NCBI GenBank assembly: GCA_951406725.2
Contig: OX597832.1
Location: forward strand, 18,166,001-18,230,000
Direction: 5' to 3'
Origin: Octopus vulgaris
Taxonomy: Eukaryota
Length of the DNA: 64,000 nt
Shown: piece by piece, positions 1 to 64,000 of the stretch
How positions within the stretch are numbered: the stretch's first letter is position 1
How the letters are laid out: every line of letters starts with the position of its first letter
Program-made: the position numbers and the translations under genes
The notes under the pieces: generated by a model
What the model was told of the DNA's origin: nothing
Databases searched by the model: none
The model's input: the letters and a program-made list of their open reading frames with translations, nothing else

Positions 1-103
1 TTCCTTTCTATCGAAGAGCGTAGGCTCGAAACATAAAAGTATTTCTCACCTCCCGAGTGTTAGACTAATACATCTGCTTGTTGTTTACACATTCGTCTTC
101 GTC
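1..103 (+). mobile_element. Short Penelope-like/retrozyme-like element, family C, with degenerate minimal hammerhead; truncated by window start
   Basis: CTTT-CTATCGA-A-GAGC-GTAG-GCTC-GAAA-CATA-AAAG at 4-39; downstream sequence matches copies at 13270-13462 (-) and 16960-17168 (+). Confidence 0.6.
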
Positions 104-104
104 A

Positions 105-516
105 TACTCTTTACTCTTTTACTTGTTTCAGTCATTTGACTGCAGCCATGCTGGAGCACTGCCTACAGTCGAGCAAATCGATCCCGGGACTTATTCTTTG
201 TAAGCCCAGTACTTATTCTATCAGTCTCTTTTGCCGAACCGCTAAGCGACTGGGACGTAAACACACCAGCATCGGTTGTCAAGCAATTCTAGGGGGACAA
301 ACACAGACACACAAACACACACACACCCACACACATATATATATACATATATACGACAGACTTCTTTCAGTTTCCGTCTACGAAATCCACTCACAAGGCA
401 TTGGTCGGCCTGGGGCTACAGCAGAAGACACTTGACCAAGATGCCACGCAGTGGGACTGAACCCGGAACCATGTGGTTTGTTAGCAAGCTACTTACCACA
501 CAGCCACTCCTGCGCC
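105..516 (-). mobile_element. Full-length tRNA-derived SINE, family 1 (OR-type octopus SINE; name tentative)
   Basis: Minus strand starts GGCGCAGGAGTGGCTGTGTGG (A box), GGTTCCGGGTTCAGTCCC (B box), internal TA/GT microsatellite, 3' (AAAGAGT)n tail; matches 42353-43052 and 63440-63911. Confidence 0.9.
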
Positions 517-530
517 TATATATATAATAT

Positions 531-795
531 GTGACAATACCTATGATAAATCTCCGAGTTTCGGATGTCGGGGCGGAAACCCATCTCTTCAGTTATCGGC
601 CATCGAAATAAATGCTATTTTTCTATAATCCGATAATTGAAGAGATGGCGGCGTGGGTTTTCGATCCGATATACGAAACTCGGAATTTATCATAGCTACC
701 GAAAAATTGTCGCGTATTATATTTACAGATAAATTCCTCTATTTACATAATATCGAGGTCTATTTCGTTGTCTTGCCATTTCTTTCAATATAAAT
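531..795. mobile_element. Fold-back element, family A, hammerhead-like motif in each arm
   Basis: Inverted arms 541-599 and 630-695; minus arm reads GATAA-CTGAAGA-GATG...CATC-C-GAAACTCGGAGAT-TTATC; homologous to 2986-3305 and 42561-42776; flanked by TA/GT repeats. Confidence 0.75.
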
Positions 796-796
796 C

Positions 797-864
<68 letters not shown>

Positions 865-1700
865 TGTGTGTGTGTGTGTGTGTATAGCGAGAGAGAGAAA
901 GAGAGAGCGAGAGCTAGATAGATTGATAGATAGATAGATAGATAGATTGATTGATATAGATATCTTATTCCACGCACATACAAATGAAATATGCATTGAA
1001 GTTTCTTTACCTAACGTAGAATCTGCAAGAAATATCTTTATGCGAGATATAGCTCTCTCGTCTTCAAAATTCATGTCGATTTCGGCATATCGCAAATCTT
1101 TCAATCATTCAAGATCTATATCAAAGTCTGTTTCGCTTCTCAGTCTTATTGTTTACCCAGAATGCGGCAGCGAGGATTTAATTAATTTTCTCGGACGCAA
1201 CGTTAGCACCTGCGCTCACTTGTTAATCACTGTCACCTACGGCGGGTTTCACCTGTCATAACTATCTGTTTGTAGGCTTTACTCGGTTCTCTAGGATGTA
1301 GACCAATCTCGGGTATGAAATTGCGGGAAGCTGAATAACATCACTTCATCGGTGCTGTATTGACCAATTACTGATATTTAGATCTGTTTAGCTGGTTAGA
1401 AAATTCGATTTTGTTCAACCAGTGTACTGTACGTAAAATGACCATGATTATTTGTTTACATACATACATACATACATACAAGATTCAAAGCTCCAAGTGC
1501 CCCGTTCTTGTTTTTTGCATCGTCTGTCCGAATGTTTTTTGGCACCTGTTATTTTCTTGTTCCTTTTTTGTCTGGGATACAGTAAAAATTATTAATACAA
1601 GTAATAAGAGAGAGACCACATGTGGTCACTCTAACGCTAGAAATAGATTCGCAAAGGGAATCCACCACTAAAGAATTGTTCTCAAGCATTAATTCAACCA

Positions 1701-1930
1701 ATTTCTTTACTACCCACAAGGGGCTAAACACAGAGAGGACAAACAAGGACAGACAAACTGATTAAGTCGATTATATCGACCCCAATTAATAACTGGTACT
1801 TAATTTATCGACCCCGAAAGGATGAAAGGCAAAGTCGAACACGGCGGGCTTTGAACTCAGAACGTAACGGCAGACGAAATACGGCTACGCATTTTGCCCG
1901 GCGTGCTAACGATTCTGCTAGCTCACCACC
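1701..1930 (-). mobile_element. Full-length SINE, family 2 (Nin-like central domain, OK-type; name tentative)
   Basis: Head GGTGGTGAGCTAGCAGAATCGTTAGC, B-box-like GAGTTCAAA, body GACTTTGCCTTTCATCCTTTCGGGGTCGATAAA; 18-bp TSD CAAGCATTAATTCAACCA at 1683-1700 and 1939-1956. Confidence 0.9.
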
Positions 1931-2274
1931 CTTTAATCCAAGCATTAATTCAACCATGTGGTCTCTCTCTTATTACTTGTATTAATAATTTTTACTGTAT
2001 CCCAGTTTTTTTTCGCTAGGCCACTTGGTGTTTTAAATTTATGTTATTAATTAATATTCAATTTTTTTTCACTCTTATTGTGATTTTAATTATAAATTAA
2101 TATGTTCTCAAACCGGCAGTAAATTACTGGGGTAGTATCTACATCCGGTATTTTCAACGCGCCAAGAGTGAGGATAATTGAACGTAACTGCAAATATAAT
2201 CGGCTGTGCCGTTCGCCTTTGCTCGGCTTCGTATGGATTTTGGTGTTCGGTTCAGCAAATTATATTTTTGATAT

Positions 2275-2350
2275 ACTCTACTGAGGATTCGAAAATGATT
2301 ATGTAAGTAAAATTACTCAATCTATTAACGATGAAACAATTGTATAGAGT
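2275..2350 (+). ncRNA. Type I hammerhead ribozyme motif, intact core
   Basis: Stem I ACTCTA/TAGAGT (6 bp), CTGAGGA 2281-2287, stem II TTCG/CGAT, GAAA 2333-2336, palindromic stem III ACAATTGT, cleavage triplet GTA ending at 2344. Confidence 0.8.
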
Positions 2351-2739
2351 TAATCTATTTTTTTCCTTATTTTTCATTTGTCCTGCCCGCTTACATTCTT
2401 GTCGTGTTGAATTCATGCTTGAGAACAATTCTTTAGTGGTGGATTTCCTTTGCGGATCTATTTCTAGGGTTAGAGTGACCACACGTGGTCTCTCTCTTAT
2501 CACTTGTATTAATATATATATATATATATATATACATTCATAAATTTTGAATGACTATTTTACTTTTACGTTTAGCACCCATAACAATTTCTTAGTTTTT
2601 TCCACTATTACTTTTCTCGCCCCCACAGTCTCTCACATTTCTTGGCCCCCCTTCACTCTCATCACTTTCCCTCACCCTTTATCTCACACTGTTTTCGTGT
2701 GCATTCGCTTGCTTTCTTCTAAAGAATTTCATGCCCTTA

Positions 2740-2930
2740 GCTTAGATTTTTCTGATTGTAGTAGTCTCTAGAGTAACTGACGGAAACTGTAACGACGATC
2801 TGGTACTCGACTGAAGAGTGAAAACTCCGAAATTCCCGTCCTTGTTTTTCTCTGTTTTTATCTTTTTTTGTATGGTCTTACTGTCCAAGTGTTTTGCTTT
2901 CGCCTGTAACATTCTTCCATTTTTTGTTTT
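2740..2930 (+). mobile_element. Short interspersed repeat, family D (probably Penelope-derived terminus)
   Basis: CTTAGATTTT...GATCTGGTACTCGACTGAAGA...CCCGTCCTTGTTTTT shared with 39780-40015 and partly with 1481-1570; followed by TA/GT microsatellite. Confidence 0.5.
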
Positions 2931-2931
2931 G

Positions 2932-2975
<44 letters not shown>

Positions 2976-2985
2976 CATTAATAGC

Positions 2986-3300
2986 AATGGTAAGACAACA
3001 CAGGAATGAAAGAGATCTCGATATTATGTAAATAGTGGATCTTATTTGTAAAATAGTATGCGACAATAATTCTGTTGACATGATAAAACTCCGAACTTCG
3101 TATGTCGGAGCGGAAATCCGCACCAGCATCTCTTCAGTCATCGAGGCAATTAAAATATGCCAAACGATCTGTAAGTTTCTAAATAGATAGCATATATTAA
3201 TTGCCTCGATGATTCAATAGATGTCGGTGCAAGTTTCCGCCTCGACACCCAAAACTCAGAGTTTTATCATGGCAACCGAATAATTGCCACATATTATATT

Positions 3301-3305
<5 letters not shown>
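2986..3305. mobile_element. Fold-back element, family A
   Basis: Inverted arms about 3045-3160 and 3190-3305; minus arm GATGA-CTGAAGA-GATG...CATAC-GAAG-TTCGGAGTT-TTATC; between GT and TA microsatellites. Confidence 0.75.
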
Positions 3306-3374
<69 letters not shown>

Positions 3375-3555
3375 TTAACGTCAATGAAAATGGAGGACAG
3401 ATGTCCTCTGCGAAACTATCGTAAGGTTGAGCACTACTGCTTTTAATTGGACTTTAATAGCGAGTGCTTGCAACCTAATATTTCAAATGAATGTTTTATG
3501 TATTTTGTATTTCAACGATAAATAAATTTGATCTGTCTTCCACTTTGATTTAAGT

Positions 3556-3609
<54 letters not shown>

Positions 3610-4044
3610 CATCCATGTATGAGCCTGCGCTCGTGTTTATTTAGAAGAATAAAGGAGAGAACCGTAATTACTCAATAGCTGAGATCTAAACGTTTCACGT
3701 AGCTGGGATGATAAGAAAAGTGAAGGAGAAAAATTGCCTCCAAACGTGAATTAATTATAAAGATATATCAACCCGAATATCGGTCAAATTATTGAGGAAC
3801 GGTTGCAAACCCATATATCTAATTGATTTATATTGCATATTTTAAATCATATATATTATATATTCATAAATATAACTGAAAACAAAGCGACCACCATTCA
3901 GTAAGTATCAAAGGGACGAAGACCATTAAATATAAGACAAAAACAACACGCCGAATTGGGCCTAACGCTGTTACTGCCCGCAGAAAACAGGACGGAATGC
4001 ATTAACGCTTCTCCAAGCTTCTGGTAAAGCCATACATATATATA

Positions 4045-4117
<73 letters not shown>

Positions 4118-4294
4118 TACATATATATATGTATATATATTCATTTGTTATGTTTATTTTCTATGAATTTCAGATTCGCCCTACAAATAAGTTTCATATG
4201 AAACAATAGCTCTAACCATCCCTGTTATGTATACTTGAATAATCACACACACTCACTAAATATTAACATGTATCCTTATTTGATCAAATAAACT

Positions 4295-4372
<78 letters not shown>

Positions 4373-4384
4373 CCTATACATATA

Positions 4385-5040
4385 AAAGACAAAGCAGTAA
4401 AAAAACCTACAGAAGACTTGTGTTATATGTTTAAAGAATGTATTTAAATCGTTATATTCGAAAAATATAATATTTTGTGTATAGTAACATTGTTTTTTGA
4501 GAAATAACCGGTTTCGTATTTTCTTTTAAAATTTCTCAAATTTCATTATCGATATTGTGTCATCTCTTCGCTATAAGTGAAGTTTGACCGTTCTAGACAG
4601 GCGAAGGTAATCAGGGATTTTTTCGGTATAAGGGTGATAATCAAAAATGTTGGGAATGACTAGGTTTAATTAATTTTAAAAGATTTGGTTTAGAATGAAT
4701 AGGATGTTACATTTGGCAAGCTTTTACTTTGTATTATTTTCAATGAGGTAAGTTACCTTATTTAAAATTGCTAGAATTGGTTAAGTTTTGGCTTATATTT
4801 TTCAGTTAAGTAAGTTTCCTTACTTAATCTAACTTGTGTTAGTGTTCCAATGGTATAATGATAAAATGCAAAGTTTAGAAATTATGGTAACAGTTTCATT
4901 AAAGGTCATCATTCTGTATTCTAGGAATAAAATCTCTTGTCGGTGGAGAGTGCATCTGCGTCTGAGCGATTTTCCCGTTATCCTATGGAGTTTCGTTTTC
5001 TGAGCGTATCTTGCGATACTGCTTTGAAAAGACTCACACT
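4385..5040 (-). mobile_element. Penelope-like element 3' end: decayed GIY-YIG endonuclease plus terminal region
   Basis: Manual minus-strand translation gives IG/TGKSLRRRCTLHRQEILFLEYR (about 4990-4910) and RLSKETYLTEKYKPKLNQF* (4830-4771); hammerhead-like motif downstream at 4501-4544. Confidence 0.75.
4501..4544 (-). ncRNA. Degenerate type I hammerhead motif
   Basis: GAAAT-TTGAGAA-ATTTT-AAAAG-AAAAT-AC-GAAAC-CG-GTT-ATTTC: stem I GAAAT/ATTTC, palindrome ACCGGT; two substitutions in the CTGAnGA box. Confidence 0.55.
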
Positions 5041-5339
5041 GTAATATTATATTTTATATATTTATTTTATCACAGTATGATATTTCGTTAGAACAAGATT
5101 CCAACCATCGTTCCAGGGACTCTCTGTCCAGCAACAGAATGCGATGTGCCATAAGACTTTGAATTTACACAGTGGGGTTCAAGATCCAAATATTGGCCGA
5201 AAGCACTTTTTACCAATAACCTCTGCAGCAGAAGCTTGTCTGCTGACAACGCGCTCGGAGATGACAACGATGGTGATGGCAATCTTTATGATGATGAGGT
5301 AGATGATTGTTATAATGGTGATGCTAAAGGTAATAATGT

Positions 5340-7061
5340 TTTCTAATATTGGCACAAGACCAGAAGTTTAGAGGGGGCAATTCGATTATAGTGCCTCTAG
5401 TTCTTAACTGGTATATTCATTTACGCGACCACGAAGAAATGGAAAACCGAGTTGACTTCAGCGGGATTATAACATCAGAAACCCCACAAGAAATACCTAT
5501 TTCTTTATTACCCACAAGGGGCTAAAGACAGAGGGGACAAACAAGGACAGACATAGGTATTAAGTCGATTACATCGACCCCAGTGCGTAACTGGTACTTA
5601 ATTTATCGACCCCGAAAGGATGAAAGGCAAAATCGACCTCGGCGGAATTTGAACTCAGAACGTAACGACAGACGAAATACGGCTACGCATTTCGCCCGGC
5701 GTGCTAACGTTTCTGCCAGCGCGCCGCCTAAGAAACCCCACAAGAAATGCCGTTATATTTATCTGAGGTTCTGCAATCGCGCCGCATTAACATTAATAAA
5801 GATTTCTAGGTGGTGGCAAGTCGATTATTTCGATCCTAGTCTTCATTGATACTTATTCTCTGCAGAATTTGAACTTGCAACGAAATGAACTGGAATAAAT
5901 GACTCTAAGAGTTTTCTCAGATGAGTTTCTGACGCCAACACCTTGATGTTTTATCGGGACATTTATTTTCTTTGGCACAAGGAGTAAAGTTTGGGGATTG
6001 GCACCTAGTTGATTGCATTGACCTCAGTGCTAAGCGGGTACTTTGGAGGTCAAACAAGCAGAAATGGTAAAAGACCCCGAAATGGTAAAAGATAGAGTGG
6101 ACTTCGGAATTTGAAATTCGGTTGTAAAGCTTATTCTATCAGCTTTCCTCCTTAATAATAACAACTAAAATAACAAAAAAACAAAGACAATAATAATTAT
6201 TTCTACGATAACTGAAGGGGAAGGGTGCACGCCGATTGCAGGGGGAAACAAGTCGATTACATCGACCCAAGTACGTAGCTGGTATTTATTTCACCGAAAG
6301 GAGGAAAGATCGTACAATTATTCTGTAAGCTGTCCGCATTAGTGATTACAACAACAGCATCGATAACAACAACAATAATAATAAGTTCTACTATAGGCAC
6401 AAGGCCTGAAGGTTTTTGGGGAAAGGACTAGTCTATTACATCAAATCCAGTACATAGCTGATACTTAATTTATCGATCCGGAAAGGATGAAAGGCAAAGG
6501 CGATATAGTCGAAATTTGAACTCAGAACAGCAACAGTCGAGATACCGTTAAGCACATCCACCAGAGTGCTAAAGATTCTGCCAGCTTGAAGCCTTCTGCA
6601 ATAATAATAATAATGGTTCCAAATTTTTCCTCAAGCACAGTAATTTATGGGGAGGGGATGAATCGATTAAATCGATTCCAGGGTTAAACTGGTGCTTATT
6701 TTAGCAACTCCAAAAGGATAAACGGCAACGTCGACCTCGGAGGAATTTCAGCTCAGAACGGAGCTACAAGTGAAATACCGTTAAACCTTTAGCCCGGCGT
6801 ATTAACGATTTTGCCAGCTCACTGCCATGCATAATAACTATTGTAAGCTTTCCTACTAAAAGCGCAAGAGCTGAAATTTTGGGAGAGGGGACTAGTCGAT
6901 TTCATCTACACCACTGTTTCTCTGGTATTTAATTTGTAGTTACCGAAAAGATGAAAGGCGAAGATAACGTCGGTGGAATTTGAACTCAGATCGAAGCGAT
7001 GGGCGAAATACCGTTAAATATTTCAACCAGCGCGCTAACGATTGTGCCAGCTCCCCGCCTT
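5340..7061 (-). mobile_element. Same-orientation array of about 8 family 2 SINE copies of mixed age, separated by (AAT)n
   Basis: Recurring GGCACAAGG...GTCGATTACATCGACCC...CTGGTACTTA...GAAAGG...GGAATTTGAACTCAGA blocks near 5350, 5500, 5815, 5975, 6250, 6390, 6620 and 6855. Confidence 0.8.
5498..5728 (-). mobile_element. Young full-length family 2 SINE nested in an older copy
   Basis: Near-consensus sequence; 21-bp TSD AGAAACCCCACAAGAAAT(A/G)CC at 5477-5497 and 5731-5751. Confidence 0.9.
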
Positions 7062-7065
7062 CCAC

Positions 7066-7103
7066 AATAATAATAATAATAATAATAATAATCATCATCA
7101 TAT

Positions 7104-7135
<32 letters not shown>

Positions 7136-7567
7136 GTGGTGTTGATGATGATGATGTTGATGATGGTGTTCATGGTGATGGTGATGGTGATGGTGATGGT
7201 AATGATGATGATGATGATGATGATGATGGTGATGATGGTGATGGTGATGATGATGGTGATGATGATGATGATGATGATGGTAATGATGATGATGATGATG
7301 ATCATCATCATCATCATGGTGATGGTGATGGTGATGATGATGGTGATGGTGATGATGGTGATGATGATGATGATGGTGATGGTGATGGTGATGGAGATGG
7401 TGATGGTGGGGATGGTGATGATGGTGTTGGTGATGGTGATGGTGATGGTGATGATGATGACGATGGTGATGGTGATGATGGTGATGCTGATGCTGATGCT
7501 GATGGTGATGGTGATGATGGTGATGGTGGTGATGAAGAAGACGACGACGACGACGATGATGATGATG
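7066..7567. repeat. Compound trinucleotide microsatellite (AAT)n/(GAT)n/(GATGGT)n
   Basis: Directly visible; source of the poly-D/G, poly-M/V and poly-H ORFs. Confidence 0.95.
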
Positions 7568-8018
7568 AAGAATTCGGCGCAACAATTGAAACTGAAATCA
7601 ATAGAGAAATTGCATAATAAGTTTGTATGGACGAATACATAATAAATTTGTATGGACGAATATTACTAAAATACTATACTATAGCAACAGTAACCACAAG
7701 ACCCATTTCAGGATTTCAGGCCAAAAAAATCTGTCCACAAGAAGTTTTAACAATCAATGATTCATTAAATAAAATATACACTTCGACACCCGCTTGAAAT
7801 TGAATAAATTCTGAAATTGGTAAAGTTAAAATAGAACACAATGCAGCAAGAAAACCAAATGAAGTTGAATAAATTCTGAGAGAATATTGACCAGCGGACG
7901 AATCTCTAGAGACAATGTTACCAGAAACAATGGTCACAGAAAATGAAAAATCTTGGAGGAAATAACAAATAAATGAGTGAATCAAAAAGATAAAATAAAA
8001 TAATCTAGAAACAACAAA

Positions 8019-8388
8019 TCTTTCTATATATAAACAGCAGTTTGTCTGTCTGTCTGTTAGGTTGTACCCTAACCCTGACCACGGCTTTCAACCAATCTGA
8101 TGAAACTTGACACACACATAGCCCAATGTCATAATTCAAAACTAACGCAGCGAAAATTTTGAAAAGTTCCCCCGGTTCTGAAAAAAATCGATAAATTCGA
8201 CATGGGGTCGAGAATCAGAAACACAAACCACAGACTGTCTAGGGGACGCAACTCGACCTTTTTAACTCTCAAAAAAACTTACCATAATTTTTTATCCATT
8301 TTTTTGCTATTTTTTGGCTATAACTCTCTAAAAATGCTTTATAGATATTTCCCTTACAAACCCGAGCAACGCCGGGCGATACTGCTAG
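8019..8388 (+). mobile_element. Non-autonomous Helitron
   Basis: 5' A|TC, (GTCT)n near the 5' end, subterminal hairpin CCCGAGCAACGCCGGG 8361-8376, 3' CTAG|T, no TSD. Confidence 0.85.
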
Positions 8389-8497
8389 TGTAATATAAAT
8401 GAGAGGCAACGGGAAATGACAACATCCCAGGCTTGAAGTTGAAATATGTAATACAGAAGCATGAGCCACGAGCGTAAAGAATTTTAATAAAATTGAA

Positions 8498-9047
8498 GGA
8501 TCTTTACCTTTTGACGTACAAATTTAAAAAATAATTTTTTGTAACTAAACACATTCAAACGTCGGACACTGATAGAATGTGTCATATAAAATATGCTTTA
8601 CTCTTACCATTTTTTGAGAAAGACTTATAATTACGAAGTAATTTCACGTTAAAGTAACTTATGACAACCCTAACCCTAATCCTGAAACCCTAACCCTACC
8701 CATAAAACCGTAACCATAAAACCCTAACCTTAAAACCCTAAGCTAAAACCAGTAAAAACGCATGAGCGATGTCATAAATAACAGTGACAAACGAAAAATA
8801 CACCGCCGATAGTTATTGTTGACAAACAACGGCAGAAATTTTATTCAGCTGAATACACGTCATTGATTGGTTGAAATTACCGAAATAGGCATACTTTAAC
8901 GTGAAATTACTTCGTAAATATGTTTTTCTCAAAAACGCTAAGAGTAAAATATGTTTCATATGACACATTCTACCAGCGTCCGAAATTTGAAAGTGTTTAG
9001 TTACAAAAAATTATTTTTTAAATCTGTACGTCAAAAGGTAAATATCC
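8498..9047. mobile_element. MITE with about 155-bp terminal inverted repeats and a CCCTAA-rich interior
   Basis: Left GGATCTTTACCTTTTGACGTACA... (8498-8656) is the reverse complement of 8893-9047 (...TGTACGTCAAAAGGTAAATATCC); TSD unclear, so superfamily not assigned. Confidence 0.9.
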
Positions 9048-9900
9048 TAACAGAGTAAGCATTAAAAATAAAACTTGACTAGCACAGTGCGGGAAAGCTT
9101 ATATAAATCGCAACTATTTGAAAAACGAGTAAATACTAAAATTCTAGGAACCCATTAGAGCCGAAATTATAACTTAGATTCTTCAACTGTAAAACTATCA
9201 CAACGGTTAAGGATACATCTGGAAGGACAAGACAAAAACAATTGGGGGAAGAAAACCATTCTGCATCTTTCTGAGCAGAAAAGATGTTTCAAAGCTCATA
9301 GCAAAATTGTGGATTAGGAGTTTTAATAAGGGCAATGACGAGTGTGAGGTACACCTGATGTGAATACAATAATACATCCTAAACGTGGGTGATGGAATCA
9401 TAGTCCCAGACAAAGATAATACCTTGCACATGTCAATACATTAAAATGCGTTAAAATAAATGGTAAATAGTTCTTTGGCTGGAGTGTTTGTATTAAGCGA
9501 TGGCGAGTGTGGAAACATGGCTGTTCAACTCGTTTCGTACGGACGCTGGTGTTCCTGCCATTGTTCTTCTGCTGCTGTGGTTGTTGTGGTTGTTGATGAC
9601 GACGACGGTGACGACGATAGTGATGATGATGATCATTATGATGAGGTGGAGGAGGAGGAGGACGACGACGACGATGAGGATAAGGATGATGTTGGTAACT
9701 AAGACGATGATGGTGCTGGCGATGATGATGATCACCATCAGGATGGAAACAATGCAGGTGTTAATGGGTGTAGAGGGAGGTGGGGGTGAAGGTAGTGAAT
9801 GTGGTGTTGGCGATGATGTGGAAATCGGTCGCTCTTTAAATGATTATAATGGAACCTGGTAGAGAGTTTTCTTTGTCTGCCGATACAATAGGAGGTTTTT

Positions 9901-10515
<615 letters not shown>

Positions 10516-11221
10516 AAAAACAAAGCAGATAAATAATATATACAAAAACAAAATGAATTTTATTTTTTCTGGCCGGTCACTCAGTACATTATATTATTCT
10601 CGTTTCTCCAAATGCATCATGGAAGTAATACCAACAACAAAAACAGCAACAATAATAATAATAATTATTATTATTATAATTATAATAACTATAAAAATAG
10701 TATTATTATTATTAGTATTAGTAGCATCATCATCCTCATCATCACCATCATCACCAGCAGCAGCAGCAGTAGTAGTACTAATAGTGGTGGTAGTGGTGGT
10801 GGTTTTGGACCTGGTTGTAGAGATTTTGGTAGTATTGAGTAGTATTTTTTTATTACTAAGCGTAAGAATGACTGTTATAGCGTCGATCCGTCAAAAAAAA
10901 AAAAAAAACAAGCTGTAGTACTTGCATTTTTTTACGAACTTAGTTTAAAACTAATCTCAATTTTGAGCACTTTTTTCCTTCCATCCAAGTAAATAAAAAA
11001 TTGTATTAATGAAGTACTTAGAGCAACTTAAAGAATTGCCGCTCGATTCGAGAAACGAACACATGGTATCCCGATCTTGTACCACAATACCCAACTTCTA
11101 AGCCACACATCTTATCACAAAATAACTAAGGTACCCGTCTAGGAATGTAGGAGATTCCAGTTAATAAGGACTAGCCTTAGGGTTTGTGTCCATGATCGAA
11201 GTTAATATGATTAGTATAGTT

Positions 11222-11415
11222 CGACGAGCTAACACAATCGTTAGCACGCTAAACAAAATACTTTGCGCCATTTCGTTAGTTCAATCATCGCCGAGGTCAA
11301 CTTACCCTTTCGCTATTCCACGGTCGATAAAATAAGAACTAATTGAACATTCGGGTCGATTGATCGACTAAACATCACCCTCTGAATTTCAGCCCCTGCG
11401 CCTATAGCAGAAAAG
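11222..11415 (+). mobile_element. Old family 2 SINE with the alternative tail
   Basis: CGACGAGCTAACACAATCGTTAGCACGC head, GCCGAGGTCAACTT, GGTCGATAAAATAAG, tail TTTCAGCCCCTGCGCCTATAGCAGAAA. Confidence 0.7.
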
Positions 11416-11553
11416 CATTACAAGCTACGCTTGTAACGTTATATTGATGAACAAAAATTCCTTAAACTATTTTGCCGATTCCGAATATTCTGAGTACAAA
11501 GTCCCACGGCGGTCTCTGACTAGGTTTCTCTTACTTTCTGTGTTCTTCTTACA

Positions 11554-11614
<61 letters not shown>

Positions 11615-12409
11615 CTATGTCCATCATCATCATCATCTTCACCACTGGCAGCAGCTGCTGCAGCTGAAATTTTTCCATCAGTAGCCACACGATATTCATT
11701 CCCATCACGGCGTATATCTGTATATCATATTTGCTAGTGTGAAGCAGTTTTTCCCCATTGCGTAAATTTCGTTTTCCGCTCGAGGTCTCTACATTTTCAA
11801 AATCTTTGAATCTCATTTGAGAATAGTACGCAGAGCTGTGCAAGGATTTTCGCAATGTACCGCATATATGTTGCATAAATGTCAGTCAATTATTTCGCTC
11901 ATTTAAATGCTGATACATTCGGCAATGTTTATTCCAAGTCATATTCATAATGTTTACCTTCCAAACACAGGCTTTTCAGAAAATTTTGAGTATCGCTTTA
12001 CAATATGAATAAAGAATATATGAATATAGATGTTTTGCCTCCTTTCTTTGTACGTTCACTCAGTGACACCTGTATAGGACTTATGTACCGTATCTTTTAT
12101 TTATTATCCTTTAATTCTTAACTCATGGGACAGTGGCCAAGCTAGGGCACCATCTAAAAGAAATTTTCTGTCGCACACACCAAGCACAGTAATTAATATT
12201 TTACAGACTGTTACTTATTCTAACTGTATCGTTCACAAGCTGGTATATTACAAGGACGTAAAGAATCGAGTAACGGCTGTCATGCAGAGGAGAGGCGAAA
12301 TAGCTAATCAAGAAATCAAGAAATGTCTTTTTAAGAAACACTCATTATTACAATGGACTCCGTGTGGGCAGTCATCTAAAAGTTTTTGTTCGTCATGATG
12401 CTGACATAA

Positions 12410-12698
12410 GTTCCTTGTCTTTCCTGATGAGAAGACGGCATAATGCACCCTTTATTCCTTCGGAATTAAGAATAAGCAGTCTTCGAAACATGTGTCGAGA
12501 ATAAAGGAATTTTGTTAAATCGTCGTTCGACTCCATTCTTTCATTTATCTATAGTAAAAAAACACAAATTTCCACACGAAAGCACGTGATTTCTGCCTTT
12601 GGCATGTAGCTTTAACCGTGCTTTCTGACGTAAATTGCTGCTACCCGGGTATCGGTTAACCGAATTATCCATACTAGGATAATTCATTCAACTACTTA

Positions 12699-12700
<2 letters not shown>
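12410..12700 (+). mobile_element. Penelope-like terminal fragment, family E
   Basis: Hammerhead followed by ACTCCATT and GCTACCCGGGTA blocks also present on the minus strand at 17255-17530; ends in (TA)n. Confidence 0.65.
12413..12507 (+). ncRNA. Type I hammerhead ribozyme motif, intact core
   Basis: CTGATGA 12424-12430, stem II GAAGAC/GTCTTC (6 bp), GAAA 12485-12488, stem III AC-ATGT-GT, GTC triplet ending at 12496, stem I TTTC/GAGA plus distal CCTT/AAGG. Confidence 0.8.
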
Positions 12701-12758
<58 letters not shown>

Positions 12759-12789
12759 GTATGTATGTATGTGTATATGTATATGTATA

Positions 12790-12823
<34 letters not shown>

Positions 12824-13167
12824 CATAATACATATATATGTGTGTGGGCGTTATTTATATATATGTATGTATGTATATGTTTAATCGTTTCTCAATTGTA
12901 AGTAATACTATAATATATTCTTATACACTAATACGTTTGAGGTTTTGTTTTACCATACTATTAAAACAGAAATACTTACTTAAAGAGATAGATTCTGCGC
13001 ACGAATAACGTCTCTAAGTTTTACAGTGCACAAACGCATAGAGTCCGTTCATCGTCTTATAATGACGTGAAACTTCAGGTGAGATAGCTATTTCATTATT
13101 ATGCTTTCTTTTAGACCTGCACATTAGCACATTAACTCAGAAATAGATGCACACATGCACGCGTGTG

Positions 13168-13227
<60 letters not shown>

Positions 13228-13269
13228 CACACACAAGCACACACAAACACAACACACACATTTATATAC

Positions 13270-13462
13270 AAGGAAAATTAACAAAAAATACAAAAGACGA
13301 AGACAGGTGGTGCAGACAACAAACAGATATATTACCTTAACGCTCGGGAGGTGAAAATGTCTTTAACGTTCCGAGCTTACGCTCTTCCGCAGAAAGGAAC
13401 ACAGAAAGAAACTAGGAGAGAATATAAAGAATGTGTATTGGCTAGCGATCTATCATGGCAAA
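13270..13462 (-). mobile_element. Family C short element with degenerate minimal hammerhead
   Basis: Minus strand CTTT-CTGCGGA-A-GAGC-GTAA-GCTC-GGAA-CGTT-AAAG; colinear with 16960-17168. Confidence 0.65.
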
Positions 13463-13616
13463 CATGTATGTATATATATATGTGCTGAGAGCTATGTGGA
13501 CAGCCAGGATCTATAAAAGTGAATGAAACAAATCTCTTTCGTACTCTCTCTTCTCTCTCTCCCTCACTCTCTTTCCCCCACTGTCTCTTTCTCTTTCTAT
13601 ATATATGCGTGCGTGT

Positions 13617-13685
<69 letters not shown>

Positions 13686-14129
13686 TGTACATGTGTGTGA
13701 GTGTATATAATTATATCTATGTATGTGTGTGCATTCGTGCGTTGAAATAGCAAGAGAAATGCAAAACAATTTTAAATTGACAATGCGTCGATATTTCAAG
13801 TGACGGGATTTTATAAATTTGGACGCCATCTTTAACTTGTATACTATTTAATTCACAGTACATGCACTAAAACTTTTAAAGATTACTTAGAAAACATCAT
13901 GTTATAAGTTGAGTGTTTTACACTTTGGGCCTGCAACTTGGAAACTATATCTTTGTATATGAATCATTCATATTAGCATACACAGTCTAAGAAAGAAATG
14001 CTTTTCGCTTCTTAGCTGTATCTGTATCGACTAATATGTTGCTTGTGACATGATTTTTACACTTACGATTTAGAAAACAGGCATTTTTTAGCTTTTTTGT
14101 TTTTTGATTTTCTAAGAAATTTTTTGTGC

Positions 14130-14620
14130 ATGCAATTGGCTTAGTGGTTAGGGTGTCAGCATCAAGATCGTAGGATTGTGGTTTCGATTCCTGGACCGGG
14201 TGACACGTTGTGTTCTTGAGCAAAACACTTCATTTCACGTTGCTCCAGTCCACTCAGCTAGCAAAAATGAGTAATGCTGCAATGCACTGGCGTTCCGTTC
14301 AGCTGAAGAACACATACACCATGGAAACTGAGAAACTGGGCCCATGTGCACGGCTAGGCTTTAAAAGGGCCCATTTGTTTTGTGGAGGTGCGGCGTTTAG
14401 TGGTTAGGGTGTCTGCACCATGATCGTTAGATTGTGGTTTCGATTCCTGAATCCGGGTGACGCGTTGTGTTCTTGAGAAAAACACTACATTTCACCTCTC
14501 TCCAGTCCACTCAGCAAGCAAAAATGAGTAACGCTGCGATGGACTGGCGTCCCCTCCAGCTGGGTAACACATACGCCATTGAAACTGGGAAACCGGGCCC
14601 ATGAGACTGGCTAGGCTTGA
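14130..14620 (+). mobile_element. Two tandem family 4 SINEs (tRNA head, CORE/Meta-like body)
   Basis: Units about 14130-14372 and 14384-14620: TTAGTGGTTAGGG (A box), GGTTTCGATTCC (B box), GTGTTCTTGAGCAAAACACTT, CCACTCAGC, GATGGACTGGCGTCCC. Confidence 0.85.
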
Positions 14621-15495
14621 CACTTTATCGTTTTAAGAAAACTTTAGCGAGAAAGGTAAAAGTTATTGCCATGAAACTTGTTAAAATAATTTGAAACATT
14701 TGTATCAAAATCGAAAATTAATGTTAATGAGATATAAATGTTCCATCCAAAACGGATTACACCAAATTATTTAAATATTGCAGGTTTTTGAGATGGACAT
14801 GATAGCTATAAACTTATTCTTTTTAGTTCAATAAAATAGTGAATATTTTAATAAATTCCCTAATGACTTGCAATCCTGGAGATTTTCTGAGAAAATAAGG
14901 GATAACAAAATTGGTGCTGAATTTGCACGTATCATCAATAGAAGATGGAATCTCAGGACGCATACATCAGTTTATGGTGTTCTTGTCAAAACTAATAATT
15001 TAGGCTGAATGTAATAATTAGTATTATGTAAAGTTCACTAAAATAAGATTTACATTTTCTAATCAGAGTGACTAGAATTAATATACATCAAGGTATAATG
15101 TAACGCTTTAGTAAATGAACAATCGTTATATTTGTATCTATTAGATGTGAAGTCCTACTTCGTTCAAAGTACTAATTATATTTCCCCTTATTTTCTTGGA
15201 GGTACTGTCCGTTTTCTGTGTACATAGTATTCTGGACAAAAGGTTTTTTTCCCACTACTCTTAATCTTTCATCTTAATTATGTTGTCCTACATTTTTTAT
15301 TACCTGTTTAACAGCAATCATTAATTGCCAGATATTCGCCGTTCCTATCTTAATGCCTTCTACATTTAATCCATATTTTACACCGCACCTTTCTCTCCAG
15401 CAACCCGTTCATCTGCGTATAAGTATATACTCATATTCGCCTATACTTTTGTCTGCTTATAGATGATTGTGTGTGTATGTGTGTGTGTGTATATG

Positions 15496-15531
<36 letters not shown>

Positions 15532-15643
15532 ATGTCTGTCTGTATATATGTATATGTGTAAATATATAAATATATATACGTTTAGGTATATGTATACACA
15601 TGCATATACATACATAGATATGATATATATTTATATATGTATG

Positions 15644-15710
<67 letters not shown>

Positions 15711-16513
15711 ATATATGTCTCTATATATGTACATGTGTAAATATATAGATATATATACGTTTAGGTATATGTATACACATACATATACATACATAGATAT
15801 AATATATATTTATATATGTGTGTGTGTGCATATATATATACACAACACATACGCATACATATAAAACGTATATATATATATATATATATGCATATATTTT
15901 TGTATGAATATGAGTAAAGACGTATATGTGTGCGTAAGTGTAACGGACTATGTGTGTGATTCTGCGCGTGCGAGTGTTTGTATATACATGTGAGTGTGTC
16001 TGTACGTGTATGTGAGTGTATGTGTGTATGTGTGTAGGATTTCTTTCTTTGTCAAAGTGTATTTGTGATAGTAACTGCTTGTCTTTGCAATCAATATTAG
16101 ATTAATTGTTATTCCATCATCGATATTGACGCTCCTATGTCAACCATCATCCCCGCCGACCTGTCACACCGTATTAAGTATAATCGGTACAAACGTTCGA
16201 GAGTAGAAGCAAACGCACTCAGATCCTCCCTCACGGGCATATGCGTACGCGAATATAAAAAAAAACAAAAATTACATAAAAAACATCTCCTCAGTCGTCC
16301 TCTGCTTTTGTCCCCCACCCTCTCTCGGTCTCTCTCTGAATGTGATTATGTGTGTATGCGTGTGTGTGTGTGTGTGTATGCGTGTGTGTGTGTAATATAT
16401 ATAAAATATTTTCTTATATGGATTCATAAGAATCCAGGCACGTCAACTTGTAGGACGCTAGAAATAGGTGGATATGATGCCATGAATACAAACATACATA
16501 CATACATACACAC

Positions 16514-16552
<39 letters not shown>

Positions 16553-16585
16553 TAAATAGATAGATAGATAGATAGATTGATAGAT

Positions 16586-16630
<45 letters not shown>

Positions 16631-16701
16631 TAGACATACACATATATATATATATATTTATATACATACATACATACATACATGTATATATATATATTTA
16701 T

Positions 16702-16751
<50 letters not shown>

Positions 16752-16766
16752 TATAATAAACGTCAC

Positions 16767-16925
16767 CTTTTTCAAGCTTAGCCAGGCTCATGGGCCCGGA
16801 TTCCCGGTTTCTGGGGCGTATGTGTTCCCCTCAGCTGGACGGGATGCCAGTCGCAGCGTTACTCAGAAAAAGAGCAGCATGTGGTAGTCAAAAGGGGTCG
16901 CCACTATCGCCTGCCGGATCCTCGT
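16767..16925 (-). mobile_element. 5'-truncated chimeric SINE (family 3 body, family 4 tail)
   Basis: 16767-16863 is the reverse complement of the family 4 tail; 16890-16925 matches the family 3 body (AGGGGTCGCCAC...CCTGCCGGA..CTCGTG). Confidence 0.7.
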
Positions 16926-16928
16926 GTA

Positions 16929-16959
<31 letters not shown>

Positions 16960-17167
16960 CCACCATGTTGATTCGTTAGCTCCTGCACGCATTTTTTTCT
17001 CTCCTTGTTTCTCTCCGTGTTTCTTTTCTGTGTATCTTTCTGTTGAAGAGCATAGGCTCGAAACGTAAAGACTTGTTTAATTTCTATTCCTGAGCGCCAT
17101 ACTAATACAATTGTTTGTTTGTACTCCACCTGCCTTCGTCTTTTGTTTATTTTCATAAAGCTTCCCG

Positions 17168-17168
<1 letters not shown>
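16960..17168 (+). mobile_element. Family C short element with minimal hammerhead-like motif
   Basis: TCTTT-CTGTTGA-A-GAGC-ATAG-GCTC-GAAA-CG-TA-AAGA at 17035-17071; (TA)n on both sides. Confidence 0.7.
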
Positions 17169-17237
<69 letters not shown>

Positions 17238-17254
17238 GTATGTGTGATTTTCAA

Positions 17255-17880
17255 TGTTACAAATAACACGGAAAAAAATTAATAGTTACCAGGGTAGCAA
17301 AAATTCAAGCAAGTACCAACGGTATAACAACCTACTTATAAAGATAGAAAGTGTAGGTTTATGTGAAATGTTTTTGAATAACATAAATAAATAATAAATG
17401 GAGTTAAAAGCAGGTGTTATTCAAATCTTCTTACTTCCGATATATGTTTCGAAGAAAACATTGGTATTATTCCAGAAGGAATTAAAATGGTCTAAAACAA
17501 TGCAATCTTCTCATCAGGGGAAGAAAGAAACCAAACACATCAATAAAACATATGTATATGATAAAGAGAACGCTAGAAAGTTGTTTCTTTTTCTTTTTTA
17601 ATCCGTTAGTAGATATAAGGTCAAAGGTTGTTTATAGGAAGAGAAATAGGAGAAAGAAAGAAATTGGACAAAGATGGTGCCTTCTGGAATTTTTTCGCCG
17701 GATCCAGTATTCACAATCATGCGGAGGCAAGCTCTAAATTTTCAAGAATTACATCCCCTTACGACGTTTAGCCCGGCAGTCGCAGCTGCTTATTAGGTTA
17801 TGGGTGGTGTTGCTTGCAAACAGATATTTGGAGCCGCAACTGAAAGTAGAGTGCCACCAAAGTGGATGAACAGAGTCAGA
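17255..17880 (-). mobile_element. Penelope-like 3' fragment, family E
   Basis: Hammerhead at 17428-17529 and downstream homology to 12410-12700; the upstream part may be decayed endonuclease C-terminus (weak); boundary approximate. Confidence 0.6.
17428..17529 (-). ncRNA. Type I hammerhead motif, near-canonical
   Basis: TTCTTTCTTCCC-CTGATGA-GAAGA..CATTG...CAATG..TCTTC-GAAACATATATC-GGAAGTAAGAA; stem I CTTCC/GGAAG and TTCTT/AAGAA; triplet ATC. Confidence 0.72.
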
Positions 17881-17984
17881 AAATAAGAAGTATGTTGTCA
17901 AAAGTCACACAATCGGTTTATCTATTCTTTAGGGCTTAATGCCCAGACAATGTATGACACTTCACAGGTCGATAGAGAATCATA

Positions 17985-18822
17985 CTTTCTACTGGATACA
18001 CAAGGCGTCAAATTTGGGGCAAGGGTTAAGTCGATTACATCGACCCCAGTGCATGACTGGTACTTAATTTTGACGACCCGAAAGGATGACAGGCAAAGTC
18101 GACCTCGGCAGAATTTGAACTCAGAATATAAAGAAAGACGAAATACTGCTAAGCATTTCGTCCAGCATGTTAACGATAATGCCAGCTCGCCGCCTTGACA
18201 CGCACCAACAATCTTTTCTAATTTAGGCACACCGCCCGAAAATTCTGGGGAGGACGCCAATCAAACACTTCGACCCATTACATAACTCGTACTTAATTTA
18301 TAGATCATGAAATGAGGAAAGGCAATGTCAACCTATGCGGAATTTGAACTCAATGTAAGATAGACGAAATAACGATATGCATTTCGATTCTGCCAGCCCG
18401 CCGCTTTGACATCTACCAATAATCTCTTCTACTCTAGACTTAAGGCCCGAAATCTTTTTGGAGGGGTCCAGTTGAATAGATCGACCCCAGGACGCAGCTG
18501 GTACTTAAGTTATCGAACCCGAAATGATGAAAGGCAAAGTCGACCTCGGCGGAATTTTATCTCAGAAGGAAATGTCAGACGAAATACCTATTTCTTTTAT
18601 TACCCACAAGGGGCTAAAAACAGAAGGGACAAACAAGGCTAGACAAACGGATTAAGTCGATTATATCAACCCCAGTGCGTAACTGGTACTTATTTAATCG
18701 ACCCCGAGAGTATGAAAGGCAAAGTCGACCTCGGCGGAATTTGAACTCAAAACGTAGTAGCAGGCGAAATACCGCTAAGCATTTCGCCAAGCGTGCTAAT
18801 GATTCTGCCAGCTTGCAGCCTC
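17985..18822 (-). mobile_element. Cluster of four family 2 SINE units in the same orientation
   Basis: Units at about 17985-18194, 18215-18404, 18426-18588 and 18589-18820. Confidence 0.88.
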
Positions 18823-19171
18823 GACACCTACCAGTAATATCGAATGGAACAGTACGTTGACAAAGATTGGAACAGAAATTAGTTGGCGTTAATAAGTAAA
18901 CCGATTCTATCTATATGAATGTTTTTCATTCTTGTGTCGACGGGTTAAACTTCTGGGTTTTCTTCAGATTTTCTCTTAACTAAACACTTAACCTGCCTGA
19001 AAATATAGTGCGACATTTTGCCTCATTTCCCTATAACTATTTAAAGTACTTCACTGCATGTTATCTGGAAGACTTTTCTTTTGTTGTTATTGTTGTTGTT
19101 GTTGTACAGGTCTGTGTGCATTGTAAAAAGGATTATTGTTATATCTATTAATATTATTACTTTTATTACCA

Positions 19172-19770
<599 letters not shown>

Positions 19771-20085
19771 TTTATTGGCGATGTATTTGTTGTTAAAGCT
19801 AAGCTTCTGTCTTCCTCCTTTCATCTCCCTTTCTTTGGTTCTTATTTATTCTATCGCCTCCACTTTGATCTTAAATAACACAACTTTCACATCTGCTTAG
19901 CTCAGCATTTCGTCGCTTTTGCTATTGTTGTTATTGTTGTTGTTGTTTTTTCCTCCCTCTCCTTAATTTTTATCCCTTCTCCTCCTCCTCCTCCTCCGCC
20001 TATTGATCAGCTTTTACGCCTAAATCCTAAATGTTCTTGTTCGTCTTTCTTCTTCTCTTTTCAAAATATCATCATAATCCTTTTC

Positions 20086-20086
<1 letters not shown>

Positions 20087-20153
<67 letters not shown>

Positions 20154-20684
20154 TATCATCATCATCGTCATCATTATCAATTAAATATCATCATCATCAT
20201 CGTCGTAATCATCATCAACATCAAATCATCATCATCATCATCATCATCTTCGCCTTCATGATAGCCATCATCATCATCATCCTCCTCCTCGCCCTCATCA
20301 TCATCGTTTTTTTCTTCTATTTCTTGTTCTTCTGGTACTACTACATATCTCTATCTCTTCTACACCTTCTCCTCCTACATTTCCCTCATCGCTCTACCAT
20401 TTTCCTTTTCTTTTCCTCTCCCTTCATCTTTCTTCTTCTTCTTCTTCTTCCTCTCCTCCCTTTCGTCTTTTTTCTTCTCCTCTCCTACTTCTTCGTCTTC
20501 TTCTCCCTCTTCTTCTTCATTTTTTCGTGGTACTACTATTCTTCTTCTTCTTCTTCTTCTTCTTCTTCTTCTTCTTCTTCTCGTGGTACAACTACACCTC
20601 TCTATCTCTTCTACACCTTCTCCTCCAACATGTTCCTCACACCTCTGCCTTTTTCCTTTCCGTCTCTACCTCACTTCTACTTCC

Positions 20685-20715
<31 letters not shown>

Positions 20716-20925
20716 CTTCTTCTTCTTCTTCTTCTTCTTCTTCTTCTTCTTCTTCTTCTTCTTCTTCTTCTTCTTCTTCTTCTTCTTCTTCTTCTTCTTC
20801 TTCTTCTTCTTCTTCTTCTTCTTCTTCTTCTTCTTCTTCTTCTTCTTCTTGTACCGATAAAATAAAATTAATTACTATTATTATTATTACTATTATTACT
20901 ATTATTATTATTATTATTATTATTA
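20087..20925. repeat. (CAT)n, (CTT)n and (ATT)n low-complexity block, including a pure (CTT)n run of about 160 bp
   Basis: Directly visible; pure run about 20687-20850. Confidence 0.95.
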
Positions 20926-21389
20926 CAAATTGTATTGATTCTATTCGGGTAAGATTTGTAAATTTTAAACATTTTCCTTCTTATCTTCTTCGTTTCCCTG
21001 TTCTCTTTCAGCATATATGTGTTAGTTAAGTGTTTCCCATTCCTTTTTTGTTATTCATGTTGTTCTTGTTGTGAGCACGTTATATTTGCTTTTTCAATAT
21101 TTTACTGTTTTTGTTGGTTTCATGTTTTTTTTTTTGTCTATCCTTCTTTCTCATGCCGTCCGAACTTTTCTTTTTCTTACACCTCAGGGTACGATTTTCG
21201 TGTCAGACAAAAAAAAAAAAAAACACAGTCCCCCACATATATGCAAACATATAAACACACACTTACATTTGCTTATCGACGTGTGAATGTGTGTATGTAT
21301 ACATCTTATATATGTACATATATGTGTGTGTGTGTGTGTATGTATTTATACATATGTATATGTCTATACATGTGTCAATATCTATATGT

Positions 21390-21419
21390 AGATAGACAAA
21401 CAGATAGATAGATGGATAA

Positions 21420-21472
<53 letters not shown>

Positions 21473-21498
21473 AAGGTAGATAGATAGATAGATGGATG

Positions 21499-21555
<57 letters not shown>

Positions 21556-21875
21556 GTAGGTAGATAGATAGATAGATAGATAGATAGATATATGGTAGAT
21601 AGATAGATAGATATATGGTAGATAGATAAATAGATAGACAGAGAGACAGACAGATAGATAGACAGACATATAGATAGATAGATAGTTAGTTAGATAGGTG
21701 GAGGATAGATAGATAGATGGATGGATAGATAGATAGACAGACAGTTAGATAGATAGAAGGATCGACAGATAGATGGGTAGTTAGATAGATAGATATATAG
21801 ATAGACAGACAGATAGACAGATAGATAGACAGACAGACAGACAGACATGCAGGTAGATAGATATATAGATAGATT

Positions 21876-21936
<61 letters not shown>

Positions 21937-21940
21937 ATAG
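21390..21940. repeat. (GATA)n/(GACA)n tetranucleotide array
   Basis: Directly visible; similar arrays at 30280-30625, 49108-49460 and 51198-51500. Confidence 0.95.
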
Positions 21941-22292
21941 ATGATTATGAACGAACAAAAAGTACCACCAGACAAGTTTTCAATAATGAACAAATCCTAT
22001 CAACTGTGGATTTTGTTAGAACTTTGACTCCCTGCTGTTTCTATTGCCTTCAATAACTCCCCTCTGACACCCTCCCACACCGTCCGTCTCACTTTTTAGG
22101 CCTTTGCGTATGTGTCTCTACGTCACTGTGCCTCTCTCCCTCATTTCCTCTTTCTCTCTCCTTTCTCTCTTTATATTTCTTTCTCTCTACTTATTTTACC
22201 TAAGTATTTTTTTTCTGTATCCCTTGTTCTCTCTCTCACTTCCCTCACATTTTCTTCGTCTCTGTCTCTCTGTCTCTCTGTCTCTCTGTATC

Positions 22293-22329
<37 letters not shown>

Positions 22330-22753
22330 TCCTCCCTCTTTCTGCCTCTCTGCAACTCTGAATCTCATTCAAGTATCTCATCATGGCATCCCTGATAACT
22401 TTTCTTTTATCTTCACCTCTTTTAATATACATTGCAGCTTTTGTTCTGATTGTTTTCTTCTATTCTTTCTGTTCCTTGTTTTAGCTCCTTTTATTGTATT
22501 GCCCCTTTATCATTAATTTTATTTAAATTTCAGTTTCTTTCTTTTCTACTTGAGCCCTTTTTTCTTTATTCGTACCCTTTCTTATATATTTCCCTTCCCG
22601 CTCCGTTTTCTCTCTTGTTTTTACCCCAGAACTCATTTGCATGCTTGGCAATTCTCCCCTTCAGTCAGTCTGTCTGTCTTTCTCTCCCTCCGTCTTCCTC
22701 TCACTCCCTATCTATTTATCTATCTCTCTATATAAATATATACATATATATAC

Positions 22754-22815
<62 letters not shown>

Positions 22816-22848
22816 ATACATATACATATATATATATATATTTGTATG

Positions 22849-22882
<34 letters not shown>

Positions 22883-22897
22883 TATACATATACATAC

Positions 22898-23002
<105 letters not shown>

Positions 23003-23972
23003 AATATATATGTGTGTGAGTATCGGTTTGTATGTTTTCCGTGTGTGCTAGTGAGTATGGTGCACATGTATGAGTCTTTCTTAAAATTACATGTTTTTCC
23101 CTCCCTCCACAATTTTTATTCCTTTTCACTGTATCACGTTCAAACCCTCCCATCCCCCATCAGCTCCCTTTCTCTCTTCCCCTCTCTCTCCTTCTCGCTC
23201 TCTTACTCTCCAATTCTTACGACTGCTCACCCTTTCCCCTTTTTTCCAGTCTATCACTCTCACTTTTCCTTCTATAATGCCGTCCGTAATTAGCAAAGTT
23301 TTCTTCCGTTTCCCAACGGCATCCCGCTGTTTCCCGGTCTTTTTCTACCACGTGATATCGACAGACCACCTGCTGATGCTAATGATATATGTTATTCCAC
23401 TATAACTGGCAATCTTACCGTAGGTAATTTAGTCTCGCATGCAACGCAAATATTCTTCTGCTAGCGTCAAATTTACGAAAAGTAACAAATATGGAGACAC
23501 GAAAAAAATTAAATAAATGAATAAATGAACAATTCTAAATCTTTAAACAAAATCTTTTTCAAAAAAATATTTACGAGGGGATTAACGTTACTCGAAATAC
23601 TAACTAACGTTCTTTTTTTAATGGCGCTATGTAAATCGCTTTTAGTGAGAACACGAAATATTTTCTGACATTTCTAAGTAATTTTACTATGTCAATTCTA
23701 AGATATAAGCAAGAAACACATAAGAAGGTTTTTGCATCCTGTCTCGTTCAAATTTTATATTTATTACTAGAAAATAACATTTATATCCTAAATTGTTATA
23801 CTTCTCTTTGTAGCGTTTCCTTGGAATTTTCTCCTTCAGTCAGACTGTCTGTCTGTCTCCCTCTTCCTTGCACTCATTATCTATCTATCTATCTATCTAT
23901 CTATGTTCTTCTCCTCCTTCTTTTTCTCATTCTTCTTCTTCTTCTTCTTCTTCTTATTATTATTATTATTAC

Positions 23973-24140
<168 letters not shown>

Positions 24141-24409
24141 CATTATTATTATATTATATATGTTAACGTGTCTTACACGCTTATGTTCTGGTGTTTGATG
24201 AATTTCTCTTGAGAACCTTCTTTTCTTTGTAGTTAGATTGAATGTGACCTTCTTCTAGCATATTTGTTATCCACTTAATCGTCATCCCTAAATATACAGA
24301 TGTATTGCAATTTTTTTCTTATTTTTCCGATTTTACTATAAGCTAAGCTTCTTGTTTTAAGTTGATAATAATTAAATTAATATTCAATTTGTCACCCTCG
24401 TTATTTAAA

Positions 24410-24469
<60 letters not shown>

Positions 24470-24496
24470 GATTTACGATATATATATATATATAAG

Positions 24497-24793
24497 ATTC
24501 GGATGGATTAGGTGCTTAAGTTGAGGCACCAAAAATTAGTGCGGAATTATCCGTACACTTTGAAATAAGGTGAATAAAATCAAAATAAGCAACAGCATAT
24601 CGTGACGTGATGCACTACGATCATTTCAAGCGACTTCTATTTATTTATTCATTCATTCTTTCATATATGTGTTTATTTATGCAGCTGAGGATAGCTCTGC
24701 ATTTAAATTGATGTAATTATTACATTGTTCAATTAAATAGAGTCGCTTGAAACGATCGTACTGCATCACCTCTGGATATCCTGCTGCTTAGTT

Positions 24794-24797
<4 letters not shown>
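24497..24797. mobile_element. Fold-back element, family B, in (TA)n
   Basis: 24580-24644 is an imperfect reverse complement of 24734-24796; (TA)n on both sides. Confidence 0.75.
24679..24766 (+). ncRNA. Type I hammerhead ribozyme motif, intact core
   Basis: Stem I ATGCAG/CTGCAT (6 bp), CTGAGGA 24685-24691, stem II TAGC/GCTT, GAAA 24749-24752, palindrome ACGATCGT, GTA triplet ending at 24760. Confidence 0.8.
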
Positions 24798-24824
<27 letters not shown>

Positions 24825-25309
24825 ACATTTTTGTAAGTCTATTCTTCGGTCGGTTTATATTATTTTTATTATTACTCGAAGGGTTGTTATATAACCTTTT
24901 GTATCTACTGTATCTATACAGTATACATACATCGGGCTTCTTTCACTTTGTCTTGTACGAAATTTATTCACAGGTTTGGTCATAACTCTGTTATATATGA
25001 GTACACTATACCATGGTGCATGCAGGGTGGGAAACAAACATCTGACTAAAAGTGTATTTAGGAGTAGAATAAGTGTGGAACAGATGTAGGGAATGCAAAT
25101 ATGACCTAGAAAACGGAAGCCAGTCCCATGTGCTTCTAGTACGTCGAAAGAGTGATTGATCAGGTTCTAATGTTTAACTGGGAGATGGAAAAAGTTTCAC
25201 ATCGAAAAATAAGAAAGCTCCAATGCGGCCTGTCTTTTTCATCGATTCGCTTCAAATAAATCCCGTTCAATAGCATTTTCCTCTACTGTTGAGTCCATTG
25301 TAGTATATC

Positions 25310-25801
25310 AGCGTGCTACAAGAAGCAAAAATGACCAGCATCGAAGCCTATGTCATCAAAGGCCAACTAAGATGTAGCGGCCACGTGGTTAGAATGACTG
25401 ACGAACGACTTCCCAAACAGATCTTCTACTCCCAACTCAAAGACGGCAAGCGTATAAAAGGAGGCCAGAAGAAACGCTACAAGGACTCCCTGAAATCGAA
25501 CCTCAAAAAGTGTGACATTGACTTCACCAACTGGGAGGAAACGGCAAAAAACAGACCACTCCGGAAAACCACCATCCATGAGGGAACGGCGAATTTCGAG
25601 TCGAAAAGGTCTGCAGAGCTGGAGGAGAAAAGACGACGACGGAAGGAGCACCAACAACAATCACGTGCGAGTCTCCCTTCCGGCACTAGATGTCCGCACT
25701 GTGACCGATCTTTTCGAGCAAGAATTGGTCTTATCAGCCACCTGCGGACTCACCAATAAATTTGCGCGAAGACCATCATCCTCGACCTTGAGGGATTGCC
25801 A

Positions 25802-25827
<26 letters not shown>
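25310..25827 (+). mobile_element. 5'-truncated RTE-clade LINE 3' end
   Basis: Open frame 25313-25759 with QLRCSGHVVRMTDERLPKQIFYSQL..GKR..GGQKKRYKD and terminal CPHCDRSFRARIGLISHLRTH; short 3' UTR, (TAG)n tail; TSD GTAGTATATC at 25300-25309 and 25828-25837. Confidence 0.9.
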
Positions 25828-25833
<6 letters not shown>

Positions 25834-26609
25834 TATCGTAGTATAATATCATGGACATGGATTTGAACGTGAGGGCACATTCTTGTCAACCCAAGTAGCT
25901 AAGCATACTAAAAGATATACGCCCTTGCTTGAATAAGATTTAAGTTTATATAGCCAAAATATGTTGAGTATTTACAGCTGGGAGCATTCAGTGATTCTCG
26001 TCCTAATCCTGTATTTCGAGTGAGTAAAAATTTTATTTTTATGCTTCCCACACATTTTCGGTACATTCGTAATCTTTTGTCGCATACATTAAAAAAAGAA
26101 ACATAATCCACAGATGACAACACATTTTATAAAACATAATCATCCACAGATGACAATACATTTTACACTTCCTTACATTTTTTTTTTTCGCACTGGTTGC
26201 ATCAAGAAACACGCTTGACAAATCGTGTGACGTTCTTTCACTCGTGCACTCTTTTTCAGCTTTCATTTAGAAGAATGTGGCTGAGAGGCAGAACAATGAA
26301 CACGAGTTTTCGTGGACCAAATCTTTTGCGGTTCTCATGTCATTTCGGTACGTATATTTATCGGTAACTATTTCCTGAATCTTTTGCTACAGATTTTCAG
26401 AACCCGTATTAAAATGTGTTCAACGCAGTCACAATTAGGCACATACACACGCATATATATATATATGTGTGTGAGTTTGTGTGTGTGTGTATATGTGTGT
26501 GTGTATGTGTGTGTATATTTTTAAAATTTCTTTTTATTTTATCTAGTTTCAGGTCACGAACTGTGGCCATGCCGGGGCACGGAGCACCGCCATACACACA
26601 CACACACAT

Positions 26610-26655
<46 letters not shown>

Positions 26656-26724
26656 GTGTGTGTGTGTGTATGTATGCATATATATATGTATATATATATA
26701 TATATATACACACACACATACATA

Positions 26725-26830
26725 GGCCGCATGGGCTAGTACTTAGGGTGTTGCACTCATGATCGCGTGATTATGGTTTCAATTCCTCAGCCGTGTGGTA
26801 CGTTGTGTTCTTGAGCAAAACATTTCTTCT
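26725..26830 (+). mobile_element. Family 4 SINE 5' fragment
   Basis: GGCCGCATGGGCTAGTACTTAGGG...GGTTTCAATTCC...GTGTTCTTGAGCAAAACATT. Confidence 0.7.
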
Positions 26831-26916
26831 CCCTTCATCTCACTGCGATCAATTCCACACCCGACGTGCGGCATGCTGTGCAGTTGCTCAGGCACCGTCC
26901 ATACACACACACACAT

Positions 26917-26957
<41 letters not shown>

Positions 26958-27354
26958 GAAAAACCTCTCATTTGCCCTGGAAACAAGATACAAAGTAGTT
27001 TCGGCACATTTAAAAGAAAAGACAACTAACCCCCTTGTTGTTCCCTCTGGCGACGCCGGGGATGTAGGGACTATGACGTAAATGATAGACAAAATATTAG
27101 TTGAAGGACAATTTATTATGTGAGGAAGGGAAATTTACGGAGAGAATAAAATTATACAGAAAACGTGTGTGCACATACATACATACTTACACACATATGC
27201 GCATTGAGAGTTGCCGAAGAGATACGAATCATTGTGTAGGTCACATGACAGTTGTGACGCCTTCCAAGTTGCCCATAATGTGTAGGGTGATAATGATGGT
27301 ACCACTTCACGAAAGTTAACACCTGTGTGCGTAGCGCGAATATGACAGCCAGAA

Positions 27355-27870
27355 AATTTAGCACGCCGGGCGAAATGCTTAGCGGTATTTCGTCTGCCGC
27401 AACGTTCAGAGTTCAAATTCCGCCGAGGTCGACTTTGCCGTTCATCCTCTCGGGGGCGATTAAATAAGTACCAGTTACACACTGGGGCGTTATAATCGCC
27501 TTAATCCGTTTGTCTATCCTTGCTTGTCCCCTCTATGTTTAGCCCCTTGGTGGGTAGCAAAGAAATAGGTATTTCGTCTGCCTCTACGTTCTGAGTTCAA
27601 ATTCCGCCAAGGTCGACTTTGCCTTTCCTCCTTTCCGGGACGATTAAATAAGTACCAGTTACGCACTGGGGTCGATATAATCGACTTAATCCGTTTGTCT
27701 TTCCTTATTTGTCCTCTCCGTGTTTAGCCACTTGTGGGTAGTAAAGAAATGGGTATTTCAGCTGTCTTTACGTTCTGAGTTCAAATTCCGCCAAGGTCGA
27801 CTTTGCTGTTCATTCTTTCAGTGTGGATAAAGTAAGCACCAGTTGCGTACTGGGGATGATCTAATCGAAT
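27355..27870 (+). mobile_element. Family 2 SINE trimer
   Basis: Three units joined at AAAGAAAT(A/G)G|GTATTTC near 27568 and 27752. Confidence 0.9.
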
Positions 27871-28373
27871 CGCCTCCATACCCAACCCTAACTACGTTTA
27901 AATGATAAGGTACAATCTGAGGAATTTTATTGTATAAATCTCATGCAATGAAGTTTTGAAAGAAAAAAATTATGTGATTGTTTCACAAATTTGTTGGTGA
28001 TAATATAGTCGGATATCTTTTCTGAATATAACTCTCTATAAGCGACATATAATATATGTAACCGGCATCATTGAGGTAAGGAAAAAATTATCAACGGCAC
28101 CATTAATTTGCAATCCATATAATATAAAGAATGAAGAAATATGAGACTGAGTCCAGGTTATTTTTTCCCCATGTTATTAAAAAAGTCATATTACTTTCAA
28201 GAAATTATAAATGAATATTAAAAGAAATTTAAACTCTAAAGTATATGTGAATAGTAAACATAAAAAAAAAATAATACTTAATATTACAAGATTCACTTAT
28301 GTTTTAAATGGAATCCATATGTAAACAAATACTTATTCATCGCTTTCGCAAAAAATGTGAACAATTGCAGTGT

Positions 28374-28624
28374 GGAGAATATTTCTGAGCCATTGAAGAC
28401 AACATAAAAATTATTTGTTTTGCTTTAATATTTAAATTTCATTCACCAAGTTTGTCCGTGAATAAGTCGCAATTTCAAAGCGGCGAAAACATTTTGAGAA
28501 AGATTTGTTAGTGAAGTGGTCGCAGTTTCAAAGCGACGAAAATGTTTGACACAATTGAAATTTAAATGTTGAAGCGAAGCAAAGGGTTTTTATTTCAGCG
28601 CGCTTGCTATGCAAGTACATCTCC
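28374..28624. mobile_element. Degenerate MITE/fold-back with an internal direct repeat
   Basis: 28414-28441 TTTGTTTTGCTTTAATATTTAAATTTCA versus 28556-28583 TGAAATTTAAATGTTGAAGCGAAGCAAA; internal repeat GTCGCA(A/G)TTTCAAAGCG(G/A)CGAAAA twice; outer limits approximate. Confidence 0.6.
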
Positions 28625-28673
28625 GTAAAAGATGTAATAAAGCGAAAAACAAACAAGCAAATAAACAAAGAGC

Positions 28674-28725
<52 letters not shown>

Positions 28726-29009
28726 CTATCAATTTATCTATCTGTCTAATTATAAGACGTTTGACGAAGCGGAAGAACGTCAAGTTTTTTCCCACTATAT
28801 TGAAAAAAGTCTATTATTTCGAACAAATTATAAACGAATATTAATCATGGATTATTTTACTGATTTAAATTTCACAAAGTCTTAGTTCAATTCATACGCA
28901 TATTGTCAATTTACTTCATAATTAATGTATCACATCTATATGCATATATAACATCAATATGCGCAATACATACGCTGGCAGAAAAAGGCTGCAGGGCGGT
29001 TTTTATAAT

Positions 29010-29470
<461 letters not shown>

Positions 29471-30185
29471 AATTAATTTTCTCCGCCTATATTTTATGTG
29501 TCCTTGTCCCATTTAATTCGAAAAACATCCCTTGTTCTCTTTCGTTTTCTTTGATATGATTTATTTCATACATGGAAAGAGTACATGCCTATCGATCTAC
29601 CCTACATTAAATGCTCATTAAAGATCATAAGCAACAACCTCAATAATAGGTACATCGGAACAAAGTAAGCACGATATATTATCGACGTGTCCAAACTTCA
29701 TGTGAGGTATATTTCTATATTATTTGCACACACACACGCACGCACGCACACACACACACACACACACACACAATCCATATAATTACACGTATACACACTC
29801 ACACACAGATGCACATAGATATATACGCAACCTATCCAAATTGTGAGATGAAAGTATTTCGGAGTGGTTACGCGCTCTTCAGCCGCAGACACGGGATAGT
29901 GACGGTGCAAGCTTATAAGGGAGACCATCTCTTGTATCCTATTCCTGTCGTAGTCCGTCGGCTGGTAACGCTAATCCGCGGTCCACCGTAAACAAATTAC
30001 GGGGTGTGAGCACTATGTTGCGCTATTACAGTTAGAATATATGTCAGTGGCACGTTCGAACTTGTAGACAAGCCATTCATTGTGGTTTGTCATGGAGAAA
30101 ATTTCTCGCCGTAGATAAGTGATGTAAATACATATTAATTAGCTCGCAGTGCCACCCATCCGGACAGTGAAATGCAAGCATTTCA

Positions 30186-30284
<99 letters not shown>

Positions 30285-30348
30285 TAGATAGATAGATAGA
30301 GAGAGATAGAGAGATAGATGTCTGGATGGATAAATAGATAGATAGATG

Positions 30349-30394
<46 letters not shown>

Positions 30395-30399
30395 CAGAC

Positions 30400-30503
<104 letters not shown>

Positions 30504-30504
30504 T

Positions 30505-30548
<44 letters not shown>

Positions 30549-31322
30549 TATAGATTGATAGATAGATAGGTAGATAGAAGTATAGACAGATAGATGGATA
30601 GATAGATAGAATGATAGATAGATAGATGCGCATAGATATAATCGGAAAAAAGTGCAGTTCCAAACCTCCCTAATGACCCATTCTCACCCCCTCACTTCCG
30701 GTTTACTAAATATGAGGAGTCTACATTATTATCTTCTTTCTGATGTGATGAAGTGTTTTATAAATCTGTAATTTGTATATATTTTGATGACGATTCTGAC
30801 TGTGGTTGAATTAAATGTTTTAAAATATTTTCCTCTCTGAAGTCTACTGGCGAAAGACACAATTTAGCAAAAGTGACTAGCTGTCTTTAATAAATGATGC
30901 TGAAGGTTTCTACTTAAGGAAAACTTCCCAGGAGACGCGAATTCGTCTTATACAGGATAAAGGCATTTTTATATTCCACAAATATTGAATGAGTGTATAT
31001 CAAGCTGTTTCATGGAACTCTGCACACGTAATTATTATATTTAATGCCACTCTGCGATGCAGCAAAATTCTTGTATTATAATTCGTATGGAGTTGCCGCT
31101 TTACTTGTTTACTTGGCAGTATCTTGCATTTCTGGCACTGGTGGGAGAGAAATCATCGTTTTTGCTCTTGAACAACTGTTATTCCTCCCTTCCAAGAAAA
31201 GACATCAGCCAGCAAAATGTTGGGAGTGGTAACTACTTCCTCTTCAATATAACGTACGGTTCTGCTATAAATATACATAATTCTTTGGAGTCATATTTTT
31301 CTGCTCTTAACGTTATCATATA

Positions 31323-31677
31323 CTAGCAGAATCGCCCGGCGTTGCTCGGGTTTGTAAGGGAAATTACTCTGTAAGCATTTTTAGAGAGTTATAGCAAAAA
31401 AATAGCAAAAAAATGCATTAAAAATGGAAAAAGAATGATGGTAAATTTTTTTTTAAAATCGTTGACTCATCGTAGAAATTTTTAGAGAGTTACTTCCCTT
31501 ATATGATAGCGAGAAAATGCATTAAAATGGAAAAAAATGATGGTAATTTTTTTTTTAAATCGTAGATTCATCGTAGATTCGCGCTAATACCCAGAAGGGC
31601 TCGATATAAATCACGACTATAAGATACCCGGTTTTGGTTAGGAGACAAAGACAAAACTTCACTTTTATATATAATGA
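31323..31677 (-). mobile_element. Non-autonomous Helitron
   Basis: Minus strand A|TCATTATATATAAAAG ... CCCGAGCAACGCCGGGCGATTCTGCTAG|T; 3' about 125 bp shared with 8019-8388; internal tandem duplication of about 100 bp. Confidence 0.85.
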
Positions 31678-32241
31678 TAATCCTGGCTTAAGATCGGTCA
31701 GTCGTATACTGATGCCGATATAATATATACTCACTTCAACACAAATTTCCGACCGTGTTCTTAAAACAACATAACAACTATTAGTGCGAATGACAACGAA
31801 TTGGTAGAGATGGTAATGTGTTAAATAGAATGCTTAACTCTATTTTCACTAGCTCTTCGTGCTTTAATGTCAAATCCCACTAATGTCTCAACTTTGCTAT
31901 TGTCAGTTTTACGTCAATAAAGAAAATATTCGTCAAGGGGAGATAACTGATGGAATTTTAAAACATTTGAACGAGGTGATATGTTCCATCCCACTGAAAC
32001 GTCTGCAAGCAGAAGCAACATCGACTTTATTGTTCACTTGTAAAACTGCGGTGGCTTCTTGAGGGCACTCTTACATGCATGAACAGCTGCTACTTTTCTC
32101 AACATAAATTACTTAAGACATGAGATTAAAGAGAACTTTCCAGGTACAGATCTATGGTTTTACAAGACAAGGTAGAACCCTATTATTAGTATAATGATGT
32201 TGATAGTTAATTATCATTCTTACTGTTATTATAGTAAATGG

Positions 32242-32570
32242 TGAAGGCACATGGCTCAGTGGTTAGAGCAACGAACTTACGACCGTGAGGTTGTGAGATC
32301 GAATCCGCACCGGGCTGCGTGTTTGTGTCCTTGAGCAAGACACTTCATTTCATGTTGCTCCAGTTCACTCAGCTGTAGAAATGAGTTTCGACGTCACTGG
32401 CGCCTAACTGTTTCGGCCTTTGCCTTTCCCTTTGATAACATCGTTGGCGTATAGGGGGGAGGCCGATTTGCATGTGCAACTGCTGGTCTTCCATAAACAA
32501 ATTTGCCCGGTCTTGTGCCTCGGGGGTAACTTTCTTGGTGCAATCCCATGGTAAATCGTGATAGTAAATA
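32242..32570 (+). mobile_element. Family 4-type SINE with a different tail
   Basis: TGGCTCAGTGGTTAGAGC (A box), GATCGAATCC (B box), GTGTCCTTGAGCAAGACACTT...CACTCAGCTG, then a tail unlike 14130-14620. Confidence 0.8.
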
Positions 32571-33425
32571 GTGGGACAACGTTATGACTGCATATAATAC
32601 ATACAAATGAAAGTACATCTCTTAAAATTTGCAGGGACTTTTCGCTATTGAATATTATAATGTAACAGATATCACTTGACCTACAAATACAAAACTCAGC
32701 ACCGTAGCCATCATAAGCTACCACTACCGCCACCAACAACAGCAACAACAACATTACCACCACTACTACGATCCAAATTGTTATTGTCATCAATGTCGCG
32801 AAGGCCATCTCCTCTAACACCAGATATCATCACCATCATCCGAAATGCCTCCACCATTAATATCCTATTTAATATAGTTGCCATTGTCGGCACAACTACC
32901 GGCAACACTACATCTTCTACAACCTAAATTCTCATCATCATCATCATCATCATCTTCATCATTGTCAAGATTGAAATATTGTGATTTTCTTTATTAAGCG
33001 AATTAAAGAGAATACCAGACAATGTGAACTAAGAGAAGAGAGGAAGATGTGTTTTATGGAACGACGAAAACAAAGGCAGATATAAGAAACATTAAGAAGA
33101 GAAGAAATTACAAGAAGAGACAAGATGAATGAGAGCGAGTTGAATGATTATTTATAACTGATATGAGATAGAGTTCAAGAGAAAGTAACTCGTACGTATT
33201 ACTTTCCAATAACCGGCGATAGAGCTAATTATGATTAAGTTTAATGTATTATGTCAATTATCATAAATATACAATTATAAATTATTATTCATAAAAAAAT
33301 ATCATATTTATTACAATATTATTATTGATGATCTTATCGTTATTCTTGTCGTTGTTGTTGTTCTTATTTTCTTCTTCTTCTTTTTCTTCTTCTTCTTCTT
33401 CCTCTTATTATTATTATTTTTATCC

Positions 33426-33473
<48 letters not shown>

Positions 33474-34548
33474 GTGCAGAGATATTTATCATTATCATTC
33501 ATATAATATAATAATTATTACATTAGTTTTTGCGCTGGTAGCCATTGTTGCGTCTATTTTAATTTTATTTTGTGTTTATCATAGCTACAAAAATGGACGT
33601 CTTTGTTGTTGTTATTGTCGTTACAGCTGTTTTTGTTATTGTTGTTCGTGTTCCTGCTGTCATTACTATTGATGTTGTTAATATTGATGAGTTTTCTATT
33701 GATGTTCTTCCCGTTACTGGTTGATCTTATTGTCGGTGCTGTTTTTGTTCATGTTCTTGTTGGTGATGTTATTCCCGTTCGATATTGCTATCATTGAAAT
33801 TTCGTGTGTTGCTATTTTTTAAGTTGTTGCTGTTGCTACTGCTGACAGTAGAATTAGTGGTAGATTTGATGCTGCTTTTGCTGATGGTCATGCTATTAAT
33901 TTAGTTGATGTAGACGCTGGCGCTACCGATGGTTTTACCGTTGCTGATGGTGACGACTTTGTTGCGTTTTGGATATCCTGTGATCTGTAGCTCCCGACAG
34001 ACATGTAATGGCATCAAATGTTGACGAACAAGCGCTTAATTGAGCGTAAGATTTCTTTGAAAATGGAAAAAAAATAAATAAGAGAAGAAAACAAAGAAAT
34101 AAAGAGAAAGTAAAAATTAAGCAAGTCGCGATTGAAATGTCAATTTGACCATCAAACTTAACACGTTGCCAACATGTTGTACCTTTATATCGTTTTATAT
34201 ATTTATAAAAAAAAAGAACTTTTCTTTTCGTTAATAACATTTGTATTTATATTTTCTCTTTTCGGAGTTCGAATTTCCCGCTTGAATCAACATATACTGT
34301 GATCAAAAGATGAAGGTATAATAGTAAACATAAATTAGGGAAAAGAAAGAGAGCAGAAAGAGAGGAAATGTTTCAAGGAGACGGAAAGTGTATAAATTTA
34401 TGTATCTAATGGAACTCGGGAAAATGAGAACATTAAATGCGAATTTGGCAACTTTGATATTTAGAGTTATACCCTCAAGTGTATACATATATAGATAAAT
34501 TTAACACATAAACACAGACATGCACAGACATACCGAGAGAGATAGACG

Positions 34549-34579
<31 letters not shown>

Positions 34580-34861
34580 GTATATATGTATATATATATA
34601 TGTGTGTGTATGTATGTATATATGTATATATATGTGTATGTATGTATATATATATATATGTATATGAATATATATATAAATATGTATATATATGTATGTA
34701 TGTATGTATGTATTTATGTAAATATGTGTGTGGGTTGGTATAGTCATGTCAGTGTAGATTGCGCGCATGTATATATATAAATGAGCATTTCGTCTTCGTC
34801 TTCTTCTTCTTCTTCTTCTTCTTCTTCTTCTTCTTCTTCTTCTTCTTCTCAGCATTATCAT

Positions 34862-35023
<162 letters not shown>

Positions 35024-35039
35024 TACAAAAAAAAGGTAA

Positions 35040-35357
35040 GCAGTTAATATCTAAACTGAGCACGCACTGGCTGTCCGTCGGTTACAACGACGATGGTTCC
35101 ATTTGATCCCATTGAAGGAAGAGCCGTCTCGCGAAATTAATGTATATGTGGGCGAGCACTCCACAGACCCGTATATACTTAATGTAGTTCCCAGAGAGCT
35201 TGACAAGACTGGCCCTTCGAAATACAGTCACTACTCATTCTAGCCAGCTGAGTGTACTGGAGCAACGTGTACTGTTCTCAAGAGCACAAGGCATCGACGA
35301 GAATTGAACTAATGACCTCCCATTTATTAGCCAAAAATCCTAAACACTAAGCCACGT
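35040..35357 (-). mobile_element. Decayed family 4-type SINE with a third tail type
   Basis: Reverse complement matches 39003-39300 (CACTCAGCTGGC, GAAGGGCCAG, GAACTAC, TCTGTGGAGTGCTC). Confidence 0.75.
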
Positions 35358-35488
35358 ATATTCACACCTAATATGAATAAACATAAACAGATTAAACACA
35401 ATAACTATATATACACACATATATATATAAATTTATAAATGTATAGGTATGTATATATATGTGCATATATATACACATATATAGATAC

Positions 35489-35637
<149 letters not shown>

Positions 35638-35963
35638 CAAACATATATATACACACATGATTCTTTTTTCTTTTCAGATATATTTGCGAGTGTCGTGAGT
35701 GCTGTCAAACTAACCAAATTTTCACACACACATATAGAAAATGTGACGTTGTGGTGGTAGGAGTGACGCTATAAAACGTCATTTACGTTAGCTGACTTAA
35801 ACAACGATTATAATGTTTAATAGTAATGCAAATATGTAAATGAAAATTAAGTATATATGTTAGCCGAAAGATTACTGAATCTTTTGATACCTCATACATC
35901 AAAATTGGTAACTCAGTTTTACGAATCTATACATACACACATACCCACACAAAATCATCTTTA

Positions 35964-36005
<42 letters not shown>

Positions 36006-36951
36006 TATGAATGACATATAAACACAATTATTGTAATAGCGTTCAGTGTTTAACTGCTGTTTTTCTATTAAGAAACTTAAACTCAAAATATAATTCTTGC
36101 ATGTAAATCGCCTAGCTACCACTGAGACGTATAAATGAAGTGTATATTGATTGTCTGAGGTGTGAAACGAAACACGCAGAGTCGTTGACATACAGCACCA
36201 ATTATGATATAGGTCAACATATTTACATACATGTGTACATAAACACACTTCTCGCATACATATAGCATAACACAAAGTGGTCGGATATTAAATCGATTTT
36301 AAATATATATGAAAGTTGACTAAGGACAAACTATACATAAGTGCAGTGTCTTTAATACTTTAATGCAATATTTTAACGAAAACTGACAATGAACATAAAC
36401 AAAACCAACGTAAAAAGATTATATAAATATTTGATGTAAAGAAAGCAAAGGAAATCGATGAATAATTCAGAGGCAAATGCAAAAAAAATAATCATAACTA
36501 ACAGTAAACAAACGTTGAAACAGCGAATGTATTTGATTTTTTATCATCTTTTTGCGTATGTATACTTTTAATATAGAGCTAAATTACCCGGAGACGTCTT
36601 ATCTGAACATGCCTTATTCCAACAACATTTTTTTTTTTTATAGTTAAGAATCAATATCATTCTTCTGAATGTTACCACAACAGAGAAAATATATATACGT
36701 GGCATAAGATAAGTAACAACATATTGTTTAGATGTTGTTAGTTTTCGGTTGTTAGTATTTAGTTAGTATTTTGTTCGTATGTTAGTTTCAGTATATATGT
36801 CACATTTTTTATTATTAAAATATCCAGGGAGTATAGTTGATATTGTGAGTATTCCATTGTGATCCGCACGTTATGGTTTATGCTTTGAAGGCCAAGATTT
36901 TAAAACTTCGCACACGCTGTCATCAGTTCGTCTTTTAAAACGTCACTATAC

Positions 36952-37430
36952 AGGTGCAATTTGGGTGTCTGATAAGAAGCTTGCTTGCTAACCACAATGT
37001 TTCGTGTTCAGTCCCTCTACGTGCGACCTTGGGCAAGTGTCTTCTACTATAGTCTGGCCGACGATAGACTTGCGAGTGGATTTGGTAGGCAGAAACTCAA
37101 AGTAGAACGTCGTATATATGTATGAGTGTGTGTGTGTGTCTCTGGTTTTCCATCACCATTGCTTGACAGCAAATGTTCGTGCGTTTACGTCCTCGTAACT
37201 TAGCAGTTCCGCAAAATAGACCGATAGAATAAGTATAATGTCTCCCCACATCTTCACATCAAAATCTATGTTGATGTGTTTACGTGTCCGTAACCTAGCA
37301 GTTCGGCAAACGTGGCCGATAGAATACGCACTGTTCTTCCAAAGAATAAGCCCTGGGTCGATTTGTTGGACAAAAGGTGGTGCTTCAGCATGACCGCAGT
37401 CAAATGACTGAAATAAGTAAAAGAATAAAA
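36952..37430 (+). mobile_element. Older family 1 SINE with an internal duplication
   Basis: GTTCAGTCCC, CCTTGGGCAAGTGTCTTCT, two GTTTACGT..CGTAAC..GCAGTTC blocks, tail CAGTCAAATGACTGAAATAAGTAAAAG. Confidence 0.8.
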
Positions 37431-38134
37431 CCTATGATATAACTTGAATTAAGAATTTATACCTAGAACATGTAGGTCCAGTTACATGCGTACATTTATA
37501 TAAGTAAACGAAAGAAGTGGAGGGGGTAAATATGGAAAGACCCCCATTGAAACTGGACACTCAGTACTTATGATAAAGAAGATACAAACGGATAAACATA
37601 AAACATGAAAAAAATGGTCTATTCGGTATTTATAATTTTTTCCCTTGTTTTCATTCCGTTACATTATCTTAGCAATATTCTATTCAAGTAGAGAATGTTT
37701 TTAACTAATTTTCTGTTAAATTAGTAATTATTAAAACCATAAAATTATAATCTTATACGTGCATGTCGGTGTAATATGGATTTCTTCATTGTGTTGTTGA
37801 AATTTAAACTAGGAGAATCCCCAAATAACATATAATGCTTTACTCTCCTGGTTGTTGTGCTATTCATTTACATATAATTTGTTAAAAATAATATTATTCA
37901 GAATGGAATAACTTTCCTTTTCTATGACTAATAGTGTCTTTTGAAAAATATTTGTCTGCTAATTCTTGCGTGTCAAGCCACCATCATCTACAAGCTTCTT
38001 ATTTGGATCAAAGGACTATTTGTCTAACGTTTTGATTTTCATAAATGTCGGATGAGCAAGATATTCAGCCAGTCGTATTTATTTTACACAGTATTTAGAG
38101 TGAAATTATTTGAGATAGTGTTTGAATTTGCCTA

Positions 38135-38597
38135 TAGAAACTGCAGGTCTATTTCCGTAAGCATACAATAACCCCCATGTCAGGTCCGTTTACCTAAATA
38201 TTTAGTAACCTTAGGGCATCTTTGTGTATGTAAATCTACACTAACTTCAGATCATCCTTGTTTGTATACACGAATAGTCAACGCACTCCGCTCTTTACAT
38301 AAACCTTAGGAACCACGGTAAGATATTTTTACACAAATCTATAGAAGGCCATGAGAGTCCTATTCACACAAATATTCAGTAACCCCAGGACCAATACTGT
38401 TTACATAAACCCATAGAATATGAAGTCAACTATGTTTATTTAAACTTAAAATAACCCGCGTTAGTCCAGTTTATATAAGGTTATAGTAACTCGGTCAAAT
38501 TTGTTTACATAAACCTATAATATCCTCTGTCAGGCTTGTGTACATAAGTCGATATTAACCCTTGCTATACACGTTTACATTTTCCTATAATACCCTC
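38135..38597. repeat. Degenerate minisatellite, about 13 units of about 35 bp
   Basis: Recurring TGTTTACATAAACCTATAGTAACCC-like core, e.g. at 38398 and 38502, with variants at roughly 35-bp spacing. Confidence 0.75.
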
Positions 38598-39002
38598 AAG
38601 TAGAAGCACTCGTAGAGGTATTCAGGCACTGGATATTATTTCGGCATTATTTCTGTCAATCGTCTGCAATCTAATTTCAACTGAGGTCAAATATGATATG
38701 AACGCCTTCGGCCTCTCTAAATAGATTATCGTCCAGGTAGAACTCCCGTTACTATCTATTTTCGCTATCATTTCATTACTGCCCCTGTTACTCTGTTGTC
38801 CTCGGTGACTTACGTTCCTGCAGCTGAATATGTCAAATGTCAGAGGGTACCAGATTTTGTGGGTACTGGGAATGGTGTACTACGGACCAGCCCAATTTGG
38901 ACATCGCTTGACATCCTTATGTCTTCACTAAGATTTATAGTCGCCCTACTGTGCCGCGGGCTGTCTCTGTACAGCCACGTTCCATCTAATTTACTCACGT
39001 GA

Positions 39003-39300
39003 ATGCGCATGGCTTAGTGGTTAGGGCATTCGACTCACGATTGCAAGGTCGTGAGTTCAATTCCCGGCGACGCTTTGTATCCTTGAGCAAAATAATTTAT
39101 GTCACGTTGCGCCAGACCACTCAGCTGGCAAAAAGGAGTTGTACCTGTATTTCAAAGGGCCAGCCTTGTAACACTCTGTGTCTCGCTGAATCTCCCTGAG
39201 AACTACGTTAGAGGTACACATGTCTGTGGAGTGCTCAACCACTTGCACATTAATTTTATGATCAAGCTATTCCGTTGATCGTCGCAACAGATGGAGTACC
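39003..39300 (+). mobile_element. Family 4-type SINE with a third tail type
   Basis: TGGCTTAGTGGTTAGGG, GAGTTCAATTCC, CCTTGAGCAA, CCACTCAGCTGGC, tail GTACCTGTATTTCAAAGGGCCAGCC. Confidence 0.82.
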
Positions 39301-39779
39301 CATTAATATACTTACAGTATACAAGAAATGAAATAATTACTGGCGCGGATGCGCTTGGAGGAAGTTCTCCAAGGTGGTACTCTTATATGGCCGCAATCTA
39401 ATGCTTGAAGTGAGCAAAAGAAAGGATAAACGGAAGCCTTTCATTAGAAAGGTGCTGTATTCTGTTGCTCTCAGGTTATTCTTTGTGTAAAATAATTAGC
39501 TTTTCTAGAAGTATCCTGGAAACAGATTATTTTGATTTTGTACCCTCCCTGCAGAACTGAGAGTGTTTATTCTTAATTGCAGATACTCAATGCAGATATT
39601 AGACTTAATTTTAAAATGTGACAGCTTGAAGAGTGATGTGACAGTATAAACAAACCAGTATAAAGAATTAAAGGATATATCTTCAATATTGGGATGTTTA
39701 CCTTACAGAGATCCTCTATGATTTATACATATATATATGTGACGACGTATTTTTGTATTCTTATTCGTGTAACATCGTC

Positions 39780-40015
39780 CGTTTTTCCGTCCCTATTTTG
39801 TATATATTCGAGGCTTTCTTCCAAGCAATCTAATGCGTTTGGCTTAGATTTTCCTTTGGGGCTGGCCAGATCGGAGCAATCTCAAGATTAATCAGCCGAA
39901 ATTGCGAGGATGATCCGGTTCTTGACTGAAGATTGAAGGCTTCGAATGTCCCGTCCGTGTTTTTTGCATCGTCTTCTAAATGTTTTGTGTTCTTGTCCCA
40001 GTTTGTATTTTTTTA
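39780..40015 (+). mobile_element. Family D repeat
   Basis: Homologous to 2740-2930 and 1481-1570; followed by (TA)n. Confidence 0.55.
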
Positions 40016-40017
40016 CA

Positions 40018-40058
<41 letters not shown>

Positions 40059-40381
40059 CTTAGAATCTCGATATATATTTATTCGCTACCGTTAAATGCA
40101 ATAATGGACGTGAAACCAATGGTAACTTTTTGACCACTAACAGCCAATGAATGACAGAGACATGTAGATACTCTTACATACGCACACACTCACAGACACA
40201 CACACATATATATATGTATATATATATATATATGTTTGTGTGTGCGTGCAGAAGCATGAACATAATGTAAAAGAAATAGATAAATATAAACATGTACCAA
40301 TTATATAAAGCACACACTGCCATTATAACCAACAAAGTATTCATGTACTAAACCATAATTTAGCACTATATCGTAGACGTC

Positions 40382-40644
40382 GCGGTTTCTGTGGCGTATG
40401 TGTTCCTCCCAACTGGATGGGACGCCAGTCCATCGCAGCGTTAGTCAAGAAACAGGACGAGAGAGTGAGAGAAAGTTGTGGCGAAAGACTACAACAGGGG
40501 TCGCCACGAGACCCTGCTGCAGCGTCGTGGAGCTTTTAGGCATTTTCGCTCAATAAACACACACAACTCCCGGTTTGGGAATCGAAACCGCGATCTTTCG
40601 ACCGCGTGTTCGCTGCCCTAACCACTGGAGGCCATTGCGCCTCC
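40382..40644 (-). mobile_element. Chimeric SINE: family 3 head and body, family 4 tail
   Basis: Head GGAGGCGCAATGGC...GGTTTCGATTCCC as at 58287; 3' part CGCTGCGATGGACTGGCGTCCC...AACACATACGCC as at 14530-14580. Confidence 0.8.
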
Positions 40645-40653
40645 ACCTATATC

Positions 40654-41066
40654 TATTTCTTTACTACCCACAAGGGGCTAAACACAGAGAGGACAAACAA
40701 GGACGGACAAAGGGATTAAGTCGATTACATCGACCCCTGAGCGTTACTGGTACTTATTTAATCGACCCCGGAAGGGTGAAAGGCAAAGTCGACCTCGGCG
40801 GAATTTGAACTCCGAACGTAGCGGCAGATGAAATACCTATTTCTTTATTACCCATAAGGGGCTAAACACAGAGGGAACAAACAAGGACAGACATAGGTAT
40901 TAAGTCGATTACATCGACCCCTGTGCGTAACTGGTACTTATACAATCGACCCCCGAAGGATGAAAGGCAAAGTCGACCTCGGCGGAATTTGAACTCCTAA
41001 CGTAGCGGCAGACGAAATACCGCTAAGCATTTCGCCCGATGTGCAAACGATTCTGCCAGCTCGCCT
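40654..41066 (-). mobile_element. Family 2 SINE dimer inside a single TSD
   Basis: Junction GAAATACC|TATTTC at 40830-40843; direct repeat CGCCTCCACCTATATC at 40638-40653 and 41062-41077. Confidence 0.9.
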
Positions 41067-41544
41067 CCACCTATATCGTAAACGTATATGATTATTCACT
41101 GTTTTTACTTTTTGCTATCAAACAAGGCAGCAGTGTAGAAAAAAATCTTATACATGAGACCCGTTGTTTTCCGTGTTTTGTCCCACCAGGTGTATAGATT
41201 CTATTCGTGCTTAATCGTCACCGTAAAAATTTAATCGCAGCATATGAGACAGCTAAATCTCATATATAAATATATTAACGTACCTTAATCTGGCCCTTGA
41301 CCGTTAAACGAGTCTAAAGAAACCAGGATTTCTTAGCTAGCTTTATAATCAGCTTAGCAGAAGTAGCAAATATTTTAGAGGATAACCTGTACGTTCATGG
41401 CAATTTAAAATTCATAGGAGCACTGGAAAGAAGACGTTGATTTATTAGCCATGAGTTCTAATCATTCTGAGGCCCACTTTTGTTTTGAACTTTTGAGGGT
41501 TTATGAATGACAAGGAAAAAATTTAGCAATCTTGGTGTACGACC

Positions 41545-41582
<38 letters not shown>

Positions 41583-41599
41583 TTCTCCCTTTCTCCCCG

Positions 41600-41673
<74 letters not shown>

Positions 41674-41788
41674 GTGGATATAGTCGTTTCGACTGCTTCT
41701 TCTAGCGTGTAAAAATTACCTCTTAAAGGTAGTTTTCTCTTGTGTTTAACTGTGCGCTATTATATATCTATATCCATATCTATCTATC

Positions 41789-41835
<47 letters not shown>

Positions 41836-42352
41836 CTTTTCCTCTCTTACTTCCAATCCCTCCCTCCCACTATATGTGTGTATATGTGTATCTGTGTTTG
41901 TGTGCATATGTACATACATGTATATATGTCTTTATGTGTGTTTGTGTCTGTGTGTGTGTGGAAATGTGCATTTATTTTGGAATAGGTATGGCAAATTCGT
42001 AGCAAAAACGTTGGTTCGTGCCACAGCTCCTTAAACATTTCATCCAATACATTCCGAAGGAGATGAGAGAGAATCAGCGTCTTTAATCTTGGTATCTTGC
42101 AGAGGAAGATGCCTTCAAGTTTCAAGGTGGGTATCTATTCACTTTTATCGACATCTATATTTGACCGAAAAGCCATTTGAACGAAATAGTTGAGGACGAA
42201 ACGCAAACAAATCTTCTCCTGCGTTTTTAAATGCTAATAACCAACATATTCATTTCAATATTGTCCCTAACATAACTAACATAAACGGAAAGCTAGAAAT
42301 AAGTGGAAAAAATTTTACTCGCGAAAATGAAACATACTGAAAATGAAACATA

Positions 42353-42517
42353 GGCGCAGGAGTGGCTGTGTGGTAAGTAGCTTGCTAACCAACCACATGG
42401 TTCCGGGTTCAGTCCCACTGCGTGGCATCTTGGGCAAGTGCCCTCTGCTATAGCCCCGAGCCGACCAATGCCTTGTGAGTGGATTTGGTGGACGGAAACT
42501 GAAAGAAGCCCGTCGTA

Positions 42518-42561
<44 letters not shown>

Positions 42562-42771
42562 AAAACGGTAAGACAACAAAAGAAAGAAAGAGACCTCAAT
42601 ATTATGTAAATAGAGGAAATTTATCTATACAATATGTTACATTACTCGGTAGTCAAGATAAAACTCTGAGTTTCAGATGCCGAAGTGAAATCCACAAATA
42701 ACCGAAGAGATGGTGTTGTGGATTTCCACTTCGGCATCTGAAACTCAGAGTTTTATCTTGACTACCGAGTA

Positions 42772-42835
<64 letters not shown>

Positions 42836-43052
42836 TTGTGTGTCTGTGTTTGTCCCCCTCAACATCGCTCGACAACCGATGCTGGTGTGTTTACGTCCCC
42901 GTCACCTAGCGGTTCGGCAAAAGAGACCGATAGAATAAGTACTGGGCTTACAAAAGAATAAGTCCCGGGGTGGATTTGCTCGATTAAAGGCGGTACTCCA
43001 GCATGGCCGCAGTCAAATGACTGAAACAAGTAAAAGAGTAAGAGTAAAGAGT
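42353..43052 (+). mobile_element. Full-length family 1 SINE with a family A element in its internal (TA)n
   Basis: Near-consensus halves at 42353-42515 and about 42820-43052. Confidence 0.92.
42561..42776. mobile_element. Young fold-back element, family A, with hammerhead-like motif
   Basis: Arms 42638-42697 and 42716-42776 are complementary apart from one indel; plus strand ATAA-CCGAAGA-GATG...CATC-T-GAAA-CTCAGAG-TT-TTAT. Confidence 0.85.
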
Positions 43053-43510
43053 ATACTTCTTCATAGTTATACAATTTCTCGACCTCGCCGGAATGAAAAG
43101 AAAAAAAATTGACGCCATTATGATTTGAACTCAAAATATAAAAGGCTGCAACAAATGTTACAAGAAATTACATCTAACCCCTAACCTAACTACATCTCTT
43201 ACGCATAATATGTTGTCATGAAATATGTTCTGTTAAGAGAAATATAAATTATTTCATTCCTATTAATCTTGAATGATGGAAAAACAAAGTCATCTATATA
43301 TACTTCTAAGAGAATTGCATCCATAATCCATGTTGAATGTTTAACCTATTATATACTAGATAATTCAACATATCATTTATGAAGATATTTAAGTATTCAG
43401 AGACTTGACTATTAACCACAGCAAGACGAGCTATCATCTAGAGGCCGACAGTTTTTAGAACAGTTGCATGGCCACATTCCCCTTCGTCGTGTGAGCGCGC
43501 ATTTTTGCGC

Positions 43511-43544
<34 letters not shown>

Positions 43545-44196
43545 TATTGGTAGAAGCTGTAGGACTGCACCGTTTCGAAAGCAAACTCCAGTAGTGTGAT
43601 ATAAAGCAGTTATTGATCCTGGGAAATGGATCACGATCAGATTCAAAGATACCAAGTGTTAGAAACCAAAATAGCTACGCTATTTTGTATGTATACACAC
43701 ACACACACACACACACATACACACACACATACATATATATATATATATGTATATATATATATGTGTGTGTTTCTGTATGTATGTGTATATATATATATTC
43801 GGCAACTGCACCAAAGAACCAAACTAGAAGTCAAAGAGAAAAAAAATGAACGATACAAAAAAAAAGAGCAACAAGAAATAATGACGACGACAATGACAAC
43901 AACATCAACAAAGACAAAAATGGCGGAATGAACCTGAACAAACAAAGAAGTTAATCCGATGAACAAATCTACAACTGTAAAAATCAATCAAGCGAATACT
44001 GCGCGGATGAATGAAAAGCACAATCAAAATAAAACACACAAACAATGCTCCCTCATAGACACACAGACACACACAGACACAGATACACACACACACACAA
44101 ACACACACACATACATACGCACATACACACTTACGCACGCATACATCCACTCTCACACATACACACACACGAACACACAAGCAACTACAAACGCAC

Positions 44197-44235
<39 letters not shown>

Positions 44236-44957
44236 GTATACCTAAATACACGTTTGCTCACATATATCTGTATACATATGTATATATATATATATATATA
44301 TATACATGCTCAAATATACATATACATACATATGTATACACATTTGTTTATATGTATATATATATATATATACATATATACAAATGTGTATACATATGTA
44401 TGTATATGTATATATGTATATATACATATATACATATATACATATATACACACACACATATATATGCGTGTGTATATATATGTATATATACGAACACACA
44501 TCACACATTTATTACAATAACTGAATCAACATACGGAGTAACTACAACAAACACATCAGGAGCAGCGCCGGAGATAATGTCAGAGCGAGTGCATTTCGTA
44601 CGAAGTTCGCACCTGTTTATATATATTTCTCACGTCGCCCGCCACCCTGGAATCAACCCTCTGCGGTTGAACACTAAATATAGAAATAGAATTAATATTT
44701 GGTTAGAGAATAACGTACTGAGAGAGATTTGACCTGGCCACACGATTTGAAAGAGACACATGTGTACATATCTCTGGGCCCCTGAACGCACATGCACACA
44801 AGCAAACACACAGACAAACGCAATAACCCATCGCACACTCACACATGCATGCGCATACATGAATACACATACATCCGTACACGATTATATATATATACAC
44901 ACTCATATATTGATATGCACTATATATACACATATATCTTAATACACACTTGCTCAC

Positions 44958-45003
<46 letters not shown>

Positions 45004-45050
45004 GCTCAAATATACATATACATACATATGTATACACATTTGTATATATG

Positions 45051-45111
<61 letters not shown>

Positions 45112-45579
45112 ATGATACACACGGTCGCAAACAAGGAAATACAATAACAACTCACGCATGCGCAGCCAGTGAATTGAAAACAGAGATTCTGTAATATACA
45201 GTGAAAGATTTCTGTTAATAACGTTTGCCCTTTCATGTTGCTGCAGTTTGGTCTTCTAGTCAACTCCGTATGAACGGGCATATCAGAAATCGGCATTACT
45301 ACAATGACTGACCGGTCACACGATTACATTATCTGATATCTTCACTTAAAAGATAGGGTTTGAGTTGCTTCTGATTTCTATGAATGTGAAGAAGAGCGTA
45401 TACCTAGCCTCAGTCCTTCAGCGCCCAACAGGTTCTGGAGTGTGAGCCTTGGGTATTTTTATTTACATCTGTCAGACACATTCCTTTTCGTCATTTATCA
45501 TATTCCATTTCTTTCCGAGTCGAAAAGAATAGCAAGCTCTATATTTACTTTTACCTGTAACTTATATTTATTTCATCTA

Positions 45580-45960
45580 AGGTCTGTGGAAATAACTGGC
45601 ACGTTGACGTGTGGACGGATGACTGAGTGACCACTGATTTCGACAAATGTCCGGCCGTGTACTATTTGAAATCTTCTAATCGCTGTGGGAAGGTTCAACG
45701 GGTGAGCGTTAGGGCTATGCCGTAGGGGACTTAGAGTCCCTGGTAGCGTCACCCAAAGCGGACACGTCTGACACCGGCGGTACAAGGGCTGCAACCCGGT
45801 TAACTTGTGAATTCCAAGCAGCGTCTGTGCCAGAATTTGGCGGAATCATAGTGGCATTGGATCGCGTCTGCGGTCATCATGCCGCGAGAAGGCTTAACAT
45901 GAGGACGATCTGGGCGTGTATGGCGCATTATGAATAGAGACGGGGGCTGTATTCACAGAC
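45580..45960 (+). other. GC-rich island, possibly a decayed RTE-like LINE 5' UTR
   Basis: Sharp GC/CpG rise; GGCGGTACAAGGGCTGCAACCCGG resembles RTE 5' regions from memory only. Confidence 0.3.
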
Positions 45961-46524
45961 TCTCATCATCCCTTGAAACTCCTATGAACTCACAACAAAC
46001 TCAACCAATATGTAAATGAGCTGCTCCAAAGAAATATATGTTTCCTTTTCCATAGTTTGTCTTACCTACATTTAGCAGCGCTGGAAATTATAGGTAAACT
46101 AATTTTGAGTAATTGTTAAGTTCATACGAAGTTATTCCTTTGATTCTAATTCAAATGGGCCATAAAAAGGCCCCAAATCTGTAATTTCACGGAAGAATAT
46201 CTACGAAATATTTCACAAAGCTTTATGGAATTAGTTTAAATGAAGTTAGTCCCTCTAGAGATAAAAGGATGTTAACGAGAAATTTTAACAAATAAATTGT
46301 TTAATCATTCCAGTAATTAATTATTTGCTCTGAATTGTATTGAAATATATTCCCTAAGTTGCATCGTTTGTTCTTGAATGTATATGTGTGTGTGTGCATG
46401 TGTGTGTATGTATTTGCTTGTGTGTTTATTTGTACGTAAGTTTGCATATATGTATATGATACATAAAGATAGACAAATAGATAGGGATATACAGATAGAT
46501 GGATATATAGATCGATAGATATAT

Positions 46525-46565
<41 letters not shown>

Positions 46566-46568
46566 TAT

Positions 46569-46618
<50 letters not shown>

Positions 46619-47230
46619 AAATACATATAATGAAATAAATAGGAATGTAATTATATTTTGTTTTAAGCAAAGTTTCGCGGAATGTGAATAGGTGCATGAT
46701 AAATGACTTTCCCTTCGCCACCACCGAATTCTAATTTTATAATTAGGCCTACATTGTGAAATATATTCTTCGTTTTTGAGGCGTTACACTCCAATTTCAT
46801 GGAGGTTAGACTACTCTTTCTAGCAATAGAGTTAAATAGATCGATGTCCTACACCCTCGAAGAAGTTTGGTATTTAAAGATGGGCGAGTGAATTGATGTG
46901 TGGTACTGGATACTAATAGTTATCACAAGCTAACATGGCAGTCCAGAAAAATATGATGAATGCTGCCATTGATTAGCTCCATGAGGCAATCACATCTAGC
47001 TAGGTATGTAACACATGAAACTGTTTTAATTATAATTTTCAAACAGGGGAAGTTAGCCGCTTTCCCTTGCTGATCTGGCACCTATACACTAGTTTCAGGG
47101 TATATGCCCCTTAACCGCTGCCGTAACAGACTTAGAATATTAATATTTCTATTTTTGATTTGAAAAGCAGTGGATGTGTTCCACTGAATTTCGGTAAATA
47201 ATCCTTCGAACAGACGGTGAGTAGCGACAC

Positions 47231-47234
<4 letters not shown>

Positions 47235-47282
<48 letters not shown>

Positions 47283-47478
47283 ACAGACACACACACACAC
47301 GCACATACTTATACATATATACGACGAGCTTCCTTCCGTTTCTGTCTTTCAAATCCACTCACAAGACTTTGGTCGACCCGAGGCTATAGTAGAAGACACA
47401 TGTCCAAGGTACAACGCATTGGGACTGAACCTGGAACCAAGTAGTTGGTAAGTTACTTACTTCACAGCCACCACTGTG
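47235..47478 (-). mobile_element. Family 1 SINE 5' half
   Basis: AAATCCACTCACAAG, GGCTATAGTAGAAGACAC, GGGACTGAACCTGGAACC, CACAGCCAC. Confidence 0.8.
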
Positions 47479-47515
<37 letters not shown>

Positions 47516-47553
47516 CACACACATACATACATACATATTCATACATACATATA

Positions 47554-47654
<101 letters not shown>

Positions 47655-49000
47655 TGGTGTATAGATGTTTATTCACCGAACTGACAATGTTTCATTTGAA
47701 ACAGTTGGATACTTCGTTGTGAATGTCATACACACGATTTTTCGCGTGATGGAATTCCTTCAATAATAGCAAAGACAAAACGAATCAAAAACAAAACGAC
47801 CAAAAGGTTGAGATCTGTTCTTGACCTTCAATCACACACTTTGAAACGCATGCATACACATACATACAGAGACAGAAATACACGCATATAAATACGTGCT
47901 CATATACAGTCACACACTTGCATCAGGTGTGACATCTAGAACGCAGTGTTTGTGCTAGAGATAGGAACAGCAGTGTGGTGGAGGTGTTGGTGTTAGTTGT
48001 AATAATGAAGAAAATGTTGATGGAATTTGACTCGGGAAATGAGGGTTTAGGTGAAGAAAAAAAAACCATGGGGTGGAGGTTTATGCACAGTGAAGAGGAG
48101 TGGTAGCGACACAGAGATAGAAACGGAGCGAGAAAGGAGAGCAGAGAGAATATTCTGTAAACGTGATTTTGCATTTAGGTAACAATTTCGGAAATGCGTC
48201 GTGTGCGTGACGTGAAAATTTCGTCGCGTGTGAAATGTCGAAACGCATAGCATATCATGTTTTGTTCACGAGGCGGTCAATGCTTCGGTGCAGAAGCGAA
48301 GCATTTTTGCTTGTGCACGACGGGTCTATACTCCTCAATCACCGGATTGAAGCCGTGGTGGTGTGTTTGATAAATCCACCGAAAATGCTAGAATTAGCTA
48401 CGTGCTATCGGTTGCTTAATGATACATTCATTTCAGAGACTGTGGCGTGGAGCGGTCTGAGTGGGTGTCTTTGTTGTTATTATTGCTGTTGTTGTTGTAG
48501 TTGTTGTTTTTGCTGTTGTTATTCTTAATTGTGGCGGTAGTAATGGCGGTGGGTGGATGGGTGGATGGGATAGGATGGTGGAATTTACTACAAGAGGTAG
48601 TAATGGAAAGAAAATGTAAAGAGGGATAGAGAGAGAAAATACACATATGAACAAAAACACAGTCCCTTAACATACTGACAAAACACACTGACACATACAT
48701 ACATACATACATACATACATACATACATACACTCTCATACGTGTATAATTGCATGCACAGACAGAACAGTGCGATACATATGCATTCACGTATTTATCTA
48801 CGTGCACTAAGAGAATAACAAAAATTCAGGAATATATTTATATACATAGATGCAAAGAGAAACTCACGTACATATATACATAAAAATATACACACGCTCA
48901 CATACACATATATGGATATATATGAGTGTAGGCGTATCTATATGTAGTGTGGATGTATGCAAATGTGTGTTGGGATATTTGTGTATGAGTATGTGTGTGC

Positions 49001-49066
<66 letters not shown>

Positions 49067-49145
49067 TTATTTATTTATATACATATACATAAATAGTTGT
49101 GTAAACATAGATAGATAAATAGATAGATAGATAGGTAAGTAGGTA

Positions 49146-49185
<40 letters not shown>

Positions 49186-49203
49186 GGGAGAGATAGATAG
49201 ATC

Positions 49204-49241
<38 letters not shown>

Positions 49242-49354
49242 CAGATAGACAGACAGATAGATAGATTGATAGGTAGACAGTTAGATAGTTAGATAGATAG
49301 TTAGACAGATAGATAGATTGATAGCTAGACAGATAAATAGATAGATAGTGAGAC

Positions 49355-49403
<49 letters not shown>

Positions 49404-49404
49404 T

Positions 49405-49457
<53 letters not shown>

Positions 49458-50229
49458 CAGACATAACATGAGACGCAGAAAAGAGAATGAAAGAGAGAGA
49501 GAGAGGGGACAAAGAGATGCTTGGATGGATATAATAAAGTTACATATCCATACAGTAACACGCAAATAGAACATAGAGTGATTATAAGAGAGAGAGAGCG
49601 AGAGAGAGAGAGAGAGAGGAAGAGAAAAAAGAGAAAGATACAAATAGAGAAAGAGAGAAAGAGAGTAATAAATTGAGAGGCAACGTTGAGTTATATTTCC
49701 CGAGCGGAAGTCACAGCGAGATCGTAATATATGGGCACAAGCTAGAAGGATAAAAATATAAAGCAAGTGAAAACAAATAATAAAGTAAATAATACAGGAA
49801 AAGATCAAACAATCACAGTCAACCATATGAAAATGGACAGGGAATTATGCATAAAAAAGTGAGTGAAGTTAATGTCGGGATTGACTGTTACAGCGTGTTG
49901 CATTTGATAATTACGGAAAAGTTGCAATGCAGAGTCGATGTTCAAATGTTATGAGAGACGGCGTGAAACGTGTTGAAAGTTTGTCGTACAAGGTTTATGT
50001 AGCCGTTGCTCTGCTGAGTTGGTATGTAACGGAATTTTAAATGTCCACTTATGTGTAAACATGCTCAGGATATGACAGACATATGAGCAGGTGCACGTGT
50101 GTACATGTGTGTGTGAGTGTGCGTGAGTGTGTGTGTATATATGCTTATACACGTAAAATAATAGGGTGCAAAATAAGTCACATAGATGCACTCACACACA
50201 CACACACGTATATATTTATATAGTGTTTG

Positions 50230-50443
50230 GTTCTTTTATTCTCGTATTTGTTTCAGTCATTTGACAGTAGTCATGCTGGAGCACCGCCTTTAGTCGAAAA
50301 AATCGACCCCAATACTTATTCTTTGTATGCCTATAACTTATTGGATCGGTCTCTTTTTGCCGAACCGCTAACTTACGAAGACGTAAATACATCAACATAG
50401 ATTTTCAAGCGATGATGAGGGGGGCTACACAGACACACACACA

Positions 50444-50490
<47 letters not shown>
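50230..50490 (-). mobile_element. Family 1 SINE 3' half
   Basis: TTGTTTCAGTCATTTGAC, CATGCTGGAGCACCGCCTTTAGTCG, CTCTTTTTGCCGAACCGCTAA. Confidence 0.82.
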
Positions 50491-50491
<1 letters not shown>

Positions 50492-50717
50492 CATATATAC
50501 ATAAGTATATTATTTATGTATGTATTATTAGATGTATGTATTATTTATACATAAAGGAGTATTAATTATAAATTTTATAAGTAAAATCATGTAATACTTA
50601 TCGGCAATCTACTGAAACACGTTTAAGTTCTATCAGGCAATTAATATCCTATCTAAATATTAAATTCATTATCATTAATATTATTTTTTTATTATTTTTT
50701 CTTAATTGTTATTATTC

Positions 50718-51130
50718 TTTTCTCAGAGCGCTCTGGTAGATATTGTGAGAGCGGAGAGCAGCCTGCTGCCAATGGTATCTCAGTGTCTTTTTCTGCACAT
50801 TCTAACCTTTGATACTTGGTTTTTAATTATCGTGGAAGACATTCAACATCCAAGTACCAATTTCTAAATCCTAGCTGTCCAAAGCAGAGCAGTTTTAGGG
50901 GTTGTTCTGCACTCAATGTGAGTTTCTTAGACATATTTCTCGAACTTCGTTGTTAGAGCTACGGATGCTCCTACAACTACTGGAAAAGTGATGACTGTTA
51001 GAAGGAATTCCATCACAAAAACGATACTGACAGACTGCATGTACCTTCTTTTGTGTTGCTTTTGGGTGGTTGCTTCGTTTTTGCTGCCACATATCCTGCA
51101 AAGGAGTAATTCGCTGCTCTTGTCTTTTAG
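50718..51130 (-). mobile_element. Decayed Dong/R4-clade 3' end
   Basis: Manual translation FPVVVGASVALTTKFEKYV*ETHIECRTTPKTALLWTARI*KLVLGC*, then 3' UTR running into AAT-rich sequence; left and right limits approximate. Confidence 0.7.
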
Positions 51131-51198
51131 GAACTTAATGTAATTAATTTTCAGTGCTACGTATGTATGTATCTATGCATATATGTATGTATGTATTT

Positions 51199-51275
<77 letters not shown>

Positions 51276-51408
51276 ATATATATATCTATCTATCTATCTA
51301 TCTATCTATCTGTCTATCTATATATCCATCTATCTATCTCCCTATGTATCTATCTATCTATCTATCTACCTATGTATCTATCTATCTATGTATCTATCTA
51401 TCTATCTC

Positions 51409-51485
<77 letters not shown>

Positions 51486-51987
51486 GATCTATGTATCTAT
51501 CTCCGTGGCTGTGCATCATTTCAATCAACTGCAGGTAATGAAACAATAACTGCGTATATTGTTGTGTAATAGAGTAAGACTGGTGAAACAAGTTTCAAAT
51601 GAGGAATGAAAAATACTTCCTTCCTCTATAATTCTGGTTTGCAAATGGAAAATTCCTACTGAGCGTTGTGGAATTTTCAGACACTTTTTTTTAAACAACC
51701 AATTTCGGATTACCGTCTTTGTATATAGACTATAACAGTCGACATGCTTCATACGTTAAACAGCAGGGTAATTATCCAAAACGCAGGACCGGATACTTAG
51801 AGGCATATCTTCAGCCATTATTTTTTTGATGTCGAATTTGCAAATTACACTGCTAGGTCGATGAAATAATTCATAGTTGAGCACTGAAGTCAATCTAAAC
51901 GGCCCCACCCCACACTCCAGATATTCTAGTTTTGGTCTCTATAAAAGAAAGAATTAAACACACACACACACATGCACGTACATATAC

Positions 51988-52030
<43 letters not shown>

Positions 52031-52034
52031 CGTA

Positions 52035-52070
<36 letters not shown>

Positions 52071-52071
52071 C

Positions 52072-52143
<72 letters not shown>

Positions 52144-52189
52144 AGTATATGTATATATATATATATGATATATATATATATATATACGT

Positions 52190-52419
<230 letters not shown>

Positions 52420-52650
52420 CATATATATACACACACATATATACATACAAACAGACTCACACACGCATTCTCACTCATATACATACTCACAGAAACATAT
52501 GTTCGCCTTTATGGTCAGTTAAGATAAAAAAAAAAAGATTTATTTTCCATTAATCTCATGGGCAACCCTGACATTTGTAGAGTGCAAATTCGTTATTCTT
52601 AAACAAGAATGATGTTGACTGTGGCTTCGAAGTTTCCCCCCCAGCTAAGC

Positions 52651-52769
<119 letters not shown>

Positions 52770-53114
52770 GGTGCGTATTCATTATTTGAATACAGAACTT
52801 TTACCATATTGTTTGCACTTAGTGACTGAATTGCACAAAATAAAAGGAAATTATTGAAAAATAAGGATGCACTTGAAATTCCACCAATTCGACTATTTTC
52901 AATTGGGAATATTTATAGAATATTCAATAAAATTTATGTTGAGTATTACTATTGATTTTCTTCTCTTTCTTCATGTTCAACATCACCATTATCATTTTCC
53001 ACTTTTACTTACTATCAACATTGTGTTTTCGTAGTATTTTCCTGATTTGTTACCGTTGTTGTTGTTGTTGTTTTTGGTGGTGGTGGTGGTGGTGGTGGTG
53101 TTCTCATTAATTAT

Positions 53115-53240
53115 GTGTCCGAGGTTGACATTGCCATTCATCTTTTTGGGGTCGATAGATTAATTAGCAGTTGCATACAGGAGTCGATGTAATCATATAT
53201 CCGCACACCCAAACTTCAGGCCTTGTGCCTATAATAGAAC
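53115..53240 (+). mobile_element. Old family 2 SINE fragment followed by (ATT)n
   Basis: CCGAGGTTGACATTGCCATTCATC...GGGGTCGATA...TCAGGCCTTGTGCCTATAATAGAA. Confidence 0.7.
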
Positions 53241-53251
53241 TGATTATTATT

Positions 53252-53349
<98 letters not shown>

Positions 53350-53373
53350 CATTATCATTACCATTACCATTAC

Positions 53374-53422
<49 letters not shown>

Positions 53423-53455
53423 ATAATAATAATAATAATAATTATTATTATTATT

Positions 53456-53895
53456 GTCTTTGCACAGCTTCTAACGCTTCGAGTACCTTCCGGAGTATTC
53501 GAGCGGTTCCAAGCAATGCTGTTTTCTGCATGTGCTCCACCCTTAGTGCAGCCCCTATTTGGTCTATGTAGTTCTCAAGAATTTTACTCACAGTTCCTAA
53601 GGATCCAACCGCAATTGGTACTACTACCACTTTTTCGCCGATCCCACCAACTGCCTTACCTCCCAACCTAACCTGTCATATCTATCGACTTTTCTTTTTC
53701 CCATATCGAATACGTTGCTGTCAGCTAGGCAAGCTATATCTATTATACAGCATCGTTTTCTCTCTTTCTCAATTAACATTCTGTCTGGTTTCCTATTCTC
53801 TATCTCATGATCGCAATGACTCATAAAATCCCACAGGGTCTTTGCATTAGCAATTTCGTTGATGCCTTCCGGTTTATGTTCGTACTTGTTGCAAA
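53456..53895 (-). mobile_element. Dong/R4-clade restriction-like endonuclease (RLE) domain and 3' end, decayed
   Basis: YEHKPEG...LWDF..HCDHEIENRKPD...IIDIAC...KVDRYDRL and VVVVPIAVGSLGTV...MQKTALLGTARILRKVLEA; ends directly in (AAT)n. Confidence 0.88.
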
Positions 53896-53899
53896 GTGT

Positions 53900-56456
53900 T
53901 CTTTGTAGAATCAATATCAAAATCCTAGCAGCCAAGCTGAGCACTTCTGGGTGGGGGCTTGCTCTGCTCACGTGTGAATTCCGATTTCTTTAACATATTT
54001 CTCGAACTTGCTCCGAGTGCCCCTACAACTGCTGAAATTCTGACACTCTCCTAAAAGTCCACATTCTTGCAATTTGGTCTCTTAGTAATCATTGTTTTGC
54101 AATTTTCTCTGATTCTTTCTCACTTATCCGTGCGCCTCCGTGTATTGCACTATCTATGATCTTGGTTTCCTTTTTTTCTTTTATCTACCACAACAATATC
54201 TGGTCTACGAGCTTCTATTAAGGTGTTACATCTGATTGTAAAATCCTACAGTATCTTATATTCCTTGTTCTCCGTGACTCCTTCTGGCTCTTCTTCGTAC
54301 CGTTTCTGTGCTCTGTTTAGGCCATACTTTTCACAAAGCCTCTAATAGACGACCTTAGCCACGTTGCCGTGCCTCGTTTTGTATTTCTTTTGGGCCAGCT
54401 CACTACACTCACTCACTCACAATATATGAGATTGTTTCGCTTCTGCTGTCACTCATCTTACAAAGGGGCGATACGCTGGTCCAATATATTTGAATTTTTG
54501 TGTAATTAGTTCTCAGAGCTTGTTGCCGGGCGCTGTATATCAATACCTCCATGCATCCTTTTAACTCACTTATTCTTAGCCATCTTCAAGTATCCATCTT
54601 GTCTTTTCAGTGGTTTCATTTTCCAGTAGTTTACTCTTCTTTCTTAAATGTTTGTGGGTTCACATTTTCGGTAGACATTATATTGTTAATTCTAACAGCA
54701 GTAAGCAAGGATTCATGGTCTCAGACTGTTCTTCTCTTCGACAACACAGATTTTGCATCCAAAGTTACTAGGCACATACAATCCGTCGCTTTTGGAGTGT
54801 AGCTCCTTCTTAATTGTCATCACATTTCTAGTTTTCCTGCCCATTTCCTCAACCTCGTCCTTTGTCCAATTTAAGGAGACAACCCATGTGTTCATTGCTC
54901 CGACTTTGTCTTTTCCATTGATTTCTTTTTCTCTAATTAACTTGTATCTTTTGAAATATCTTGCCTAAAGCCTTCCTTTATTTCACTTTTTTTGATTTTG
55001 TCGTATTCTAAAATATCCAGATATTTATATCTATTCGTCTCAATATCCTGGATTTTCTCGCTGTTGGGTAACTCTGAACCATCAGGTGACATTATTTCGC
55101 TTACCACACGTTTTAGTCCCAAATTCCATTCCGATATCCTTACTGAGTGTCTACACTTTTGAATCTAGGTCATTTATTTCTCGTTCGGTCTTTCCAAATA
55201 TCTTTAAATCATCCATATATAACAAATGACTTAATTTTCCTCCACTTTTCAAGGTCTACCGCGATGTCACTTTCCGTAGTTCCTGTGTGAGGGATATCAT
55301 ACGAATCAGAAACCGCCATGTTGATAGGCTATCTCCTTGAAATATCCCTCTCTTGATGTTAATCGTCGCCAAACATTTTACACATGATATTAACACTGTG
55401 TTAATAGATGATGCAGGCTTTAATCAATCTATTTGCTCCGGTTACGTCTTGTAGTATTTTATTCACTTGAAGGGCTCACCCTTTGAATAAATTTCTATCT
55501 CCCTTCCTAAATCCATTTATTTCCATTTACTAGTTTTCCTTAACGATACTAATAATGTCTTCGATCATTCCTTTGTCATCATTATTTAGACCTCTACACT
55601 CAGGGCTTGAGACAGTATAATTCTCCAGTTTGCTCTCCTTATGTACAGCTTCGTCAGTGCTCTCAGTATGTACTTCTACATCGCTCCCAAAGTTTTTGGT
55701 CATCGCCCTCCTCCTAATTGCATCCAGCTTGCTAATTCCATCCTCCTAATTTTATTCAGTACTGTTAGCCATCTTTTCTTCCTCATTGCTCTTACGTTCG
55801 TTACAGAGTCTCTGGTCCGTAATAACTGAGCCCTGCATCCTCTTTCTATATCCTCTTATGGGTTTCCTTTCATTTTCAGTGGGTCTGCTCAAAAAACAAC
55901 ATTCCATACCATCTGTATTAATCGGCTTAGACCATTTAGTTCTAGCAGCCGTATTATGACCACCGGGCCAGAGCTGCTCACCCACAGAGCAGCTGCCGGG
56001 CAAAAGCCCGTCCAATGTAGTTCCACCCTCATATACGCCGTTCTTTGTGTTAATTCTAGTATTCATTACTGACATGCAGAGAAAAGTGTTGATAAGTTTT
56101 CACAACGACCAGTATTTTTACGGAGGCACCATCTCTAGAGGGATTTGTCTAAATACACTCATAGAGACCCTCCTTCTCATCGAAGTTTAAGTGAGCTATC
56201 CTGAGCTGGACACTAAAACCCAGAATTCAGTGCTCCGCAGGTGGTGAATGGTGAATGATTTGTTGTTTGGGTGGCTGTTGACTCCTCAGAGTTAATCCAC
56301 CCTTAGACAATTCTTGTATTTCATCCTGAAGGGTAACCAAATAACAAAAAAAGCACCCTCCTCACAAAGCAAGCTCTGTGGGGTGGCTGGTTTAGACGCC
56401 GACGGCCCGACAGCTGGAAGAATGGGAGGAGGGAAAGGTGGTAGTTCCCTAAAGTT
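53900..56456 (-). mobile_element. Internally deleted, decayed Dong/R4-clade non-LTR retrotransposon (5' UTR, N-terminus, partial RT, zinc knuckle, RLE)
   Basis: RTKWSK...GYRKRM...ITDQRLC N-terminus; INIKRGIFQGDSLS about 55365-55322; LSHLLYMDDLKIFGK with YMDD at 55208-55219; YKYLDILE; ETISHIV..ELAQKKYKTRHGNVAK; ARRPDIVVVDK; 5' end abuts (AAT)n. Confidence 0.88.
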
Positions 56457-56565
56457 AATTATTATTATTATGTTAGAAGGATGTTCAGTATTTGCCTTAC
56501 AAGTTTGGTTAGGCTGCTAGTAACACGCAGGTAGGTTTAGAGAGGAGAGTTTATTATTATTATTA

Positions 56566-56618
<53 letters not shown>

Positions 56619-56621
56619 ATT

Positions 56622-56665
<44 letters not shown>

Positions 56666-56680
56666 TATTATTATTATTAT

Positions 56681-56784
56681 TGAGCGAGAGAGCAGTGGAT
56701 GCCATCAAAGTTATACTGGGGTAAAATATACGAAGCCCTGTATACCCATCATGACTACCAGTCTGATAAAGGTACAGCAGGCAC
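56681..56784 (-). mobile_element. Probable 3' UTR tip of another (TAA)n-associated retroelement
   Basis: Unique 100 bp abutting (ATT)n; resembles a common octopus repeat from memory; no coding evidence here. Confidence 0.4.
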
Positions 56785-56787
56785 CAC

Positions 56788-56818
<31 letters not shown>

Positions 56819-57359
56819 GCCTTCTTCTTCTTCTTCTTCTTTTTCTTCTTCTTCTTCTTCTTCTTCTTCTTCTTCTTCTTTTTCTTCATCGTCATCACCG
56901 CCATCGTTATCTTGCTCACGCTGATGTTGCTACAAATCTCTGTTCTAATTCTTACGGTTGGCTCTCACTGCCGTGTCGAGTACAATTTTGTGCAGTGTTT
57001 CGTCTCAGCTTTGTCACTTTTTGCGCAGTCACACTTGATTACATTACATAGCATAATGTACAGCGTTTAGCTATTCTCTTTGGTGTTTGTCCTACTTACT
57101 TGTGGTCTGGGTCACAAAATGAATGCGTATGATGTTTTATCCATCATTCCCGAAGAACGTAATATTGTAGGGAATTTTTTGTCCTTTGATTTCGCGATCC
57201 ACATTCATATGAACTCTGTTTCTAGAACAATTATAGATTGGCCATCGGAAAGGTGATTTCGCTGGCTTTGCCATTTAATTGCTTTTTAATAGAATCCATT
57301 TAACTACCATCCTCTCCACCTCCTCTATCATATAGTTGTATGGATATCTGTCCGAAAGT

Positions 57360-57955
57360 TTTAATTCGCCCTCATGTCCTTCCTTAATGTAAGAACATAT
57401 TTAGGTAGAAGGCTCTTCCCCTTAATAGATACAATAAAATCTTTATAGACACATAATAAAGGGTATCTTCTCTTGTCCTCTTAATGTTGTCGTATATCAA
57501 TCGCAACTCAAACCTGCCCAGGATCCACAAGCAGTGACAGATCGAAATGTCCTCAAGGGTAGATGTGAGATATATCTTCCATTGTTTATGAAGCACGTTT
57601 TATGAAGCCAGCTATGACAATGGTCGTACAGATATGAGATATATCGGGGCTGTGAAAGAAAAATTTAAATCTAGATACAACGAACATCCTTCTAATTTTA
57701 GGTACCGTGCTAAGATACTTTCAACAAGCCATTCGGCTTTCATCTGAAAGCTTGAAGACAGAAGGAACAATTTCGATATCAACTGGAAAATCCGCTCCAA
57801 ATCCAGACTCTGTATTAAAGTATCTAAGCATTTTCAATTCCTTCACTTGAAAGACAGTATGTATTAAACACTTAAGAACCTCCAAAGAACATATGAATTC
57901 GAGGAAGAAGATTTTTTCTGCATATGCGCATTTCAAAAAATATTACTGTAATTTC
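57360..57955 (+). mobile_element. Decayed Penelope-like linker plus GIY-YIG endonuclease
   Basis: From 57634: MRYIGAVKEKFKSRYNEHPSNFRYRAKILSTSHSAFI*KLEDRRNNFDINWKIRSKS; upstream VRTYLGRRLF and KIF-like linker remnants. Confidence 0.75.
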
Positions 57956-58150
57956 CAAGATTTGTTTCATTTATTTTAAGATTATCTTTACTCTCTTACA
58001 TGGTGGAGGGATTCTCTATATATACATAAACATACACATACACACACACACACATACATATATGTATGTATATAGGTATTTATGCATATATATATAAACA
58101 CATGTATATATATACACACATATATATGTATATATGTATGTATATATATA

Positions 58151-58567
<417 letters not shown>

Positions 58568-58824
58568 CAAAAAAAATATATATATATATACATATATATG
58601 TATATATGTATATAGATATACACACGTATATATACGGGCAAATACAGACATATACACACACATATATAGATGTATATATGTAAGTACATATATACGTATA
58701 TATACTTATATATATATATATGTATGTGTGTGTGTATGTGTATGTATATATATACACGTATATATATATATCTACACACGTATATATATATATACATATA
58801 TATGTATACCTATATATACATATG

Positions 58825-58868
<44 letters not shown>

Positions 58869-59321
58869 TAGATATACACTTACATATACATACATATACA
58901 CACAAGCACGTACGCACATATACACACACACACATATACTTACATATGTGAGTCTTTATATCTGTATTGGTGCTGCACAAGTACATGTCAACCAATGTTC
59001 TTACATCCTCGTAACTTAGAGATTCGGCAAAAATAGACTGATAGAATGAGTACCAGGTTTATTGAACTGTTAGATTTATTCGACTGATACCATTAAAGGC
59101 AGTACCCCAACATGGGTTCAGGGAAATGGCAAAAAGAAATAAAATGTAAAAGATAAACCAAACGGAAGAAATATTATTATTTCTGCATACACATACACAA
59201 GCAAATACACACCCACACATCCACACACATCCACATACATACAGACATGCACACACATGCACATAAACACACACATATATATTCCGGGATACACCTATAT
59301 ATATATGCATATATCACTATG

Positions 59322-59623
59322 ATCACCGTGACCGACCATGCTATCTGATGTTGCTACACATCTCTGGTCACAATGCGTTTAGCATTGTTTTAGCCTTTAA
59401 ATGACGCCACCCTACTGGCTAAGCGAGCAGTCCAACAGAAGAAAGAGTGAGAGAAAGTTGTGGCGAAAGAGTACAGCAGGGATCGTCACAACCCCCTGCC
59501 GGAGCCTCGTGGAGCTTTAGGTGTTTTCGCTCAATAAACACTCACAACGCCTTGTCTGGGAATCAAAACCGCGATCCTACAACCGCGAGTCCGCTGCCTT
59601 AACCGCTGGGCCATTGCGCCTCC
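59322..59623 (-). mobile_element. Family 3 SINE
   Basis: Reverse complement of 58287-58567 along its full length. Confidence 0.88.
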
Positions 59624-59626
59624 ATA

Positions 59627-59664
<38 letters not shown>

Positions 59665-59673
59665 CATATTTGT

Positions 59674-59720
<47 letters not shown>

Positions 59721-61627
59721 CATACATACATATTTGTATACATACATATATATATAACGTGCTTCTTTCTGATTTCATCAACCAGTTCCACTCACTCGGA
59801 TTTGGTTAGACCAAGTATATTTTAGAAAGCTGTGGGACTGAACCCAGAACCATTTTATTGGGAAGCAGTCTTCTTATCAGGTAGTTATATATTTTTTATA
59901 AGCATCGTATAAATAACTACACTGGCATCCATCCCGCGCTGATTTGAGAGAAAACCATGAGGAAGATTTGAAACCTGAGAAAGCTGTGTAATATAATCAC
60001 CTCACTCGGAAACTAAGAAGAAACTTGTTAATTTTATCCAGACTAAGAAATGCTGCATTGCAAATCATTTCCAATTTGAAGCTTCCTTGTAACCCCCTAT
60101 TGGGTTGCAACTTTATAAGAAAGAAGAAAAAAAAAAACGGGGGGATTAAGTAGGTTTCTAATTGTTTAACCCATTCACTCCCGCATGTCAACATGATCCC
60201 TTATTCATATACAAACACTCGCACAAAAGAGGCCTCCGACAGATGCCAACAACAATGGTTGTAATTCTAAATTAACGTTACACTAGGATTCCGAATTCAC
60301 ATATGCAGGAACACGTGTTAAGTAGGACCACTGGTGTAAGTATTCTGGAGAGGTAAATGCATAATAAATGCATTTTTTCATACAATAGTGACATGGATGT
60401 ATAGAAATATCACAGCTGGAGATGCGCTGTCTGGAAATTAAAGGAGACTTACAAATTAGATGATTGAACCGAGATTTCAACAAATCTAAACCAGAGCAGA
60501 AGACAAATGAGGAAAGGGTGGGAAATTTATACGCAACGTATTGCGTAAATTAACACATTCTAGCGGTCGCTTATGTAAAATAGTTGATCCATACTCTGAA
60601 GGAATACATACGTATACATGCATGTATATTTCGTTGTGTGTGTGTGTGTGTGTGAGTGGAAGTATGCGTACACATATATACATGTACACACTTGCACACC
60701 CACACATTTACATACACACGCATACACGCATATACACCCGCACACGTAAATATATGGAGAAGATATGAAGGAAAGAAAAATACAGTATGTATCAATATTA
60801 TATGTCCTTGAAATTCTAAAAACGTCTAAAATACCTAAAGCTAACTCTTGTTAGTGTTTGTAAATGAGCATATATGCATGTGTGTAGGTACTTGCAGTGT
60901 GTGAGTGCGTGTGTGTGTGTGCCTGTGTGAATCTGTCTGTATATCTGTGTGTGTGTATGTGTGTAAAAATGTTTTATAATACTAAAAATTCTTTCATTAT
61001 ACGTCGAATGTATGTATGTATGTATGTATGTATGTATGTATTAGAATATTGTTCCTCTGCAGTGTTCTTTGACTCCAGTGAACTACTGATTCTATTTGCA
61101 CTCTTCCTACTAGCGCTAGCACAATTCTTTATTTATTAATGTGCAGAGCATAGCTAGATAACAACAAAGAAGGAACTTCATAGAATTCACGAATGTTTCG
61201 TACGTTGGTACTCTTTAACACGTACTCGTTTTTTCTTTAATAATCTGACGACTGAAAAATCATACTATATTGGTATTTCAATTCTAAAATTTACAAAATA
61301 TATGAAAATATATGATAACTATACCTAGCTATGACGATACGAAACGTCCAAATTAAATGGACTTCTGTGAGTTGAAATATGCTATTTTTCATCAAAACTA
61401 CAATTGGTTACATCAATTTCAGTGCGTCCAGTGGATTAGAAGCACATTTTGATCCTTCTGATATGGCAATGAAATGAATAAAGATCCCCAAATATGAAGA
61501 CTTCTACTATAAAATCAAATGATGTAGATGCATTAATCTAAAGAAGAAAATAAATTCTCCGGACTCCAGAAAAAACTCCTTATAAATTGAATTCTGCTGA
61601 AGATTTATCAGTCAAACGTATATTTTT

Positions 61628-61790
61628 TTCAAATTTTGGCAGAAGGCTTGAAATTGTGCAGCAAAGTGTAAGTTGATTACATCGACCCCTGTGCTCAACT
61701 GGTACTTATTTTATCGATCCCGAAATAACTAAGGCTAAATCGACCTTGATGGCATTTGAACTCAGACCATTAAGTCGGAACAATTGCCGT
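61628..61790 (-). mobile_element. Old family 2 SINE fragment
   Basis: GATTACATCGACCCCTGTGCTCAACTGGTACTTATTTTATCGATCCCGAAA...TTTGAACTCAGA. Confidence 0.75.
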
Positions 61791-63106
61791 TTATCAACAG
61801 TTCTCATGTATATGTAAGTGGCTCACTATCTCTATCTCTCTCCCTCTCTCTCTCTCTCCCTCTCTCTCCCCCTCTCTCTCTCCCACACACACTTCCATTT
61901 CATATACACGTTCATTCATCTTTCACTGTTTCCTCACTTTCACTTTAAAACCAAAGTAAATAAATACAATTTTTTTTACGGAACTTGACAAACAAATCCA
62001 GCTGATTTGGATGATTATTCAAAAATTACAGTTCTGAGACTCGAAGTGAAAAATCGCCCTAAGAGTATACCATTGCAAACATTTTTTCGATTGCATTCAA
62101 CGAATTTCAGCTCCAAAGATTTGGCTGCTACTTCGAGCGCGCCCTGTTACCACGTAACAGCTATTTGCGATAAAGCACGCATACATATATTATTTTTAGC
62201 ATTTGTATTTTATTCTGAAATTTTCTCGCATAATTCTTATACAATATTGCATCTATACACACATATAAAACGCACTCTTGCAGGAACACGCTGATATCCA
62301 CTCTCACACACAGAACTATTTAAATATGATCACTTATAGATACATACAAGCACATGCAAGCCCATAACACACAGACACATACACATACACACACACAAAA
62401 CCTATTACTCAAGAATATACAAATCCTCGTGATGATACGTATACGCTGTTGTTATCATTAATAAATTGATATTAGATATATTTTTTATATTCTAAAAATA
62501 TTACACATACGACCTAAGAACAGGAGACAAAAAGAAAACAAAGGCAAGATAAGTATTGATTTATTACATTGAATACAAAACCAGATTGACAAACCGATCG
62601 ATATTATCGAACTTGTTATATTGGGTTCGGCGTTAATCCAATTGGCTTGGTTTAGATTTTATTTATTTATTTATTTATTTATCTTTTGCTTTTGTTCCAT
62701 TATGTTATTGTGGAGACGTCGTTCGTTGAGTGAGTGAAAGATGCTTTTGTTACAAGAATGGATGTTGGTGTTTGTAGTGTGAGTGTAATACAGCCGTGGG
62801 GAATACTTGCCGGTGTCGAACGATACTTGAGGTGGTAGTCTGGAATAGCTAGACTGAATATGTGATGCATTTTCAGGAAATAAATCGACTGGGTGAATGG
62901 ATTTTTTTTTCTGTTGGTGTATATCAATGGCGGGCATTTTGTTTTATGCTGAGGTCCGCCCTTTGCTTGCACATTTGCGGTGAAATGCAATCCTGCAAAG
63001 ACAATCGTTCCTTTTTCGTTATAACAGGAATTATTATCCTTAAATATGAGTCTGAGTAACATATTAAAGGAAGCAGGAGTTTATGCATGAAGTTTAAGGA
63101 GTTTAA

Positions 63107-63326
63107 GGCGGCGAGCTGGCAGAAATGTTAGCGAAATGCTTAGCGGTATTTCGTCTGCGTTACGTTGTGAGTTCAAATTCCGCCGAGGTCGACTTTGCCT
63201 TTCATCCTTTCGGAGTCGATAAATTAAGTACCAGTTACGCACTGGGGTCGATGTAATCGACTTAAAACCTATGTCTGTCCTTGTTTGTCCCCTCTGTGTT
63301 TAGCCCCTTGTGGGTAATAAAGAAAT
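63107..63326 (+). mobile_element. Young full-length family 2 SINE
   Basis: GGCGGCGAGCTGGCAGAA head; 18-bp TSD AGGAGTTTATGCATGAAG at 63075-63092 and 63327-63344. Confidence 0.92.
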
Positions 63327-63439
63327 AGGAGTTTATGCATGAAGAAATATATGAGTGTGTCTGTTTGTGTGTAATTAAGTGATTAATGCGAGCGAACTTT
63401 TGTTTTGAAATTCTGAAGATGGATATTAATAAGGGATGA

Positions 63440-63610
63440 GACGCAGGAGTGGCTGTGTGGTAGGTAGATTGCTTACCAACCGCATGGTTCCGGATTCAGT
63501 CCCACTTCATGGAACCTTGGGCAAGTGTCTTCTAATATATCCTCGGGCCAACCTAAGCCTCCTGAGTGGATTTGGTAGGCGGAAACTGAAAAAAGCCCAT
63601 CGTATATATG

Positions 63611-63709
<99 letters not shown>

Positions 63710-63911
63710 TTGTGTGACTGTATTTGTCCCCCCAGCATTGTTTGACAGCCGATGCTGGTGTGTTTATGTCCCCGTCATCTAGCGGTTCGGCAAAAGAGAC
63801 CGATAGAATAAGTACTGGGCTTGCAAAAGAATAAGTTCCGGGGTCGAGTTGCTCGATTAAAGGCGGTGCTCCAGTATGGCCGCAGTCAAATGACTGAAAC
63901 AAGTAAAAGAG
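63440..63911 (+). mobile_element. Full-length family 1 SINE
   Basis: Colinear with 42353-43052, without the insertion. Confidence 0.92.
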
Positions 63912-64000
63912 ACGTATTAATGCGTATTCAGAATTTATTGTGCGAGGTTTATATATGGAAGTGAGAGATGTTACGACCAAAATACCGAGAAAATTTAAAA

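Follow-up and report, generated by a model that had tools for sequence, protein, structure and literature searches.

Does the DNA at 2275-2350 specify a hammerhead ribozyme, and is the T-T pair that opens its stem II a conserved variant or a blemish of one decaying copy? The earlier note had described a full core, a GTA triplet, a palindrome, a perfect stem I and a T-T first pair in stem II, and each of these was found at the positions claimed. Coordinates refer to the window, the whole stretch of 64,000 nt that was analyzed; this is animal DNA rich in microsatellites, in which SINEs and fragments of LINEs occur. The features are collected in Table 1.

Table 1 Hammerhead features and associated repeats in the window
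Feature	Position	Strand	Details
Stem I	ACTCTA 2275-2280 / TAGAGT 2345-2350	+	Watson-Crick, 6/6
Core, first half	CTGAGGA 2281-2287	+	
Core, second half	GAAA 2333-2336	+	
Stem II base	T2288 (10.1) opposite T2332 (11.1)	+	followed by three pairs, TCG/CGA
Stem-loop II, 45 nt	2288-2332	+	U2288·U2332 mismatch, 3-bp base stem, internal loops, apical hairpin 2302-2317
Stem-loop III palindrome ACAATTGT	2336-2343	+	
Triplet GTA	A2344 = position 17	+	predicted cleavage 3' of A2344
527-nt non-coding repeat unit with hammerhead, multi-copy family	1988-2514	+	33.6% G+C
Partial tandem, pLTR-like	1955-2005	+	5'-truncated direct copy of the unit 3' end running into the unit start
Inverted 5'-truncated copy of the 3' end, plus tail	1572-1698	-	1590-1698 versus 2406-2514, 94%
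Later SINE at the inverted/direct junction	1701-1938	-	18-nt target-site duplication, 1683-1700 and 1939-1956
(TA)n microsatellite at the element 3' end, likely insertion target	2512-2534	.	two X1 contigs also enter (TA)n behind 2509
Second U·U hammerhead, separate repeat family	24679-24766	+	palindrome ACGATCGT, 57-nt stem-loop II
Inverted partial copy of the 3' half of the second element	24579-24646	-	T11.1 and GAAA kept
Third hammerhead, slightly decayed	12420-12500	+	G10.1-C11.1, 54-nt stem-loop II
Fourth hammerhead, decayed	17435-17523	-	G10.1-C11.1, 60-nt stem-loop II, core at 17517

At the sequence level 2275-2350 on the plus strand is a complete type I hammerhead motif. Under the core definition given in PMC3088659, all consensus positions of the type I core are present (C3 U4 G5 A6 N7 G8 A9, G12 A13 A14, the A15.1-U16.1 pair and H17) and the three-helix topology has stem I open, with 6 bp in stem I, 3 bp plus an extension in stem II and 2 bp in stem III. 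The usual G10.1-C11.1 pair is absent, its place being taken by T2288 and T2332; this pair is not obligatory, and active U·U members have been published. An alternative parse, in which T2288 is the extra base after A9 seen in PLE (Penelope-like element) hammerheads, leaves T2289 opposite T2332 followed by C opposite A, a worse stem as judged by eye.

The motif was compared with shuffled sequence. A strict descriptor (stem I of at least 6 bp, a palindromic 8-mer and stem II of at least 3 bp) matched in none of 200 block-wise dinucleotide shuffles, and a loose descriptor gave a mean of 0.065 matches per shuffled 64 kb versus three in the real sequence. The pattern CTGANGAT-N38-62-TGAAACNNNNGTA, which was composed after the motifs were known, matched twice in the window versus never in 100 shuffles. 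An Rfam search of 2000-2900 with E values up to 10 returned no hammerhead family, only four weak unrelated matches, and over the whole window the best 150 of 300 matches were microRNA models lying on microsatellites. The Rfam miss at 2275-2350 is likely owing to the 45-nt insert in stem II.

The hammerhead lies within a larger repeat. The sequence 1955-1987 recurs at 2482-2514, which defines a unit of 527 nt, and the locus holds about 1.1 units with one hammerhead. The inverted copy of the 3' end that had been placed at 1588-1698 is real and reaches further, to 1572, the last part being an 18-nt tail (1572-1589) complementary to 1988-2005. The direct 3' repeat and the SINE with its target duplication were missing from the earlier note. 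The SINE, which we take to resemble an octopus tRNA-derived SINE, has 18 additional blastn matches across the window; ARAGORN detected no tRNA gene. The signature described for PLE insertions consists of a partial tandem, an adjacent inverted 5'-truncated copy, a one-sided tail and a bias toward (TA)n (PMC8557442). At 1572-2534 we found the partial tandem (pLTR), the adjoining inverted 5'-truncated copy, the tail and (TA)n, although the tail is 18 nt rather than the 30-40 of the PLE description. With a distance cut-off set after the fact, (TA)n lies 36-207 nt downstream of all four hammerheads in the window versus 17.6% of background sites.

No Pfam reverse transcriptase or GIY-YIG domain was detected in 150 of 328 frames, these being complex frames of at least 45 aa and including all 42 near the four hammerheads, and the unit itself has neither an ORF nor a Pfam match. 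As no ORF for a reverse transcriptase plus GIY-YIG is present, the element is not classed as an autonomous PLE, and no autonomous partner came to light among these frames. A non-coding sequence of 527 nt and 33.6% G+C with a single type I hammerhead fits the description of a non-LTR retrozyme unit; its length exceeds the 170-400 nt of the retrozymes in PMC7229834 and falls within the 51-972 bp range given in a preprint (bioRxiv 10.64898/2026.07.22.740005). We consider it probable that the type I hammerhead at 2275-2350 is complete and has a U10.1·U11.1 mismatch shared across its family, and that the 527-nt non-coding repeat around it is likely a PLE of the non-autonomous, non-LTR retrozyme type.

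Copies of the family were sought by mapping contigs of sequencing runs X1, X5, X8 and X11 (organisms A, A, B and C) on 1957-2512 at 80% likeness. These are four of 24 listed runs, for which the best share of words was 0.30; none is recorded as RNA, and the RNA status of X5 is a guess. The numbers of contigs mapped were 103, 21, 484 and 236, respectively, covering 30, 28, 30 and 30 of 30 bins. With contigs from four runs lying across nearly the whole unit, the element is a multi-copy family common to three organisms. Head-to-tail joints led back 527 and 497 nt in X5 and a similar joint was present in X8, whereas no contig spanning two hammerheads was among the pieces listed. Four joints to the opposite strand indicate that inversions recur in the family. 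Loose ends behind 2068 in X8 and X11 showed that some copies exit the unit there into (TA)n, and thus that insertion end points vary among copies.

These joints bear on a different reading of the unit, namely that it is only the 3' end (pLTR or UTR) of an autonomous PLE and that the 527-nt period is a local truncation product rather than a family in its own right. The joints lead from the 3' end back to the unit start and just 1-8% of the mapped DNA contigs continue into unlike sequence, both of which argue against a longer parent element, as does the lack of an ORF or Pfam match. Most PLE insertions are indeed 5'-truncated (PMC8557442; bioRxiv 10.64898/2026.07.22.740005), and summed contig depth was higher over 2300-2490 than over 2147-2260, although contig depth is unfit to rank parts and the low-depth part was bridged by contigs in all four runs. 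We regard a mere 3' end as unlikely and retain the 527-nt repeat as the unit.

The same contigs were used to follow the U·U mismatch. The free core position N7 (2285) carried G, A, C and T, the variants being found in 47 contigs at 65-79% of depth, but no change at 2288 or 2332 was among the 40 best-supported of 76 variant rows, nor was a change at any other core position except U4C. The T>G tallies per run were 3, 1, 3 and 4 (X1, X5, X8 and X11), and positions 2040, 2239 and 2402 account for all of them in X1, X5 and X8, which excludes T2288G at a level of at least 2% in these three runs. X11 has one T>G row beyond the 40 best of 76, for which no position is listed. The T>A tallies are likewise exhausted in X5 and X8, and one to three T>C rows per run fall outside the 40 best of 76, such that T>C at 2288 or 2332 is possible. 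A diverged relative found as a single contig keeps the T after A9 and has a different stem II. Together, free variation at N7 and the absence of U10.1 to G in three of the four runs indicate that the U·U was inherited rather than produced by decay, and these comparisons support a mismatch that is family-wide.

The earlier note's view of a conserved variant and not decay is thus supported by the related copies, and T11.1 is also kept in the inverted copy of the 24679 element; the novelty that it implied is not supported, as U·U hammerheads were already on record (PMC3088659, PMC7229834). That the T-T is decay of a single copy, or the whole motif a chance assembly, could draw on the miss by Rfam and on the at least 12 private differences that the 2275-2350 copy shows in 556 nt, one of which falls in the apical hairpin. 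Given the 0 of 200 shuffles, the absence of T2288G in three of four runs and a second family with the same T-T, this explanation is already largely refuted and we assign it only a very slight probability. A telomere-like TAGGGTTAG at about 2465-2473 was also ruled out, the family having C at 2468.

The core mutation U4C was found in all four runs, at 4-53% of depth with one to three contigs each, indicating that copies with a broken core have also spread. A joint of 2035 to 2230 in X8 and X11 marks a high-depth inverted derivative of the family that apparently carries U4C, which suggests amplification of a catalytically dead form.

The U·U mismatch is not universal in the window, since two of the four hammerheads have G-C. 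The two G-C motifs, which the earlier note lacked together with the long stem-loop II, belong to one family (68% over 138 nt), and their homology extends some 200 nt further, as far as a (TA)n end. The second T-T motif is present as had been described, and its element has the same layout as the 527-nt element, with the inverted arm at 24579-24646. It had been called unrelated to the first. This stood for the flanks, which show no alignment above chance (scores as good came from 696 and 872 of 1000 shuffles), but less clearly for the stem II inserts, which are of borderline similarity (59 of 1000 shuffles) and share an ATGTAA...TTAC apical hairpin. Judged by these alignments the two motifs are separate families, the U·U of which may go back to a common ancestor. 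The inverted and direct arms at 24574-24810 fold into a long hairpin of -81.5 kcal/mol in which the 3' half of the hammerhead would be tied up; it contains several same-base mismatches (C·C, G·G and U·U).

In all four hammerheads of the window 45-60 nt separate A9 from G12 and give a base stem, internal loops and an apical hairpin. In the 2275-2350 copy T2317 is private; the family has an A that pairs with T2302, and T2317 breaks this pair of the apical hairpin. Stem III has the form AC-NNNN-GT in all four, with a perfect palindrome in both T-T motifs and an imperfect one in both G-C motifs. The ACAATTGT hairpin was computed at +2.4 kcal/mol versus -6.4 kcal/mol for the self-duplex, and as the duplex is favored the palindrome at 2336-2343 is a likely dimer interface in these calculations. 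At -8.4 versus -10.4 kcal/mol, the active fold of the monomer is 2.0 kcal/mol less stable than the free minimum, and the fold z-score of the motif is -0.64. A weak stem III hairpin, a stable duplex and an active monomer fold above the minimum fit the dimer-dependent cleavage described for PLE and amphibian hammerheads (PMC4209133; review PMC6765202).

Poor folding of the lone motif could also mean that the ribozyme travels as a passenger with weak or no catalytic activity, the U·U having arisen once in a founder and been amplified without selection on cleavage. Amplification of the U4C copies fits such a history, as would descent of both U·U families from one ancestor, and Anolis Poseidon inserts in vitro without need for hammerhead cleavage (PMC11167929). 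However, N7 varies in all ways while the remaining core positions, U4C aside, are not among the 40 best of 76 variants, and both U·U families keep stem I helices and palindromes that are perfect yet different from one another. Moreover, the same variant cleaves in axolotl (PMC7229834). We hold a passenger to be quite improbable.

Naturally occurring U10.1-U11.1 hammerheads have been published as a rare variant with the best-tolerated mispair (Perreault et al. 2011, PMC3088659), and the mismatch is identical to that of 2275-2350. The axolotl HHR_Amex2 comprises about 60,000 motifs in which helix II starts from a U·U mismatch and stem III has 2 bp and a tetraloop; monomers reach 22% cleavage in 1 h and dimers do much better, and the repeats are expressed as circular RNA (PMC7229834). 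The octopus element shares with HHR_Amex2 and its Rtz_353 (Cervera and De la Pena 2020, PMC7229834) the type I form, the U·U, the 2-bp stem III and a short non-coding repeat of low GC content. Unlike Rtz_353, with its unit of about 350 nt rather than 527 nt, the octopus locus is a dispersed single copy with an inverted arm. Its stem-loop II measures 45 nt. Both the U·U variant and the kind of element are already known from axolotl, and novelty of the U·U is not supported. As the variant has a tested precedent, the octopus case adds one more lineage to it.

The pLTR hammerheads of PLEs (Cervera and De la Pena 2014, PMC4209133) also resemble that at 2275-2350 in being type I with a palindromic 15.2-16.2/loop 3 and a predicted dimer, in their AT-rich flanks, and in their occurrence as dispersed singles and inverted pairs. 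Inspection by eye of the 56 representatives in Fig. S3 of that paper showed none with U·U at 10.1/11.1; most have G-C and one base more after A9, and the stem-loop II spans about 12-23 nt versus 45-60 nt in the window. Craig et al. 2021 (PMC8557442) used a descriptor with a 7-17 nt spacer and listed eight "half-core" cases with spacings of 35-50 nt, among them two Naiads from cephalopods. The Naiad PLEs of Octopus and Euprymna in that paper share with the window elements the (TA)n preference and the tandem plus inverted layout, some being HHR_half_core with the halves 35-50 nt apart. Six short motifs of the window elements were not found in the supplement of PMC8557442, where line breaks may hide matches. 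No link to the published Naiad consensus sequences was found, the 3' ends of Naiad_Ovul and Naiad_Obim being by eye unlike the window elements. In these 3' ends a 6-bp inverted repeat and half-boxes of the hammerhead appear, their order permuted and the CTGATGA box followed by T; no full ribozyme could be drawn from them by eye (PMC8557442). In the literature consulted on octopus or cephalopod, U-U and long-stem-II hammerheads the present family is not described, although Lunse et al. 2016 (PMC5785218) or the PMC7229834 supplement may show such forms. A giant squid paper lists only 235 Rfam Hammerhead_1 matches. An exact 19-nt pattern gave four matches in metagenome contigs, none with a core within 70 nt upstream, and these were put down to chance.

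By analogy with these published relatives, transcripts spanning head-to-tail copies would be cleaved 3' of A2344, chiefly in dimeric form, with an 8-bp stem III made from two ACAAUUGU palindromes. Note that only one of nine Xenopus retrozyme dimers cleaved (preprint, bioRxiv 10.64898/2026.07.22.740005). The U·U would weaken stem II, yet be tolerated. Cleavage would free a unit-length RNA of 527 nt able to circularize. The reverse transcriptase and GIY-YIG endonuclease of a PLE would next insert a copy a little longer than one unit into (TA)n, with the inverted copy, the partial tandem and the tail as traces. With only one hammerhead, the locus itself would release no unit; it probably represents an inert product of insertion that differs from the family by about 2%.

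What sets the window hammerheads apart is the somewhat unusual length of stem-loop II. Hammerheads with such long arms are overlooked by Rfam and by short-spacer descriptors whether or not they carry U·U, and ribozyme-bearing PLE derivatives may therefore be undercounted in such genomes. More tentatively, and with considerable doubt, we suggest that a lineage probably of octopod type carries very abundant, unannotated type I hammerheads with long arms (45-60 nt with an apical hairpin; four in 64 kb), in which a tertiary contact of the arm would offset the loss of G10.1-C11.1 and the U·U would have originated independently of axolotl. Such hammerheads would be the missed ribozymes of the (TA)n-targeting PLE clades that were reported without canonical hammerheads owing to descriptors with a 7-17 nt spacer. 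The window has families with U·U and with G-C side by side that share one architecture, a natural pair in which stem II strength and dimer dependence can be set against cleavage.

Several further repeats were seen in the surrounding DNA. A repeat family with a degenerate CTGAAGA...CGAA...GTC motif is found at 1480-1571, 2765-2930 and 39880-39990, flanks the element on both sides, and is possibly an old hammerhead-bearing repeat. An RTE-like LINE 3' end with a C2H2 finger lies at 25304-25756 (+), the finger being the sole Pfam match above the cut-off among the 150 of 328 frames searched. The segment at 53627-53989 (-), which is without a Pfam match, is presumably a LINE fragment with a probable REL-endonuclease. 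Two MITE-like inverted repeats are at 519-725 and 3058-3290, the first of which has a CTGAAGA...GAAA match on the minus strand at 592 that is without stem I and probably due to chance.

Follow-up and report, generated by a model that had tools for sequence, protein, structure and literature searches.

A hammerhead-like motif at positions 12408-12512 of the 64-kb stretch of Octopus vulgaris DNA analysed here (the window) raises the questions of whether it is a genuine ribozyme motif, which kind of element carries it and whether this particular copy is likely to cleave. The reading that we prefer, with a probability of about 0.7, is that the motif is the hammerhead of a very high-copy repeat which probably represents the terminus (pseudo-LTR/3' part) of a Penelope-like retroelement (PLE), that the present copy is likely a decayed and inactive passenger, and that the long arm mainly stabilises stem II.

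Hammerhead core and extended stem II

The 12408-12512 motif is a real type I hammerhead ribozyme motif with an intact core, in which stems I, II and III (4 + 9, 6 and 2 bp) surround the core and the ends lie in stem I (Table 1). A sequence-only reading had described it as a canonical hammerhead, and every letter and coordinate which that reading named was confirmed, including the 6-bp stem II and the GTC triplet, as was the interruption of stem I, where 4 bp are followed by a 3 x 3 internal loop and 9 bp (12408-12416/12504-12512). Its rank as the most canonical-looking hammerhead in the window also stood, and it gave the only full match to the type I descriptor on both strands of the 64 kb. 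By chance, full matches arose in 0/300 and 1/300 block-wise dinucleotide shuffles of the 64-kb window at two settings (300 shuffles per setting). No Rfam family reached its gathering score anywhere in the window, no hammerhead-family match was returned up to E 10 in 12300-12650, and the best 150 of 300 window matches in the E-value listing were solely microsatellite-driven miRNA matches; the Rfam miss of the hammerhead is probably due to its long insert. The stem III region (12488-12495) is a self-complementary 8-mer in which 8/8 intermolecular pairs could form, two of them G.U, and a variant at 12492 turns stem III and its loop into a perfect 8-nt palindrome.

Table 1. Coordinates of the hammerhead motif, the repeat that carries it and its relative in the window.
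Feature	Position	Strand	Remarks
Core CUGAUGA (C3-A9); CTGATGA in DNA	12424-12430	+	sequence
Stem I 5' strand	12408-12423	+	distal 12408-12416, loop 12417-12419, proximal 12420-12423; pair table
Stem I 3' strand	12497-12512	+	AATAAA inside at 12500-12505
Extended stem II	12431-12484	+	four paired segments P2a, P2b, P2c, P2d
P2a, 6 bp	12431-36/12479-84	+	then G.A
P2b, 5 bp	12438-42/12473-77	+	A.A mismatch in 12408-12512 copy; internal loop beyond
P2c, 3 bp	12450-52/12468-70	+	then U.U
P2d, 5 bp	12454-58/12462-66	+	within inner hairpin
Core GAAA	12485-12488	+	sequence
Stem III, 2 bp	12488-12489/12494-12495	+	closes 4-nt loop
Cleavage triplet GUC	ends 12496	+	predicted cut after C12496 (C17)
Repeat copy with ribozyme, ~375 bp	12328-12702	+	depth step; probably 5'-truncated
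3' tail	12639-12685	+	13-nt motif common to relative, then 9-bp hairpin (12662-70/12677-85)
(TA)n microsatellite	12703-12839	.	3' end of repeat, 207 nt past cut site
Second family member	17235-17535	-	core 17517-17511; 60-nt stem II region; tail ends in (TA)n

The stem II region spans 54-60 nt in the two copies of the window, as against loops of 3-10 nt in the published descriptor. Family variation was available as unphased depth ratios from contigs, with 40 of 105 variants listed, and 10 of these listed variants fall in 12408-12512. On such unphased contig variants, positions 12435/12480 vary as partners in stem II (A-U to G-C) and 12451/12469 do so where the inner hairpin starts (U-A to C-G); a fifth proximal stem I pair is closed by a variant at 12419 and likewise by one at 12501. 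Three partner pairs in which both positions vary among 10 sites have a P of about 0.001 under random placement, the variants being unphased and 40 of the 105 listed. The variant at 12411 disrupts a distal stem I pair, and that at 12472 is unpaired. Position 12475 is T in essentially all depth in 4/4 runs and closes P2b, a middle helix that was defined after the variant data had been seen; in the 17517(-) relative, P2b has 6 bp with partly different letters and a pair probability of 0.6-0.7. With this middle helix, stem II reads as a long interrupted rod, and the unphased covariation hints that in the family it may be modelled as a rod of ~19 bp in four segments rather than as a loop holding a hairpin. 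The earlier description of a loop II with an inner hairpin was thus right about the hairpin, whose basal pairing is supported, but overlooked P2b. Similarly, of the suggestion that an extended stem II provides a tertiary contact, the first half is backed by family variants affecting pairs of stem II and of the inner hairpin base, while the contact itself is unsupported; no conserved partner for the inner hairpin was found, and the sole candidate helix had a pair probability of at most 0.001 as a nested fold. Kissing through a UGCA palindrome at 12444-12447 was considered as well and rejected, since the palindrome is absent from the 17517(-) relative.

A dispersed repeat ending in (TA)n

The ribozyme-bearing repeat is dispersed and present in very high copy, in the thousands. 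Depth was taken from 4 of 24 listed sequencing runs, with 2586 and 2024 matching contigs for organisms A and B, respectively, and runs under four organism labels share at least 0.29 of the words of the stretch. In two DNA runs the summed contig depth, which is not a copy number and is taken only to mean 'thousands', rose from 36-62 to >3x10^4 at the bin 12327-12357 and stayed at ~10^5 or more as far as 12698; ribozyme bins reached 3.3-8.8x10^5 against 39-53 in the left flank (DNA runs, organisms A and B), a ~10^4-fold difference. Loose contig ends lie at 12328, where the repeat copy starts, and RNA-labelled contigs revealed other copies that run ~61 letters further 5' of 12336. Directly left of the element, a depth few-fold above the flank at 12110-12295 suggests a separate low-copy repeat. 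A single-copy contig of organism B matched 11800-12324 with 20 differences and then ran off the match for 66 letters, which hints that the insertion may be absent from the 12324 site in that organism.

Among the nine listed joints between family sequences in contigs, from which tandem joints may be lost, eight were opposite-strand, one was a skip and none was head-to-tail, and the inverted joints 12329/12406 and 12336/12440 both occurred in each of two RNA-guessed runs from different studies. In two RNA-guessed runs family contigs were present with zero cover on the flank, so that they say nothing on the expression of the 12328-12702 locus itself; no run carrying the stretch is on record as RNA. 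Coding constraint on the repeat was rejected, as the 16 listed variants (of the 40 among 105) in 12359-12501 were spread 6/6/4 over the three codon positions. A protein search with one frame overlapping the repeat gave no match (weak evidence), and the frame that opens in the hammerhead core stops after 25 codons, or after 10 codons in the 17517(-) relative.

Comparison of the two copies in the window showed that the ribozyme region (76/112 aligned columns identical) and the 3' tail (117/200) are alike, with alignment scores reached by 0/200 shuffles in each case, whereas their 5' parts are unrelated (119/200 shuffles reach the score). The relative had been said to lie in differing surroundings, which therefore applies to the 5' part only; the 5-bp GAAGA/TCTTC stem II that it was said to keep is present, as is the ATTCC/GGAAT hairpin. 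The common 3' tail identifies both as copies of one mobile family, and as ribozyme and tail are shared, the shared hairpin is partly a matter of plain descent within one repeat family. In the relative, (TA)n begins 205 nt past the cut site, as compared with 207 nt in the 12328-12702 copy; it further carries a C.A mismatch in stem III, an extra C next to the core, 6/8 intermolecular pairs in the stem III 8-mer and a hairpin of unlike sequence at the same place in the 3' tail. By analogy, the 3' hairpin is a candidate site for reverse transcriptase (RT) binding or initiation, with fold z-scores of only -1.9 and -0.3. A two-copy HMM detected no third family member in the 64-kb window, which is AT-rich, microsatellite-dense animal DNA.

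The repeat likely behaves as the end of a PLE, and its membership is putative, as no autonomous partner could be linked to it. The observations behind this reading are the intact core, the high copy number, the (TA)n ends, the inverted joints and the variation at partner sites. The hammerhead has a short palindromic helix III and lies near the terminus, and depth, loose ends and 8/9 joints indicate dispersed high-copy occurrence with 5'-truncated and inverted arrangements. Both window copies (2/2) adjoin a (TA)n/AT-rich target, which counts as weak evidence since (TA)n is common in the window. No RT or GIY-YIG Pfam match was obtained among 150 of the 155 stop-free frames of at least 62 aa in the 64-kb window, nor did the window give any tRNA or PLE protein match, and five ribozyme motifs had no match in the Naiad, Chlamys and Hydra consensus files of Craig 2021 (PMC8557442). 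Counted as support for the PLE reading was a second hammerhead-like repeat family, which forms three head-to-head pairs near (TA)n (520-720, 3060-3290 and 42630-42780); its long stem II contains an inner hairpin, its 4-bp stem III closes a 1-nt loop as in Hydra-clade table entries (PMC8557442), and the core is altered in most copies.

We infer that the element as a whole derives from a PLE, is cleaved with the help of dimer formation or protein and is copied into (TA)n, and that the present copy has decayed. In the RNA of an active element, the ribozyme would fold the long interrupted stem II, and the cut after C17 would be made mainly by two copies paired through the palindromic 8-mer or with the aid of the element's protein, a proposal made because stem III has only 2 bp. 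Cleavage would trim precursor transcripts. Starting near the 3' hairpin, the RT/GIY-YIG protein would copy the RNA into (TA)n targets, and the insertions left behind would be 5'-truncated and arranged head-to-head. As for the long arm, its main role would be to protect stem II from competing pairing with the 5' strand of stem I, for which a tertiary contact by the arm tip would be unnecessary.

Predicted folding and alternative explanations

Folding predictions, which contain neither tertiary terms nor Mg2+, mark the 12408-12512 copy as a poor candidate for activity within its own family and likely as a decayed, inert passenger. In the predicted ensemble of this copy, competing pairing between the 5' strands of stems I and II (12417-23/12431-36) left stem II at 0.31 and proximal stem I at 0.04, and the whole-element fold had the same outcome as the local one. 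The A.A mismatch in P2b stands where essentially all family depth has A-U. Substituting run X1's majority letters raised the predicted stem II and P2b to 0.84-0.98 (stem II 0.98) and proximal stem I to 0.12, or to 0.99 upon addition of the 12501 variant. The inner hairpin was well predicted (0.86-0.98), and monomer stem III stayed at or below 0.04 in every sequence version folded. The previous ranking of this copy as the best candidate for activity could not be upheld, given the mismatch in P2b and the rival fold that dominates the ensemble. The sequence-only reading had also overlooked that a 2-bp stem III with a self-complementary 8-mer is of the dimer type, with poor monomer cleavage (Cervera 2014).

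That ranking implied an active monomer whose inner hairpin docks on the internal loop of stem I and which cleaves at low Mg2+. The intact core, the internal loop in stem I and the well-predicted hairpin retained in the relative speak for it, and some retrozyme hammerheads with a 2-bp stem III cleave as monomers (PMC7229834), but the copy is predicted to misfold, which makes such activity improbable. As to docking, the loop letters are unlike between the copies (UUC, UUCU), the tip of the hairpin lies, by inferred geometry, ~19 bp from the core compared with ~16 stacked positions in stem I, and PLE hammerheads are described as lacking a recognised loop-loop contact and as having low activity (PMC4209133). 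The arm could also act as a switch, the strand 12449-12457 pairing with 12499-12507 as a pseudoknot that replaces distal stem I and gates cleavage. The two strands are perfect 9-bp complements (duplex -8.8 kcal/mol), the 17517(-) relative forms 9/10 pairs (-4.2) when the register is moved by one position, and hammerheads often have pseudoknots linking stems I and II (Perreault 2011, PMC3088659). This pairing would, however, leave neither the inner hairpin nor distal stem I intact, its forced nested fold is less stable (-18.8 vs -23.2 kcal/mol), and it is broken by the variant at 12451, whereas 12451 and 12469 vary as hairpin partners. AU-rich strands also readily pair by chance, and we regard the switch as highly improbable.

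The repeat might instead be a non-LTR retrozyme, in which hammerheads in consecutive units of a tandem array release monomers a few hundred bases long that ligation closes into abundant circular RNAs, with 12328-12702 as a solo monomer. The non-coding, AT-rich unit of ~375 bp would suit this, as mussel retrozymes measure 350-390 bp (PMC7229834), some families frequently occur as solo monomers, an origin of retrozymes from the pLTRs of PLEs has been argued (Li 2026, bioRxiv 10.64898/2026.07.22.740005), and RNA-labelled runs contain family contigs. Yet neither of the two window copies is tandem and 0/9 joints are head-to-tail, although contigs may lose such joints, and both copies reach (TA)n at a fixed distance while other copies continue further 5'; we therefore consider a retrozyme quite unlikely. 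It is also unlikely, in our estimate, that a cephalopod-type family of thousands of copies selectively keeps the ~19-bp multi-segment stem II as a functional gate that makes cleavage conditional, where the RT-endonuclease may dock on the gate, or the gate may act as a switch by forming a pseudoknot with the strand that follows the cut site. Were this true, the gated arm would explain the near-silence of PLE hammerheads in vitro, and the selected arm would be one that published hammerhead descriptors cannot see.

Known hammerheads and other features of the window

On the preferred reading as a PLE end, a close comparison is with the metazoan PLE hammerheads of Cervera 2014 (PMC4209133), which have a long helix II, a short helix I and a palindromic helix III, show low activity, occur as single or opposite-strand copies and were sought with a descriptor allowing 3-10 nt in loop II. 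The octopus motif shares with them the type I arrangement, the long helix II, the short proximal helix I, the palindromic helix III, G10.1-C11.1 and thousands of dispersed single or opposite-strand copies. It differs in its loop II region, which spans 42 nt (about 50 nt in the relative) and contains further helices, compared with 3-10 nt in their descriptor; there is no extra base between A9 and G10.1, and no linked ORF was found. PLEs were further reported to show 5'-truncation, an adjacent inverted copy, a (TA)n bias and 3' hammerheads, octopus families among them (Craig 2021, PMC8557442), and our repeat resembles the Hydra and Naiad clades in its inverted truncated copies and in placing the hammerhead 100-200 nt away from a 3' end that lies in (TA)n. 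The Hydra-1_Obim ribozyme and the 3' ends of Naiad_Obim and Naiad_Ovul, read by eye in that source, are other sequences. Long loops have precedent in the plant elements PLE-X1_sMoe (34 nt) and PLE-X1_sTam (28 nt), and some Naiads have 'half cores' with spacers of 35-50 nt (PMC8557442).

The hammerhead of the anole Poseidon element PAc requires protein, and insertion in vitro proceeds without the hammerhead (Frangieh 2024, PMC11167929); PAc likewise has a hammerhead upstream of a stem-loop near the end of the insertion and AT-rich targets, but its ORF begins in stem II, in contrast to the core frame of the octopus repeat, which soon closes. Like non-LTR retrozymes (PMC7229834; bioRxiv 10.64898/2026.07.22.740005), the repeat is non-coding, measures a few hundred bp and carries a type I hammerhead whose 2-bp stem III is capped by a tetraloop; it differs from them in showing no tandem array or head-to-tail joint (2 copies, 9 joints). 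A 2019 review forms part of the comparison literature on hammerheads (PMC6765202), 190 PLE families make up 6.83% of the O. vulgaris genome (PMC13282606), and 235 hammerhead 1 matches were reported for the giant squid (PMC6962438). The available text of the O. vulgaris repeat paper (PMC13282606) does not use the word 'ribozyme', and its repeat library may already include the repeat. In the literature consulted we found no description of the 12328-12702 family, which repeat libraries, Lunse 2017 or long-loop supplements beyond it may contain.

Hammerheads in PLE repeats are already described and common, and the novelty here is a modest structural variant with a longer stem II. As descriptors with 3-10-nt loops would miss a large long-armed family, animal ribozyme counts are likely too low. 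The thousands of natural variants suit a covariation test and a comparison of cleavage rates between long- and short-armed PLE hammerheads.

Outside the window, the exact family pattern had no match in metagenome or viral contigs. Its single match in prokaryote genomes, on a Deinococcota contig, was rejected as chance, being without stems I and III or other similarity. A relaxed long-loop pattern detected 2 viral and 112 metagenome stretches, and 0/114 combined a stem II of at least 4 bp with a stem I of at least 3 bp. Related motifs from metagenomes, L034 (401-457, minus strand) and L093, have an intact hammerhead core, a 4-bp stem I and a palindromic stem III; they are without a direct stem II and are unrelated to the octopus repeat family.

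Within the window, short GAAGA/GGAGA motifs with a 4-bp stem II and CGAAAC lie in another repeat at 13-32 (+), 13387 (-), 17045 (+) and 52241 (-) and look like decayed minimal hammerheads. Related CTGAAGA...GAA motifs at 2811 (+) and 39926 (+), in a common repeat (2711-2849/39813-39964, 68% identity), possibly represent another decayed hammerhead family. A 151-codon frame at 25304-25756 (+) ends in a C2H2 finger (PF00096, E 1.5e-5) and looks similar to the C-terminal end of RTE-type LINE ORFs. An abundant SINE-like repeat with a period of ~184 bp, which we take to be octopus-type, lies at 1697-1930, 5450-5729, 18462-18821, 27350-27868, 40649-41068 and 63105-63329, in places as partial tandems, and a short degenerate AACCCT-like array at 8666-8750 resembles interstitial telomeric repeats.
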